Of a DNA stretch of 64,000 bases, positions 1 to 64,000 are shown piece by piece; the first letter of the stretch is position 1; each line of letters opens with the position of its first letter. The stretch comes from a virus. The DNA lies in IMG/VR virus record IMGVR_UViG_3300028569_002586, positions 1 to 64,000 of that record; one strand, 5' to 3'. Made by a program: the position numbers and the translations under genes. Below the pieces are notes generated by a model, which was not told the DNA's origin, made no database searches, and saw only the letters and a list, made by a program, of their open reading frames with translations.

Positions 1-1
1 T

Positions 2-769
2 TTGAGTGGCTTGACTAATTTGGTAGATTTTCGTTGCAAGAACAATCCACTTGGTGGATCAATTCCTAGTTTGAGTGGTTTGAACAATTTGCAAAATTTT
101 CAATGTCAAATAAATTCATTAGTTGGGACCATTCCTGCACTCACAGGTTTTCCAGTGTTAAATACATTTCTGTGCCATGCAAATCAACTCACTGGACCCA
201 TTCCTAGTTTGAATGGCTTGAGTGCCATGCAAGATTTCCGTTGCTGGAGCAATCTGCTCACAAATTATGCAGGTGGTTCTGTTTCCAATACTTTAGGAAA
301 CTTTCAAGCACATAGCAATCAATTGAACCAAAGTGCGGTGGATGCCATATTATCAGCTTTTGATGCCACCACCAGAACCACAGGCACAAGGACTTTGACT
401 CTAAATGCAGGTACTAATGCTGCTCCCAGTTACACAGGAGGAACAACCACCACATCTGCAGGAACCAATTTCTCCAGATCTGGAACTTTGGTAACTGCCA
501 ATGTGACTGGCCATGGTCATCCCAATGGCAGCTTGGTCACCATATCAGGCATCACTGAGACAGCATTTCAAGGCACATTTGTCATAACTGCAGTGAATGC
601 CAATCAATTTCAATACACCACCCAAACATCTGGCACAGTCACAGGTACAGGCACAGCCACCATGAGAAGAACCACAGTAGACTCTGATGGATTCAGATAC
701 TATCAAAATTTGGCTCTAGTTACCAGGTTGGGTGGTTTTCCTTGGGGGGTAAGCATCAATTTCCCATAA
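2..769 (+). CDS. LRR-containing virion/adhesin-like protein, 5'-truncated by window
   Basis: 23-aa LRRs (LxGxIPSLxGLxxLQxFxCxxN), LRR cap (LNQSAVDAILSAF), then a small beta domain (VTANVTGHGHPNGSLVTISG...FVITAVNANQFQY) typical of phage fibre proteins; frame open at the window start. Confidence 0.65.
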   Translation: MSGLTNLVDFRCKNNPLGGSIPSLSGLNNLQNFQCQINSLVGTIPALTGFPVLNTFLCHANQLTGPIPSLNGLSAMQDFRCWSNLLTNYAGGSVSNTLGNFQAHSNQLNQSAVDAILSAFDATTRTTGTRTLTLNAGTNAAPSYTGGTTTTSAGTNFSRSGTLVTANVTGHGHPNGSLVTISGITETAFQGTFVITAVNANQFQYTTQTSGTVTGTGTATMRRTTVDSDGFRYYQNLALVTRLGGFPWGVSINFP

Positions 770-773
770 TGTT

Positions 774-974
774 ATGAACACATACACAAAAGCACTAATT
801 GAAGTCGCCCCTGATCAATGGGTGATGCTTTATGAACAACAATCCAAGATCATAACCATGGAGCCTCAACAAGCTGCAGGGTTTTATAATGCAGTGGATG
901 TCTTAGTTGTTGCAGATACTCATGAAGAGCTGGATCAGTACATTGCAGACCATGCATTGATATACCCAGATTAA
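774..974 (+). CDS. small hypothetical protein, possibly fibre-associated
   Basis: 66-aa ORF starting 4 nt after the LRR gene on the same strand. Confidence 0.5.
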   Translation: MNTYTKALIEVAPDQWVMLYEQQSKIITMEPQQAAGFYNAVDVLVVADTHEELDQYIADHALIYPD

Positions 975-983
975 CAGGTACCT

Positions 984-1001
984 GGAGGCGGCGGGGTTCG
1001 A
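984..1001. repeat. 18-bp direct repeat copy 1 (displaced tmRNA 3' end)
   Basis: ggaggcggcggggttcga identical to 1652-1669; minus strand reads TCGAACCCCGCCGCCTCC followed by A (983). Confidence 0.95.
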
Positions 1002-1037
1002 CAATGCTCAAAACTAATCAGCTCCATAAATATCTAT

Positions 1038-1682
1038 ATGGGTGTGACTTACATAGATTTAACATGCAAAAATTGTAGTGAACTGTTTAAAGTAGAAAAG
1101 TGCTACTATAATCATAGAATTAAAAAAAGTAAACTTGTCATGTTTTGCTCTACAAGATGCAATAATGATTCTAGAATACACAAACGAATAAATAAAAAAT
1201 GTAAGTATTGCAGTAAGCTTTTTACTATTAGAGAAAACCAAGAGAAATATTTTTGCTCTCAAAGCTGCTCAGCAACATTTAATAATTGTAATAAAAAATA
1301 TGGTACAAGAGTATCAAAACTCGAAGTATGGGTAAAAGATAGGCTTACAGAATTATATTCTAAATTGAAAATATTATACAATGAAAAAGAGGCTATTAAT
1401 TCAGAGTTAGATATCTATATCCCAGAGTTAAAACTTGCTTTTGAATTAAACGGTATTTTTCATTATGAGCCAATTCACGGTAAAGATTTGCTTAAAAGAA
1501 TAAAAAACAACGATAATAGAAAATTTCAAGCTTGTTTAGAAAAAAATATTGAACTTTGTATTATAGATACAACATCACAGAAAGTTTTTAAAGAAAAATC
1601 TTCTGAAAAATACTTACAGATAATTAAAAATATTATTAATAAAAAACTTGAGGAGGCGGCGGGGTTCGAACCCGCGTCTTGA
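1038..1682 (+). CDS. putative homing endonuclease (Zn-finger repeats + Vsr/DUF559-like nuclease domain)
   Basis: N-terminal CxxC...FCSxxC repeats; C-terminal SKLE...ELDIYIPELKLAFELNGIFHY...DNRKFQAC; last codons (EEAAGFEPAS) are the antisense of the tmRNA T-arm. Confidence 0.8.
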   Translation: MGVTYIDLTCKNCSELFKVEKCYYNHRIKKSKLVMFCSTRCNNDSRIHKRINKKCKYCSKLFTIRENQEKYFCSQSCSATFNNCNKKYGTRVSKLEVWVKDRLTELYSKLKILYNEKEAINSELDIYIPELKLAFELNGIFHYEPIHGKDLLKRIKNNDNRKFQACLEKNIELCIIDTTSQKVFKEKSSEKYLQIIKNIINKKLEEAAGFEPAS

Positions 1683-2063
1683 ACAATTTCACTCACAAGC
1701 ACTACAAGTTTATCTTAGTTGAATTTTCATAAGGATTAAACTAAACGAAAAGCCCTTACTGATAACAATTTTGTACACATGATCTATTAATTGTTATAAC
1801 CCAGATCATGCGAAGACCAGTTACACGCTCCATGTTACAGGTCTCAATCTACCATGGAACGCTTGAACTAGTTAAACTAACTCAAGGGTGGCTTCTGCAT
1901 CTTCAAAGCCAGCTGCTGCAAGAATTGCATCAGCCTCTTCTAGACTCATGGCCATGTCGAATGTTTCATCGGCATTTATTGTTGTTTTGCTATTGTTAAA
2001 CTGGCATGCCCCAGTACTTGCCCTCGCAAACTCCATCATTCAATCGATTCCAATTACGCCCCC
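1651..2063 (-). ncRNA. ssrA: tmRNA (phage-encoded)
   Basis: 5' GGGGGCGTAATTGGAATCGA pairs with 3' CGCCTCC giving a G3-U70 acceptor stem; T-arm GCGGG-TTCGAAC-CCCGC; helix-2 3' strand TAAACTTGTAG; resume context ATAAAT|GCC; tag ORF 1973->1872 ADETFDMAMSLEEADAILAAAGFEDAEATLELV*; no encoded CCA. Confidence 0.92.
1652..1669. repeat. 18-bp direct repeat copy 2 (3' end of the tmRNA gene)
   Basis: identical to 984-1001. Confidence 0.95.
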
Positions 2064-2086
2064 AACATTGTAAAAGAACTACAATC

Positions 2087-2145
2087 AATATAACTCAATT
2101 ACTTATAAAGTCAACTGTTGATAATAGTAAAATTCACTATAAAAT
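2087..2145. promoter_or_regulatory. divergent sigma70-like promoters (tmRNA on minus strand; GT60 operon on plus strand)
   Basis: minus strand TTGACT-16-TATATT before the tmRNA; plus strand TTGATA-16-TAAAAT ending 7 nt before GTG at 2153. Confidence 0.55.
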
Positions 2146-2152
2146 AATTACA

Positions 2153-3406
2153 GTGAAAATATTCATATCCATTGCTTCCTACCGTGATCCACAACTGCCC
2201 ATAACTTTAAAAAATTGCTTGCAAAATGCCAAGCATCCCGAAAATCTAAGATTTTCTATTTGTTGGCAGAAAGATGAAACAGAAAACTTGGATGAGTTTA
2301 TTAATGACAAGCGGTTTACTATTATTCCTGTGGATTACAGAAAAGGCGAGGGTACATGCTGGGCTAGAAGCTTGATTCAAGAACATTACAAGAAAGAGCA
2401 GTATTACATGCAATTGGACAGTCACCACCGTTTTGAGAAACATTGGGATGAGACCTGCATTGGCATGATCAAAGATTTGCAAAAAGCTGGTTACAAGAAA
2501 CCCTTGCTGACTGCTTATATCCCTAGCTTTGATCCAGACAATGACCCTGCTGCAAGAATACATGTGCCATGGAAAATGAACTTTGATAGGTTTATTCCAG
2601 AAGGTGCAGTATTTTTCTTGCCTGCATCCATAGACAATTTTAAAGAATTGTCTCAGCCTGTGCCTGCAAGGTTTCTCTCAGCTCACTTCATCTTCACTCT
2701 GGGCAAATGGTGCAAAGAAGTGCCTTATGATCCTTATTATTACTTCCATGGTGAGGAGATCAATCTGGCTGTCAGGTCTTATACCTGGGGCTATGACTTG
2801 TTTCACCCTCACAAGGCAGTTGCTTGGCATGAATACACTAGAAAAGGCAGAACCAAGCATTGGGATGACGACAAGGAATGGCACATACGCAACAATGCAT
2901 CACACTTGAGAAACAGAAAACTGTTTGGCATGGATGGTGAAAAGAAGGACGTTGACTTTGGCAAGTATGATTTTGGTACCAAGAGATCATTGGCAGATTA
3001 TGAGAGGTATGCTGGTCTGTCCTTTGCAAAGAGAGCAGTGCAGAGATACACCATTGACAACAACAATCCACCCAATCCTGACAACTTCAAGAGTCAGGCA
3101 GAGTATGAGACCTCATTCTTGAAAATATTCAAGCATTGCATTGATATTGGATTGGCACAAGTGCCTGAAACTGATTATGACTTCTGGTGTGTGGCATTCA
3201 AAGACAAAGATGGCAAAGATGTGTACAGAAAAGATGCTGATAAAGATGAAATTGTGAGAATGAAGAATGATCCAGACAACTACTGCAAAGTGTGGAGAGA
3301 GTTCAATGCAGAAGAGTTGCCTGTGAGCTGGATTGTGTGGCCTCACAGCATAAGCAAAGGCTGGGCAGAGCCCATTACTGGTCAACTCAACAATGTGATA
3401 AGCTAA
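2153..3406 (+). CDS. GT60-family (Skp1/Gnt1-like, Pfam GlcNAc-type) N-acetylglucosaminyltransferase
   Basis: IFISIASYRD, ARSLIQ, MQLDSHHRF (DxH), FHGEEINLAVRSYTWGYDLFHP motifs; start moved from 2006 to GTG 2153 because the upstream part overlaps the tmRNA and its promoter. Confidence 0.85.
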   Translation: MKIFISIASYRDPQLPITLKNCLQNAKHPENLRFSICWQKDETENLDEFINDKRFTIIPVDYRKGEGTCWARSLIQEHYKKEQYYMQLDSHHRFEKHWDETCIGMIKDLQKAGYKKPLLTAYIPSFDPDNDPAARIHVPWKMNFDRFIPEGAVFFLPASIDNFKELSQPVPARFLSAHFIFTLGKWCKEVPYDPYYYFHGEEINLAVRSYTWGYDLFHPHKAVAWHEYTRKGRTKHWDDDKEWHIRNNASHLRNRKLFGMDGEKKDVDFGKYDFGTKRSLADYERYAGLSFAKRAVQRYTIDNNNPPNPDNFKSQAEYETSFLKIFKHCIDIGLAQVPETDYDFWCVAFKDKDGKDVYRKDADKDEIVRMKNDPDNYCKVWREFNAEELPVSWIVWPHSISKGWAEPITGQLNNVIS

Positions 3407-4096
3407 ATGAATAGCTTTGCAAAAGAAGTTATCAAAAGAGCTTATGAGCTCAAAACAACTTCTGTTGCATGGAGAACCACCAGTTTGACTGGAGATGATC
3501 ATACGTTCAGGCGTTCTAAACCTGCTCCTTTTTTAAAGTTCTTGTATGGCATTAACAAGGACTATCCTTTTAAGAATATTGTTGAAATTGGATCTAACCG
3601 TTATGCTGTGACACAAAAATGTGTAGATTACTTCTTCCAGGAGCATCATGCCACAGAAGCACCTGCTTGCTGTGCAGATGGTCACTCCACATATTTCTTC
3701 AGTCTATTTGGTGGCAATGTACACACAGTGGACATAGATGTCAGTAGAATTGATTCTATCAATCATTGCTACCAGCATTTAAACCAGCAAGTTCCTTGTA
3801 ACCTTCACATACACATACCCAAAGATGGTATTGAGTTTTTAAATGAATTTAATGAGTCTATTGATTTGTTATTCCTTGATGGTTGGGATGTGGGTACACA
3901 TGACTATGCAGAGAATCATTTGCTAGCTTACCGCGCTGCTAAGGATAAGCTATCAGAAAATTGCATAATTGGCATAGATGACACAGATTTCACTGGTGAA
4001 GTGTCAGGTAAAGATAAATTATTAGGTGCAGCTCTTATTGAAGAAGGTTATGTACCATTCATCAAAGGAAGACAAGCACTCTTCATAAAGGTTTAA
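3407..4096 (+). CDS. class I SAM-dependent methyltransferase (Methyltransf_24-like)
   Basis: NIVEIGS, VHTVDID, DGIEFL...IDLLFLDGWD, IGIDD motifs. Confidence 0.75.
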   Translation: MNSFAKEVIKRAYELKTTSVAWRTTSLTGDDHTFRRSKPAPFLKFLYGINKDYPFKNIVEIGSNRYAVTQKCVDYFFQEHHATEAPACCADGHSTYFFSLFGGNVHTVDIDVSRIDSINHCYQHLNQQVPCNLHIHIPKDGIEFLNEFNESIDLLFLDGWDVGTHDYAENHLLAYRAAKDKLSENCIIGIDDTDFTGEVSGKDKLLGAALIEEGYVPFIKGRQALFIKV

Positions 4097-4097
4097 T

Positions 4098-5273
4098 ATG
4101 TTAAAGATATCCATAGGTGATATTTTAGATAGACTGTCTATTTGCAAGTTAAAGTCAGATCGTACTGACATAGACTGCTCCAAAGAGATAAACATGCTTC
4201 AACAAGAAGTTAGCAATTATCCTGACACTTCAAGTTACTTGGAAAGGTTATACCAGATCAACGGTGAAATATGGAACTTAGAATCTGACATTAGAAAAGA
4301 AAAAGAAGCAACACTGGGCTTAGAAGAGGTTGGCAGAAGAGCAATACGCATCCGACAATTTAATAATCAAAGAGTCAGTATTAAAAATGAGATTAACTCA
4401 AAATTTAATGAAGGTTTTATTGAAACAAAAATAAATCATGGCAGCCAGCCATCAATTGAAGCAGTTGTTTCACTCAGCACAGTGCCTGAGAGATTGGTCC
4501 ATGACAGTGATGACGGTCTCAAGCTTGTGCTACAATCTCTATGTGAACAGACCTTTAAAAACTATGAAGTGCATTTCAATGTGCCTCATGTGTACAAGCC
4601 CACATGTGCACCTTACAATCTGCCTGATTGGCTGCCTGCATATCAATTAAAGTACCCGCATTTGAAGGTTTTTAGAACAGAAGATTATGGGCCACCTACC
4701 AAACTGCTGCCCACATTGCACAGAATTACCAACTCTGACACAGTCATCATAATCATTGATGATGATCTGGTGTACCATGAAGAACTTGTGCAAGAGCATA
4801 TCAATCACCACAAAAATATTCCTGGAGGTGTGTTTGGCTATGATGGGCGTACTAACTGTAATGCTCAACAACATGGTGATCTAAGAGATAGCTGGGTAGT
4901 ATGTGTGACTGTACCCACATGCACTCACATGGTGCAGCACTATAAATCTGTATCTTATAAAAGAAGTTACTTTGAGCAAGACTTCTTTGATGATTTTGTA
5001 GGTAAAACAAGGTCTGATGATGTGTTGGTCTCTTATTACTTCAGAACAAAGAAAAGACCTTTAATTATCATGCCCTATGAAAAGGATAACCATCTATATG
5101 ATACTTTTGAAAAATGGAATGCAAATCAGGGTGTTGTTGCTTTTCCTATTGTTCGTTATGCAAATAGCCCCATGAACACTGGTTGTAATAATGAGACATT
5201 TCTGCAGCAAGAACAAAGATTTTTTGTACCACCTATTTTTAATGAATGGTTAGTCAAGGCATTGAGCAGTTAA
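4098..5273 (+). CDS. DUF6165-like helical domain fused to GT-A glycosyltransferase
   Basis: ISIGDILDRLSI...INGEIWNLESDIR...NNQRVSIKNEIN followed by VVSLSTVPERL, EDYGPPTKLLP, IIIIDDDLVY (DxD), SDDVLVS. Confidence 0.7.
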   Translation: MLKISIGDILDRLSICKLKSDRTDIDCSKEINMLQQEVSNYPDTSSYLERLYQINGEIWNLESDIRKEKEATLGLEEVGRRAIRIRQFNNQRVSIKNEINSKFNEGFIETKINHGSQPSIEAVVSLSTVPERLVHDSDDGLKLVLQSLCEQTFKNYEVHFNVPHVYKPTCAPYNLPDWLPAYQLKYPHLKVFRTEDYGPPTKLLPTLHRITNSDTVIIIIDDDLVYHEELVQEHINHHKNIPGGVFGYDGRTNCNAQQHGDLRDSWVVCVTVPTCTHMVQHYKSVSYKRSYFEQDFFDDFVGKTRSDDVLVSYYFRTKKRPLIIMPYEKDNHLYDTFEKWNANQGVVAFPIVRYANSPMNTGCNNETFLQQEQRFFVPPIFNEWLVKALSS

Positions 5274-5274
5274 T

Positions 5275-5964
5275 ATGTATCATGATTTAATTAAGAAATG
5301 GGATGAGCATCATTGTGCCCAGCATGTCAACAACTTGGCATGGAGCATTTCAGATTTTTTTAAACACAATGATGTAAATGAAATATCTTATATTGATGTT
5401 GGTGCTAATGTAGGCAAGGTGTATGATCTGCTTGCTGGGTTGATGACAGTTCAAAATGCATATTTTTTTGAAGCTAGTCCACTACTGTATGGTTACCTGC
5501 AAGAAAAATATAAAGACAACACCTCCATTGTCATGCATAATTATGCCATATCCAATACAGACTCTGAAGTCTGTTTTGATGAGTCATCAATGATACATCA
5601 ATTTCAAAATAATATTGAAAATTTAAATTTAGGGTTGTCCAAGATAACACACCATAGTGATGTAAGAGTAAGAGCAAGAAAAATTTCATCACTACTGCAA
5701 GAACTACCAGGTGCATTTGAATGTAAATTTATTAAGATTGATACAGAGAGCATGGATCTGCATATTTTGCAAGATCTTGTTAGCATTATAACCAAGTTCA
5801 AGACATTACCAGTTATTGAATTTGAAAAAAACTATAATGGTAATAATATAACAGATGAACAAGCTCAAGAAATTCTTAACTTGTATTGCCATGCAGGATA
5901 CAAGCCATTGAATATTCATGAATGTCATGGAGATGGGTTATTGATACCAGAATTCTATAAATGA
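5275..5964 (+). CDS. FkbM-family methyltransferase
   Basis: YIDVGANVG, FFEA, NYAIS, FIKIDTES motifs. Confidence 0.85.
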   Translation: MYHDLIKKWDEHHCAQHVNNLAWSISDFFKHNDVNEISYIDVGANVGKVYDLLAGLMTVQNAYFFEASPLLYGYLQEKYKDNTSIVMHNYAISNTDSEVCFDESSMIHQFQNNIENLNLGLSKITHHSDVRVRARKISSLLQELPGAFECKFIKIDTESMDLHILQDLVSIITKFKTLPVIEFEKNYNGNNITDEQAQEILNLYCHAGYKPLNIHECHGDGLLIPEFYK

Positions 5965-7652
5965 AAAAGAATACTACAATAGTAACAGGCATTTGGAATT
6001 TAGGACGTGAAAATGCAGGTGAAGGATTCAAGAGACCTTTCAGCCATTACATTGAACGATTCAAGGACCTGTTAAGTGCTTTACATGAATACAAAGTGGT
6101 TGTGTACATTGAAGAAGAGCACAAGGATCTAGTCAAAAGCTTCTGCAATCCTGACAATACTATTATAAGAATCAAAGAAACAGATAGCTTTAAAACATCA
6201 TTTCCCTTTTACCAACAAGTACAAGACATTAGACACAATTGTGAATGGTACAGTCAGGCTGAGTGGCTAAGGAACAGTACTCAAGCCACTTTGGAGCTTT
6301 ATAATCCCTTGGTAATGAGCAAGATGTTCTTGCTTCATGATGAAAAGATCATGAACCCTTTCAATACAGACTATTTCTATTGGTTGGATGGTGGCATAAC
6401 CTCCACAGTGCATCCTGGTTATTTTTACAAGGATAATGTGCTATCTAAGCTAGATGATTTGGTTAAAAAGTTCATGTTCATCACTTTCCCATATCTTGCA
6501 TGCTCTGAGATTCATGGGTTTAAAAGAGATAAGATGGAAGAGTTAGCAGGAGAAAAAGTAGAACATGTTTGCAGAGGTGGGTTCTTTGGTGGTCACAAGA
6601 AAGATATCTCAGAAATTAATGCAAAGTATTATGACTTGTTGCACAACACAATAAGCCAGGGGTACATGGGTACAGAAGAGAGTTTGTTTACTGTCTTGAC
6701 ATACAAATACCCAGAATTGTTTCAATTGTACAAGCTCACTGAAGATCAGAGTGGAATCATAAGCCACTTCTTTGAGGATTTAAAGAACGATGCAGCTAAT
6801 ATTGAAGATTTGCAACCAATAGAGCAAAATACTGTTGTGGAGAGTATTCCAGGTAACAAAGTATGTGGTTATGTCATCACGTTTAATTCTATTAAACAGT
6901 TAGCAGCCATATATGAAAGCTGGAAAGATTTTGGTTTTGAAGCATTCTATGTTTTTGATAACAGTAATGATGAATCAATTATTGCACAGAATATTGAATT
7001 TTGTCAAGCTAACAATTTAGAGAGAATTGTCAGTGACAAAGGTAATATAGGTATATGCGGTGGCAGGCAATATGTTGCAGAGCATTTTGCTAGCACAGAA
7101 TATGATTATTATATTTTTATTGAAGATGACATGTTTTTAAATAAAAGTGATAAAACACTTTGCAGGAATGGATTCAGTGCTCATATTCATGATCTAAAAA
7201 CAAAGCTAATAAAGATCATGCAAAAAGAGAAGTTTGATTTCTTAAAATTATCTTTTACAGAATTTTTTGGTGACAACAAAACACAATGGGCTTGGTATAA
7301 TGTGCCTCAAGTTGTGAGAGAAAGGTTTTGGCCAGGTAAGATTAGATTGCCTGAAATAGGAATAGATCCTAATGCACCCAAAACAAATTTTAAAAATATA
7401 GATATAATGGATGGGTTGCCCTATATTACCGGTGAAGTGTATTATTGCAATTGGCCTCAAATAGTTTCCAAGCCAGGTAATGAGAAGATGTTTTTAAATA
7501 CTAAATGGTCGCATCCCTACGAGCAGACGTGGATGAGCTTTATGTATCAGGAGACCATGGAAGGTGATCTTAAACCAGGCTTGTTATTAGCATCACCAAT
7601 TACACATGACAGGTTTGATTTCTATAAAGGTGATTTGAGAAGAGAAAATTAA
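5961..7652 (+). CDS. HtrL/YibB (WlaTC)-family glycosyltransferase fused to GT2-like domain
   Basis: TTIVTGIWNLGR, YNPLVMSKMFLL, NPFNTDYFYWLDGG, CRGGFFGG, GTEESLF; second domain GNIGICGGRQ...YIFIEDD. Confidence 0.75.
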   Translation: MKKNTTIVTGIWNLGRENAGEGFKRPFSHYIERFKDLLSALHEYKVVVYIEEEHKDLVKSFCNPDNTIIRIKETDSFKTSFPFYQQVQDIRHNCEWYSQAEWLRNSTQATLELYNPLVMSKMFLLHDEKIMNPFNTDYFYWLDGGITSTVHPGYFYKDNVLSKLDDLVKKFMFITFPYLACSEIHGFKRDKMEELAGEKVEHVCRGGFFGGHKKDISEINAKYYDLLHNTISQGYMGTEESLFTVLTYKYPELFQLYKLTEDQSGIISHFFEDLKNDAANIEDLQPIEQNTVVESIPGNKVCGYVITFNSIKQLAAIYESWKDFGFEAFYVFDNSNDESIIAQNIEFCQANNLERIVSDKGNIGICGGRQYVAEHFASTEYDYYIFIEDDMFLNKSDKTLCRNGFSAHIHDLKTKLIKIMQKEKFDFLKLSFTEFFGDNKTQWAWYNVPQVVRERFWPGKIRLPEIGIDPNAPKTNFKNIDIMDGLPYITGEVYYCNWPQIVSKPGNEKMFLNTKWSHPYEQTWMSFMYQETMEGDLKPGLLLASPITHDRFDFYKGDLRREN

Positions 7653-8008
7653 CTCAAGGTGAGCAGGTATTTGAGTTGGTTGATTTCAGCTAGCATTTCA
7701 TCCCGGATATTAAGCAGCTCACTGTCTTTAACATCATCAAATTCCTGATTTAAATTGATTAAAAATTCTATGATACTCTCCAGATACTCATGATACTCTC
7801 CATCAAAATTTTCTAGCACAACATTGTATTTAATTTTTGCTCTGGGCACACCATATTTACCAGAATATACTTCAACAAAGTGATCAATTAGAACACCCAA
7901 GTTTTCATATGCTTTGCCAAAGGCTTTGTGCTGTGCGTAAGTCTTTGATTGCCAATGAAATATTCTTAACTGTTCTTGCAAGGAGATGAAGGGTGTTATT
8001 AATTTCAT
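7649..8008 (-). CDS. DUF5856-family ferritin/Dps-like protein
   Basis: QLRIFHWQSKTYAQHKAFG...IDHFVEVYSGKYG...LLNIRDEMLAEINQLKYLLTL. Confidence 0.75.
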   Translation of the reverse strand: MKLITPFISLQEQLRIFHWQSKTYAQHKAFGKAYENLGVLIDHFVEVYSGKYGVPRAKIKYNVVLENFDGEYHEYLESIIEFLINLNQEFDDVKDSELLNIRDEMLAEINQLKYLLTLS

Positions 8009-8048
8009 ATTTCTTCCGAATAATCTTGAAGTACTTATAAATATTTAT

Positions 8049-8342
8049 ATGAAGTTAAACTTAAATATCACAAATAAACATATTCAGAACGGGACTTTCA
8101 GTGATCCCTCCAATTGTGCCATTGCAAAAGCCATGAAAGCCAAATTGGGTCAAGGAATCAAAGTTGGTGTCTTTCCTGATAGAGTTTATTTGGAAGTTAA
8201 GAAAAATAACAGCATAAGAAGATACAAAGGCACAGTGAGCAAAAAGATAACTCAGTTTATCAAAAGATTTGACGCTGGTCTGCCTGTTAGCCCATTCAAA
8301 CTAACCTTTAGTTTGAGCAAAGCTAAATCCATCTTAGTTTAA
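8049..8342 (+). CDS. hypothetical basic protein
   Basis: ATG at 8049 lies 5 nt after TATAAATA; the longer 7986 start overlaps the divergent gene. Confidence 0.55.
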   Translation: MKLNLNITNKHIQNGTFSDPSNCAIAKAMKAKLGQGIKVGVFPDRVYLEVKKNNSIRRYKGTVSKKITQFIKRFDAGLPVSPFKLTFSLSKAKSILV

Positions 8343-8343
8343 G

Positions 8344-8790
8344 TTATTTTAGAGTGGGTACGTTGAACGCTTTGCAAATAAGCGTGGTGACATCTTTTTC
8401 TTTTACACCTTCATAGGCTTCATAATCACCATAAGGGTCATTGGAGGGTGTAACTGGTGTGTAAGGTAACTTTTTAATCTTGTCCAAAATTAGAGTCAAC
8501 AGTTGATTCAATGTCATGTCACTGTAAGCAGCACTCACAAACTCTTTGATGTCTTGAAAATTGAATTTGCTCTTCAAATCTTCAAAAGGATTTGCGTACA
8601 ACCCAAAAATGTAAATAGGAAGATATTTAGTTGCAGTCACTGCACAGTCTTGAATGACATGGTATGCAGCAGGATTTTGAATGGTCACTCCACTGTCAGG
8701 TTTTTCAGCAGCTTTTTGTGCAGGGCTATAGAGCTTGGCTTCTTTAACAGTGGAATTTTCAATTATGATATCAAGAAATCTCATAGACAT
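8344..8790 (-). CDS. hypothetical late protein (probable start 8784)
   Basis: TAAATA 5 nt before second Met; N-terminus MRFLDIIIENSTVKEA. Confidence 0.55.
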   Translation of the reverse strand: MSMRFLDIIIENSTVKEAKLYSPAQKAAEKPDSGVTIQNPAAYHVIQDCAVTATKYLPIYIFGLYANPFEDLKSKFNFQDIKEFVSAAYSDMTLNQLLTLILDKIKKLPYTPVTPSNDPYGDYEAYEGVKEKDVTTLICKAFNVPTLK

Positions 8791-8792
8791 AT

Positions 8793-9203
8793 TTAAACAT
8801 GTTCCACAGTAATACCAGCTTTTTGAAGCAAATCAATGCCAGAATTAACTCTGTACATGTCTGAATAAACAACACGCTTAATTTTTGCTTGCACCAATAA
8901 TTTTGAACATTCAAAACAAGGTGACAGAGTAATGTAAGCTGTGGCACCCTCTGAAGAGTTGGTACTGGTTGCTAGCTTCATCAGAGCATTGCTCTCTGCA
9001 TGCAACACTTCAGGTTTGGTTACAAATTCTGCATCTTCACAGCTATTGTTGAAACCAGCAGGTGTGCCATTGAAACCATCACTGATAATTTGGTTGCCCT
9101 TCACTATGATGCAGCCCACCTGCATGCGTTTGGCTTTGCTCAATTGACTCCAACTGCGGGCAAGTTCTAAATATTTTTTATCAAGCTGCAGCTGACTTGG
9201 CAT
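8793..9203 (-). CDS. cd: dCMP deaminase
   Basis: QVGCIIVK, GFNGTPAG, HAESNA and TLSPCFECSK zinc motifs. Confidence 0.93.
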   Translation of the reverse strand: MPSQLQLDKKYLELARSWSQLSKAKRMQVGCIIVKGNQIISDGFNGTPAGFNNSCEDAEFVTKPEVLHAESNALMKLATSTNSSEGATAYITLSPCFECSKLLVQAKIKRVVYSDMYRVNSGIDLLQKAGITVEHV

Positions 9204-9864
9204 AAGAAAGCATTTTCATGATATCAGAATACAGATAAGGGGTGTAATACACATGGAACTTGTTGTCAGCATCCAAGTACACAATGCCTAGCTTGCCAAT
9301 GATCTTGCCAGTCATGTTGTGATACATGTAGGCATACAAAGACAACTGCAAACTGTAGATGTTATATTCGCATTCACTCAAGTGATTCAGAGGCTCCAGT
9401 AGGAACGACTTGTATGCTGATACCAAATTAAACTTCTTGTTGGTCTTGAAATCATACACATTGAATGTGTTGCCTAAATCTTCAATAACATCAGCAGTAC
9501 CAGCGATTCTATATGTATGATTATAAACTAGTTCTTCACATTTAGATTTCTTAGGATTATACAAATCAATGCTCTCCAGAGACTCAAGAATATCCTTAAA
9601 CTCTGGGTCTATGTCCCCTGTTTTATTGTAGACATCAATGGCACTGTGTATGTTACTACCGCGAATCTTGCTCACTGCATTCATCTTGTTCCAGCGCTCC
9701 AGAACTTCTTTCTGTGAAATGCCTTCTTTTTCAGCTATTTTTTTGGAATAAAAATCAGAATCAAATTTCTTTTTGAACTTGTTAATCAGAGTAGTAGCAG
9801 AAACGTATTCTAAATCAGTGAAGGTATTTTTATATGAATGAGTAGCTTTGTCAAATTTGAGCAT
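9181..9864 (-). CDS. PD-(D/E)XK Cas4-like exonuclease
   Basis: YVSATTLI, RGSNIH, IAGTADVI, VYDFKTNK, YSLQLSLYAY. Confidence 0.85.
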   Translation of the reverse strand: MLKFDKATHSYKNTFTDLEYVSATTLINKFKKKFDSDFYSKKIAEKEGISQKEVLERWNKMNAVSKIRGSNIHSAIDVYNKTGDIDPEFKDILESLESIDLYNPKKSKCEELVYNHTYRIAGTADVIEDLGNTFNVYDFKTNKKFNLVSAYKSFLLEPLNHLSECEYNIYSLQLSLYAYMYHNMTGKIIGKLGIVYLDADNKFHVYYTPYLYSDIMKMLSYAKSAAA

Positions 9865-9886
9865 ACCTCATTATAAATGAAATGCA

Positions 9887-10111
9887 TTAATTATCAACTC
9901 TAGCTTTTGCAAGGATATAGGAGCAAGTATAGTTGTCAGCAATGGGTTGTTTGAACACAAGCTTGAAGCCTTTGGTGGCAAGCTTTTGATCCAATACTTT
10001 AAACCATTCTTTGGCCACATTCACAAGAATGGAGTGATTCCTTCTGTCAATTAACACAGTGTCTGTGAATTCTTCACAGATGGCCCGGATGTAATCAGTG
10101 TATGTCGTCAT
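9887..10111 (-). CDS. hypothetical protein
   Basis: 74-aa ORF, TAAATA 7 nt upstream. Confidence 0.55.
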   Translation of the reverse strand: MTTYTDYIRAICEEFTDTVLIDRRNHSILVNVAKEWFKVLDQKLATKGFKLVFKQPIADNYTCSYILAKARVDN

Positions 10112-10130
10112 ACACTGATATTTAATCGGC

Positions 10131-10343
10131 TTAGTCTAAGTCTTCCACGTCCTCTTCGTCAACGTATGCAGAATTTACAAACTCTATTTCATCACTTCCA
10201 ACTGCACCAAATTTCACTGCTTTAATTAAGTTATCCAATTCTTCTGTCTTGAGATACAGAATACCCACTTCTTTGTCATCAATTTTTACAGCTATGTGAT
10301 ATGCAACTTCTGAACCACCTGCGTTAACTAGCTCCAATTTCAT
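10131..10343 (-). CDS. hypothetical acidic protein
   Basis: 70-aa ORF coupled (ATGA overlap) to upstream ORF. Confidence 0.55.
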   Translation of the reverse strand: MKLELVNAGGSEVAYHIAVKIDDKEVGILYLKTEELDNLIKAVKFGAVGSDEIEFVNSAYVDEEDVEDLD

Positions 10344-10519
10344 TTAGAATCAGAAACTGAAGACAGCACTGTTGCAATCTTGTTGTAAATCTGGCCAACC
10401 AGGGCCAATTCTTGTGCTTTGAATGCACCTCTCTGTGTGCATACTTCAATTAGTGTGGCAATGGATTTCATATCAGATACTGTCAAGTCTGTTGCAAGTT
10501 CAGTTGGTGTGTCACTCAT
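10340..10519 (-). CDS. small conserved phage protein (absent from ORF track)
   Basis: manual translation MSDTPTELATDLTVSDMKSIATLIEVCTQRGAFKAQELALVGQIYNKIATVLSSVSDSK*; RGAFKxxEL..VG motif recalled from large-phage proteins; fills the gap, ATGA overlap with next gene. Confidence 0.7.
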   Translation of the reverse strand: MSDTPTELATDLTVSDMKSIATLIEVCTQRGAFKAQELALVGQIYNKIATVLSSVSDSK

Positions 10520-10533
10520 ATGTTGATATTATG

Positions 10534-10740
10534 TTATTTAATAGCTAGTTCCACTGGTTTTTTGTTACTAAGAATAATATCTATGTATTTTGATTTGAGT
10601 GTGGCTTCTTCACACCCTGTGCAATGAAAGTCTTTCAAATTGTCCTTTTCTTTTAGGAAATTGTTTCTGAGTTCATTGCAATTGTTTATTTCTTCAGGGC
10701 ATTTCTTATTGCAATCAAAAAAGTCCAATATCAGACTCAT
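10534..10740 (-). CDS. small Cys-rich hypothetical protein
   Basis: 68 aa, five Cys including CTGC. Confidence 0.5.
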   Translation of the reverse strand: MSLILDFFDCNKKCPEEINNCNELRNNFLKEKDNLKDFHCTGCEEATLKSKYIDIILSNKKPVELAIK

Positions 10741-10937
10741 TAAACTTTGAAGCCTGCATTGATGTCATAGACCACAGTGCCTTCATGGTCTGTGATTTTC
10801 GAGATCTCCTGGTAATTGGAAGTTCTGTCATAAGCCTTCTTATGCACCTGCCAGGGGCAATCTTCTTCAATAATAAATTTAAAGTTTTTCTTATTGTTCA
10901 GATCTTTGACGAAGATTGTATATTTTTCAATGCTCAT
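10740..10937 (-). CDS. hypothetical protein
   Basis: 65 aa, coupled to next ORF. Confidence 0.5.
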   Translation of the reverse strand: MSIEKYTIFVKDLNNKKNFKFIIEEDCPWQVHKKAYDRTSNYQEISKITDHEGTVVYDINAGFKV

Positions 10938-11005
10938 TTGTATATGATAGTGTATAAAAGAGAGAGTTCCAGGTTATTTATGTGCAGTATTAAAAAATAT
11001 TAATT

Positions 11006-11677
11006 TTAGCTAGAGAGATTATATTTTAAATAGAGCGTTCTTCTTATTTTATTTTCTGTATATTCTGGGGACATGTGGAATACAGAGCCAAAATGAATAA
11101 CACAGTCTCCTTTTTTAGCAGGAACTTCAATAGCTTTTGATTCATCTATTTGTACACTGTCTATGAGATGAGTACCAGGTAGGTATTTTACTGCATCTAT
11201 GCCAGGTGCACTGTCTTCCAAATATATCCCTAAGATGAGTTTGTTGACCTCGCTTCTTGCTGAGTCTCTATGCCAATCAATGATCTTATTATCTTGCCTA
11301 TTTTTAAAGAAAAGGATACTATTTTTAAACCTATATCTGCTATCTATAAGATTCACATACTGATTGAGTTGACTGTTTAATAAAATTGAAGAAATGGATT
11401 TTAAATATTTGTGCGGATCCATTAAATTTACTAAATCAAAGCTGTTATCTCTTTTGATAAAGAAGGCTTCCCTGTGCACTGTGTCTACGTACAATTGTCT
11501 TGTATGAGTTTTATCTTTTGATAGCAGACTAGTTGAAACTTCTTGGCTGTAAGGCATGAATTGGGAATTTGTAAATTTTTTTATATATGCATCCAGTTCA
11601 CTAGTTAATTCAGAGATAGTTTCAGTAGCAAACCAGCTGCTCTTCACATCATATCCGTCAATTTTCAATTGGCTCAT
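11006..11677 (-). CDS. PhyH-like Fe(II)/2-oxoglutarate dioxygenase
   Basis: WHRD (HxD), GIYLED, YLPGTH, KKGDCVIH..SVFH, RRTLY; start at MSQLKIDGY (11677) preferred over 11740. Confidence 0.8.
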   Translation of the reverse strand: MSQLKIDGYDVKSSWFATETISELTSELDAYIKKFTNSQFMPYSQEVSTSLLSKDKTHTRQLYVDTVHREAFFIKRDNSFDLVNLMDPHKYLKSISSILLNSQLNQYVNLIDSRYRFKNSILFFKNRQDNKIIDWHRDSARSEVNKLILGIYLEDSAPGIDAVKYLPGTHLIDSVQIDESKAIEVPAKKGDCVIHFGSVFHMSPEYTENKIRRTLYLKYNLSS

Positions 11678-12362
11678 ATAAAAACCTATAGTATATAGTT
11701 CTTCTTGTGAATTTTGTGCTGTTAGTAACAGGTGATTCATGAAACACGCTTCCTACATGGACAATAGCGTCGCCTGGATTTGCCTCTACTGTTTCAGTAT
11801 TCTCTATCTTAAAATCAACCTCTTCAATTTTATGTGACCCTGTTAAAAAGCTGACTGCATCTCTTCCTTTGATAGACTCATCCAAATAAACTCCAACATT
11901 TATACTTTTACAGAAATTATCTTTACAAAATTGTGAATCTCTATGCCAATCCATTGAATGGTTATCACCTTCTGTCTTTTTTATGAGGTTTATTCTATCA
12001 AATATTAATCTCCCTTTAACCTGCAGTTCACTAAATACATTATCATAAATTGTATTGAAGAAAAAATCCTTAACTTCAGGATAGTCTACTTCAACATTAT
12101 GAATACAGATAAGAAATCTTTCATTATTTTTTTCATAAAACTCTAAATTTCCAACTAGTTTGCGCTCCTTATTTGATGTAAAATGAAATGACTGACTATC
12201 AGGAATGGATTTTACTTTAAATTCTTTATTCTGAATTTTATTTTTATTTTCTGCAAAAATTGAATCAAATTTTTTACTCAAAAAATCTAAATTTTTCTCA
12301 TCTAATATATTTTTATAATGCTCAAACCCCCTCTCTACTAGTCTCATATTATTATATAACAT
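11658..12362 (-). CDS. PhyH-like Fe(II)/2-oxoglutarate dioxygenase (paralogue)
   Basis: WHRD, GVYLDES, FLTGSH, NPGDAIVH..SVFHES, RRTIY. Confidence 0.8.
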   Translation of the reverse strand: MLYNNMRLVERGFEHYKNILDEKNLDFLSKKFDSIFAENKNKIQNKEFKVKSIPDSQSFHFTSNKERKLVGNLEFYEKNNERFLICIHNVEVDYPEVKDFFFNTIYDNVFSELQVKGRLIFDRINLIKKTEGDNHSMDWHRDSQFCKDNFCKSINVGVYLDESIKGRDAVSFLTGSHKIEEVDFKIENTETVEANPGDAIVHVGSVFHESPVTNSTKFTRRTIYYRFLYEPIEN

Positions 12363-12399
12363 GGAAAATAGTTTATTCTACATTAAATTAAGATAGAGC

Positions 12400-12795
12400 A
12401 TGAGAGTTGTAAATTACAAGGAGTTAAAAAAACTTATATACTTTGTACCGCAGCAATTAGATGTAAGCAAACAAATAGCTGCACTTAGACACATATTGGA
12501 AATTCTACGATCTGGATCAAAGGTGTTGTCAGATTCTCAACAAGAATATCACAATCTGTATAATTCAATTAAATCTGAAGGGATTAAAGAGCCTATTAAG
12601 TTTACCGAATTTTCTAGAGATAGTATTATATTGGTTGATGGTAAGCATCGATGCGCCATAAGCATTGAATTGCAACTTGATAATATTATTATAGATTTTG
12701 TAGATCCTCTAGAATCTATCTTCAGTAAGAATATATCTTCAGATGTTATAAAAAATATTCATAAAGAGATATTTCATGAAAACTGTAATAATTAA
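12400..12795 (+). CDS. ParB/sulfiredoxin-like domain protein
   Basis: LYNSIKSEGIKEPI...LVDGKHR. Confidence 0.7.
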   Translation: MRVVNYKELKKLIYFVPQQLDVSKQIAALRHILEILRSGSKVLSDSQQEYHNLYNSIKSEGIKEPIKFTEFSRDSIILVDGKHRCAISIELQLDNIIIDFVDPLESIFSKNISSDVIKNIHKEIFHENCNN

Positions 12796-13489
12796 TGGAT
12801 TTAGAAGAGGTGGTACAAGCCTTCTTTGGAACATGTTGTGTAGTATCAAGGGCGCTTCTACATTAACTCTGCATAGAAATAACAGGCAAGAGAATGTTGA
12901 GATGGGTGAATATTTTGCTAAAAAAAATGAAAATGATTTCAAGGAACAAGCAAAAGCAACACCTCTGTTGATTGTAAAAGGTGTTGATGATGATATAAAA
13001 TACAATTCCTTAATTAAGCAATATAGTGAACAAGTGTTTGAAATAGGGCTATTAAGATCAAGATTTGCTGTGTGTGAGAGTTGGGTTAGAAGAGGCCATA
13101 CACTCGAAGAATTTATTGAAAAGTATAATAAATTTATTGATGATTTAAAAGCTAACAAGAATAATTTAGTACAATTTAATAAGCTTGTAGCATCTCCTTT
13201 TTATGCGTTAGAAAAAATATGTCAATTTATAAATGAGCCTTGCCCTGTAAATGTTACTATCATGAGCAAGTATATATGGAAAAATGCACATACAAGAGGG
13301 CCTGCTTTCAATAATGTTGGTGATTTTATTACATTTCCTTTTGGAGATCTAAAATTGAGTACAGATTACATAGATTGTAACATCGATCAGCGACATGAAA
13401 AAAATTTAAGTTCTGTTTTAAGAGATTATGTAGAGACAGCGTGCAAGGACTATACAACAGAATTTAATTCCTCTCTATATATACTGTAA
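12776..13489 (+). CDS. sulfotransferase-like protein
   Basis: 5'-PSB loop VIINGFRRGGTSLLWNML; LLRSRFAVCES; VQFNKLVASP...LEKICQFI. Confidence 0.7.
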   Translation: MKTVIINGFRRGGTSLLWNMLCSIKGASTLTLHRNNRQENVEMGEYFAKKNENDFKEQAKATPLLIVKGVDDDIKYNSLIKQYSEQVFEIGLLRSRFAVCESWVRRGHTLEEFIEKYNKFIDDLKANKNNLVQFNKLVASPFYALEKICQFINEPCPVNVTIMSKYIWKNAHTRGPAFNNVGDFITFPFGDLKLSTDYIDCNIDQRHEKNLSSVLRDYVETACKDYTTEFNSSLYIL

Positions 13490-13526
13490 TAGTAGTTCAT
13501 GTTACGTACTTGATTAATATACTGTG

Positions 13527-14294
13527 TTAGAAATTGATGATGTTGTTAAATTGGTTAAATTCATCTCTGTAGTCTTTTAGGATTTTTATCAAGAGTGGAT
13601 CCCCTACAACATTTCTCACATACTTGCAGAAGCATTCATCTACTGTTTTTCCGTCTAGAGGTTTCTTCTCACCTATAAAGTGTATTATTTTAGCTAAACC
13701 AATATTTTCTATAGAAATAAAGTCTGTAGTAAGGTTATATTTTATATTTAAAAAGTAATCAGGAAAAAGAATTTTATTAAAAATCTTTTGATTTCCATTA
13801 TATATTTTCTTCTTAGCTTCATGTAATAACATATTATGTGTTTGATCAGTCAAATATTTTTTAGAGATTAACAATACTCCTGCGTTATATCCTTTTTGAT
13901 CACCAAACGCATAATGCTTGTTTGTTAGATTATGCAGTTCTGATGCACAAAAATCATAATCTAGGTCAAACAACTCATCAAAGTTATCTTTTATGTGAAT
14001 ATCGGTGTCGAGATATAATATTTTGTCAAAATTAGTAAATGTTCTAAACATTTCAAATCTATAGCTTGGGTTAAAATTCCATATTCTATTTTGATTTTCG
14101 AAAACTATATTGTCACATTCGGTGTTATTAATTTGTATAAAATTTACGCTATTTTTGTATTGAAAATCGAACAATTCACTTGATAGTACATATATTGGTA
14201 TTCTACTTTTTACTTTGTTTAAACAGTAGATACAAAATTCCAGATACCTTTTATTGGTTTTATTGCATATGAACACTATACCATATTGCTTCAT
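13527..14294 (-). CDS. GT8-family glycosyltransferase
   Basis: FDKILYLDTD, YNAGVLLI, NQKIFN, KYN, IIHFIGEKKP. Confidence 0.85.
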   Translation of the reverse strand: MKQYGIVFICNKTNKRYLEFCIYCLNKVKSRIPIYVLSSELFDFQYKNSVNFIQINNTECDNIVFENQNRIWNFNPSYRFEMFRTFTNFDKILYLDTDIHIKDNFDELFDLDYDFCASELHNLTNKHYAFGDQKGYNAGVLLISKKYLTDQTHNMLLHEAKKKIYNGNQKIFNKILFPDYFLNIKYNLTTDFISIENIGLAKIIHFIGEKKPLDGKTVDECFCKYVRNVVGDPLLIKILKDYRDEFNQFNNIINF

Positions 14295-15550
14295 ATATTG
14301 AACCCGCGTTTTATATTTTCTTCAAAGGGAAATTTATGTTTTTTAAAGAAGTTGTGTATCGGTGATTTGTAGTTTTTATTTTTAAGTTCAGGTTTAATAT
14401 TTAAAAAATTCTGAACTACATTTATATTTAAGAAAGGATATCTAGCTTCAACTCCATGAACTCCGCATACGGATTCTTCTTTGTATAAATATTTCTCTTG
14501 AGAGCCATGAAAAAAATTATTCCATGGAAATATTTCATCTAAATTTTTAGGAAAAATACCATTTAAAGTAGAGTTATTTTGAACACATCTGCCATGTATG
14601 CCATAATCGCTCATTATTTCATCACACCCTGCTCCTGATATCAGTATGTTTCTTGAATACTTCTTGGCTTCCTCACATATTATGCTCAATCCTATGGAAG
14701 CTTTATCGCTCTTATAGTTATAATAATCTTTATTAAAAATATAATTATCACCAAAAATGTCAATTAAATTATGGTGTTTATTTATAATTAAATTGTTTGT
14801 TTCAACAAAATTAACTTTTCCTAGATACTTGTCTCTTTCATCTAATATGCTTTTTGATTCATTCTTAGGTATACTAAAATAGTGCACGTTTTTGTTTAAT
14901 AGCTTACAACCAAGTGCAATTGCTCCTGAATCATAACCACTACTAATACCCATAAAACACCTGTCTGCAGGTATCAATGCATCTAAGCACTCGAGAAATG
15001 ATTTTTCCCATAAGTCAAAGCTATCTATATGTTGCTCAACGTTCAGTGAGTAAATGCTATCAGCTTTATTAGTTTTTAAATTTAGGATTGAATTGTTAGC
15101 CATTTTGTTAATATTATTAAATCCCAAGTCTTGCAGCACACCATGATACGAGGATATTCCTATTTCTCCATTCTCGTGACTGTAGAACATGGGCTTGGTG
15201 TTGAATAGATCAGCAAACAGGTACAGACAGCCTTTATCAATAAAAACACCTGAATATTCACCAATAATTTCTTTTAAATGCATATCTTTACACAGTTGAT
15301 TGAAAAGGTAGGGGCCATCAGAGGGGTAGCTATTGCAATAGCCATAAATTTCTCCATTATATACCATGCATGAATTATCCTTTATAAATGGCTGTGTTGT
15401 TTTTTCACCTGTGATATGCAACAAATTGTGCACAATATTGAAGTTAGAAATCTTGCTAACACTGGTGCTATCAGGCCCGCGCCTTTTTAATCTTCTATTC
15501 AAGTTATCAATGTTTGTTAATTCTTTTGTTGTGATTAGAAATGAGCACAT
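14291..15550 (-). CDS. asparagine synthetase B-like glutamine amidotransferase
   Basis: Ntn Cys2 (MCSF), RRGPD, YNGEIY, SSGYDS, SGAGCDE, EARYPFL. Confidence 0.85.
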   Translation of the reverse strand: MCSFLITTKELTNIDNLNRRLKRRGPDSTSVSKISNFNIVHNLLHITGEKTTQPFIKDNSCMVYNGEIYGYCNSYPSDGPYLFNQLCKDMHLKEIIGEYSGVFIDKGCLYLFADLFNTKPMFYSHENGEIGISSYHGVLQDLGFNNINKMANNSILNLKTNKADSIYSLNVEQHIDSFDLWEKSFLECLDALIPADRCFMGISSGYDSGAIALGCKLLNKNVHYFSIPKNESKSILDERDKYLGKVNFVETNNLIINKHHNLIDIFGDNYIFNKDYYNYKSDKASIGLSIICEEAKKYSRNILISGAGCDEIMSDYGIHGRCVQNNSTLNGIFPKNLDEIFPWNNFFHGSQEKYLYKEESVCGVHGVEARYPFLNINVVQNFLNIKPELKNKNYKSPIHNFFKKHKFPFEENIKRGFNI

Positions 15551-15598
15551 CTATTCTTATTTAAATTGACTTTGCTCATATTCTAGTTAAGTAATTTG

Positions 15599-16369
15599 AT
15601 GGATGTAGAACAAATACTACATAAAACGGAATTTAAAGAATTTTATAATTATTCTAGAGATATTTTTACTCCGCATAAAAATTTTAAATATAAAAATTGC
15701 ATATCGGTCAATTATAAAGACACCGAAATACATTCTGTAAAATTGTATTTTGCCACATTCATACCGTATTTAGAAAAGGACATTAGGTATTTTGATTATA
15801 ACAAGCTAAAGTATCTGTATAGTATCTGGGATACAGATAATCTGGATAATAAAGGCTTGTCATTTTGTATCAAATATTATCCTAGTTCGAATCAGTTTAA
15901 ATATCAAATGCACTGCAAGGTGAAGCCTGCACCTGCATTCTCCAAGCTATCCTTTTCTAATAATAATTGCAGATATGGTGTTGGTATTGAAAATGAACAA
16001 ATTAAAAATTACATCAATCTAAAAGATAAGAAGGATAAAATTGAAGTTGCTAGGTTATTCAACATGCCTTATTTAAGTTTTTTTGAAGAATTAGAATATT
16101 GTGAATTAGAGAGCAATGTAGCTAAAGTAATAGCAAGCTATGCTAGTAAAGACAAGGATAAGATGTGTGTCTTAATCAAGAAGTATACAGAAGAAAAAAT
16201 TTATAAAGAATTAGACAATTTACTCAATGAGTATAACATAAGAGCTAGGAATATAGGATTTTATAGCAAAGGTAATGTTAAAAGCTATTACCTCTATTCC
16301 CAGCAAACTGATATTGGTGTGGATACATATGGTACGTTTTTAAATAAGAATATATGTTGGACAAGATAA
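15599..16369 (+). CDS. hypothetical protein
   Basis: ATG 5 nt after TAAGTA; Tyr/Lys-rich; no family confidently recognised. Confidence 0.5.
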   Translation: MDVEQILHKTEFKEFYNYSRDIFTPHKNFKYKNCISVNYKDTEIHSVKLYFATFIPYLEKDIRYFDYNKLKYLYSIWDTDNLDNKGLSFCIKYYPSSNQFKYQMHCKVKPAPAFSKLSFSNNNCRYGVGIENEQIKNYINLKDKKDKIEVARLFNMPYLSFFEELEYCELESNVAKVIASYASKDKDKMCVLIKKYTEEKIYKELDNLLNEYNIRARNIGFYSKGNVKSYYLYSQQTDIGVDTYGTFLNKNICWTR

Positions 16370-17091
16370 ACTCTTATTACGATAGATCAACCGATGCATG
16401 GATAAACTTGTTTAATTCAAATAGAATTGAAGCATTTAGATTTTTTGAGTCAGAAGAGGAACATGATAATGTTATTAGTAATGCTTTGAATTTTGCTCCT
16501 GGTGAAAATGTTTTAGATGCAGGGTGTGGAGTTGGATATCCAGGTATAAATTTTGCAAAGAAATTTAGTAAAACAAATTTTTATTTGCTTAATATCAATG
16601 ATTACCAATTAAATAGAATCCCACAACTTGAGAACGTTTTTAAAGTTAAACAAGACTATCATGATACAGGTTTTGAAGATAATTTCTTTGACAAGGTTTA
16701 TTTCCTTGAAAGTTTTTCGCACAGTATTTACAAGAAAAAATTAATTAATGAGATTTTTAGAATTTTAAAACCAGGAGGAAGATTATTAATTTTAGACTTT
16801 TGTAGAAAGAAAAACATAAGTAAAGACACATTAAATGTTCACAGAACAATATATAGCCATTTTCCTATACTGTCTACTCTAATGAAAAAGCTATTTTTGC
16901 CAAAATTTAAAGAAATTTTCTTTTTTGAGAATTTAAAGAATAATATTGTACCTAATAAAGGCTACGATAAGGAAAGATTTTTCTGTTACAATGGCAGTAG
17001 TATTACTGATTTTGGTAAAGTTCATCTGGAGATACATGAAAAAAATGCACATGCACAATATCCAGTTTTTATGATGTATAGCAAAATATGA
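16354..17091 (+). CDS. class I SAM-dependent methyltransferase (sterol/tocopherol MT-like)
   Basis: VLDAGCGVG, FDKVYFLESFSH, EIFRILKPGGRLLILD. Confidence 0.88.
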   Translation: MLDKINSYYDRSTDAWINLFNSNRIEAFRFFESEEEHDNVISNALNFAPGENVLDAGCGVGYPGINFAKKFSKTNFYLLNINDYQLNRIPQLENVFKVKQDYHDTGFEDNFFDKVYFLESFSHSIYKKKLINEIFRILKPGGRLLILDFCRKKNISKDTLNVHRTIYSHFPILSTLMKKLFLPKFKEIFFFENLKNNIVPNKGYDKERFFCYNGSSITDFGKVHLEIHEKNAHAQYPVFMMYSKI

Positions 17092-18125
17092 AATGTAATT
17101 TTTTAAAAAATTCTGCTTATGTGACATTTAAAGGGCAGGTATTGCCATGTACTATGGCTTCACAGGAAGGGGTTTTCGGTAAAATATGCAATGACTCCCT
17201 TGAGGATGTATTTTTAAAGAGAATAAAGAATGACACCATGGACAATACATTTTGTAAGCGATGTATACAAAATGAAGCATATGCTTCAGTTTCTTATAGT
17301 AGATGGAATAATTCAGACGACCCCTTTTATTTTTTAGACTTAAGACTGGATAGTATGTGTAACTTTCGGTGTGTGACATGCGATAAGTATACATCTTATG
17401 GGTTTAAGAAAGAAGATGATACAACTAAGCTATACGATGTTTCAGAAGTAATTTTTAAAAATATGGATTTTATTAGAAAATTTAAAAGAATATACCTAGG
17501 TGGCGGTGAACCATTCCTGGAAAGAAACACCCTAAAATTCTTGCAGCACCTCAATACAGAGCAAGAAGTATTAATATCCTCAAATATAAGCATTTTAAAT
17601 GAAGATACAATACAAGAATTAAAGAGATTTAAACGTGTTATATTCTATCCAAGTATAGATGGTGCTGGTGAAATAGGAGCTTATATACGGTTTGGGTTTA
17701 ATGAAGATACATTTAAAACAAATTTTTTCAGGCTAAAAAATGATTTTGAATGCATACCTGTTGTAACAGTGAGCGCACTCAACATTATGCACTTAGATGA
17801 TATTTTAGTTTTTCTTAGAGACATAACTAGCGAATATAATAAAGTTTATTTAAATATTTTAGAATATCCAGACCAGATGAGGATTAACATTTTACCTAAT
17901 TTCTTAAGGGTTAAAATTTTACAAAATTTAGAAACATTGCTGTTACAGTCTGATGCTTCGTATATAGTAGATGCACCCTATAATTTATATAGTGGAATAA
18001 AATTACTTCAAAAAAAATTAGTGGAGCCGTCAATTTTGAGCTTTAACCATCTGAGAGATGCATTAGTTCAAACGGATATATTGAGAAAAAATACATACAA
18101 AATTTTATTTAAAAATCTTTTATGA
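17088..18125 (+). CDS. radical SAM protein with N-terminal twitch/SPASM-like domain
   Basis: GQVLPC...CKRC, then LRLDSMCNFRCVTC (CxxxCxxC), GGGEP, SIDG. Confidence 0.85.
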   Translation: MKCNFLKNSAYVTFKGQVLPCTMASQEGVFGKICNDSLEDVFLKRIKNDTMDNTFCKRCIQNEAYASVSYSRWNNSDDPFYFLDLRLDSMCNFRCVTCDKYTSYGFKKEDDTTKLYDVSEVIFKNMDFIRKFKRIYLGGGEPFLERNTLKFLQHLNTEQEVLISSNISILNEDTIQELKRFKRVIFYPSIDGAGEIGAYIRFGFNEDTFKTNFFRLKNDFECIPVVTVSALNIMHLDDILVFLRDITSEYNKVYLNILEYPDQMRINILPNFLRVKILQNLETLLLQSDASYIVDAPYNLYSGIKLLQKKLVEPSILSFNHLRDALVQTDILRKNTYKILFKNLL

Positions 18126-19015
18126 AGATATATTTCTTGAGTGATATTGATCTGCCTAACTATCTGGAAGATAGTGATTTTTATTCATATATGAATTATG
18201 ATGACATAAAAGAGCATGCCTTAAGGAAAAAGCTCTTTAACTATAGCTTTACAGGAAAATATATTCATACAAATTATGCTTACTGGCTCTGTAAAAACAA
18301 TGGTATGGATGTACATCTAATTAAGAATACCAAAGATGTAGAGAAAGGTGCGCTAGTTTTCTTTCATTTTGATCATAAACATCTTATTTATAAAAAAGAA
18401 AATATAGTGTTAGTGCAGATTATTGCAGACAGACCTATTATACCTAATATTGATTTCTATACATCTTCATCAAAATATTTTATTAAAGATAATATTTTGT
18501 ATTTACCTGAACCAATTCCTGCAAAAAATTTAATTGTGCATGAAGATAATGAGTGTACAATCCCTATTAATTTTAGATTTCTTGGAATGAGACACAAGCT
18601 GCCTGGTTTTATAGATCATAAATTTATACAAGATATGAAAGCTAAAGACATTTCCATTAAAACTGGTGACAGCAAGGCATTTATTGACAAAAATGATGAT
18701 GTGTTTTTTTATTTGAGAGATGAAAGTGAGAATATATTTTTAAAGCATGGCAATAGAGTTAAATTGAGTTATCTTTTAAGAAAGCCTTACATAGGCAACA
18801 TAAACAGAGCTGAAGAAGAGTGTATTTTAACTAGTACTGATATAATTAGTATACCTTATAATAAAAATGATCTTGTTGATCAGATGTTATATTTAAAAGA
18901 TCCTGCTGTTTACAAGCAATATAAGATTAATCTTTCTGTACATCGTGACACTATTCTTAATGAATTTCTAGCATCTATTAAGAATGTTATTTCTCAAATA
19001 CAATTGTCTCTTTGA
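18122..19015 (+). CDS. hypothetical protein, possibly GT-B-like
   Basis: coupled to radical SAM gene; KHGNRV..SYLL.KPYI weakly resembles GT-B C-terminal motifs. Confidence 0.4.
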   Translation: MKIYFLSDIDLPNYLEDSDFYSYMNYDDIKEHALRKKLFNYSFTGKYIHTNYAYWLCKNNGMDVHLIKNTKDVEKGALVFFHFDHKHLIYKKENIVLVQIIADRPIIPNIDFYTSSSKYFIKDNILYLPEPIPAKNLIVHEDNECTIPINFRFLGMRHKLPGFIDHKFIQDMKAKDISIKTGDSKAFIDKNDDVFFYLRDESENIFLKHGNRVKLSYLLRKPYIGNINRAEEECILTSTDIISIPYNKNDLVDQMLYLKDPAVYKQYKINLSVHRDTILNEFLASIKNVISQIQLSL

Positions 19016-20156
19016 GTAAGGAATAAGGGTCAGCAATAGGCTCAGCTTTAAGCGCTTTGAATTCAAAATTATCTAGATTAGATTTTATAGTGAGCTCATC
19101 ATCATTAATGAGTGTCAGTTCCCAATCATATGCCTTTAAGCCTAAATTGTTTGTTTCAAATACATAATCATTATCTTTAAAATTAATAAAAGTCAAATTG
19201 TTTACAAAATATATATTGCTAATACCATACTCACCACTAGAGAGCGTGTTTCTATCTAAGGGAAAACTAAAATAATGCAATGCATTGCCATCTTTTTTAA
19301 TTGCAATGGCTTTCTCACTCTGGTTGAACTCACCGTTTATAGTGCCGTAAATGTTGTATTTATAAAATTTAAAATCTTGAGCTAATGTTTCTAGGATTCT
19401 ATCTAGATAAAGTCGTTTATACTCAGAGTCTAATAAATCTAGATTTGAGCTTACTATAAAATCTGGTTTGGGGTTTAAAATATCCGGCCAATATTGTATA
19501 ATATCTAGTGGGGTATGTAGATTGAATAATGGTTTTCGATAGTCATATGCCTCCAATTTTGAAATAATTTCTTCGATTTCCTTGGAATTATTTTTATCGT
19601 AGCTAAGATAATTTACTATTTTTTCTTTATGTTCAATTATTTTCTCCAGCCATGCTCTCTTGCACTTGCCGACAATCTTTGGATTCTTACTGTTTAAATG
19701 CAAATCACTTATACCTAATACTTTTAATGCATTTTCAACGTTTGTACAATACTTGGTGTTTACTGGGTCAATATAAATTTTGCTTGACTCTTTTTTGAAA
19801 ACTGTATTATCTAAAATCTCTTTTTGTGCATTCAGTATTTTAGTTTGATCTTCAAGTGATAGATTATTTTTTTCAATATAAGCTGGATTATAATCCTCTA
19901 AATAAGGTAACCCTGCAGAGTGTATGAGTGATAAATAACATTTTATAAATCTTTTCTCTTTTACATCAAAACCAACAATTGAATTTTCAGTTTCAGTTGG
20001 TATGGAGAGATTTGGTACAGTCTTGTCTTGGAGTAAGAAATCTATAGCTAGATTATTATTAGTAAAGTAGATCTCTTTTCTTGATACCCCAATGTTATTA
20101 TATTCAAATTTTAAAATAGCTTTTTTAGCTAAATTTTTGTATATATCTTTAATCAT
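18987..20156 (-). CDS. hypothetical protein downstream of fibre genes
   Basis: 389 aa; ATGA-coupled to 20153..22471. Confidence 0.5.
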   Translation of the reverse strand: MIKDIYKNLAKKAILKFEYNNIGVSRKEIYFTNNNLAIDFLLQDKTVPNLSIPTETENSIVGFDVKEKRFIKCYLSLIHSAGLPYLEDYNPAYIEKNNLSLEDQTKILNAQKEILDNTVFKKESSKIYIDPVNTKYCTNVENALKVLGISDLHLNSKNPKIVGKCKRAWLEKIIEHKEKIVNYLSYDKNNSKEIEEIISKLEAYDYRKPLFNLHTPLDIIQYWPDILNPKPDFIVSSNLDLLDSEYKRLYLDRILETLAQDFKFYKYNIYGTINGEFNQSEKAIAIKKDGNALHYFSFPLDRNTLSSGEYGISNIYFVNNLTFINFKDNDYVFETNNLGLKAYDWELTLINDDELTIKSNLDNFEFKALKAEPIADPYSLLKETIVFEK

Positions 20157-22471
20157 GGGTAAGTTGCATTAAAAGCTCTGGTTAGTGGGGCCACATTTTC
20201 ATTTATTCCATAACCATTAGAATCAACTATCCATACATTATATGCTTGAACTGAACCATTGTTTACCACGTTATTATATGTCACAGACGGTGAAGCAATT
20301 TGCCAGCCTGACGGTATTCCACCTGTAGCAGGTGTTATTTTCACATAAAATGTACTTGTGACCATGTTACTAACACCAGTCACCACCACTGTGCCTTTAT
20401 TTGTCCTATTTGTTCCTGCACAATTAGTGCATCCTGGGTTTGAATTGGATGTGTAGCCAATGGAAAACCAGGGGCTAAACCATTTATATGCCCCTCTAAA
20501 TTCACTAATTCTGGCTGGTCTAAATGTACCGCCAGGCCCTGTGGGTGTCCAATTTGGTTTAGTTCCAATACCAGCCACTGTAATTGTGCCCATTTCAAGC
20601 TCATTGAGCAGCACCACGACTGATGGAGAGGATGCAAATGATCCTACATTTGTTGCAGGTTTTTGATCTAACGCCATGGCATTATTTTCACGAGTGTTGA
20701 GAGATGAATTAGTAGAATTAGTATCTATACCTGAATAATTACGTAAAAACTGGTTTATAGACCTGTATAGATTGGGAGAACCTGCTCCATACCCTGCAAT
20801 TGATAAAAACCCGGCAGAAGGCAATATGGTATTGTTACCTGCCACTGCAGATGACTGCACATCTACATAGATACTGTTGCTGGTGATAGTATTATTGAAG
20901 TATGTGTTAACTGCGTTAAAGGCACTCACACTGTAGAAGCCGTCATCTGTCAAATTGCCAATGAAAGTATACACCCTGTCTGTAGCCCCTGGTATAAAAG
21001 CTCCATTTTTTAGCCAATTATAAGTAGGAGCAGGATTACCAGAGTATTGTGTTGCTATAAAAATTTGATCACCATCAGTAGCTAGTAAAGTAGAAGGGGC
21101 AAATGCTGTTACAGAATTTGTGAATGCATATGGTTGTGTTACAACTGTAGCAGAAGTAAAGGTATCTATACCATCCGTATTTAACACATCTAAACCATTA
21201 TAAGAATAAGAGAGAGAGGCAGCAGATACAGGTAACAAAGCTCCTGTGGTGTTGCTAGCTGTTATTAGAGTATAACTAGGTGATGCATGAATGTTACTAC
21301 CAAATTGATTTCCAGGTGCAGAAGGTGACTCACCAAATGATAATCCTATGGTGTTGTTTAGCGTGACGGCATCTGTAGTTAAATTATAATTGTATACAAA
21401 TACCCCGCCTCTTTGAGGCAATCCGTTATCAAGATTAGGACACCCTACAAAAATATTTACTATGTTAGGAGTGCTTGGGTTGATTTGACTCACATCAACT
21501 GAATATCCAAAATATTGACTCTTGTTATTCCAAGGAGCAGGTGGTGTTAATACGTTTGTTTCAGTTAAATTAATTCCGTTCTTTCTATATAAGTAAACTT
21601 TACCATCACTAACTGTTTGTCCTGGAGCTCCAATAGCCAGGACATTATGATTGAAGCTTATGCTTGTACCAAAATTCTGATTGCTGGCTTTTGAGGATCT
21701 GTTTAGTGCAGTTGATGTTAATAACCCTGTGGCAGGGCTTGATGGGTTAAAAGTATATACAAATGCAGTGCCTGTCTCAGTAAACGTACTTTCAGTTCTT
21801 AAGTTATCAGTAACAACTATTAAATTATCATACCATGCAGAATCATATCCAAATTTACCTTGTGTGGAGGAATGACAGCGTAAAGGCAGCGGTGAAGTCA
21901 ATGTTTTATTATCTGTAGCCACAGAATATACCCATGCACTTCCAGGCACTGTAGCTGTGCTTCTCTCGGTAATTAAGACATATGCATTTGTTGGTGTTGA
22001 AGAAAGGGAAATGGAGTGTCCAAAAAAACCTGTTGGAGCAGATCTGGGTGATTCAAGTGTCTGATATCTTGCAAAAGAATTAAAACTGTTTGCACTTAAA
22101 ACATACACGTACCCAAATTCATTAGGTATAGATAAATTTGCAGCTATGGGTTCACTTGCTATTAGGAAAAAATTTGATGCACTTAGATTGGCTGTCTTGC
22201 CTATTAAATTAGTACTGATTCCAAAATACCCACCTAAATTGCCATTTGGGGGGTTGATTGATTGTTGTTCAATCCATTTGCCACCTATCATTTGATAGTT
22301 ATAAATCTTGCCGTTGTTAAAAATAGAGCTAAATTTTTTAAAAGGTGCGCCAAGAGTTAAGTAATTGGTACCACCTACTTCTAGAAAGGTTCTTCCTTTG
22401 CCTATGCCCAGTCCATCAGTATAGGTAGTGTTAAAATCAGAGTTAAATATAGCTTGATTGTATGTTGCCAT
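20153..22471 (-). CDS. putative adhesin: FG-GAP (integrin-alpha-like) beta-propeller + Ig-like domain
   Basis: repeated FGxS(I/V)...(L/F)xIGAP blades; GNPAPTYNWLKNG...DDGFYSVSAFN Ig signature. Confidence 0.7.
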   Translation of the reverse strand: MATYNQAIFNSDFNTTYTDGLGIGKGRTFLEVGGTNYLTLGAPFKKFSSIFNNGKIYNYQMIGGKWIEQQSINPPNGNLGGYFGISTNLIGKTANLSASNFFLIASEPIAANLSIPNEFGYVYVLSANSFNSFARYQTLESPRSAPTGFFGHSISLSSTPTNAYVLITERSTATVPGSAWVYSVATDNKTLTSPLPLRCHSSTQGKFGYDSAWYDNLIVVTDNLRTESTFTETGTAFVYTFNPSSPATGLLTSTALNRSSKASNQNFGTSISFNHNVLAIGAPGQTVSDGKVYLYRKNGINLTETNVLTPPAPWNNKSQYFGYSVDVSQINPSTPNIVNIFVGCPNLDNGLPQRGGVFVYNYNLTTDAVTLNNTIGLSFGESPSAPGNQFGSNIHASPSYTLITASNTTGALLPVSAASLSYSYNGLDVLNTDGIDTFTSATVVTQPYAFTNSVTAFAPSTLLATDGDQIFIATQYSGNPAPTYNWLKNGAFIPGATDRVYTFIGNLTDDGFYSVSAFNAVNTYFNNTITSNSIYVDVQSSAVAGNNTILPSAGFLSIAGYGAGSPNLYRSINQFLRNYSGIDTNSTNSSLNTRENNAMALDQKPATNVGSFASSPSVVVLLNELEMGTITVAGIGTKPNWTPTGPGGTFRPARISEFRGAYKWFSPWFSIGYTSNSNPGCTNCAGTNRTNKGTVVVTGVSNMVTSTFYVKITPATGGIPSGWQIASPSVTYNNVVNNGSVQAYNVWIVDSNGYGINENVAPLTRAFNATYP

Positions 22472-22474
22472 AAT

Positions 22475-24085
22475 TTATTGTTGGTTTTCTATTAATTTTT
22501 TTACTGCATCTAATAAAATAGGAATTAACTTAATGTAATTGACTCCTTTTTTACCATCATCTCTTTGAGAAACAATTTCTGGTAAATATTTTTCTACTTC
22601 TTGAGCTATGACACCATAATCATCTGTTCCGCTAAGATGATTATATGAATCTTTATTCCAAGTGAATTTATAAGAATTTAAATTTTTGAGTATATTAAAA
22701 GAATCAATTTCTTTTAAATTGCTTTTAAGTGTTGCATCAGAGGTATAATAAGCTACCACATCTGCTTTTGCAAAGACATTCCCTGAAACTAGAACATCAC
22801 CAACAACGTTTGTTGTGCCACCGGTAGACCCTACATTCACCACATTGCCTGAAAGATTTAAGTTATTTGTTGTTGTGTAACTGCATATGCCTGTGCTGGA
22901 AAGAAGAATTGAACCTGTGTTTAAAACTTTAAAGTCTGAACTGCTTCCAAAGAAAAGTGCATTTCCATTATTAACTAGTTTATATGTTTGGTTAGTACCT
23001 GGATCGTAATTAATAGCAACAACAGGACCATCTTTTACAACAAGATAAGGAAGAACACTGGTACCCTCAATTCTTAAGATACTTTGATTGACTCCTGATC
23101 CACCTTGTTTAATGACAACTGTGTCTGCATTTTCATTGTAATTAACAACACTCAGGGTGCTGGTAACAGTAACAATGGTATCCAGATAAGTCAAATCACC
23201 TACAACAGAGAGATTGCCAAATATTGTGGCATCTGTGGAAAAGAAAGCGGGGTCTCTGAATTGAGCTCTTCCATAAAAATCAAAATCTGGCACACCCACC
23301 ACACCAGTTCTTGCAGATGAGAAGCTCACCGTATGATTGCTGTTGCCAGTTAAGAATTTCTTCTTGCCAGCAAACAAGTTCAAAGTGGACTTGCCTTGAA
23401 TATCAAAATTACCAGAAACTGATTCAATGGTGGTATTGTTTGAAGCAGGTCTTGTGGTGATGCAAATCTGATTGGGGCTCACATTGGAGTCATTGATAAA
23501 CAAACTATCAGACACATTGACTCTGGCATCAAAATTGTTTCTTACTGTGCGGTTACCCACATTACCAAGGTAAAAACTGTTGTTGGCAGCACATAAAGAC
23601 ATGTACTGTGCATCAAATTGTATTTGACCAAATATACTTTGAATGGTGTACTGTGGGAATACCAATGGTGTATCAGGGAAGCCAAGAGCAAACCCCTCAC
23701 CCATGGCATCAGGAGAAATTCTAATCTTATTTTCAGCAGGATCTTGTTCAATGGTGAACAATCCATTGAGCAAATTTTGATAGAATTTTGGACCTATGTT
23801 AAGCCATGTGCTATTGCCATTGTAAGCATAGGGTATATTGTTTTCGTAAATGGTGTCGCCTATAGTGGCATATGCTACATATGCAGATTTGTCACCAGTT
23901 TCGCCCAAGAACTTGTTTCCTGCAGGTGAACCACCCAGAGACACACCATCACCCACAAAAAGTCTTCTGGTGTCAATAGAGTAACCAAGCTCACCTTCTG
24001 TGAGTACTGTTTGTAATCTTTCAGATTCTAATCCTCTGCGAACTAGAATTTTGATAATACTATCTGATGTGATTTGAACTGCCAT
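22475..24085 (-). CDS. tail fibre with Mtd_N-like N-terminus and C-terminal S74 intramolecular chaperone
   Basis: KILVRRG...LTEGELGYSIDTRRLFVGDG; YTSDATLKSNLKEI...YGVIAQEVEKYLPEIV...VNYIKLIPILL. Confidence 0.85.
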   Translation of the reverse strand: MAVQITSDSIIKILVRRGLESERLQTVLTEGELGYSIDTRRLFVGDGVSLGGSPAGNKFLGETGDKSAYVAYATIGDTIYENNIPYAYNGNSTWLNIGPKFYQNLLNGLFTIEQDPAENKIRISPDAMGEGFALGFPDTPLVFPQYTIQSIFGQIQFDAQYMSLCAANNSFYLGNVGNRTVRNNFDARVNVSDSLFINDSNVSPNQICITTRPASNNTTIESVSGNFDIQGKSTLNLFAGKKKFLTGNSNHTVSFSSARTGVVGVPDFDFYGRAQFRDPAFFSTDATIFGNLSVVGDLTYLDTIVTVTSTLSVVNYNENADTVVIKQGGSGVNQSILRIEGTSVLPYLVVKDGPVVAINYDPGTNQTYKLVNNGNALFFGSSSDFKVLNTGSILLSSTGICSYTTTNNLNLSGNVVNVGSTGGTTNVVGDVLVSGNVFAKADVVAYYTSDATLKSNLKEIDSFNILKNLNSYKFTWNKDSYNHLSGTDDYGVIAQEVEKYLPEIVSQRDDGKKGVNYIKLIPILLDAVKKLIENQQ

Positions 24086-24086
24086 G

Positions 24087-24776
24087 TTATGGTGCCACCT
24101 TTATTATGTTGCCTGCTCCTACATCTCTCCAGAGCTGACCAGAACGCAACCCACCAACACTTGTGGGCAAGCTAGAAATTGCAAGATCTGTGCCATTCAT
24201 TGTTTTTCCTGAGTAATTGAAACTATTAATATTTAAGTTTGCTTCGTTCACTGAAAGAGCACCACTGATAATCTGAATTTTTACATTATCATAATTCACC
24301 TTCACAGGGCTTGTGGATGTGGTTCTTGCCAGGCCTTGTGTCAGATCATATGCACTGGAATTGATTTGTGCTGCACTGACCCCATTTGTGCTTACTTGCA
24401 GATTGCCACCTGCAGTGTAAGAAATAGTCAATCCATCTGTCTTGGCTCCTACAAATTGATATGCATCAGGATTGGAATAATCAGGGAAATTAAAAGCATC
24501 AGAACCTGACAAGGTGTAAAGCTTGCCAGTATTAACACTGAAGACCAAGTCACCTACTTGAGCAGTTGTTAATCCTGCACCTGTATTGACATTAGCATTG
24601 TAATAGAACTTGTTTCCAGCAGGAAACCCACCTTTTGTGACACCGTCACCCACAAAAAGACGGCGAGAAGCTGCATCTGTTACATAGCCCAACTCACCAT
24701 TATCTAGTGTTACTAGCTTTCTTTCAGAATCTAAGCCTCTGCGCAATTTGAGCTTAATGACATTTACTGTGGCCAT
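24087..24776 (-). CDS. short fibre protein with Mtd_N-like N-terminus
   Basis: KLKLRRG...LDNGELGYVTD...RRLFVGDG, homologous to the next gene. Confidence 0.7.
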   Translation of the reverse strand: MATVNVIKLKLRRGLDSERKLVTLDNGELGYVTDAASRRLFVGDGVTKGGFPAGNKFYYNANVNTGAGLTTAQVGDLVFSVNTGKLYTLSGSDAFNFPDYSNPDAYQFVGAKTDGLTISYTAGGNLQVSTNGVSAAQINSSAYDLTQGLARTTSTSPVKVNYDNVKIQIISGALSVNEANLNINSFNYSGKTMNGTDLAISSLPTSVGGLRSGQLWRDVGAGNIIKVAP

Positions 24777-24808
24777 TAAAATTATTTATTAATAAACACC
24801 GATTTTCA

Positions 24809-26434
24809 CTAGCTTAATGTAATAATTGCACCAGATAAAGGTCTGTAAACCACTTCATCTCTGAGCGCATCCAATAGATTAGCCTGAATATTGTAGATAT
24901 CTGTGAAGCACCTGTTGACTACAGCATTTTGAAACACTTCATCCTTGCCAACAAACCCTTCAATATCAGATTGAAAGAAAGTGCTGTTTCTCTCCTCAAT
25001 GGTGAGATAGCGGGTAAACTTAAACACCAGATTGCCTCTGCTATCTCTACTGAACAAGAATTTGCCAATGATTTGGTCTCTCAAACGCATGAGATTCAAT
25101 AAAAGCTTGGATATGGATTTATTGAACACCCAGCTTTGCACATACTCTTCATTGTCCAGTTTAATTTCATCAAACGTATACACATCAAAATCAGGTATGG
25201 TGAGTACATCATACAGATTTGCATTATCAAAGAAAGAAGCAAATGTTCCTGTATTATTGTATGTGGAGTAAAGTATGTTTCTGTCTCCACCACCATTAGA
25301 TATGGAAGTGAACCCACGAATCAATTGTGGGGTATTAAATTTGTACAAATAGAGCAAATATCTTCCCACAGTTTCTAAAGGCAAATTAACAAACTTTTTA
25401 TAAACATTCTTATCACTTACAACATAAAAGATATTATCATCTGATTGTGAGAAAACTATGTCACGAAATGTTTCAGGTTCCACAGATGTACCAGTTAGGG
25501 AAATTACTGTTTTAGTTTTAAATTCACTATCATATTTAAAAATTGTGAGATTTCCATTGAGAATGTACAAGTTGCCAGAACTGTCCACTCTGATTTTAAT
25601 AGGATTTGTGCTCAGAAGATCTCTCTGCAGCCCATAAGTGGCTTGCCAGTTTAAATTTTCATTGTATGTCTTAACACATGCATTTCCTGCGTCCAATACA
25701 TACACTGTGTTTTCATGAGAGCATATGCTGTTGGGGTTTAAAAATTCTAGTTTATCATATATGGTGCCTAGGCCGCCTATGGATTTTTTAAAAAATAGTC
25801 TGTTCTTAAGAACTGTGTCACTGTTCAAATACCCTGTGGCATCATATTGGTAGAGTATATGTGCACTTAGATCAATGACAAGCAAGCTGTTGTTTGGACC
25901 AAAAGACAAATCACTTACTTGCTGAAAGTTTATTGCTGTGTAAAACTCTGTATCATAACTTTCAGAGCTAAGAACCACTGCAAAGCTAGTTTCATTTTTA
26001 TCAGAATTAATGGTGATGATGTCTCTTCCTGTGCTGGCAAACATGGAGTATCGATTCTCTTCAGTATTATTTGCAGCAATGAGTGTATTGATATTATCTA
26101 ATTTATTCAAGGCTACAGTTGCAAAAGGATCAAACTGTGAAGTCGATAAATTCCTGCACCAAGTAGCTGCATTGCTTGAAGATGAAACACCAGCAATGGC
26201 AGTAGAAGACACAGGAATAATATTAGAAGATATTTTGCATGATTTGTACAGATACAAGAAATTATCATACAAATGCTTGAGTTTTAGGTTGACCAATCCT
26301 GCAGTGACTGTGTCATTTGGCGCAATAACAACCTTTTCAAGATTGTATGGCAGGTTGATACCATAACCAATGAATCTGTCATACAGCAGCCCTGAGTTAT
26401 TGAATTCTGTTTGTATGTTCATTAGTTGCTCCAT
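24809..26434 (-). CDS. virion/baseplate protein with NHL-type propeller
   Basis: FLNPNSIC...VYVLDAGNACVK; PIKIRVDSSGNLYIL; position in structural operon. Confidence 0.6.
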   Translation of the reverse strand: MEQLMNIQTEFNNSGLLYDRFIGYGINLPYNLEKVVIAPNDTVTAGLVNLKLKHLYDNFLYLYKSCKISSNIIPVSSTAIAGVSSSSNAATWCRNLSTSQFDPFATVALNKLDNINTLIAANNTEENRYSMFASTGRDIITINSDKNETSFAVVLSSESYDTEFYTAINFQQVSDLSFGPNNSLLVIDLSAHILYQYDATGYLNSDTVLKNRLFFKKSIGGLGTIYDKLEFLNPNSICSHENTVYVLDAGNACVKTYNENLNWQATYGLQRDLLSTNPIKIRVDSSGNLYILNGNLTIFKYDSEFKTKTVISLTGTSVEPETFRDIVFSQSDDNIFYVVSDKNVYKKFVNLPLETVGRYLLYLYKFNTPQLIRGFTSISNGGGDRNILYSTYNNTGTFASFFDNANLYDVLTIPDFDVYTFDEIKLDNEEYVQSWVFNKSISKLLLNLMRLRDQIIGKFLFSRDSRGNLVFKFTRYLTIEERNSTFFQSDIEGFVGKDEVFQNAVVNRCFTDIYNIQANLLDALRDEVVYRPLSGAIITLS

Positions 26435-29400
26435 TTGATGTTGTTGACTTTAATGTAAGCAGGCACTGTCTTGGCCAACAAAGTGTAGATGCGCTTTTCA
26501 ATTTCAAAGCGAAGATCCTTGTTTGTAATGCCACTGTTCTTCAGCACGATGTTCATCAATGTAGATTTATTTCCAGGTATCTGGAATTTAAAGTATCTTT
26601 CTATCTCTTCTAAATAATTTCTGCGTCCACAGGCCATATCAAAGATCAAGTCTTGAATATTTGCACTGTTAGCTTTGGCATGAAAAGCAATATCAAAATA
26701 ATTCAAAGCATCACTGTACAGGTAGAAGTTTTTAATGGATATGTTTCTTGTATTAAAATCATTGTCTTTGATGTATTCAAAAAGTGGTATGGAATTGGAG
26801 TAAGGGCTTGTGCCTACAAAGAAGGGCCTCTCAATAATACCAGAAAATCCATATTTTCTTGGAGCAAATTCTTGATACCCAACAATCTGATTGTCAATGA
26901 GAAAGTATGCATTCCCATAATATGTATCAACTCTGAATACAAAATTATGCCACCCTGGGTCAACTGCTGACAAATTGTAAACCATGTTCAAATAGCTCAC
27001 ATCAAAAGGATTGAAAGCATTGACAAATTTCAATTTGAAGTTTAAATTGGCATCTGGGTACAAATCCCGTACATATTCTCTTAGAAAATCAGTGTTGATT
27101 AATGGCAGGGTAACAGCAGAAAGATTGTAATAATTGAATGTACTGACCAAAGTACCGTAGCTATTGTACTTGTAAAAAGCAACATTCTTGGATGCAACAG
27201 AAGACATGGCATACACAATGGCATGGCTGTCCAGACCATTGTTGTTATCCAATTCATATGTGAAATCTATGTCCAGTCCAACACCACTCAAGTTGGGTAT
27301 GTAACCAGATATCTGAAATACATGGCTGCTGTTAAATTTTGCAAATTGATTATTGCTATAAAGAAGCCAGATGTTACCATCCATGTCAATGTTGAAGCTG
27401 TTGATCTGTGTACTTGAAGCAAACACTTGTGTTACATTCTTATTTGCGACATTTAAAATATTTTCCCATTTATAAACTGCATTTGTACCTATTTTAAAGT
27501 AGATGTCTGTGCCTATTCTTCTTGCTTTGCTTCCTCCTGTGAGATACAAAGTGTCATCATAGACGTTTAATGTGGTTGCATTAGACAATGAGGTCAAATA
27601 CCGCTCATAATTAATTGTGGCTGTCACGTCTTCTACTCTGCCAGTGTCAAGGTACACTTGATACAGCAATCTGCCTGGATGAGTATTAACCAAGAAATAA
27701 GCATTATCCTCATCATGATCATAATCCACTATGCTGGCCAGTGCAGGTGTATTAAATGCATACACTTGAACATTGTTATTGTTGTACTTGGCGAATGTGC
27801 CATCAGTAAATAATACAAAATAGTCATTGAATCCTTCTCTTCTGATGATTGCTGTGGCAGAAGCTGGCATCTCCACAGTGTGCAATGTGTCAAAATTGAG
27901 ATTTGTTATGTTCAAAGCGCTTCCAGCAAACATGAATATGGTGGGGGTGAGATAGTTTACATTGTACACACCAAAACCATCATTGGAATAGTTGCCTAAC
28001 AGTTGATAAGCAAAAGGTCTGGTCCAGTCACTGTTGTATGCATCAAAAATTACTGTGAAATTGTTGCTGTCTTGAATTGCAGATAGATTATTCGTTATGG
28101 CATAGCTGGTTTTATTGAAAGTGTATATGCCATTATTCTCCAGGTCTGCACCATTCACATTTTTATATGTGTCCAGATCTTTTTGAACTAATTTTGCTGT
28201 TAATGACTTGAGGAAATTGTTGCTAAATTCTGGTCCAATGTGTTGATAAGCATAATAGGTGCCTGCTTCAAACATGACACTGGATGGCACATCAAACACT
28301 GCAACATCACCTGCTCTTTGTTGCACTTCACTTAAGAAGCATTCAAACACAGAATTGTATTCAATGGCATTGAATGTTGCAGATGTGAGAGCATTGATAT
28401 AAGAAGTTTTATCTGGGTTGTAGTATCTGTCCACCCATGTGGGTTTGACTGTGGGGTCAATGCTGCCAGAAAGCCATGCACACAAGAAATCACCAGATGT
28501 TTCTTCAGCAGTATCACCAAAATAGCTGGTGGCTTTGTAATCTGCTTTTTTCTTGAACACTTTGTCTGCTTTGAGTGGATGATCACCAGCAATGGCACCT
28601 GCTTCTATGAGTCCAGAATCATTGATGTTCAATCTCTTGAATGGATAAAAATTTTGTGGTATGTGAAAGTAAGTTACCTTGTCTTTTTTGAAAGTGATGT
28701 TGGATGTGTAACTCTCATAGTTTGTAGTGACATTGTCATTACCAAGTGTTTGATTGGAGCCAGTGAACAGAGATTTATAATCTCTCATGTTCACTCTCTC
28801 TTCATCAAAGAAAGGATTGTTTCTGGATTGATAGTTCTCTGGGGTATTGGTATTTTTAAGGGAAAGAAGATTCACATTCAATGTGTTGCCTGAAATGGTG
28901 AAATATTCATTATTGACTAAGAAATTATCTTTGGTATCTGCATAGCTCAAATCAGGATTAACAGGCAGAGAGTTGTTTTTTAAATTCTTTTGGTATGCAA
29001 CCCATGGATCCACTAACAAGGTGCTGTTGGGTGCTTCATTTCTTGCAACACATCTGAAGATGGAATTGTTACCATATGCTTGAGTGCTGCCAGTGAGTGT
29101 ATCCACAAGTGTGATGGCAGCCAGATCTGGATTATAAGTAACATACTTGATGATGTCATTAATATTTTTTTGTAACACAATGAATTCATTGCTTCTGTCA
29201 TAAATGTACAGGAAAATTTGAGGAGAATATATGCCCAACCCATCTGTACCTGCATCTTTGACAAAACTCAAATTGCCTGTGTAATCAATGGTCAAATATC
29301 TCTTGACACCATTATTTTCATGAGCAATTTTGCAGAGCACATCATTGATGAACACAATTTCAACAAAGTATCTGTTGTCAATTTTTTCATAAGTGCCAGA

Positions 29401-29757
29401 AACTGCCACATTGGCCACATTTATACCAATGTCAGGTTCTTGTACCACCCAGAATCTGGAAAGAGGTGTGATGAAATTCAATGCATTGGCTGCAAGATAT
29501 GTGGAGAATCCTTCATCTGGAAGTGGATCTAGTGCTTCCAATGTAACATAATCATTTAATCCTGCTTTTTTACTCAGATACAGATTGGAATAGTTGTTGG
29601 TTGCAGTGTCATTTGCTTCTTTGAAAAGGTTTGCAAATGAGAAGTTTACAGTGTTTTCAGTGTATACAATGTTGCTGTCTATCTTGAGGTTTTTATCAAA
29701 AGAATAGTTAGCAGTTAAAGGTACAAAGCTTCCAGATAATAAGCCGAATACTTGCAT
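26422..29757 (-). CDS. large baseplate/virion structural protein
   Basis: 1111 aa; propeller-like and LamG-like (GWHNFVFRVD...YFLIDNQIV) segments; late promoter upstream. Confidence 0.6.
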   Translation of the reverse strand: MQVFGLLSGSFVPLTANYSFDKNLKIDSNIVYTENTVNFSFANLFKEANDTATNNYSNLYLSKKAGLNDYVTLEALDPLPDEGFSTYLAANALNFITPLSRFWVVQEPDIGINVANVAVSGTYEKIDNRYFVEIVFINDVLCKIAHENNGVKRYLTIDYTGNLSFVKDAGTDGLGIYSPQIFLYIYDRSNEFIVLQKNINDIIKYVTYNPDLAAITLVDTLTGSTQAYGNNSIFRCVARNEAPNSTLLVDPWVAYQKNLKNNSLPVNPDLSYADTKDNFLVNNEYFTISGNTLNVNLLSLKNTNTPENYQSRNNPFFDEERVNMRDYKSLFTGSNQTLGNDNVTTNYESYTSNITFKKDKVTYFHIPQNFYPFKRLNINDSGLIEAGAIAGDHPLKADKVFKKKADYKATSYFGDTAEETSGDFLCAWLSGSIDPTVKPTWVDRYYNPDKTSYINALTSATFNAIEYNSVFECFLSEVQQRAGDVAVFDVPSSVMFEAGTYYAYQHIGPEFSNNFLKSLTAKLVQKDLDTYKNVNGADLENNGIYTFNKTSYAITNNLSAIQDSNNFTVIFDAYNSDWTRPFAYQLLGNYSNDGFGVYNVNYLTPTIFMFAGSALNITNLNFDTLHTVEMPASATAIIRREGFNDYFVLFTDGTFAKYNNNNVQVYAFNTPALASIVDYDHDEDNAYFLVNTHPGRLLYQVYLDTGRVEDVTATINYERYLTSLSNATTLNVYDDTLYLTGGSKARRIGTDIYFKIGTNAVYKWENILNVANKNVTQVFASSTQINSFNIDMDGNIWLLYSNNQFAKFNSSHVFQISGYIPNLSGVGLDIDFTYELDNNNGLDSHAIVYAMSSVASKNVAFYKYNSYGTLVSTFNYYNLSAVTLPLINTDFLREYVRDLYPDANLNFKLKFVNAFNPFDVSYLNMVYNLSAVDPGWHNFVFRVDTYYGNAYFLIDNQIVGYQEFAPRKYGFSGIIERPFFVGTSPYSNSIPLFEYIKDNDFNTRNISIKNFYLYSDALNYFDIAFHAKANSANIQDLIFDMACGRRNYLEEIERYFKFQIPGNKSTLMNIVLKNSGITNKDLRFEIEKRIYTLLAKTVPAYIKVNNIKWSN

Positions 29758-29759
29758 TA

Positions 29760-29789
29760 TAATTATTTAAAGAAAAAACTGCATTTTAA
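29760..29789 (-). promoter_or_regulatory. late promoter within 30-bp direct repeat, copy 1
   Basis: taattatttaaagaaaaaactgcattttaa identical to 30828-30857; TAAATA 6 nt before ATG at 29757. Confidence 0.8.
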
Positions 29790-29826
29790 CAGGATAACTT
29801 ATGATGTAATGAAGAATGTTATATTA

Positions 29827-29884
29827 TCAAGGGTGGGATGCTTTGTATGCATCAAACTCTTGTTTGAGCTCTTGTATGGCCTTG
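29827..29884 (-). pseudogene. relic C-terminus of an S74-type tail-fibre gene
   Basis: minus strand reads KAIQELKQEFDAYKASHP*, resembling the terminal coiled coil of S74 chaperone fibres; upstream part is tRNA antisense, not fibre sequence. Confidence 0.55.
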
Positions 29885-39000: not shown

Positions 39001-40175
39001 TCTCCTAGGCCAGTCAAAGGTGTTAAATCCACTGAGGACAGATTTGAGCAGCCAGCAAGGGTTAAATAACTGTTAGGGAGGCTGATGGGAGGTGCAGGAT
39101 CATTGTCCAGATGCACATTACTGAAGTAGATGCTTGTTAAAGATGGGCAAGATTGTATTTGAAGATTGTACAGTCTAGTTGAACTGGGTATTTCTGCAAA
39201 ATTTAAATCAACAAGATCAGGAGAATTGCTTACATTTAGAGCCCTTAAGCTGGATAAACTGGCAATGCCTTTGATTGCACTCAAAGCACTCAGAGAACCC
39301 AATCCAGATATATCCAAATAATATAACCCAGACAATCCATCTAATGTAATGTTGTTTGCAGAAAGGGTGTATTGTGGGTCATATGGTGCTATTTCACCGC
39401 TGTATCCCCTGCCGCCCAGATACAAGTACTTCAGGGTGGGAAAATTAGGAATATTAACTGCAGTTAAGTTGTTGTTTGCCAGACTTAATATTTCAATTGA
39501 GCTTAGAGGTCCAGTAAGGTTGAAGGAATTTAATTTTCTATTGGAATATGAGACGGAATTCCAGCGACTGATTGTAAAAGTTCTTAGGGCAGATAGAAAC
39601 TGTGTGTCACACAGAGAGAAGTCTTTGACCTGTAATTGATTTTGCCCTGCATATACATTTGGAATTTGACCACCTTTGAATTCTAATGCAGAAAGAGATC
39701 CATCTGACATATTCAAACCATTAGAAAATTGACAACCACTGATATTAAAGGTTACCAAATTACCCTGTCTGAGATCTATGTAATTGATATTCCTGTTAAA
39801 TACACCTGCAATCCTCACTGCAGTAAGATTGCCATAGTAATTTCCAGCCCACATGGTAAGATTTGTAAGATACTGATTGTATCTCAAATCCAAGTCTCCC
39901 CTCATGTATGTGCCTTCTGCAAATATTCTGGCAAGATTGGGGAACAAGTCAAAATCTATGTAAGTTGCATATTGAGGGCCTCGGGGTGCAAATTGACCAG
40001 AATAAATTTCAGTTATTAGTGCAAGTTTTGAGGAAGCATTGTTGAGATATAATGTGGAGCTACTATTTGCATCTACATAGTAGTCTGTGCCAGATATGAG
40101 ATGTACATTGCTATTAAAAAACCCTGATGATGTGGTTAGTAGTGTGTTGGATGTTGCTGCTGGTACAAATGCCAT
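36033..40175 (-). CDS. large LRR + MBG-like + L-type lectin adhesin/structural protein
   Basis: many internalin-like LRRs; YIYNGTVQTVT...TGTYTVSAVVTNDNFTGSATTTLTI; VTFDY...GEGFCVSF...GILGVGFDINGNF. Confidence 0.72.
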   Translation of the reverse strand: MAFVPAATSNTLLTTSSGFFNSNVHLISGTDYYVDANSSSTLYLNNASSKLALITEIYSGQFAPRGPQYATYIDFDLFPNLARIFAEGTYMRGDLDLRYNQYLTNLTMWAGNYYGNLTAVRIAGVFNRNINYIDLRQGNLVTFNISGCQFSNGLNMSDGSLSALEFKGGQIPNVYAGQNQLQVKDFSLCDTQFLSALRTFTISRWNSVSYSNRKLNSFNLTGPLSSIEILSLANNNLTAVNIPNFPTLKYLYLGGRGYSGEIAPYDPQYTLSANNITLDGLSGLYYLDISGLGSLSALSAIKGIASLSSLRALNVSNSPDLVDLNFAEIPSSTRLYNLQIQSCPSLTSIYFSNVHLDNDPAPPISLPNSYLTLAGCSNLSSVDLTPLTGLGDLYLNGCSKLTNVIYPNNGTGSLFLDGNPDAAINLSSPNNFNKVYFLSFTNLPSLTSLNITYLQNLQQLYLSNIPKLSSFDFSGLSALNWLRFYTMGSASAPYDLNLQRLSAMQIIDIQFNPGLTALNTNLTYNSLRTVNLTVNANLSSAVTFNSPSLKYFNSSTNRNVPRYNLNNNPSLHTVRIAGTTSSSPANRHSLSAISLVNNPSLSGLTLSNQHYYLSAIDLTNTNFLSAVSIGLTSLTALPPQINTKNLVSLSVTQNKLNEVNLPQATNLTSLICNNNSITSLDISNFNSLVTVYAYANKLSSFVDCNSSNLDTLYLHDNQLKQLTINSHPNLTQCYANSNQLTGVNFNAQSQDYVTLYLYDNQISQINLNSASFEYLHLSNNQLSALNLSNIQNINFLYCNNNPLTAITLHQNISSVYDLQVQNCQLSSKAIDSLYLQLSADPTNFGLSFYYTGNPQGRTAYTDSAYTTLISNAAFITPDEPPGSVPRATPEINIINVPATLGYLQTAVTRVSAYYFSTNDIPVYASVLSGPGVMVATNTLSALSGSGTVTLLLSSASTSIFVPVTAQTTVALQKLDISNAIFFDPPAPNYIYNGTVQTVTAYAAAYGGLTFNTYYLQGNTQVLPISTGTYTVSAVVTNDNFTGSATTTLTIYPSGYYELTPESVSTIIYASSGFDTTKDVVVTFDYACHGDQQQAGEGFCVSFLGYTAQTAGGAPGPGLNYTNATFISANALNEADFINYAGLSGGILGVGFDINGNFGLQGFNTQGYSSSVANSITIRDAFFKAYQTLYRTPTLSAFAEPFTIYQYITAGAPEFKRVRVRIANLGRQVIVQHKKPDQEKFHTYANYALTKALPRYVKPCLSFSSSVSATKMMIKNFNVNGFYLNDVGTSDPGLNLDTSLIGPGPIGLSGVTLTTDGSQDVLSYNGLSALTIPETMNLYIGTQLVANVLFDPIYANEVFTYYRAPINYTYVNYFTAGDLVL

Positions 40176-40178
40176 ATG

Positions 40179-43100
40179 TTATGCAAATATAAAATTGCCT
40201 CCAGTGTTGCCAATGCTGCTGCCCACAACAGAATATGTATTAAACTGTTGATAGCTGCTTGGGTTGCTAAAATTAGTGTGCAGAGTTTCAATGGTGGGTG
40301 TGTACATGGTGTTGATCACATTGGCTAATATACCGTTAAAGTATTTAAAGTCAGTATTGAAGATATAAAACATATTAGATGTGTCTTTTCCAAGATATGT
40401 AATGCTATATGTGCTTGTTTCTGAGTTGAATCTCAAAATGGGCTTTTCCACAGTCACAATATCAATGTTTAATCCAGTACCTGATAGTGTGAAGTCAATC
40501 ACATCACTGTATTGTATGTCAGCAACACGCATGTCAGGGTAAATTTGCACCAAATTGAAGGTGTTTAAATTCAATGCATAGATCACAGGATAAATGGCTT
40601 TGAAGTTGGATGCACTCAGTGTGGGGTGCAGTATTGTCTTGGCCAAGATGAGCTCATTGTTCTTCTCATCAAACCAAACAGTGGAGAATTTTTCTATATT
40701 TTCATTGAGGTTACCCCTGGTAACATATGTTTCATTGTTTGAAGATGTTCTGACACTATTATCTGTATAGTCAAATTCTATTTTATCAAACACCAGGTGG
40801 TTTTGTGTTTCAAGTTGCAGGGTGTCATAGTAGATATCAAAATTGATGATCTTTGTGTTGATTTCATCTAATATACTGGAAGGGTACTTCAGGAAGACAC
40901 CAGATAATGCACTGGACACTGGTTGAATGATGGAGCTGTTGGAGTTCCTAAAATAAAGATCACCATAATTAATATATTTTGTTTGGTAAATGGTTTGTTT
41001 TTCATTTAACCCTGGTAGAGTTGGCACATAAGCTGTGTCTCTGTTGGGCAGGACTATATTAAAGAACCTGCTGTACAACACAAAATTTGATGGATCATAA
41101 AACTCATCATTGCATGGGGTGAATTGATCTGTGAAAGAACTCACAACAAAGTAATATGCATAATAGTTGGTTAGTGCTGATGGTGGGGGTGTGAATGTGT
41201 AAACACCTGCAAAGGCAAAGTTGGCTCTATAATCAGGCCCACTGGGATTGACACCACCATCTGCAAGGATATCATAATAAACAGGAGATGTTATGGGGTC
41301 AAATGAGGGATCATCAGAAGATGCATCTACTAACAGATCACCATTGGGAGAGATGAAGCTGAAACCATCACGCACATTGCAATCAAAGAAGATATTAATT
41401 GTATCAGAGCAGAAGCGTTCAGGTTGCAGTCGGTAAGAAACAATGGAGAAAGGTTCTCCTGAAAGTGCAAACAAAGGTATGCCATTATCATACTGTGAAG
41501 CGGAAAGCGGTGATGCACCTGTGATGCTGCTAGCATGTGTGAAGTATCCTGATCCAGGTGGAATTTGTGTTATAGTTCTGGCAATTACACCAGAATAATT
41601 TTTAGCTGGATCAACTTCTGTATAATCAAAGTTAAATCCACTTGTAAAGTCATAAAAAGTGTGACCGTCCAGTATCAAGCAATTTTTATCTTGATTTTCT
41701 ATGCTAATTGTTGACAGTATTGCTGATGTGTTTTTGTATGGTTCAGTTAATTTGTAGAGTCCGTAGTCATTGCCATACACATCTGATTTGTATTGTACCA
41801 GTGTCTTGTTGATGCTCAACAAGGTCTCCAAACGCGTTTCAATGGGAAAGAAAATTGAAGGCACAAGAGGGTACACATCTGAATTTGCCCATCTATTTTT
41901 CAGCAGATCCTCAAAAAAATCTTGTGGATCCACATGTCTGGATATGCCTTGATTGGAGAAATCTATGGACTGTTCTCTGGCTTGATAAGCTCTGAAGGTA
42001 TGCAGCAATGGATCACTCTTCACGTCACCAAATTTATAACAATTAGAATAATCAATCTGTGTGAAGCTGTTGTCTTCTATGAAAGTTAAAGGTGAAAATT
42101 GATCTTGTTGTGTATTACCAGAAATATTTCCAAATTTATTTGGGTCAGGAAAAATATAGACTGTATTTGTCTGAAGAGAGGTTACATTGACGTTGTAAGT
42201 GAAATTAAAATTGTTAAAGTTTAAAAACCCCACCCGATCTGGCTTGAAGAACAGACCTTGTTGCTTTGCAGTTTTTAAATTTGCTTCATTAGGAACAAAA
42301 GCTACAGTGGGTGATAATTTGTTCAAATAATTTGCAAAAGGGCTTTGAGCTTGAAAAAGCATTCCTGAGGCAACATTTGTGAGACTGTTACCAGTTGATA
42401 CATAATAAAAATCTGTGCCTGTGTATTTCTTGTTAAGTTCAGAAAGAAGATTTAATTTTAAATTGTTTTCTGTGTTGTTGTTGATGAGATTGATGAAATC
42501 TCTGTCTTTTAGTAGGTCCAGCCTGGAGGGATCAATTGCAGGTAAAACTGAAAAATTATTTGTTCCAATTTCAGTTAAAAAGAATGGGTAGCTTGTTATG
42601 GCATTTACTATGGAACGGTCAAAATTAAGATACAGTTCAGCATCAATGTTGAATATGTTTAAAACAAAATCAGTTTCTCTGAGACCAGATGCATTGTATG
42701 CTGAAGCAGGCAGTGTGCCCAGATCAAAATAGTCAGAATAGTTGTCATACAATTCTTCAAGTTCAACTAAAGTATCATTGCGTATGGATGAAATGGAAAG
42801 GTTCAGTGTTCTGATCAGGGCAGTTAAATCCTGTGCTTCCAAGGTTTTAGAGATTTCATTATAAATGAGTCTTTCCAATCCAGAATTGCTTCCCTTGAGA
42901 TTGTATTCCACAACAGCTGTTTTAGCTGTATCTCTAAGAGTGGAGAAGTATATGCAAATATCTTTAATTTTCTTTGCAAAGAAGGGAACTGCAATTGCAA
43001 GATCTCTATTGTTTGTATAGTCAATATTTTTTAAAAATCTTCTCTCATCCACAGATGTAAAGTTTAAAACAATTTCATTAATAAAATCTAGGTAATATGT

Positions 43101-43334
43101 TTTAACCACATCTTGTGCAGCAGTGGGTGTATAGTTCTTTGCTTCAAACCAATTGTTCAGATAGCTGTTGTAACGTGCAAACAGCTCTTCGGATGTCAAA
43201 GCTAATGAAGAATTGAATTTGAGCCATTCAATGAAGCTAATTGGATTGGTTCTGTCTATGGGTGTTTCTGCCAGGACATCTTTAGTAATAGAATTATCTA
43301 GTGTTTCATCAACAAATCTATTGATATCAAGCAT
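40179..43334 (-). CDS. large baseplate/virion structural protein
   Basis: 1051 aa in wedge operon; late promoter upstream. Confidence 0.55.
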   Translation of the reverse strand: MLDINRFVDETLDNSITKDVLAETPIDRTNPISFIEWLKFNSSLALTSEELFARYNSYLNNWFEAKNYTPTAAQDVVKTYYLDFINEIVLNFTSVDERRFLKNIDYTNNRDLAIAVPFFAKKIKDICIYFSTLRDTAKTAVVEYNLKGSNSGLERLIYNEISKTLEAQDLTALIRTLNLSISSIRNDTLVELEELYDNYSDYFDLGTLPASAYNASGLRETDFVLNIFNIDAELYLNFDRSIVNAITSYPFFLTEIGTNNFSVLPAIDPSRLDLLKDRDFINLINNNTENNLKLNLLSELNKKYTGTDFYYVSTGNSLTNVASGMLFQAQSPFANYLNKLSPTVAFVPNEANLKTAKQQGLFFKPDRVGFLNFNNFNFTYNVNVTSLQTNTVYIFPDPNKFGNISGNTQQDQFSPLTFIEDNSFTQIDYSNCYKFGDVKSDPLLHTFRAYQAREQSIDFSNQGISRHVDPQDFFEDLLKNRWANSDVYPLVPSIFFPIETRLETLLSINKTLVQYKSDVYGNDYGLYKLTEPYKNTSAILSTISIENQDKNCLILDGHTFYDFTSGFNFDYTEVDPAKNYSGVIARTITQIPPGSGYFTHASSITGASPLSASQYDNGIPLFALSGEPFSIVSYRLQPERFCSDTINIFFDCNVRDGFSFISPNGDLLVDASSDDPSFDPITSPVYYDILADGGVNPSGPDYRANFAFAGVYTFTPPPSALTNYYAYYFVVSSFTDQFTPCNDEFYDPSNFVLYSRFFNIVLPNRDTAYVPTLPGLNEKQTIYQTKYINYGDLYFRNSNSSIIQPVSSALSGVFLKYPSSILDEINTKIINFDIYYDTLQLETQNHLVFDKIEFDYTDNSVRTSSNNETYVTRGNLNENIEKFSTVWFDEKNNELILAKTILHPTLSASNFKAIYPVIYALNLNTFNLVQIYPDMRVADIQYSDVIDFTLSGTGLNIDIVTVEKPILRFNSETSTYSITYLGKDTSNMFYIFNTDFKYFNGILANVINTMYTPTIETLHTNFSNPSSYQQFNTYSVVGSSIGNTGGNFIFA

Positions 43335-43342
43335 TAAATTAT

Positions 43343-46300
43343 TTAATTGTTGAATACAATATCAACAGCACTAGTGAAGAGCTTTAATCCCTTGGTAATC
43401 TCATAGCTGAGTAGATTTTGCATGATGCCATCTGTTTTGGACCAGTCTCTATAGGAGCTCAAACTGGGGTTTAATAGTGTTAATGGGTCATACCAATTGA
43501 TTATATTGTTGTAATAGCTTCCCTGTATGCCATCAATGTATTCATTGAAACTGTAGTAATTTGCAATATCAGTACCTGAGACACTGCGGGGAGCAACCAA
43601 GCCCCATCCCCAATTGTAAGAAAACGTACTGAGAGGGACAACATCACCAATAACGTAGCCTGGTATGATGTTTGTGTTGGCCAGGCTGTATAAGTCAGAG
43701 AATGTCTCCAACACTACAACCGGCACGCCAACTGTAATTGCACCAGAAACAGGGGAAATTTTATTGCCGAGATTGCTGCCGTACAAGGGGTTATTTAAAT
43801 ATCCTTTTTTATCAAAATTGTTATTGAAGGTGTTCTTCTCACCCCATAGCAGTTTGTGCTTGATGCTCAATATATCGACCAACCGTCTCACTTGTGGTGG
43901 AAAAGGGTAATTGTACTGTTCAAACTGCAAGCTCACTTCATCACAGAATGATAATAACCTGTCCAAGTTGCATTTGTCAATATCAGCATTATTGGACACA
44001 AAATTAGCAATTTTTTCATATACTACTTTTCCAAGTTCATATGGCTGAGCGCTTATGTCACCTACTATGGTGCCAAGAAAGTTATCAAAAAATAGTTTTT
44101 TATCATCTAGTGATTCTTGATACCTGAGATTTTTATAGAATTGACTTGCATCAAAATCTTCATTAATTTTTGTTATGTTGTATTTGCCAGTGTCGGGGTA
44201 TATGTTGAAAAGCTCAGATTCACCGGTCACTGTTCTCACCACTGTGTAGGGCACCATGTACTTGTTGATCCATCTGGACCCATTCCAATCCCCATAAGAT
44301 TGAAAGAGTTGCTCAGTAAATGCTGATACAGGGTTTGCGGGGCTATTAGCGGGAAATGTGAGTGTAATGTAATCAGTGCTGCATAGAGATGTGAGATTAG
44401 TTGTGTAACTATCAATATAATACATTTTGTTATCGAAATTATTAATTGTCCAGATGTAATTGCTGGTGTCAGAAGCTATGCCGCCAATACTGCAAATATA
44501 ATTTGTTTGATTTAGTCCAGAGCCAGCAACATAATATCTTAATTGTGCAGTATCACCATCTATTCTAACAATAGTTTCTCTGTCATCTGCCACATAAGCA
44601 TTTTGACCACCATCAACAGTTATGTTGCCTGCCAGCCTGAAGCCTGACAAAGGATAGCCTGCAAGCACATTGCCAATGCTGTCAAATTTATAGACAAAAT
44701 CATTCTTGCCTGTTAATGAAGGTGAAGGTGAATTCAAATTGAGAGCTGTTAACCAGACATATTTGTTTCTATCCACTACAATTTCAACTGGTGAGATCAA
44801 GCTGGTGAGTGGTTTGGCGATTAGTAGGTTGCCGTCTGTGTCATATTTGATTAAGAAATTGGACACAGGGTGGGTGTAGGCAACCCAAATATTATTTTCA
44901 CTGTCTGTGTCTAAGGATGCAGGTAATAGAGCATTTTCACCTGCAAAACCACTCAATTCAGGAATATTATAATCAGAACTCAATGCATATACAGCATTCA
45001 TTAAGTTGGGGTAAGCAACAGCTTTCAAGTATCCTGTGTACCGGTCTATTTTAATGCATGAAACAGAATCAAACAGCGATATCCATATGTCACTGTTTCC
45101 ATCTAAGGCAACACTGTTTGGAGCTGCACTGGATAATTCCTGGGACTGCAGATCAACTGTGTTGAATGCATCCAATGGGTAAGCAGATAGGCTAAAAGCA
45201 GAAAGTATTTCACCGAAAATAGTTATTTTATAGATTTTATCTGCATTACCATCTGCAACCCATGATTGATAATCTTCTCCAGCTCCTGCACCTGAAGGTG
45301 CAACAGCAATGGCATAACTCTCTGTGCTGCCTGGTGTGGGATAATCATTAATGTACGCAGAAAGAATAACATTCATTGCACCTGCGCAAGAATCATAGAA
45401 TGTAGTTTTAAATATTCTTTTGATATAGAAATGTTGTGGTTCTGCCACCCAACCTACCAAGCTATCTTTAGGAAAATTGACTGGGTCAACAATTGCCATG
45501 CTTGCTGTGAGTTTCACATTTTCAGTGCTCTCATGTGGTATGATGTATCCTTTGTAGAAGCTGCCTACTGACTGAGGTATATCTACACTAAAATCACTAT
45601 AGAATGACAGGTTGGTAAGACATGCTGTTGCAGTGCCAGTATCTTGCACAAGTGAAATTTCTAAATTATAAGCAGATAAACCAGATAGAGAAGGGTCCAC
45701 TGTGGCAGATGAAAGAGGGGGATAGGTTCTGGTTGTGTATCCTGTTTCATCTTTCATTCTGATGACAAAAGGTATTTCAGTATTCTGCCAGCTTATGTAA
45801 GGCATGTTAAAGTTTGTAGCTGTGAGAGGCCCTTCACCGTCAATGCCGTTTGTTGTGATGGCTAATTTATTTGCAGGGTTGTGTCTTACTTTGATGATAG
45901 GCAACACAGCAGGTTGCAGATTCTGATACCCTGCAGGTGGGTAGCCAATGTAATTCTGCACATCAGTAAGCACAGCATATGCATCCTTGAATTTTGCATT
46001 ATCAAAAGTCGCCATGATCAGGATGGGTGGCTCCCTTGAGGTGTAATTTTTTGTTTTATCATCCACATAGTAAAAATCTGCATAACCTGTGGTCCCTGCA
46101 AAGTATGCTCCTGCATCTTCTTCCCTGCATGCTTCAATGCTGTTGTTGACTATTCTTGCATATACGTCAGTATCTTTGGTATTGACATGATCAACAATAA
46201 CAAATTCATCATTATCACCTATGGTTTGCACTTCATAAAAGCGGGACAAGCTTCGAAGATGGCTCCATTTATCATTGATAAAAGAATTGTAATCAATGTA

Positions 46301-46789
46301 GCTGCCTGCAGCTCCTGATGCATACAGATTAATGGTGTATGTGCCGCTCAAAGCATCATATGATTGCCAGCTGTTTTGGCGCTGGATGGTCAAGGGCTCT
46401 ATGATTCTGCTTGCAGGTACGTCATATATGAATCTCTTGAAATCTTTAAACTCAAGCTTATCTGCAACAAAGTCATGTATTTGTATTGTGGGCTGGTAGC
46501 TACTGTCATATGCATTGCCATAGTTGTCAAAAACAGTTAAACGTGGTTTGTAATTGCCAGGCCATCTGTAAACATGTGAAGCAGTGAGATCATTGGAAAA
46601 GGTACCATCACCAAAATTCCACTCAATTTTTTTATTACTAAGCACCACAGCTCCAGTTAGCAAGGGTGAGGATGTAAAATCAGGAATAAAAGTAATTGGT
46701 GTAATGTCTAATGTATATGAAGATAAAACATTATTACCGGTATAATCATTACTAAAGAAAAAGAGGTAAGAAAAATTAACAGAAGCCAT
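43343..46789 (-). CDS. baseplate wedge protein with PKD domain and NHL/Vgb-like propeller (gp7-like position)
   Basis: EWNFGDGT...ASHVYRWPGNY.PRLTV; P.S(V/L)A(L/V)DG..(D/N)IW repeats; directly follows gp6. Confidence 0.65.
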   Translation of the reverse strand: MASVNFSYLFFFSNDYTGNNVLSSYTLDITPITFIPDFTSSPLLTGAVVLSNKKIEWNFGDGTFSNDLTASHVYRWPGNYKPRLTVFDNYGNAYDSSYQPTIQIHDFVADKLEFKDFKRFIYDVPASRIIEPLTIQRQNSWQSYDALSGTYTINLYASGAAGSYIDYNSFINDKWSHLRSLSRFYEVQTIGDNDEFVIVDHVNTKDTDVYARIVNNSIEACREEDAGAYFAGTTGYADFYYVDDKTKNYTSREPPILIMATFDNAKFKDAYAVLTDVQNYIGYPPAGYQNLQPAVLPIIKVRHNPANKLAITTNGIDGEGPLTATNFNMPYISWQNTEIPFVIRMKDETGYTTRTYPPLSSATVDPSLSGLSAYNLEISLVQDTGTATACLTNLSFYSDFSVDIPQSVGSFYKGYIIPHESTENVKLTASMAIVDPVNFPKDSLVGWVAEPQHFYIKRIFKTTFYDSCAGAMNVILSAYINDYPTPGSTESYAIAVAPSGAGAGEDYQSWVADGNADKIYKITIFGEILSAFSLSAYPLDAFNTVDLQSQELSSAAPNSVALDGNSDIWISLFDSVSCIKIDRYTGYLKAVAYPNLMNAVYALSSDYNIPELSGFAGENALLPASLDTDSENNIWVAYTHPVSNFLIKYDTDGNLLIAKPLTSLISPVEIVVDRNKYVWLTALNLNSPSPSLTGKNDFVYKFDSIGNVLAGYPLSGFRLAGNITVDGGQNAYVADDRETIVRIDGDTAQLRYYVAGSGLNQTNYICSIGGIASDTSNYIWTINNFDNKMYYIDSYTTNLTSLCSTDYITLTFPANSPANPVSAFTEQLFQSYGDWNGSRWINKYMVPYTVVRTVTGESELFNIYPDTGKYNITKINEDFDASQFYKNLRYQESLDDKKLFFDNFLGTIVGDISAQPYELGKVVYEKIANFVSNNADIDKCNLDRLLSFCDEVSLQFEQYNYPFPPQVRRLVDILSIKHKLLWGEKNTFNNNFDKKGYLNNPLYGSNLGNKISPVSGAITVGVPVVVLETFSDLYSLANTNIIPGYVIGDVVPLSTFSYNWGWGLVAPRSVSGTDIANYYSFNEYIDGIQGSYYNNIINWYDPLTLLNPSLSSYRDWSKTDGIMQNLLSYEITKGLKLFTSAVDIVFNN

Positions 46790-48651
46790 TAGAACTCTCT
46801 TTCAATAGATTGTATTGAAGGAGTTATGACATTAATTTTATTGATGAAATCGAGTTGGTTGTTGAGGAAGGGGAATTTAAAGAATGGGAGTGCAGTGTCT
46901 TGTGTTATAATGGCTATATCGTCATAGGGATAGACCGGATTATATACAAGCAGACTGACTCCAGGTACTTTTATTGTACTTCCATTAACTGTACGTACTG
47001 TATTGATTTCATTTACTCCTTCAATCTGTAGTATACTGTTTGATATATCAGTAAGAGATATTGTTAAACCTAAATTATTTTTTGTTGTAGAGAAATAATT
47101 AATAAAGATTTCTGCAATCTGTTTTTTAAGTGTTTCAGGGTTTCTCCTGGCAGTAACACTTCTTGAGATTTGTAAGAAAGTAGTATCAGCAATTGATGGT
47201 GCAAGATCTTCACCTGAAGCTTTTAGCCCAAGATCAACAAGCACATAAACAGGGTCAGCAACGACCACTTCAGCAGTTGCTAGCTTAGTACTGTTCACAT
47301 CGTTGAGGATGACTTGTTTTTGTGCGCTATTTAAATAGTTTGCTCTAGTTGTAAGTGAAGTGACTTTTTCAAGTCTGGGAACTGCATAAACATACACGTT
47401 ATTAAAGTTACATGAATCAGAAAATTTAACTTGATTGAATAATACTCTGGATTCAATATTTGGTTTTTCAACTCCGATATCAAAATAATACTTCACATGT
47501 TGGCTTAGAAAGTCCCAATTGTTAACTACTTTAGCTGAAGCAAGAATGTTGCTGTAATTTTTAAGAATATAATTTGTAAAATCCTCAGCAGTAATCAAAC
47601 GGTATTGGCTCTTGAATGTATTGATGGAGTTTTGTTTTATGCTGGTGACACTCTCTGCTTCAACGTAGTTGGTAGATGGGTCACTGTTTGTAAAGGTAAT
47701 ATAAGAAGCTTGTGTGGGTGTTATGACAGTTAGATTAACAGGTGTAGTATCATTCTTGATTTCATTGAATCGTGTTGTTGCATAGGAAAATAAGTTGTTA
47801 TTGTTTAGAATATTTGGTCCAATTTGTCCTGATGTGCCACCAGACTTGAGATAGTATATGGCCACCTCATCACCCGCATTGAGTTGCTTGCCATTAATAT
47901 TATTACCAAACTTTATTTCATATCGCCCACTTTCATTGAGTCTAATTTCATATTTCAAAGAATTGGACCTTTCAAGGAACAGCGATGCTGTTGGGCTCCA
48001 TTTGGACCATGTAGGATTTGATGTGGTATTGTCTCTGACATACACATCAATATTAAAATGGTCAATAACAATATTATTACCTGCATTATCAACAACTGTG
48101 AGTGTAATGACTTCAAAAGGTTCCCCAGCAGCGACATACGTAGGGTATTCAACATATGTTCCTTGATAGAGGAGATTTTGACTACTAAAGTCAGATAAAA
48201 ATTCTGTTCCTGAAGTGGCTTTTGTAAATGATATGTCGTTATTAAAAGAATAGTTAACACCGTTTACAGTAAAATAAGAATATCTTTGAATGGTGTAGGT
48301 CTCAGGTACTAGCTGTTGTGAGGCAGTTGCTTGAAAAGGCAATATGGATGTTTGATTGCCCACAGGGCTGTAGTTGATTAGCTTAACAATTTTATTGATG
48401 TTTTCATAAAGCTCAGCATTTGTAAAAGAACTTTCAGAGCTTGTACGGTTAAGATAGAATAACAACACATGGTATGCATAAGCAACAATATCAATGATAG
48501 AAGAGATGTTGCTACCTTCAAAATTTTGATCAGTGAAGACGTCATTGCTGTTTAATCTCTTGATGATGAGGTTTTTCAGGGATAGTGCGTCAAACGCTGC
48601 ATAGCCATCAACATTCAGATTGAAATTATTAAATGTGTTTTGTGTTGCCAT
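46789..48651 (-). CDS. baseplate wedge subunit, T4 gp6-like
   Basis: FTDQNFEGSNISSIIDIVAY...ESSFTNA...KLINYSP; YEIKFGNNINGK; Q.RLITAEDF. Confidence 0.88.
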   Translation of the reverse strand: MATQNTFNNFNLNVDGYAAFDALSLKNLIIKRLNSNDVFTDQNFEGSNISSIIDIVAYAYHVLLFYLNRTSSESSFTNAELYENINKIVKLINYSPVGNQTSILPFQATASQQLVPETYTIQRYSYFTVNGVNYSFNNDISFTKATSGTEFLSDFSSQNLLYQGTYVEYPTYVAAGEPFEVITLTVVDNAGNNIVIDHFNIDVYVRDNTTSNPTWSKWSPTASLFLERSNSLKYEIRLNESGRYEIKFGNNINGKQLNAGDEVAIYYLKSGGTSGQIGPNILNNNNLFSYATTRFNEIKNDTTPVNLTVITPTQASYITFTNSDPSTNYVEAESVTSIKQNSINTFKSQYRLITAEDFTNYILKNYSNILASAKVVNNWDFLSQHVKYYFDIGVEKPNIESRVLFNQVKFSDSCNFNNVYVYAVPRLEKVTSLTTRANYLNSAQKQVILNDVNSTKLATAEVVVADPVYVLVDLGLKASGEDLAPSIADTTFLQISRSVTARRNPETLKKQIAEIFINYFSTTKNNLGLTISLTDISNSILQIEGVNEINTVRTVNGSTIKVPGVSLLVYNPVYPYDDIAIITQDTALPFFKFPFLNNQLDFINKINVITPSIQSIEREF

Positions 48652-48652
48652 A

Positions 48653-49132
48653 TTAATTATTGAAGTAGAACCCAGAATTACTTAATGTTCCTATGAGCTT
48701 AAAGGATGTATTTGTTATGCGTGGAGCAGATACAGTTAGTGTGATAATGTACTGGCTGTTCACCTCATCCACCACAATGTCTATCTTCTTGATAGAGACT
48801 CTTGGTTCAAAGGTGGCAATACCATTTAAAATCTCATTACCAATTGAATTGGCAATATTCTTGCTCACAGGGTCAAACAGATATTGTACCAAGTTTAGTC
48901 CAAAATAGGGGTTTAATATCTTTTGGCCTGGTATAGTGGTAAACAAGTTGAAGATGCTTGTTTTAATAGCATCATAATCAAGACTATTGATGGAATCTTT
49001 GATTTCTTGTGTCTTGAGCAACTCATTGTTTCTTGTGTAGTCAAATTCTAAATCAAGCTTTATATCAGAATATGTGAATCCTTGGTATGTTTCTGCAGGT
49101 TTTTGAACTGTCTTTATATTGATAGAAGCCAC
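48653..49132 (-). CDS. baseplate wedge/sheath initiator, T4 gp25-like
   Basis: AIKTSIFNLFTTIPGQKILNPYFGLNL..YLFDP...FEPRV. Confidence 0.9.
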   Translation of the reverse strand: MASINIKTVQKPAETYQGFTYSDIKLDLEFDYTRNNELLKTQEIKDSINSLDYDAIKTSIFNLFTTIPGQKILNPYFGLNLVQYLFDPVSKNIANSIGNEILNGIATFEPRVSIKKIDIVVDEVNSQYIITLTVSAPRITNTSFKLIGTLSNSGFYFNN

Positions 49133-49192
49133 AAAAATATTTATATTTAAAATTAAATTAAGAAACTTATATCTTATAAGATAAATATTAAT

Positions 49193-49798
49193 GTGGAAAT
49201 GAAATTTATTAAACTATATGAAGCTGCTATTAGCAGATACAACAGAGGTGGGTTTCTAACAAGTGATAGAGTTAAGTTTGTTGACGGTGTTTTGAAGAAT
49301 GACTTCTTTAAAAACCAGCCAGACTCCATCAAAACAGCTGTAAAATCACTGATTGACTCTGGTTTAAACCTCAGAGTGAAGAATGTCAAATCAGCAATGC
49401 CAGCAGTAATGGGTGCTGGTAATCCTGATAATTTTGGTTATAGCTTTTCCATTGAAGTAGTGCCTGAGATTGCTCCAGGTCGATTTGATTACAACAGAAC
49501 AGTAGTAGTACCTGCAAACTTTCTTTCCCATCAGAATGATGGCATCAATCTGCCTCCAGTGCCTGATCAGTTCAAATACGACAACAAAGTTCAAATTGAA
49601 CCAACAGAAGTGGAAGTACATGATACAAAGAATCATTACACACCTCAGCAGCAAACACACATGTCAGATCTTGGCAACAAAAAGCTTGCTACAGGTGATA
49701 GAGAGTTAACAGATAAAAATACAGTCATCCCCAGCTCACCAGCAGTGGGTCATAGGGACCCTGCTTCATACACTGCTCAATATTTACCGAAAAACTGA
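49193..49798 (+). CDS. hypothetical late protein
   Basis: TAAATA 5 nt before GTG; N-terminus MEMKFIKLYEAAI. Confidence 0.55.
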   Translation: MEMKFIKLYEAAISRYNRGGFLTSDRVKFVDGVLKNDFFKNQPDSIKTAVKSLIDSGLNLRVKNVKSAMPAVMGAGNPDNFGYSFSIEVVPEIAPGRFDYNRTVVVPANFLSHQNDGINLPPVPDQFKYDNKVQIEPTEVEVHDTKNHYTPQQQTHMSDLGNKKLATGDRELTDKNTVIPSSPAVGHRDPASYTAQYLPKN

Positions 49799-50734
49799 AA
49801 ATAGGCTTGGGTCTGCAAGAAGGATAAAACAACTAAAACAATTGATCTCTTGATCTGCAACAAAAGCTGATCTGTACAAATGTTCAGCAACAATCACAAG
49901 AAATTTTCTTTTTAAATCAACATCCTGTTCTTCTTCTTCAATATACTTGAAAAGATTGCGCAATAACGACACATAATCAGAATTGAACGCATGTTCATTT
50001 TCAATCAAAGCTTTTCTCAAGGCATTCACATTTTTAGCTTTAATCTCTTTGTATACCAATGAAACCAGTTCATTGTTATTGAAATTAGAAATGTTTAGCT
50101 TGCCGCTAACAGAGAACTTCTGCAATTCATTTATGCAAAATCTCAGATCAGGGTAGCATGATTTTACAAAATCAATTAAAATTGATTTTTGGTCTTCATT
50201 TATTTCAATCTTTTCATATTTTAAGATGGACACACATCTCTTCAAGACACCATTCAAAGGTGGAGTCACATCAAAGCTCTGACATCTGCTTTGCAGAGCA
50301 GGTATGATTCTGTATTTGTAATTAGCGGTGAGAATAAAGCGTGTGATGCCAGCAAACTCTTCCATGGTATTGCGGAGTGCCCGCTGGCCTTCTAAAGATA
50401 TGCCATCTGCTTCATCCAAAATGACCACCTTGATGTTACCATCAAAGCTCTTGGTCTGCGCAAAACTAGTGACCTTGGTTCTTATGGTATCAATGCCATT
50501 CTCATCACTTGCGTTGATATACAGGTATTGACACTTTAAAATATCATTAACAATAATTTTGGCTAGAGATGTTTTGCCCAGGCCTTGTTTTCCAGCCAGG
50601 AGGATGTTGGGAATTTGATTCTTCTTTGCAAAGCTATTGATAATCTCCAGATTTGTATCTGATACAACGAAATCTGTGAGTGTTTTTGGACGGTATTTTT
50701 CTATCCAAAGATTTGAAAAATCATTTATGTTCAT
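49784..50734 (-). CDS. DNA polymerase clamp loader small subunit (T4 gp44/RFC-like AAA+)
   Basis: WIEKYRP, GKQGLGKTS, INASDENGID, ILDEAD, QRALRNTME, ALQSRC. Confidence 0.93.
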   Translation of the reverse strand: MNINDFSNLWIEKYRPKTLTDFVVSDTNLEIINSFAKKNQIPNILLAGKQGLGKTSLAKIIVNDILKCQYLYINASDENGIDTIRTKVTSFAQTKSFDGNIKVVILDEADGISLEGQRALRNTMEEFAGITRFILTANYKYRIIPALQSRCQSFDVTPPLNGVLKRCVSILKYEKIEINEDQKSILIDFVKSCYPDLRFCINELQKFSVSGKLNISNFNNNELVSLVYKEIKAKNVNALRKALIENEHAFNSDYVSLLRNLFKYIEEEEQDVDLKRKFLVIVAEHLYRSAFVADQEINCFSCFILLADPSLFSVFR

Positions 50735-51183
50735 TTACCAGAGGAACCAAATCCCTTGTCACCGCGTGAAGTTTCCTGTGCAGTGCCCCATTCAACATGC
50801 ATGTGAATATTAAAGTATATGGCAAATTGTGCAATGCGATCGCCTATTTTAACTTGGTAGTCAGTATCTGTATGGTTGTAGAGCTTGACACCAGCATCAC
50901 CTCGGTATCCATTATCAATGATTCCTGGGTGTGCTGAGATGCCATGTTTGAACCCCAAGCCACTTCTGCTCTCAACTTTAATCCAATAACCTTCTGGTAT
51001 ATCAGCAAACTTAAAGCCCACATTTATCACACCACTGCCTCTTGCAGGTATTGTCTTGTCTTCAATGCTATAAACATCATAACCTGTATCAGATTCATGG
51101 TTTTTTGAGGGAAGCTTGGCATCCGGATGTGTCTTTTCAAACTTTAAAACAGGCATATAGGCAAGGTTGGGGTCTGCATTCAT
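50731..51183 (-). CDS. dut: dUTPase
   Basis: GYDV, SRSGLG, GIIDNGYRG, GDRIAQ, RGDKGFGSSG. Confidence 0.95.
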   Translation of the reverse strand: MNADPNLAYMPVLKFEKTHPDAKLPSKNHESDTGYDVYSIEDKTIPARGSGVINVGFKFADIPEGYWIKVESRSGLGFKHGISAHPGIIDNGYRGDAGVKLYNHTDTDYQVKIGDRIAQFAIYFNIHMHVEWGTAQETSRGDKGFGSSGK

Positions 51184-51237
51184 AATCCTATTATAATATA
51201 AGTTTATAAAAACTCAAACGTTAATAAATATTTTATA

Positions 51238-51714
51238 ATGAGTGATGAATTGAATGAGATGGTGGGTGATCTGTTGAACCAACTAAATGATGCGCAACAG
51301 GTTGCAAAAAAAGTTGAAAAAGAGAATAACCCTCTCAAGAAAGAGAATTTAGAAAAATTTGTTGTAGAGAGAGCTGGAACACTTGTGGAAGAGAGCCTTG
51401 CCATGCTGCAAAACGTAAAGGATTACATTGTCTCAGCTCCAGAGAATAAGGATGTAGCAGCTTTTTCAGATTTAGTTGCAGCCACATCTTCTGCCATTGA
51501 AACTCTTAATAAAATCTTGATGAGTGACAGAAGAAATGAAACACTTGTACAGGTTAAGAAGATGGATATTGATTCTAAGAGAGAGCTCAAACAGGAAGAC
51601 ACATCACAGAAGCTGTTGGCAACCAGAGAAGAAGTATTTAAGATGCTTATGAATAATGTTAAGGTAACTGAAAAACAAGCAATAGAAATTGAGCCTGATC
51701 TTCCCAATAGTTAG
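51238..51714 (+). CDS. probable terminase small subunit (T4 gp16-like)
   Basis: helical-hairpin core and C-terminal TREEVFKML resembling gp16 ST.ELQKML; late promoter upstream. Confidence 0.45.
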   Translation: MSDELNEMVGDLLNQLNDAQQVAKKVEKENNPLKKENLEKFVVERAGTLVEESLAMLQNVKDYIVSAPENKDVAAFSDLVAATSSAIETLNKILMSDRRNETLVQVKKMDIDSKRELKQEDTSQKLLATREEVFKMLMNNVKVTEKQAIEIEPDLPNS

Positions 51715-53366
51715 CACTTGGCAACACCATCAATAAACTTATTAAACGATTTAACAATCTTATCTCCAAAGTCTTTTGCTGTTTTCTCTAAAGTCTGATC
51801 AATATTTCCTAATCCAGAGAAATCAAACTTAGGTAGTACACTCAGAAGTTTATTGGCTATGTCATCAAAACTAACATTGAAATTAAAGTTAGGGAAATCT
51901 GATAGATTGAAGTTTGGTGGCAAAAAATTACATATAACTCCTTTGATCTGTTGCGCAGTATTGTATATGGACATTGGGTCGTTAAAGGATGGGAGCCCAC
52001 CATTTATTAGCCCTATGACATCATTTATCGATGTCCCAATTGTGTTGGGCAATAGGAACTGAGCTGTCTCTGTTACAAGACCGGGGATATTATTGCCCTG
52101 ACTAGCAATATTAGTAAGCTGTGACAGCAATGCATTGTCCTGTGATGGTAAGAAATTGGGTATATTAGGCATTTGTATGGCACTGAAGATGGAGTTTGTA
52201 ATAGGTTCTGCAGGTATTATATTAGAGAATTGATACCCAGGTATAAATTTGTTTATGCCCAACTGATCAGTGAATGATGTAATATATTTTGTAGTGTCAA
52301 CATTTAAATTGGAGAGTCCATCAGACAATTTTGTTGAAATTTCAGTTATTTGATCAAAAGCTGCAGGTATTGCAAGGTTTTGCACAGATGGGACACGATT
52401 TACACTTTGGGTGGATTGTTCTTGAGCAGATGTGAGCATATTTGAAAGAACTTTTTTTATGGTTTGCTTGGACCGAACATCTTTAATTTTATTTTGAAGA
52501 AGATCCATATTAACATCAGTGCCTTCCACATCCATTGCAAAGTAAGCATTGTCAATTTTCTGTAAATTTGATTTCTTGATATCTCGCAAATTACATGCAA
52601 TACCATTTGCTATGTTATTGAAATATTGAATGTAGGTGAAAGTTGTGCTGTACAGATCAATTAATCTAAGAAACACCTGGCCAAAGACTTGTGTGTAAGA
52701 AATGTAGTACTTGTAATCAGGTACTAAGTTGAGACCATGGGAGGTCGTGGCATCGACATATGGTGGTGTATCTGAGCTCACAAAATAAACATTGCGTAAA
52801 TTTGCTCTCATGAGCGCAGTTGTTTTTTTGCTCATGTCTTTTGTTAAATTGGATGTGGTTGGGGACACCTTATTTCTCAACTGTACTGGTATGTAGTCTG
52901 GTGCACCGTATATGGTACAGTACATGTCATAAATGGGTGTAACTGAATCATCAAGTTTATTTTCAGTATTAACCAGGGTGCCAATGGAATCACTTATGTT
53001 TTCAAGGTAGTTCTTCTTATTAGATATCTTTTCCTTGATCTTGTCTTTGATTGGTTGAATTAAGCTATCATACCTTTTGGACCAAAATTCTATGTATTCA
53101 TTATCAAGACTGGTGAATTTGTTGTTGTTTAAATCTATAAAAAATTCAGATAAATCTGTAACAGGGTCTCCAGACTGAAGAGAATTATAGTACGATAGGC
53201 TCACATTAACTTGATTTTCAATATCAGCTATTTGATCAAGGTAATCTGAAAAATCTTTTAGTAAGGCAATATCAGAGGTGTAGTTTATATCAGCAAGCTT
53301 GGGCTTGGTAGTTTTTACTACAGTTTTGACATTGGTCTTTTGAGCATTAAATTCTGGTGTAATCAT
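51711..53366 (-). CDS. hypothetical baseplate-associated protein
   Basis: 551 aa, ATGA-coupled to the gp27-like gene. Confidence 0.5.
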   Translation of the reverse strand: MITPEFNAQKTNVKTVVKTTKPKLADINYTSDIALLKDFSDYLDQIADIENQVNVSLSYYNSLQSGDPVTDLSEFFIDLNNNKFTSLDNEYIEFWSKRYDSLIQPIKDKIKEKISNKKNYLENISDSIGTLVNTENKLDDSVTPIYDMYCTIYGAPDYIPVQLRNKVSPTTSNLTKDMSKKTTALMRANLRNVYFVSSDTPPYVDATTSHGLNLVPDYKYYISYTQVFGQVFLRLIDLYSTTFTYIQYFNNIANGIACNLRDIKKSNLQKIDNAYFAMDVEGTDVNMDLLQNKIKDVRSKQTIKKVLSNMLTSAQEQSTQSVNRVPSVQNLAIPAAFDQITEISTKLSDGLSNLNVDTTKYITSFTDQLGINKFIPGYQFSNIIPAEPITNSIFSAIQMPNIPNFLPSQDNALLSQLTNIASQGNNIPGLVTETAQFLLPNTIGTSINDVIGLINGGLPSFNDPMSIYNTAQQIKGVICNFLPPNFNLSDFPNFNFNVSFDDIANKLLSVLPKFDFSGLGNIDQTLEKTAKDFGDKIVKSFNKFIDGVAKC

Positions 53367-54919
53367 ATGGTATTTTTGTTTAAGAATATGTCTTCATTTA
53401 AGTATGTTTTGACACAAACAACATCATTAAAGTAATTGGCGTTTTCAAATATGTGTTTGACATTCACTATTAAATACACTCCAAGTACTTTTTTATCAAA
53501 ATCAGAGCCTGGCAGGGATGTATCGCGTGTGATGGAGATGAATCTGCCTGCCTGTCTGTGAGTTGATCCTATGACTCTGAAGATAAACACATTATTATTC
53601 ATTACATAGTCATTGAAAAATTTTGATCTGCCAAGAGACAGGCGCTGATCTGCAGATGTTTCAACAGAAGCAAAAATATTTTTAGTATTTTTGTTTGTTT
53701 CTCTATAATTGCCTGCAAGAATTGTGGGGCTGAATTGGCCATTGAAACAATTGATGTAATTGTTTTGTAGTGCATCGAATGTCTGTTTAGAGGCATTGCG
53801 TTCGCTATCAATTTCAAATTGTTTATCATTGTAGCTGTAGAAATGTACTATTTTAGGCACAAGTTCATCTTGAGAAAAGAGACCTGCCATGTTATCAAAG
53901 GAATATGTGCTTATGTTTCCAATGGTTCTAAAGTAAGGAGCAAATTGTGGGCCATAATTTGTACTGAAATTATATGAAGATGATCCGTCTTTGCTTGCAT
54001 TGTAGCCAGTTATTTTATATTCTTCTAAAAAGTATACACCCGGGGCTCCTGTGGCTTTATCCACTGCATTATCAAAATATTTTTTAAGGCTTATGAGAGA
54101 AAATTCTTTGGGGTAGCGTTCAAATCTTAGAACTCCAGGATCAAAATTTGATTCTCTATTAGAGACATGACGAGATAACAGATAATTGAGACTGTCAATA
54201 GCTTTGTATTGTGCTGGAGCAGAAAAAAAGATGGACGTTGATCCTTCATCAAAATCTTTACTGAAAGCAGGTATTGCTCCTTCAGCATCATCAAAAGAAT
54301 TCTTTAAGAGCTCCTTGATTGCAGTACCTGTTTTAATTGCTCTATCACCATTGGACAAATCTTCAATGTCTGCTGTGTCTACTGTATTAGCTGTTGAAAA
54401 GTATGAATTTTTTTCACGTAAAATTTCATAATTATAATCCCAGAAATAGAATTTTTTAAGTTTGGTATTTAAGCTGTCCCCTTTGATATCTTCTTCATTG
54501 TAAATCGAAAACTCAAAAAACAGTAAAAAATGCTGCAAAACATCCTCACTGTAATTGTAACTTGTATTTTCATCGAGCTTGGGTAATACCACAACACGCA
54601 GAACATCTCTGCAATCGCCTTTGAGAAAAAATTGATCTGTTGACGTGTTTTGTGAAGCACCAGGAATATAGGATTGAGGGTTGCCTGTTTCTTTTAAATT
54701 TAAATAGGTTTGCTCCAGGTTATCAAATTTATTATCCAGTACTATGTACCCTTTGTGAAAAGGAGATTCAAAATCATCCTCAATGACTAATTGTTTGATG
54801 GAATCAGGGTTTACTTGCTTCAATCTGCCATCAAATGTCACCAGATGCACATTAAACAGGTAATAGTTGTTGTTAATCTGATAAGGGAAGTCATTAAATA
54901 AATTTTGATCAAGTTTCAT
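53363..54919 (-). CDS. baseplate hub protein, gp27-like
   Basis: IKQLVIEDDFESPFHKGYIVL; GSTHRQAGRFISI...GVYLIVNVKHIF; synteny after gp53. Confidence 0.65.
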   Translation of the reverse strand: MKLDQNLFNDFPYQINNNYYLFNVHLVTFDGRLKQVNPDSIKQLVIEDDFESPFHKGYIVLDNKFDNLEQTYLNLKETGNPQSYIPGASQNTSTDQFFLKGDCRDVLRVVVLPKLDENTSYNYSEDVLQHFLLFFEFSIYNEEDIKGDSLNTKLKKFYFWDYNYEILREKNSYFSTANTVDTADIEDLSNGDRAIKTGTAIKELLKNSFDDAEGAIPAFSKDFDEGSTSIFFSAPAQYKAIDSLNYLLSRHVSNRESNFDPGVLRFERYPKEFSLISLKKYFDNAVDKATGAPGVYFLEEYKITGYNASKDGSSSYNFSTNYGPQFAPYFRTIGNISTYSFDNMAGLFSQDELVPKIVHFYSYNDKQFEIDSERNASKQTFDALQNNYINCFNGQFSPTILAGNYRETNKNTKNIFASVETSADQRLSLGRSKFFNDYVMNNNVFIFRVIGSTHRQAGRFISITRDTSLPGSDFDKKVLGVYLIVNVKHIFENANYFNDVVCVKTYLNEDIFLNKNTI

Positions 54920-55281
54920 CTTAAATTGTTACCAACTTCATTTAATACATTCTTAACAGCATAAGGGTTCAGTATCTTCAATACAGTTCCTATGGCAGGT
55001 GCTTTGATAGGATTATCAATCTTATTAAGCAAACATATTAACCACCACAATTCAATGGTTTGATACACATTAAAACTTATCGCTGTCCAGGGCAATGATT
55101 GTTTCACTGTGATATATGTAATTTGTGTGTTATCAATATTGTCTGGAAAGTTTATAGATTTGAGAAGATTGTAATAGTATTGCCCAGTCTTCAGATCATA
55201 CACTTTAAAGATATTTTCATACCTCTGGTTGTTAAGTTTGGGCAGATCTTGAATAGAATTCTGGTATTTACCTAAATCCAT
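54916..55281 (-). CDS. baseplate wedge subunit, gp53-like (LysM-like)
   Basis: WTAISFNVYQTIELWWLICLLNKIDNP...GTVLKI. Confidence 0.8.
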   Translation of the reverse strand: MDLGKYQNSIQDLPKLNNQRYENIFKVYDLKTGQYYYNLLKSINFPDNIDNTQITYITVKQSLPWTAISFNVYQTIELWWLICLLNKIDNPIKAPAIGTVLKILNPYAVKNVLNEVGNNLR

Positions 55282-55327
55282 ATGAATTATTTATGAATAA
55301 ATGTATTTTATAAACTCATAGACCAGG

Positions 55328-56713
55328 TCAGATGAGGTTATTGAGTGCTTCTGAACTAGCCGTATTCTGTGGAGATGAGGCATTATCTGATATGAATGTG
55401 TTGTTGAAAAGGTTATTGCCATTGGTATCAGTAACATTCACTATATTTTGTTGTGCAGCAAGGTTATATGTGTAAGCCATGAAATTCTTTGTCTCAGCAA
55501 CTAATGACTGCAGGGTAATTTTGACTTGATAAGCATCAGGTATGATGGCTTCAATTTGTTGATCACTGTATGTTACTTGTTCACTTATGATCTGTCTTCC
55601 AGGCACAAAGCTGTTGGGTGCACCATTGGATTGACCAGATGTTGTGGGTGACACAAAGATGGAGTTGCGTTGAGGCAGTGAAAAGTTGACAGTTCTTCTG
55701 GATCCTTTGAAAGATACCTGCATGTCTGAAATATAACAGTAGGGTAGAAACTTTTGACCTGGTATTTCGACTTGATACAGCACAGGTGGTTCAATAACAG
55801 TACGATTCAATCTTGAAGGCTTATTTTGATACAGCAACAAGAATATTAACTGCCAATTTTTAATGACATCATCAAATGTAGCAGAACCAGTGTTGATCAA
55901 GGGAAAAGAAACTGTGAGTGATTCACCTGTTTGTGGAAAATTGTAGAATTTGGCTCTTTCTTGAAAGGAGAATCCAAAAGGTTGTTGAACAATGCCGGCA
56001 AGGGAAGCAAATTCAGCGATCCCGCCTGCAATATTGGCAAAAGGACTGGCAGGTGAATCATCACCAAATTGGTTGCTGCTGCTATTGAGATAATCCTCAA
56101 AATATGGTAGTATATAAGTGAATCCAGTTGGTTCTGTGATATAAAGATCTTTGTACGCCTTTAATAGCTCATTGTTCATTAAAAAATTATCATCATCTGT
56201 TGCATTCTTGATGTCTTGCACAATTTGTGAATTACCAGCTACATTTTGAAATGTTTGACTGCCTGCTTGCTGTAAATTGGATGCAAGGCCTTGAAGAGTT
56301 TTAAAGAAACTGGAATTAGCTATGCCTTGTGCCACAGTTGAACTGCTTTTGATGTAATCTATGACTCTGGATGTACCTTCAATGGAAGCACCAAATGATG
56401 ATTTGATTTGTGAAATTAAGGAGTTAGTTTTTAATCTTTTTTCTCTCAAATATATGGCTGGTACCTCCAGTCTGTTGGGTGTTCCTTTTTTGGAATATGT
56501 CCAATAAAAATCATTTACTACGTCAATAATTTGAGAAGATCCACCAGGTGGTTTTAAAACAGGTGGGTTGCTTTCAAGGACTTGTTGTTGTTGTGTTGCA
56601 AGTAGATTGCTATTAGAATTATTAACAAAACCGCTTACATTAGGCCCAGAACCAAGCAATCCATAGAAAGGATTCGAGGCAGTAAAGTCCTTGACAAATA
56701 AAGATTCAGCCAT
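55328..56713 (-). CDS. tail tube initiator/cap, gp48-like
   Basis: VSFPLINT...NWQLIFLL...PPVLYQVEIPG...CYISDMQV; between tape measure and gp53. Confidence 0.55.
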   Translation of the reverse strand: MAESLFVKDFTASNPFYGLLGSGPNVSGFVNNSNSNLLATQQQQVLESNPPVLKPPGGSSQIIDVVNDFYWTYSKKGTPNRLEVPAIYLREKRLKTNSLISQIKSSFGASIEGTSRVIDYIKSSSTVAQGIANSSFFKTLQGLASNLQQAGSQTFQNVAGNSQIVQDIKNATDDDNFLMNNELLKAYKDLYITEPTGFTYILPYFEDYLNSSSNQFGDDSPASPFANIAGGIAEFASLAGIVQQPFGFSFQERAKFYNFPQTGESLTVSFPLINTGSATFDDVIKNWQLIFLLLYQNKPSRLNRTVIEPPVLYQVEIPGQKFLPYCYISDMQVSFKGSRRTVNFSLPQRNSIFVSPTTSGQSNGAPNSFVPGRQIISEQVTYSDQQIEAIIPDAYQVKITLQSLVAETKNFMAYTYNLAAQQNIVNVTDTNGNNLFNNTFISDNASSPQNTASSEALNNLI

Positions 56714-56721
56714 AATAATAC

Positions 56722-58923
56722 TTAGGCAGGCATTCCTGGACTACGTCCTAGCCGGCTCCTGTAAGTTGATCCAGTATAAGTATCAGCATTAATAATATTG
56801 TTGTTTACTGAGTTGTTGACGAAGGCGCCACCTGTTCCAGCTTGATCTGCCATGGTCTCATTAGAAGATACAAGCTTTCCAAGCAGTTCTGTATGTTTTC
56901 TGTTCTCAAGTACACTGCTTTCAGTTAATTTTTGCTGGTCAGCAAAAGTTTTTTGAATCATTTCAGCAATTTTTCTGTAGTTAGCATCAATCTTGCCCTC
57001 AATGGAGTCAAAGATATTGGTTTTCTTAAAAGCTACTACAGTATCTTGACTGGAGAATGCAATAGGTGGTTGATTGGGACGGGATATGAAATCTTGCTGC
57101 ACTTTTGCAGGTAGCCCAGGCTGTGTAGGTGCAGGTAGCCTAGGCTGTGTAGGTGCAGGTAGCCCAGGCTGTGTAGGTGCAGGTACTGTGGTGATATTGC
57201 CTAGTCTATCGAGTTTTAAGTTGTTTAAATTCTCGATTGCACGTTTTACATCATCTCCACCGCCCATGCCAATGGCCTTGAATAAATTTTTAATTGATTC
57301 TGCGTTTTTATTCAATCGATCACCATCTAGTTGTTCATATTTTCTGATGGTTTCATATGGTGATTCTTTGCCAGTGACCCAATTCATGAATTTAGTAACG
57401 CCTCCTGTTAAAGCAGTTGCAAATCCGCCTATGGATTGCAGAGTTAATGCACCAAATAGTGCTGTGATGCCACCAGCAACACTCATTAAATTGCTGCCAT
57501 CCATTTTGGAGTACTTTTCAAACAAAGCTTGTAAGTCGTAATATGAATCCATTGTATAGTCTAATGCTTTGCCGATCATCAAAATGGAACCAGCAATTGC
57601 TGCACCACCCAAGAAGAAGACTCCTATGCCTTGAAGTGCAGCTGGACTGGCTAACAATCGTGCAGCTGCAAGCCCACCAAAGAGAGCAGTAAGTGCAGCA
57701 CCACCTTTGCCTATAGTCTCCCAATCAATGCCTTGAAATTTTATTAAAGCGTCAGCTGTGCTGTCAAGATATTTAACTACAGTGAATGCCATGCCACCAA
57801 CAGCAAAAAACCCCAGGAGATCTTTGAAGTTTGCTCCTTGAAATGATTTGCTTGTGAAAGTCAATGCAGCAAAGAGCCCAGCAATTGCTACTGCGCCTTT
57901 GCCTATGGTTTCCCAAGAAATGTTTTGATACATGGCAAAGCTTTCTGCTAGTTTTTTGAGACCTTCGGCAATTAACAAGAAAGCACCACCAGCAGCTAAT
58001 CCTTTCCAGCTACCCAATGTACCGGTTACTAGACTCAAGGCTTCCTTTGCTGCAAACCATACTCCAACAGCCACAGCAATGGTACTAATCTTATCAGCAA
58101 TGGTGAGTTGATTGAACTCTTTGCCCAATTCAATTAAATCATGTGCAAAACCTGTGACTGTTTCTCTTATGACTGGTAATTTGGTTAATAGTATATCTAA
58201 CAGCTTTGGCAAGGCATTGGTAAAGAAACTATCAATGCTAGTCATGACTCTATCGAACAAGCTTTTGATAGTAGCATCAAGCTCTTGCAAGAAAGGTAAA
58301 ATATTCTTTGATAGAGTATCAGCAATTGTAGGTAAATTTTCCTTGCCAGATCTTAACATCAGGTCTACAGCCTTAGCAATTTTTTCTATATTTTTTACAA
58401 TGTAGAAAGCTAGTGCCAATCCACCTGCAGCAAGTAAAAATGGTACAATCTTGTTTAATGCACCCACAGCTCCAAATGCACCGCCAATTATGTCGCCAAG
58501 GAAACTGAATATACCACCTTTGCCACCAGCAGCTTTCTTGCTATCCTTTGAAAGCTGATCAAAAAAATCAGGCAAAACTGTTTTTAAAGTTTTTTCCAAC
58601 CCTTTAAAACTTTTTTTATCAAGAGTAACCAGTAGAGGTGTTGTCTTGTCTTTGACTTGCTGTTTACCATCAGCATTAGCTGTTAAATCTAACTCTTCAA
58701 ATTCTTTTTTAAAAATTTTTGCTATTTTTTGAATCTTCTTCTTTTCCCTGCCTGTCATTTTATCAGTATCTTTATCAGTCTCAAGCGCAGAAACCATAGC
58801 AGCGGTAATATCTTTTTCAGAGAGCTGCTGAGGCTTGCTTTTGGCAAGCTTATCTAAAGAAGATGATATGCTATCAAGCTTCCTTATGAGAACTTCAAAA
58901 TCTTGTGGGTCCATGCCTATCAA
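56722..58923 (-). CDS. tape measure protein (probable start 58914)
   Basis: long Ala/Gly-rich amphipathic helices, repeated WETIGKG; synteny. Confidence 0.7.
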   Translation of the reverse strand: MIGMDPQDFEVLIRKLDSISSSLDKLAKSKPQQLSEKDITAAMVSALETDKDTDKMTGREKKKIQKIAKIFKKEFEELDLTANADGKQQVKDKTTPLLVTLDKKSFKGLEKTLKTVLPDFFDQLSKDSKKAAGGKGGIFSFLGDIIGGAFGAVGALNKIVPFLLAAGGLALAFYIVKNIEKIAKAVDLMLRSGKENLPTIADTLSKNILPFLQELDATIKSLFDRVMTSIDSFFTNALPKLLDILLTKLPVIRETVTGFAHDLIELGKEFNQLTIADKISTIAVAVGVWFAAKEALSLVTGTLGSWKGLAAGGAFLLIAEGLKKLAESFAMYQNISWETIGKGAVAIAGLFAALTFTSKSFQGANFKDLLGFFAVGGMAFTVVKYLDSTADALIKFQGIDWETIGKGGAALTALFGGLAAARLLASPAALQGIGVFFLGGAAIAGSILMIGKALDYTMDSYYDLQALFEKYSKMDGSNLMSVAGGITALFGALTLQSIGGFATALTGGVTKFMNWVTGKESPYETIRKYEQLDGDRLNKNAESIKNLFKAIGMGGGDDVKRAIENLNNLKLDRLGNITTVPAPTQPGLPAPTQPRLPAPTQPGLPAKVQQDFISRPNQPPIAFSSQDTVVAFKKTNIFDSIEGKIDANYRKIAEMIQKTFADQQKLTESSVLENRKHTELLGKLVSSNETMADQAGTGGAFVNNSVNNNIINADTYTGSTYRSRLGRSPGMPA
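57107..57185. repeat. 24-bp tandem repeat x3.3 (PAPTQPGL)
   Basis: gcaggtagcc(c/t)aggctgtgtaggt units at 57107, 57131 and 57155. Confidence 0.95.
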
Positions 58924-58948
58924 TACTTAGTAAAAAGTACCAATAGAA

Positions 58949-59716
58949 CTATTCTTTAAAGAAGAAAGCGGAATCAATTGTTATGTTGTATTTTTCTTGT
59001 GCGTCAACCACTTCTAGAAGTTTTAACTCTGTCTCTCTTACAGCAGTCACGTGTTTTACAAGTTTGTAATTAAGAGACATGGGCAGGGTTTCAAAGGTCT
59101 TTAATTTTTGATCAAAGCTGAGTGTGTTTAGATCAATCTTTACCATGTCTGTGCCACTTTTAAAATTAATTTCTTTAACATATTTGATTAGTTCAATGAC
59201 AAACAGCTCACCTATTACTTCTCTAAGCTTCTGCTCATCCTTAAGCTTGTCAAAAAGCTTTTTAACTTCTAGATTTATTTTGGTATCTTCATCCAATGTT
59301 GGTGTTTTTGTTGTTAAGGAAATGTCTCCTTCCTCGAGAATGGGGTGATTAGCATTTGTTGGTACATTTGCATTTGCAATGACACTAGTAATAGTGGTTT
59401 TAAACTCTTTGCCGTCCTTAGTGAGTGTAATGTCGTCTCCAACAGATTTTTTACGCAAGTTGAGAAGAATTAGAGGTTTATCTGTGACAAGGTATTCTTT
59501 TGGTTCTGCGCTGTTTGCTTTGATTATGTCATTGGTTGCTATGGAGAATGTTAATGATGCAAGCAAGCCATCCACTGCAGATTTGATTATCTCTTTTTGT
59601 TGCTTGATGTTGAGCGGGTGAAACTTGGCAGTTGCACCAGCAGAAGGCACATAACTCTCCACCCATTCAGAAGACACAATTTGTTTGAGCTTATCTAAGG
59701 AAGTTAAATCTGACAT
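58949..59716 (-). CDS. baseplate hub assembly protein, gp26-like
   Basis: YVPS...KFHPLNIKQQKEII...DKPLILLNLRKKSVG. Confidence 0.65.
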   Translation of the reverse strand: MSDLTSLDKLKQIVSSEWVESYVPSAGATAKFHPLNIKQQKEIIKSAVDGLLASLTFSIATNDIIKANSAEPKEYLVTDKPLILLNLRKKSVGDDITLTKDGKEFKTTITSVIANANVPTNANHPILEEGDISLTTKTPTLDEDTKINLEVKKLFDKLKDEQKLREVIGELFVIELIKYVKEINFKSGTDMVKIDLNTLSFDQKLKTFETLPMSLNYKLVKHVTAVRETELKLLEVVDAQEKYNITIDSAFFFKE

Positions 59717-59738
59717 TACTATTATTTAAACTAGGTGT

Positions 59739-60605
59739 CTATTTTGCAACATTTTTGCCGAGTGGCACACTCTTGGTTTCATTAGCTCTCTTTATTTCTT
59801 CTTGTTCTTTTATGTATAGATTTAGCATAAGTGTTGATTCAGCAGGTGTTAATTCATAGTAATCAGAAAGACTTGCATGAATTTTATTTGTAAAGATATA
59901 CATCAGATTGTAGAAATTGAGTAAGCTGTCTTTGAATACACTGGATAGCAATCCAAATCCTGTATTTTTAAACAGACTCAAATCTATTTGTTCCAGTTGA
60001 AAATTTTTATCTTCTTTTATCAAAGGGTATTTGTTTAAAATATTTTCTAGATTATCAAAAAAATGTTTTGCTTGAGTGAAAATAGTGCCTGGAAGATTGT
60101 TGATGTATTCTTTTTTTATTTGTGCATCCAATTTGCTAAAAAATATGGTTTCCCTGTCAAGGGTGATATATTCTATGCAATCTTCAATTATGTTATCAAA
60201 AGAAGGGTAATACAACTCTTTTGGTATATTGAACCCCACAACAATGTTGCTACAGTCTACAGTGGCTTTTAGCTGTATTGTCTCAAGTTGTTTGTAAATT
60301 GAATAAATGTCAATTTTTTTACTAAATTTAATTTTATCTTTGGATTCAAATTCTATATCTGGTGCAATGCAAATGCTTCTCAGTGTTAGAAGGATGATTA
60401 GCTTATCTATAAAATTTAAATTTACATATTCACTTTTTTCAATAACCAAATCAAATATAATGGAATTAAAGTAGTCATTTAAATTGTTAAAATCTTGATT
60501 TTGTATGAACTTGAGCAAGTTGAAATACTGTTTATTCTTAAGTTGTAAGAAATTTATAGTTCTGTTGTCTGTAATCTTTATGGGTATGAAGAAATCTTTG
60601 ATCAC
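59739..60605 (-). CDS. gp26-like protein with gp51-like C-terminus
   Basis: DKLIILLTLRSICI (gp26-like); SLLNFYNLMY...SLSDYYELTPAESTLMLNLYIKEQEE (gp51-like). Confidence 0.55.
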   Translation of the reverse strand: MIKDFFIPIKITDNRTINFLQLKNKQYFNLLKFIQNQDFNNLNDYFNSIIFDLVIEKSEYVNLNFIDKLIILLTLRSICIAPDIEFESKDKIKFSKKIDIYSIYKQLETIQLKATVDCSNIVVGFNIPKELYYPSFDNIIEDCIEYITLDRETIFFSKLDAQIKKEYINNLPGTIFTQAKHFFDNLENILNKYPLIKEDKNFQLEQIDLSLFKNTGFGLLSSVFKDSLLNFYNLMYIFTNKIHASLSDYYELTPAESTLMLNLYIKEQEEIKRANETKSVPLGKNVAK

Positions 60606-60639
60606 ATGAATACTTAAAACAAAGTATCAAAATAACAAA

Positions 60640-61548
60640 TTATAAGAAAGCGTAAGGGTTTATTGAGCCAATACCGTTTTGGAAGGAAGTTATTCTTGGA
60701 ATTTGGCCAGTTGATATTCTGTTGATAATATCTGCAACAGGCAGATAAAGATTGTTTTCAACAGTATAGTTGCTGTATGTCCAGCGTGTGTTGTAAATCT
60801 GTTGCTTTTCATCAGAGTACTCCAAAGTCTGTGTACTGATACTGTAAGGAGCACAATTGTAAAAGGTATACACTTTGCGAGGTATCATAGACACACCATT
60901 GTATGTTCTAGTGTATTGTAACAAGGTCATGTTAGCTTTCATGTTATACTGATCTTTTTTTCCTGGCCTGTCACCTGGTCTGGCAGCCAATCCAAAATGA
61001 GAGGTGAGAATTGTCCAGGGTCTCAGGACAAAGTCAACAAACGAAGTATTTGTTTCGCGAAAATCAATTGCTAATTCAGGAAATGTGTCTGTTCTTCTGC
61101 CTCCTAAAATACCAGGTAAGAATCCTCTGTTGTTTGGTACACTGATTGATTCAGGTGCAAATTCTTCCACAGGAACTGTAACAGAATATGCAAAAAGACA
61201 TCCAACTATTTTCTGCAATGGGAAGCTTTTTAAAATGGTAGCAGCAGTGGATATATCAAAACCTTTTTTACTGCCATCTACTCGTTCCAATCCTTGTATG
61301 ACTTGTGTTCTTATGGCTGCTGGATAGTTGTCAATGACAATAACCCATTGGGTTGACATGGGAATCGAGGTAAACCAAGATTCCATTTGTGTGAGAAAAT
61401 AATCTCTAACACTAATAATGGGCACACCAGGAATATTGAAGCCAAATAGATTGATTGCTTGAGGTGCAAATAGTGTGTTGGTACCATTGCCAAGGCCGGT
61501 AAAATTCTGTCCAAGCGAATTTAAAGCATCGGTAAGAGGGTTATTCAC
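60640..61548 (-). CDS. tail tube paralogue / baseplate-tube junction, gp54-like
   Basis: LAIDFRETNTSFVDFVLRPW...YTFYNCAPYSI tube-fold motifs. Confidence 0.6.
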   Translation of the reverse strand: MNNPLTDALNSLGQNFTGLGNGTNTLFAPQAINLFGFNIPGVPIISVRDYFLTQMESWFTSIPMSTQWVIVIDNYPAAIRTQVIQGLERVDGSKKGFDISTAATILKSFPLQKIVGCLFAYSVTVPVEEFAPESISVPNNRGFLPGILGGRRTDTFPELAIDFRETNTSFVDFVLRPWTILTSHFGLAARPGDRPGKKDQYNMKANMTLLQYTRTYNGVSMIPRKVYTFYNCAPYSISTQTLEYSDEKQQIYNTRWTYSNYTVENNLYLPVADIINRISTGQIPRITSFQNGIGSINPYAFL

Positions 61549-61574
61549 CTAATTATTTAAGAAAAAATAATATT

Positions 61575-62123
61575 TTAGGTAACATTTCTCCAATAGTGAT
61601 AGGAGAGTGTAGCAGCAAATTCAATAGTGTTACCAGTTCCATCAGAGATGTTGTATGTCAGAGCACCAACGCTTCTTACTGATACACCCACTAGCTGATA
61701 CTGTGCAACCTTATTCATTTGATTGTCCAGCTGAACAAGATCAATGACTGCAGTCTGATTGGGTGAAAAGTAATTACCTGTGCTGGTGGCGTCATTGAAA
61801 ATATCTTGTGACCAGGTTTCAAATTTCTGACGGATCTTGGACTGTGCATCAGCGTAGAATGTCAATGTGTAAGCATCAGAGCCAGGATATGTTGCATTGC
61901 CAGGGAGATTGAAGTTTAATCCCATGTATGGCACAGAAACATTGGTAATGCTTCTTTCTGGTAATGAAGCTGTCTTCACATAAACGAGATCATTATCATC
62001 AAATGTGACAGTACTTGCACCACCAGTGCTGATGGAAAGTACTCTGAAGTTATAATCACGAGTAAACTCGCGATTTTGTGCTACTCTGTAGAAGTCCTGA
62101 ATGAGTTGATTTACGTCTGCCAT
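61575..62123 (-). CDS. tail tube protein, T4 gp19-like
   Basis: VKTASLP.RSI..VSVPYMG....PG...Y; IRQKFETW; VQLD; F..TLSYHYW. Confidence 0.88.
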   Translation of the reverse strand: MADVNQLIQDFYRVAQNREFTRDYNFRVLSISTGGASTVTFDDNDLVYVKTASLPERSITNVSVPYMGLNFNLPGNATYPGSDAYTLTFYADAQSKIRQKFETWSQDIFNDATSTGNYFSPNQTAVIDLVQLDNQMNKVAQYQLVGVSVRSVGALTYNISDGTGNTIEFAATLSYHYWRNVT

Positions 62124-62134
62124 ATAATTATTTA
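62124..62134 (-). promoter_or_regulatory. T4-type late promoter (example of ~19 TAAATA/TAAGTA sites)
   Basis: TAAATA at 62134-62129, 5 nt before the tube ATG; same geometry recurs at many structural genes. Confidence 0.8.
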
Positions 62135-62137
62135 TCC

Positions 62138-64000
62138 TTAAGCAACAATCTCCTGGAAATTAACACCGGTTCTTGTTGCATAGAAGTTAGCAAGAATATA
62201 TTCAGCTGTTCTCACAGGCTTGATGTAGATATCTATCACCAAGGTATTATCATCCACAACAGATGGTGGGTTGTTTCTTTCGTCACAAATTAACAAGTAG
62301 TCATATATGCCTTGTGTATTCTTTGCATTTTCAAAGATGGGTGTCAAGGTGTTAACAACTTGTGTTCTTGTGAAGAGTGTGTTGGGTTCAAACACAAAGT
62401 ACTTGATGGTATTCTTTGTGGCTGTCTCAAGATTCAAGAACAATCTGCGTACATTAATTCTATCAAATGCACTGGGTCTCTGTTGTAGTGTCTTTTGACC
62501 GAAGATTACAAATCCTTCTGCAGGGAAGAAAGCCACAGGGTTGAGACCCTGTTTGTAAAGATCATCTCTTTGTTTCTGCTTAGGATATATGGCGAGATCA
62601 GTTATTCCTGTTACAACACCGCGGGTAAACCCAGCAGGTGCATACCAAGGTTGATAATTTGTGTCAGTGTTTGCAAAGCTAGCTGCAGCAAACCCAGAGA
62701 ATGGTACCCACACATCTAGATTTGCGGCAATATCGGATACTCTCACACATGTTGCAAATGTACAAGTGTAATTTGAATCAATTCCAGAAAATTGATTCTT
62801 TAGCGGCCAATATATGTCTGTTGAGAATGCTTTGGCAGGGTTATCAATTGTCTTGAGCCCACCAGAAACAAGAATGTTTGTCAAAGGATCAAGTATCGCC
62901 ATGTTGTCTTTGCGTGCATTCTGTGCAAAACTAACTAGCTCTGTGGCTACTTCAAGATATTTTGAAGCAGCATTAGGCAATGTAGTTGATCTCTGAGCAG
63001 TTAATGCATTAAATGCTGAATCATATGGCACAGAATCATCAAAGTAACCTGATGTTGCAGGGTTAAATGAGTTGACATACACTGTTCCCAGGCCTGCCTC
63101 AACAACAATATTGAGAGGATACAGATCAGAGTTATCAACCTTACCAAACAATTTCTGTAGCTTGGTTGGTACACTGCCAATCTTCTTTGTGTTAAGGTCT
63201 TGACTTGTATAGTCCCCAATTGGGAACAATGCATCAGTATCACCAATAAGATTTCTAAAGGCATTTACTGTTGCTTCTGGTGCACCAACACGTGTTGTGT
63301 AATCACCAGCGCTCTCACCATCCAATGGCTGTGCTAGACGTGTGCTTAGGAAACGGGTCTTCTTGGTAGGAACACCATTGACATTAAGCCATGTTGGTCC
63401 ATTCTTATTGGAAATGTATGGATTAATAAGAGTTATGATCTGTAAAGACTGGTCATCTTTATTCTCCATGAAAAAGCTAATGGCAGGGCCACCATTTTGA
63501 CTGTTAATCTGTCTGTTAGCATCAAATGATGCAACATAACTCTCTTCTAGAACAAATCCTAATGCAATTGTATCAGGAGAGAACACAGTTTGACGGAGTT
63601 TGAATACACCGAACACTGCTGTATCATCATACAGATCATTGCTAATTGGAAAGGTGGGGATATCTTCTAGAACTTGTGAAATGCTTCCAGCAGGGCTAGA
63701 TTTTGTAGCAGAAAGAACAAAGTCTAATCTTGCTTGTGGTAGCTCCACATAATTGGTTGTAAAGAGATTTGAGTTATTGATAGAGTAAACTTGCTGAACA
63801 GTATCATATTCTGTTGCAGGGTTGAGATTAGTATTATCTATTGCACCAAGATAATACCCTTCAAATCTGCTATTGATTGTGGATTGTGATTTATTCAGTA
63901 CAACCATTCCAGCGTATTGGAAAGAATCAATAGTACTAAATGCTGTGGCACCACCGTAGCCAGATGTATTAGCAGACCATGTAAAGGCATCGCCTCTTAG
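62138..64000 (-). CDS. tail sheath protein, T4 gp18-like (5' end beyond window)
   Basis: PWYAPAGFTRG, QRDDLYKQGLNPV, IFGQKTLQ..PSAFDRINVRRLF, FEPN...TR, IYIKPVRTAEYI; frame open to 64000. Confidence 0.95.
   Translation of the reverse strand, partial: LRGDAFTWSANTSGYGGATAFSTIDSFQYAGMVVLNKSQSTINSRFEGYYLGAIDNTNLNPATEYDTVQQVYSINNSNLFTTNYVELPQARLDFVLSATKSSPAGSISQVLEDIPTFPISNDLYDDTAVFGVFKLRQTVFSPDTIALGFVLEESYVASFDANRQINSQNGGPAISFFMENKDDQSLQIITLINPYISNKNGPTWLNVNGVPTKKTRFLSTRLAQPLDGESAGDYTTRVGAPEATVNAFRNLIGDTDALFPIGDYTSQDLNTKKIGSVPTKLQKLFGKVDNSDLYPLNIVVEAGLGTVYVNSFNPATSGYFDDSVPYDSAFNALTAQRSTTLPNAASKYLEVATELVSFAQNARKDNMAILDPLTNILVSGGLKTIDNPAKAFSTDIYWPLKNQFSGIDSNYTCTFATCVRVSDIAANLDVWVPFSGFAAASFANTDTNYQPWYAPAGFTRGVVTGITDLAIYPKQKQRDDLYKQGLNPVAFFPAEGFVIFGQKTLQQRPSAFDRINVRRLFLNLETATKNTIKYFVFEPNTLFTRTQVVNTLTPIFENAKNTQGIYDYLLICDERNNPPSVVDDNTLVIDIYIKPVRTAEYILANFYATRTGVNFQEIVA

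What the first reader, a model, noticed from the sequence alone, without database searches (positions are those of the whole stretch)
984..1682. Integrase-less homing endonuclease inserted in the tmRNA 3' end with att-like 18-bp duplication
Seen: identical 18-mers (984-1001, 1652-1669) matching the tmRNA T-loop and acceptor 3' strand flank an AT-rich Zn-finger/Vsr-like endonuclease gene that has its own late promoter. The ORF runs through the repeat and borrows the antisense T-arm as its last codons. The copy completing the gene has discriminator U (CGCCTCC-T); the displaced copy keeps the canonical A (CGCCTCC-A). Known: tmRNA 3' ends are integrase targets, group I introns occur in tmRNA T-loops, and A73 contributes to AlaRS recognition. 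Inference: a minimal selfish element that regenerates its RNA target. Joining ...GGGU| to |UCGAAC... would also fit U|...G| splice geometry and restore A73, although no ribozyme core is evident.
Basis: partly seen in the sequence, partly recalled or inferred. Interest (0 to 1): 0.75.

Follow-up and report, generated by a model that had tools for sequence, protein, structure and literature searches.

The report
Selfish nuclease cassette in phage tmRNA gene
A small selfish nuclease gene has inserted at the end of a phage's tmRNA gene while leaving a spare copy of that end, so the RNA gene stays whole; related nucleases sit the same way behind tRNA genes in many uncultured phages.

Summary
An exact 18-nt repeat (984-1001 and 1652-1669) brackets a 650-bp AT-rich cassette (25.5% GC; flanks 41-43%). 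The cassette holds one gene (1038-1682, +), which converges on an Rfam-confirmed tmRNA gene (1651-2063, -) and ends inside it.

The protein has two treble-clef zinc fingers and a Vsr-like nuclease domain. Its best structural match is the homing endonuclease I-Bth0305I (Z 9.8).

Three related phages have uninterrupted tmRNA genes (70-83% identical), all with A73, and no copy of this gene. The closest ends CGCCTCC-A-GGTTC, much like the displaced copy here.

In 69 non-redundant relatives from viral metagenomes, the gene lies antisense in tRNA arrays and often abuts a tRNA 3' end. Many have an orphan tRNA fragment, running from T54 to CCA, 20-55 nt upstream of the start codon.

So this is an integrase-less homing-endonuclease cassette that rebuilds its RNA target. 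The intron idea is not supported: there is no ribozyme hit, the intervening RNA is unstructured, and the terminal G is not conserved in relatives. The "late promoter" is unproven.

T4 SegB is the known functional precedent. First readers of this scan noted the same layout on other DNA.

The parts
774..974 (+). Flanking phage gene (66 aa, no family). It converges on the original tmRNA 3' end, and its stop lies 9 nt from A73 of the displaced copy.
   Evidence: GC 40.8%, like the phage backbone. A related phage has the same convergent layout: gene stop 5 nt from the tmRNA 3' end.
983..1001 (-). Displaced (distal) copy of the tmRNA 3' part: positions 55-72 plus the canonical discriminator A73, followed by the ancestral-type flank GGTACC.
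   Evidence: Compare the relative's empty site CGCCTCC-A-GGTTC.
1002..1651 (.). The inserted cassette: 650 bp, 25.5% GC, with a single gene.
   Evidence: Absent from the tmRNA loci of related phages.
1038..1682 (+). Homing-endonuclease-type gene (214 aa), antisense to the tmRNA. Its last 32 nt overlap the tmRNA 3' end.
   Evidence: The only copy in the 157-kb record.
1065..1268 (+). Two treble-clef (zf-FCS/TRASH-like) zinc fingers, residues 10-77, with eight invariant Cys. This is the presumed DNA-binding module.
   Evidence: Pfam zf-FCS. Invariant C10, C13, C37, C41, C55, C58, C73, C77. pLDDT 83-96.
1299..1652 (+). Vsr-like nuclease domain, about residues 88-205. Invariant E123, D125, E136, H142 and D159.
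   Evidence: VIA-align: 3r3p_A (I-Bth0305I) Z 9.8, rmsd 3.0, 97 aligned; 3hrl Z 9.8; Vsr 1cw0 Z 9.7. Foldseek. Invariant columns.
1652..1669 (-). Gene-proximal copy of the 18-nt repeat. It completes the T-arm and acceptor stem of the tmRNA and is followed by U73 (base 1651).
1651..2063 (-). tmRNA gene. Acceptor stem GGGGGCG/CGCCTCC with G3:U70, no encoded CCA, discriminator U.
   Evidence: Rfam RF00023, 94.6 bits, full model. 82-83% identical to the uninterrupted tmRNAs of two related phages.
1872..1973 (-). Tag reading frame of the tmRNA: resume codon GCC, 33 residues, stop TAA.
   Evidence: Read. The frame and peptide are conserved in three related phages.
2087..2114 (-). Sigma-70-like promoter match (TTGACT, 16 nt, TATATT) just upstream of the tmRNA 5' end.
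   Evidence: This is a consensus match only and is not enriched over shuffles.

Best explanation
A free-standing homing-endonuclease cassette has inserted at the T-loop/3' end of the tmRNA gene of an uncultured myovirus. The cassette is 650 bp and holds one gene, encoding two zinc fingers plus a Vsr-like nuclease domain.

The insertion is bracketed by two copies of tmRNA positions 55-72.
- The proximal copy completes a full-length tmRNA, now with U73.
- The distal copy is the displaced original 3' end. It keeps A73 and the original downstream flank.

The cassette belongs to a large family found in uncultured phages. Family members sit antisense directly behind tRNA-type genes and leave an orphan tRNA fragment, starting at T54, upstream of their start codon.

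Inferred mechanism, not shown:
1. The nuclease recognises the DNA of the T-arm, which is a natural palindrome, plus neighbouring bases.
2. It breaks cassette-free alleles in or beside the T-loop.
3. Repair copies the cassette from an occupied allele.
4. The duplicated T-loop-to-3' segment supplies homology on both sides of the break and keeps the RNA gene whole. No intron and no integrase are needed.
5. The changed base after position 72 (U73) and the loss of the left half of the T-arm in the distal copy would make both junctions poor substrates.
For: - The repeat, gene overlap, discriminators and GC step were read directly or computed.
- The tmRNA is confirmed.
- The nuclease fold is supported. 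Model pLDDT is 86. Matches are I-Bth0305I Z 9.8, a DUF559-type protein Z 9.8 and Vsr Z 9.7. PHROG homing-endonuclease families match at E down to 1e-12.
- There is presence/absence polymorphism. Related phages G002, G003 and G005 have uninterrupted tmRNAs (87.8-99.9 bits; 70-83% identity), all with A73, and no homologue of the gene. The same holds for the phage of L002, whose T-arm and acceptor are identical to the window's.
- The ancestral flank is visible. The relative ends CGCCTCC-A-GGTTC with a convergent gene stop 5 nt away.
- The family pattern is strong. Among 69 non-redundant loci, 64 have tRNAs within 2.5 kb. There are 330 tRNAs antisense to the gene and 36 in the same sense. An antisense tRNA 3' end lies 0-25 nt from the domain end in 21 loci and 75-100 nt in 11.
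- Flanking repeats of 13-20 nt begin at T54/T55 in L118, L146, L111, L157, L100, L127 and L087.
- A strict orphan T54-to-3'-end signature is found upstream of the start in 15 of 69 loci, against 2.7% of background windows, p 4e-10. Many orphans include CCA.
- In L118 the distal copy carries CCA and a terminator while the proximal copy lacks CCA.
- In L087 and L104 the orphan pairs better with the tRNA 5' end than the proximal copy does.
- There is a precedent. T4 SegB recognises the GGTTCRANTCC T-arm motif and cuts at tRNA 3' ends (PMC2330249). I-Bth0305I is a dimer that reads a pseudopalindrome across its cut site (PMC3239194).
Against: - No cleavage or homing has been shown for any member.
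- No empty allele with exactly the window's flanks was found. The relatives with empty sites have different neighbouring genes.
- The intact proximal T-arm, and every other tRNA gene of a phage, would still carry the presumed core target. Immunity therefore has to rest on flanking bases and is unexplained.
- In several loci the orphan comes from a different tRNA than the one abutting the gene (L116, L134, L149, L127). Simple insertion with duplication is therefore not the whole story.
- No sequence-level match to the EDxHD family was obtained.
Confidence: 0.75

Rival explanations
1. The 668 nt between the repeats form an intron in the tmRNA T-loop. It would be group I-like, cut after GGGU and after the G before the distal UCGAAC. 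Splicing would restore a tmRNA with A73.
For: Group I introns are known at four subsites of the tmRNA T-loop (PMC11915505). The window's junction bases formally allow a -1 U and a terminal G. One family member (L103) lies next to two sub-threshold group I intron hits.
Against: - No Rfam intron family matches 700-2400 on either strand, even at E up to 1.
- The intervening RNA folds worse than its shuffles (z +1.56; 19 of 20 shuffles fold at least as well).
- About 94% of it is antisense coding sequence.
- In relatives the base before the distal copy is A or T, not G.
- The proximal copy already gives a full-length tmRNA match.
Confidence: 0.03
2. The repeat is an attL/attR pair left by an integrase-type element that recombined in the tmRNA T-loop. 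That element has since decayed, or was mobilised in trans, leaving only the nuclease gene.
For: Islands and prophages commonly integrate in tmRNA and tRNA genes, and tmRNA genes are frequent island integration sites (PMC11915505). From my own knowledge, many of them cross over in the T-loop and regenerate the 3' end.
Against: - The element is 650 bp with one ORF and no recombinase domain.
- The same approximately 0.7-0.8 kb nuclease-only unit recurs at tRNAs of at least 15 identities in 69 loci. The nuclease is the only constant companion.
- The target here is a gene in a lytic-type phage genome, not a bacterial chromosome.
Confidence: 0.07
3. The nuclease is not mobile and works for the phage. 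It might cut host or competitor tRNA/tmRNA genes, or process DNA. It would sit beside tRNA genes for expression reasons, and the repeats would be by-products of recombination among tRNA genes.
For: Nuclease genes mark boundaries of genetic exchange between phages (title of PMC10448857, listed; not read). Orphans from a tRNA other than the abutting one show that recombination is messy in these arrays.
Against: - The gene is present or absent among related phages with a precise boundary.
- The cassette is compositionally foreign.
- The orphan boundary is stereotyped at T54 and at a fixed distance from the start codon across unrelated phages.
Confidence: 0.1
4. The 18-nt duplication is a chance or slippage event unrelated to the gene between the copies.
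For: None specific.
Against: An exact 18-mer is far beyond the shuffled maxima of 11-12 nt. Equivalent repeats starting at the same tRNA position flank homologous genes in independent loci.
Confidence: 0.02

Closest known systems
Phage T4 SegB, a free-standing GIY-YIG homing endonuclease in the tRNA gene cluster (PMC2330249)
   Same: It is a free-standing nuclease gene inside a phage tRNA cluster and is absent from related phages. It recognises the conserved T-arm motif GGTTCRANTCC and cuts at tRNA gene 3' ends. The phage's own tRNA genes keep weaker sites.
   Different: It has a different catalytic fold (GIY-YIG, not Vsr-like) and no zinc fingers. The SegB paper never uses a word beginning 'duplicat' (0 occurrences), so I found no duplicated or orphan tRNA 3' segment described there. 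It is not known at a tmRNA gene. The present family has a fixed antisense, abutting layout.
I-Bth0305I and the Vsr-like (EDxHD) homing endonucleases (PMC3239194, PMC2677866)
   Same: It is the best structural match of the catalytic domain, tied with a DUF559-type protein and Vsr (Z 9.8, 97 of 97 residues, 22% identity). It has the same modular build: an N-terminal DNA-binding part and a C-terminal Vsr-like nuclease. Members of that family also occur as free-standing inserts.
   Different: Those proteins use NUMOD/helix-turn-helix modules rather than treble-clef zinc fingers. They sit in group I introns or split protein genes, not at RNA genes. No sequence-level match was found here.
Group I introns in the tmRNA T-loop, some carrying LAGLIDADG endonuclease genes (PMC11915505)
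   Same: They are mobile elements occupying the same few nucleotides of the tmRNA gene while keeping the tmRNA functional.
   Different: They restore the RNA by splicing. Here there is no ribozyme, and the gene is kept whole at the DNA level by a duplicated 3' segment.
Integrase-type genomic islands and prophages at tmRNA/tRNA genes
   Same: They give a direct repeat of the RNA gene's 3' part, and the RNA gene is regenerated by sequence brought in with the element.
   Different: There is no recombinase here. The element is about 0.65 kb, not kilobases. The target is a phage genome.
Small GIY-YIG cassettes behind bacterial tRNA/tmRNA genes, noted earlier in this scan (AI notes, unpublished)
   Same: They show the same logic: a nuclease-only unit behind a tRNA or tmRNA gene with a copy of the RNA's last 15-50 bases beyond it.
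   Different: They use a different nuclease family, have hairpin ends, and are found in bacteria rather than phages. I did not test them here.

Membership tests
Vsr-like / EDxHD homing endonucleases | Vsr-type catalytic fold | tested here: met
   Model pLDDT 86. 3r3p_A Z 9.8, rmsd 3.0, 97 aligned. Vsr 1cw0_A Z 9.7. Foldseek probability 0.99-1.0.
Vsr-like / EDxHD homing endonucleases | Sequence-level family signature (EDxHD motif, profile match) | tested here: inconclusive
   A profile of the family against PDB sequences at E up to 10 lists only zinc-finger proteins, not 3r3p. No Pfam nuclease family matches. Invariant E123, D125, E136, H142 and D159 exist, but I did not map them onto the EDxHD motif.
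Homing endonuclease genes in general | Presence/absence polymorphism at a precise site among related genomes | tested here: met
   Uninterrupted tmRNAs and no homologue of the gene in G002, G003, G005 and G006. The cassette has foreign composition.
Homing endonuclease genes in general | Site-specific cleavage of the cassette-free allele | not testable with these tools
   Needs purified protein and DNA substrates.
Seg-type (GIY-YIG) free-standing endonucleases such as SegB | GIY-YIG catalytic domain | tested here: not met
   No GIY-YIG hit in Pfam, PHROGs or NCBIfam. The fold is Vsr-like.
Seg-type (GIY-YIG) free-standing endonucleases such as SegB | Location in phage tRNA gene clusters, with the T-arm and 3' end as target | tested here: inconclusive
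   Location is met for the family: 64 of 69 loci have tRNAs. The target is only inferred, from junctions at T54.
Group I intron in the tmRNA T-loop | Catalytic core detectable by a covariance model | tested here: not met
   No RF00028 or other intron hit in 700-2400 at E up to 1. The same search type does find introns in L103.
Group I intron in the tmRNA T-loop | -1 U and terminal G at the boundaries | tested here: inconclusive
   This is possible in the window. The terminal G is not kept in homologous cassettes.
Integrase-type island at a tmRNA gene | Tyrosine or serine recombinase encoded in the element | tested here: not met
   The 650-bp cassette holds a single ORF, and it has no recombinase domain.
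Integrase-type island at a tmRNA gene | Direct repeat of the RNA gene's 3' part starting in the T-loop | tested here: met
   The 18-nt repeat covers positions 55-72.
tmRNA (standard one-piece form) | Full-length covariance-model match above the curated cut-off | tested here: met
   94.6 bits against 47, model positions 1-374.
tmRNA (standard one-piece form) | Alanine-type acceptor: G3:U70 and discriminator A73 | tested here: inconclusive
   G3:U70 is present: GGGGGCG pairs with CGCCTCC. The discriminator of the gene-proximal copy is U, whereas four other phage tmRNAs have A. Charging cannot be tested here.

The most novel reading that the evidence does not exclude
A widespread, so far undescribed subfamily of zinc-finger/Vsr-like nucleases colonises structural RNA genes of phages (tRNAs and, here, tmRNA). 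It would cut the universally conserved T-loop DNA and carry or create a spare T-loop-to-3' segment. That is an intron-free and integrase-free way to sit inside an essential RNA gene.

As a side effect it would reshuffle phage tRNA arrays, producing chimeric tRNAs and orphans of lost tRNAs. It could also drive fast compensatory change of T-arms and non-canonical discriminators such as U73, acting as immunity mutations.
Probability: 0.4. Interest if true: 0.75.

Novelty: new variant of a known kind. Interest (0 to 1): 0.62.

Why it matters
**A third route into the tmRNA T-loop.** The tmRNA T-loop is already known as a site for group I introns, and the tmRNA gene as a frequent island integration site. 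This case adds a bare nuclease gene that keeps the RNA gene whole by duplicating its 3' part.

**A convergent solution.** The family-wide pattern suggests that a second nuclease fold, besides GIY-YIG SegB, has settled on the T-arm of tRNA genes as a target that every phage tRNA array offers.

**A possible cause of array turnover.** These elements may be a major cause of gain, loss and chimerism of tRNA genes in phage arrays.

**A natural experiment.** The tmRNA left with U73 tests how much the discriminator matters for alanylation of tmRNA.

**A practical point.** The nuclease would be a compact, modular enzyme for a roughly 20-30 bp RNA-gene target and is worth characterising.

Tried and rejected
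- **Phage isolates, DNA:** a search of 700-2400 against 50,697 phage records found no match.
- **Phage isolates, protein:** a protein search found only partial hits below 45% identity. The two inspected (RaK2, Kuja) lie in large multi-domain 'homing endonucleases' away from tRNA genes.
- **Glycosyltransferase neighbours:** 80 loci sharing the neighbouring glycosyltransferase have no tmRNA-like sequence within 6 kb by nhmmer. Rfam on 10 of them agrees.
- **66-aa neighbour gene:** it has no useful relatives in viral contigs.
- **Window's T-arm/acceptor 24-mer in viral contigs:** one hit only (L002), an uninterrupted tmRNA of an unrelated phage.
- **Empty-site pattern for the L118 cassette:** no match in viral contigs.
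- **Synteny around relatives' tmRNA genes:** no protein of the window's first 12 kb matches there.
- **Orphans against a tRNA library:** BLAST was too insensitive for 20-nt fragments. My first automatic orphan parser picked wrong TTCGAA sites. I replaced it with a stricter signature test and manual reading.
- **Homodimer prediction for the nuclease domain:** no verdict (score 0.00). It counts neither for nor against a dimer.
- **Integrase, transposase or other recombinase in or beside the cassette:** none found.

Full report
**1. What is in the sequence**

The window is the first 64 kb of a 157-kb viral metagenome record. The record is a myovirus, with tail sheath and baseplate wedge genes.

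A tmRNA gene lies on the minus strand. Rfam RF00023 matches 1648-2063 over the whole model at 94.6 bits, against a cut-off of 47. ARAGORN does not call it.

Read on the minus strand:
- The 5' end GGGGGCG pairs with CGCCTCC and gives G3:U70.
- The T-arm is GCGGG-TTCGAAC-CCCGC.
- The base after the acceptor strand is T (U73).
- No CCA is encoded.

The 18-mer at 1652-1669 recurs exactly at 984-1001. On the tmRNA strand this repeat covers positions 55-72. The distal copy is followed by A and then GGTACC.

Between the copies lie 650 bp of 25.5% GC, while the flanks have 41-43%. This stretch holds one ORF, 1038-1682 on the plus strand. The ORF runs 32 nt into the tmRNA 3' end.

**2. The protein**

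- *Zinc fingers.* Pfam finds a zf-FCS zinc finger. In an alignment of 46 homologues eight cysteines are invariant. They form two treble-clef-type fingers.
- *Nuclease residues.* E123, D125, E136, H142 and D159 are also invariant.
- *Family labels.* PHROG families labelled homing or HNH endonuclease match at E down to 1e-12.
- *Fold.* The AlphaFold model has pLDDT 86. Residues about 88-205 align to the catalytic domain of the homing endonuclease I-Bth0305I (3r3p_A: Z 9.8, rmsd 3.0, 97 of 97 residues). They also align to a DUF559-type protein (3hrl, Z 9.8) and to Vsr (1cw0, Z 9.7).
- *Limit.* A sequence profile does not reach these structures. I therefore claim the fold, not proven family membership.
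- *Tail.* The last ten residues, encoded by antisense tmRNA, are not conserved among relatives and are modelled with pLDDT below 50. They are read-through, not a functional borrowing.

**3. It is an insertion**

Phages that share the neighbouring glycosyltransferase at 72-75% identity were searched as whole records.
- Three of the five records searched have a tmRNA gene of 404-409 nt.
- These tmRNAs are 70-83% identical to the window's and carry the same unusual 33-residue tag frame.
- All three are uninterrupted and have A73.
- None of these records holds a homologue of the nuclease. The same holds for the record of L002.
- The window's record has exactly one copy.

The closest relative ends CGCCTCC-A-GGTTC, with a convergent structural gene stopping 5 nt away. 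The window's distal copy ends CGCCTCC-A-GGTACC, with a convergent gene stopping 9 nt away. The distal copy therefore keeps the ancestral context, and the proximal copy adjoins cassette DNA.

I found no empty allele with exactly the window's flanks.

**4. The same architecture is general for this nuclease family**

Viral contigs hold at least 218 relatives. I fetched 84 loci, which reduce to 69 non-redundant ones including the window.

*Position relative to tRNA genes*
- 64 loci have tRNA genes within 2.5 kb.
- 330 tRNAs are antisense to the nuclease gene and 36 are in the same sense.
- An antisense tRNA 3' end lies 0-25 nt from the end of the conserved domain in 21 loci.
- It lies 75-100 nt away in 11 loci.

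The abutting tRNAs have at least 15 different identities. In many loci the ORF ends inside the tRNA, which explains tails such as GFEP, GIEP and GVEP.

*Flanking repeats*

Direct repeats like the window's flank the gene in these loci:

| Locus | Repeat length |
|---|---|
| L118 | 20 nt |
| L146 | 19 nt |
| L111 | 17 nt |
| L157 | 17 nt |
| L100 | 15 nt |
| L087 | 14 nt, one mismatch |
| L127 | 13 nt |

In most of them (L118, L111, L100, L087) the repeat starts at T54 or T55 of the T-loop. L157 and L127 start further in, and L146 extends beyond the loop.

*Orphan fragments*

More generally, an orphan tRNA fragment lies 20-55 nt upstream of the start codon. It starts at T54 and often runs through CCA. 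A strict signature for it is present in 15 of 69 loci, against 2.7% of background windows, p 4e-10.

*Which copy is the original?*
- In L118 the distal copy has CCA and a terminator hairpin, and the proximal copy lacks CCA.
- In L087 the orphan matches the tRNA's 5' acceptor strand perfectly and the proximal copy does not. In L104 it matches better, 6 of 7 pairs against 5. There the gene-proximal 3' end looks imported.
- In L116, L134, L149 and L127 the orphan belongs to a different tRNA than the intact one abutting the gene.
- Related cassettes (L104 and L149) have different orphans and different abutting tRNAs. The orphan therefore belongs to the site, not to the cassette.

**5. Mechanism**

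What is shown:
- a nuclease-only cassette;
- a precise, recurrent junction at T54/T55 on the side of the gene's start;
- a junction at or just after the discriminator on the side of its stop;
- presence/absence among relatives.

What is inferred:
- The T54 junction marks the break site.
- T-arm DNA is an inverted repeat centred on TTCGAA-like loops. That would suit a dimeric Vsr-like enzyme. I-Bth0305I is a homodimer whose specificity lies in a 14-bp pseudopalindrome (TTxG...CxAA) across its cut (PMC3239194).
- After the break, repair from an occupied allele copies the cassette.
- The duplicated T-loop-to-3' segment gives homology on both sides and leaves a complete RNA gene.
- When resection passes a neighbouring tRNA gene, the result is an intact tRNA X, the cassette and an orphan of tRNA Y, as seen in several loci.

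T4 SegB is the experimental precedent for a phage nuclease that reads the T-arm motif and cuts at tRNA 3' ends. T4's own tRNA genes keep weaker SegB sites (PMC2330249). The intact proximal T-arm is therefore not a fatal objection, but immunity remains unexplained here.

The U73 at the cassette junction may be part of that immunity. It may also reduce alanylation. Both ideas are untested.

**6. Rivals**

- *Intron reading.* It fails on four counts.
  - No intron family matches at E up to 1, while the same kind of search finds intron-like hits beside one homologue, L103.
  - The intervening RNA is less stable than its shuffles (z +1.56).
  - It is almost entirely antisense coding sequence.
  - The terminal G is not conserved in homologous cassettes.
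- *Integrase reading.* It fails because there is no recombinase and because the nuclease is the only constant companion of the repeat across tRNA species.
- *A non-mobile role for the nuclease.* This cannot be excluded without experiments, but it fits the polymorphism and foreign composition poorly.

**7. Comparison with what is known**

The 2025 tmRNA database paper lists three gene forms: standard, intron-containing and permuted. It places group I introns at four T-loop subsites, some with LAGLIDADG genes (PMC11915505). A free-standing nuclease cassette with a duplicated 3' part is not among them.

Vsr-like homing endonucleases are described in introns, split inteins and free-standing inserts in protein genes (PMC2677866), not at RNA genes.

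My literature searches found no description of orphan T54-to-CCA fragments beside phage nuclease genes. The held library is incomplete, so this is absence of evidence only.

Within this scan, first readers noted the same layout with related proteins at tRNA genes in other genomes. Follow-up agents described analogous GIY-YIG cassettes in bacteria. These are unchecked AI notes. My family-wide evidence comes from independent loci.

**8. Verdict**

- The main interpretation is supported.
- The intron and late-promoter side notes are not supported.
- I class the finding as a new variant of a known kind. It is a T-arm-directed free-standing homing endonuclease with a new domain build, a target-regenerating duplication and a tmRNA gene as host.

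Noticed in passing
window 1872-1973 (-); L186, L187, L188: The tmRNA tag frame encodes a 33-residue, acidic tag (ADETFDMAMSLEEADAILAAAGFEDAEATLELV). It ends in LELV rather than the usual Ala-Ala. The frame and most residues are conserved in three related phage tmRNAs, while another phage tmRNA (L002) has a normal 14-residue tag ending VAA.
   Followed up: partly
window 1653-1669 vs L187, L188 T-arms: The 17-nt T-arm is among the most divergent stretches between otherwise similar tmRNAs: 7 of 17 differ, which ranks in the top 3 of 395 windows for L187 vs L188. All changes are compensatory. The window's T-arm plus acceptor is identical to that of the unrelated phage tmRNA in L002.
   Followed up: partly
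L157 1116-1520 (-) and 3126-3194 (-): There is a GOLLD RNA match (93 bits, E 5e-23, below the curated cut-off). There is also an HDV-like ribozyme match (37 bits, below cut-off) directly at the 3' end of a nuclease homologue, where other loci have a tRNA.
   Followed up: no
L103 3300-3536 (-) and 3704-3981 (-): Two sub-threshold group I intron matches (E 8e-3 and 4e-6) lie next to a homologue of the nuclease. Some family members may therefore be intron-associated.
   Followed up: no
L094 3100-3180 (-), L111 3160-3290 (-): The sequence abutting the nuclease gene ends in a good T-arm and acceptor strand (with CCA in L094). Upstream of that it is not recognised as a tRNA or tmRNA by ARAGORN or Rfam. 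The two share the stretch AAAGGCTTCCCGGTTCGA. They may be an unrecognised tRNA-like RNA or broken genes.
   Followed up: no
L091 5251-5648 (-); L145 3108-3479 (+): Two other phage contigs carry a tmRNA gene within 2.5 kb of a nuclease homologue, but not in the abutting antisense layout. The L145 homologue looks truncated.
   Followed up: no
window 2-769 (+) and 32136-33938 (-): The window holds a fibre-like protein with plant-type leucine-rich repeats (Pfam LRR_4, weak). It also holds a 599-aa protein with RCC1-like repeats (PHROG 7220, E 2e-52) among the structural genes.
   Followed up: no
window 2156-3406 (+): A GlcNAc-type glycosyltransferase (Pfam PF11397, E 2e-68) lies next to the tmRNA promoter region. 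It has about 200 relatives at 63-75% identity in viral contigs.
   Followed up: partly
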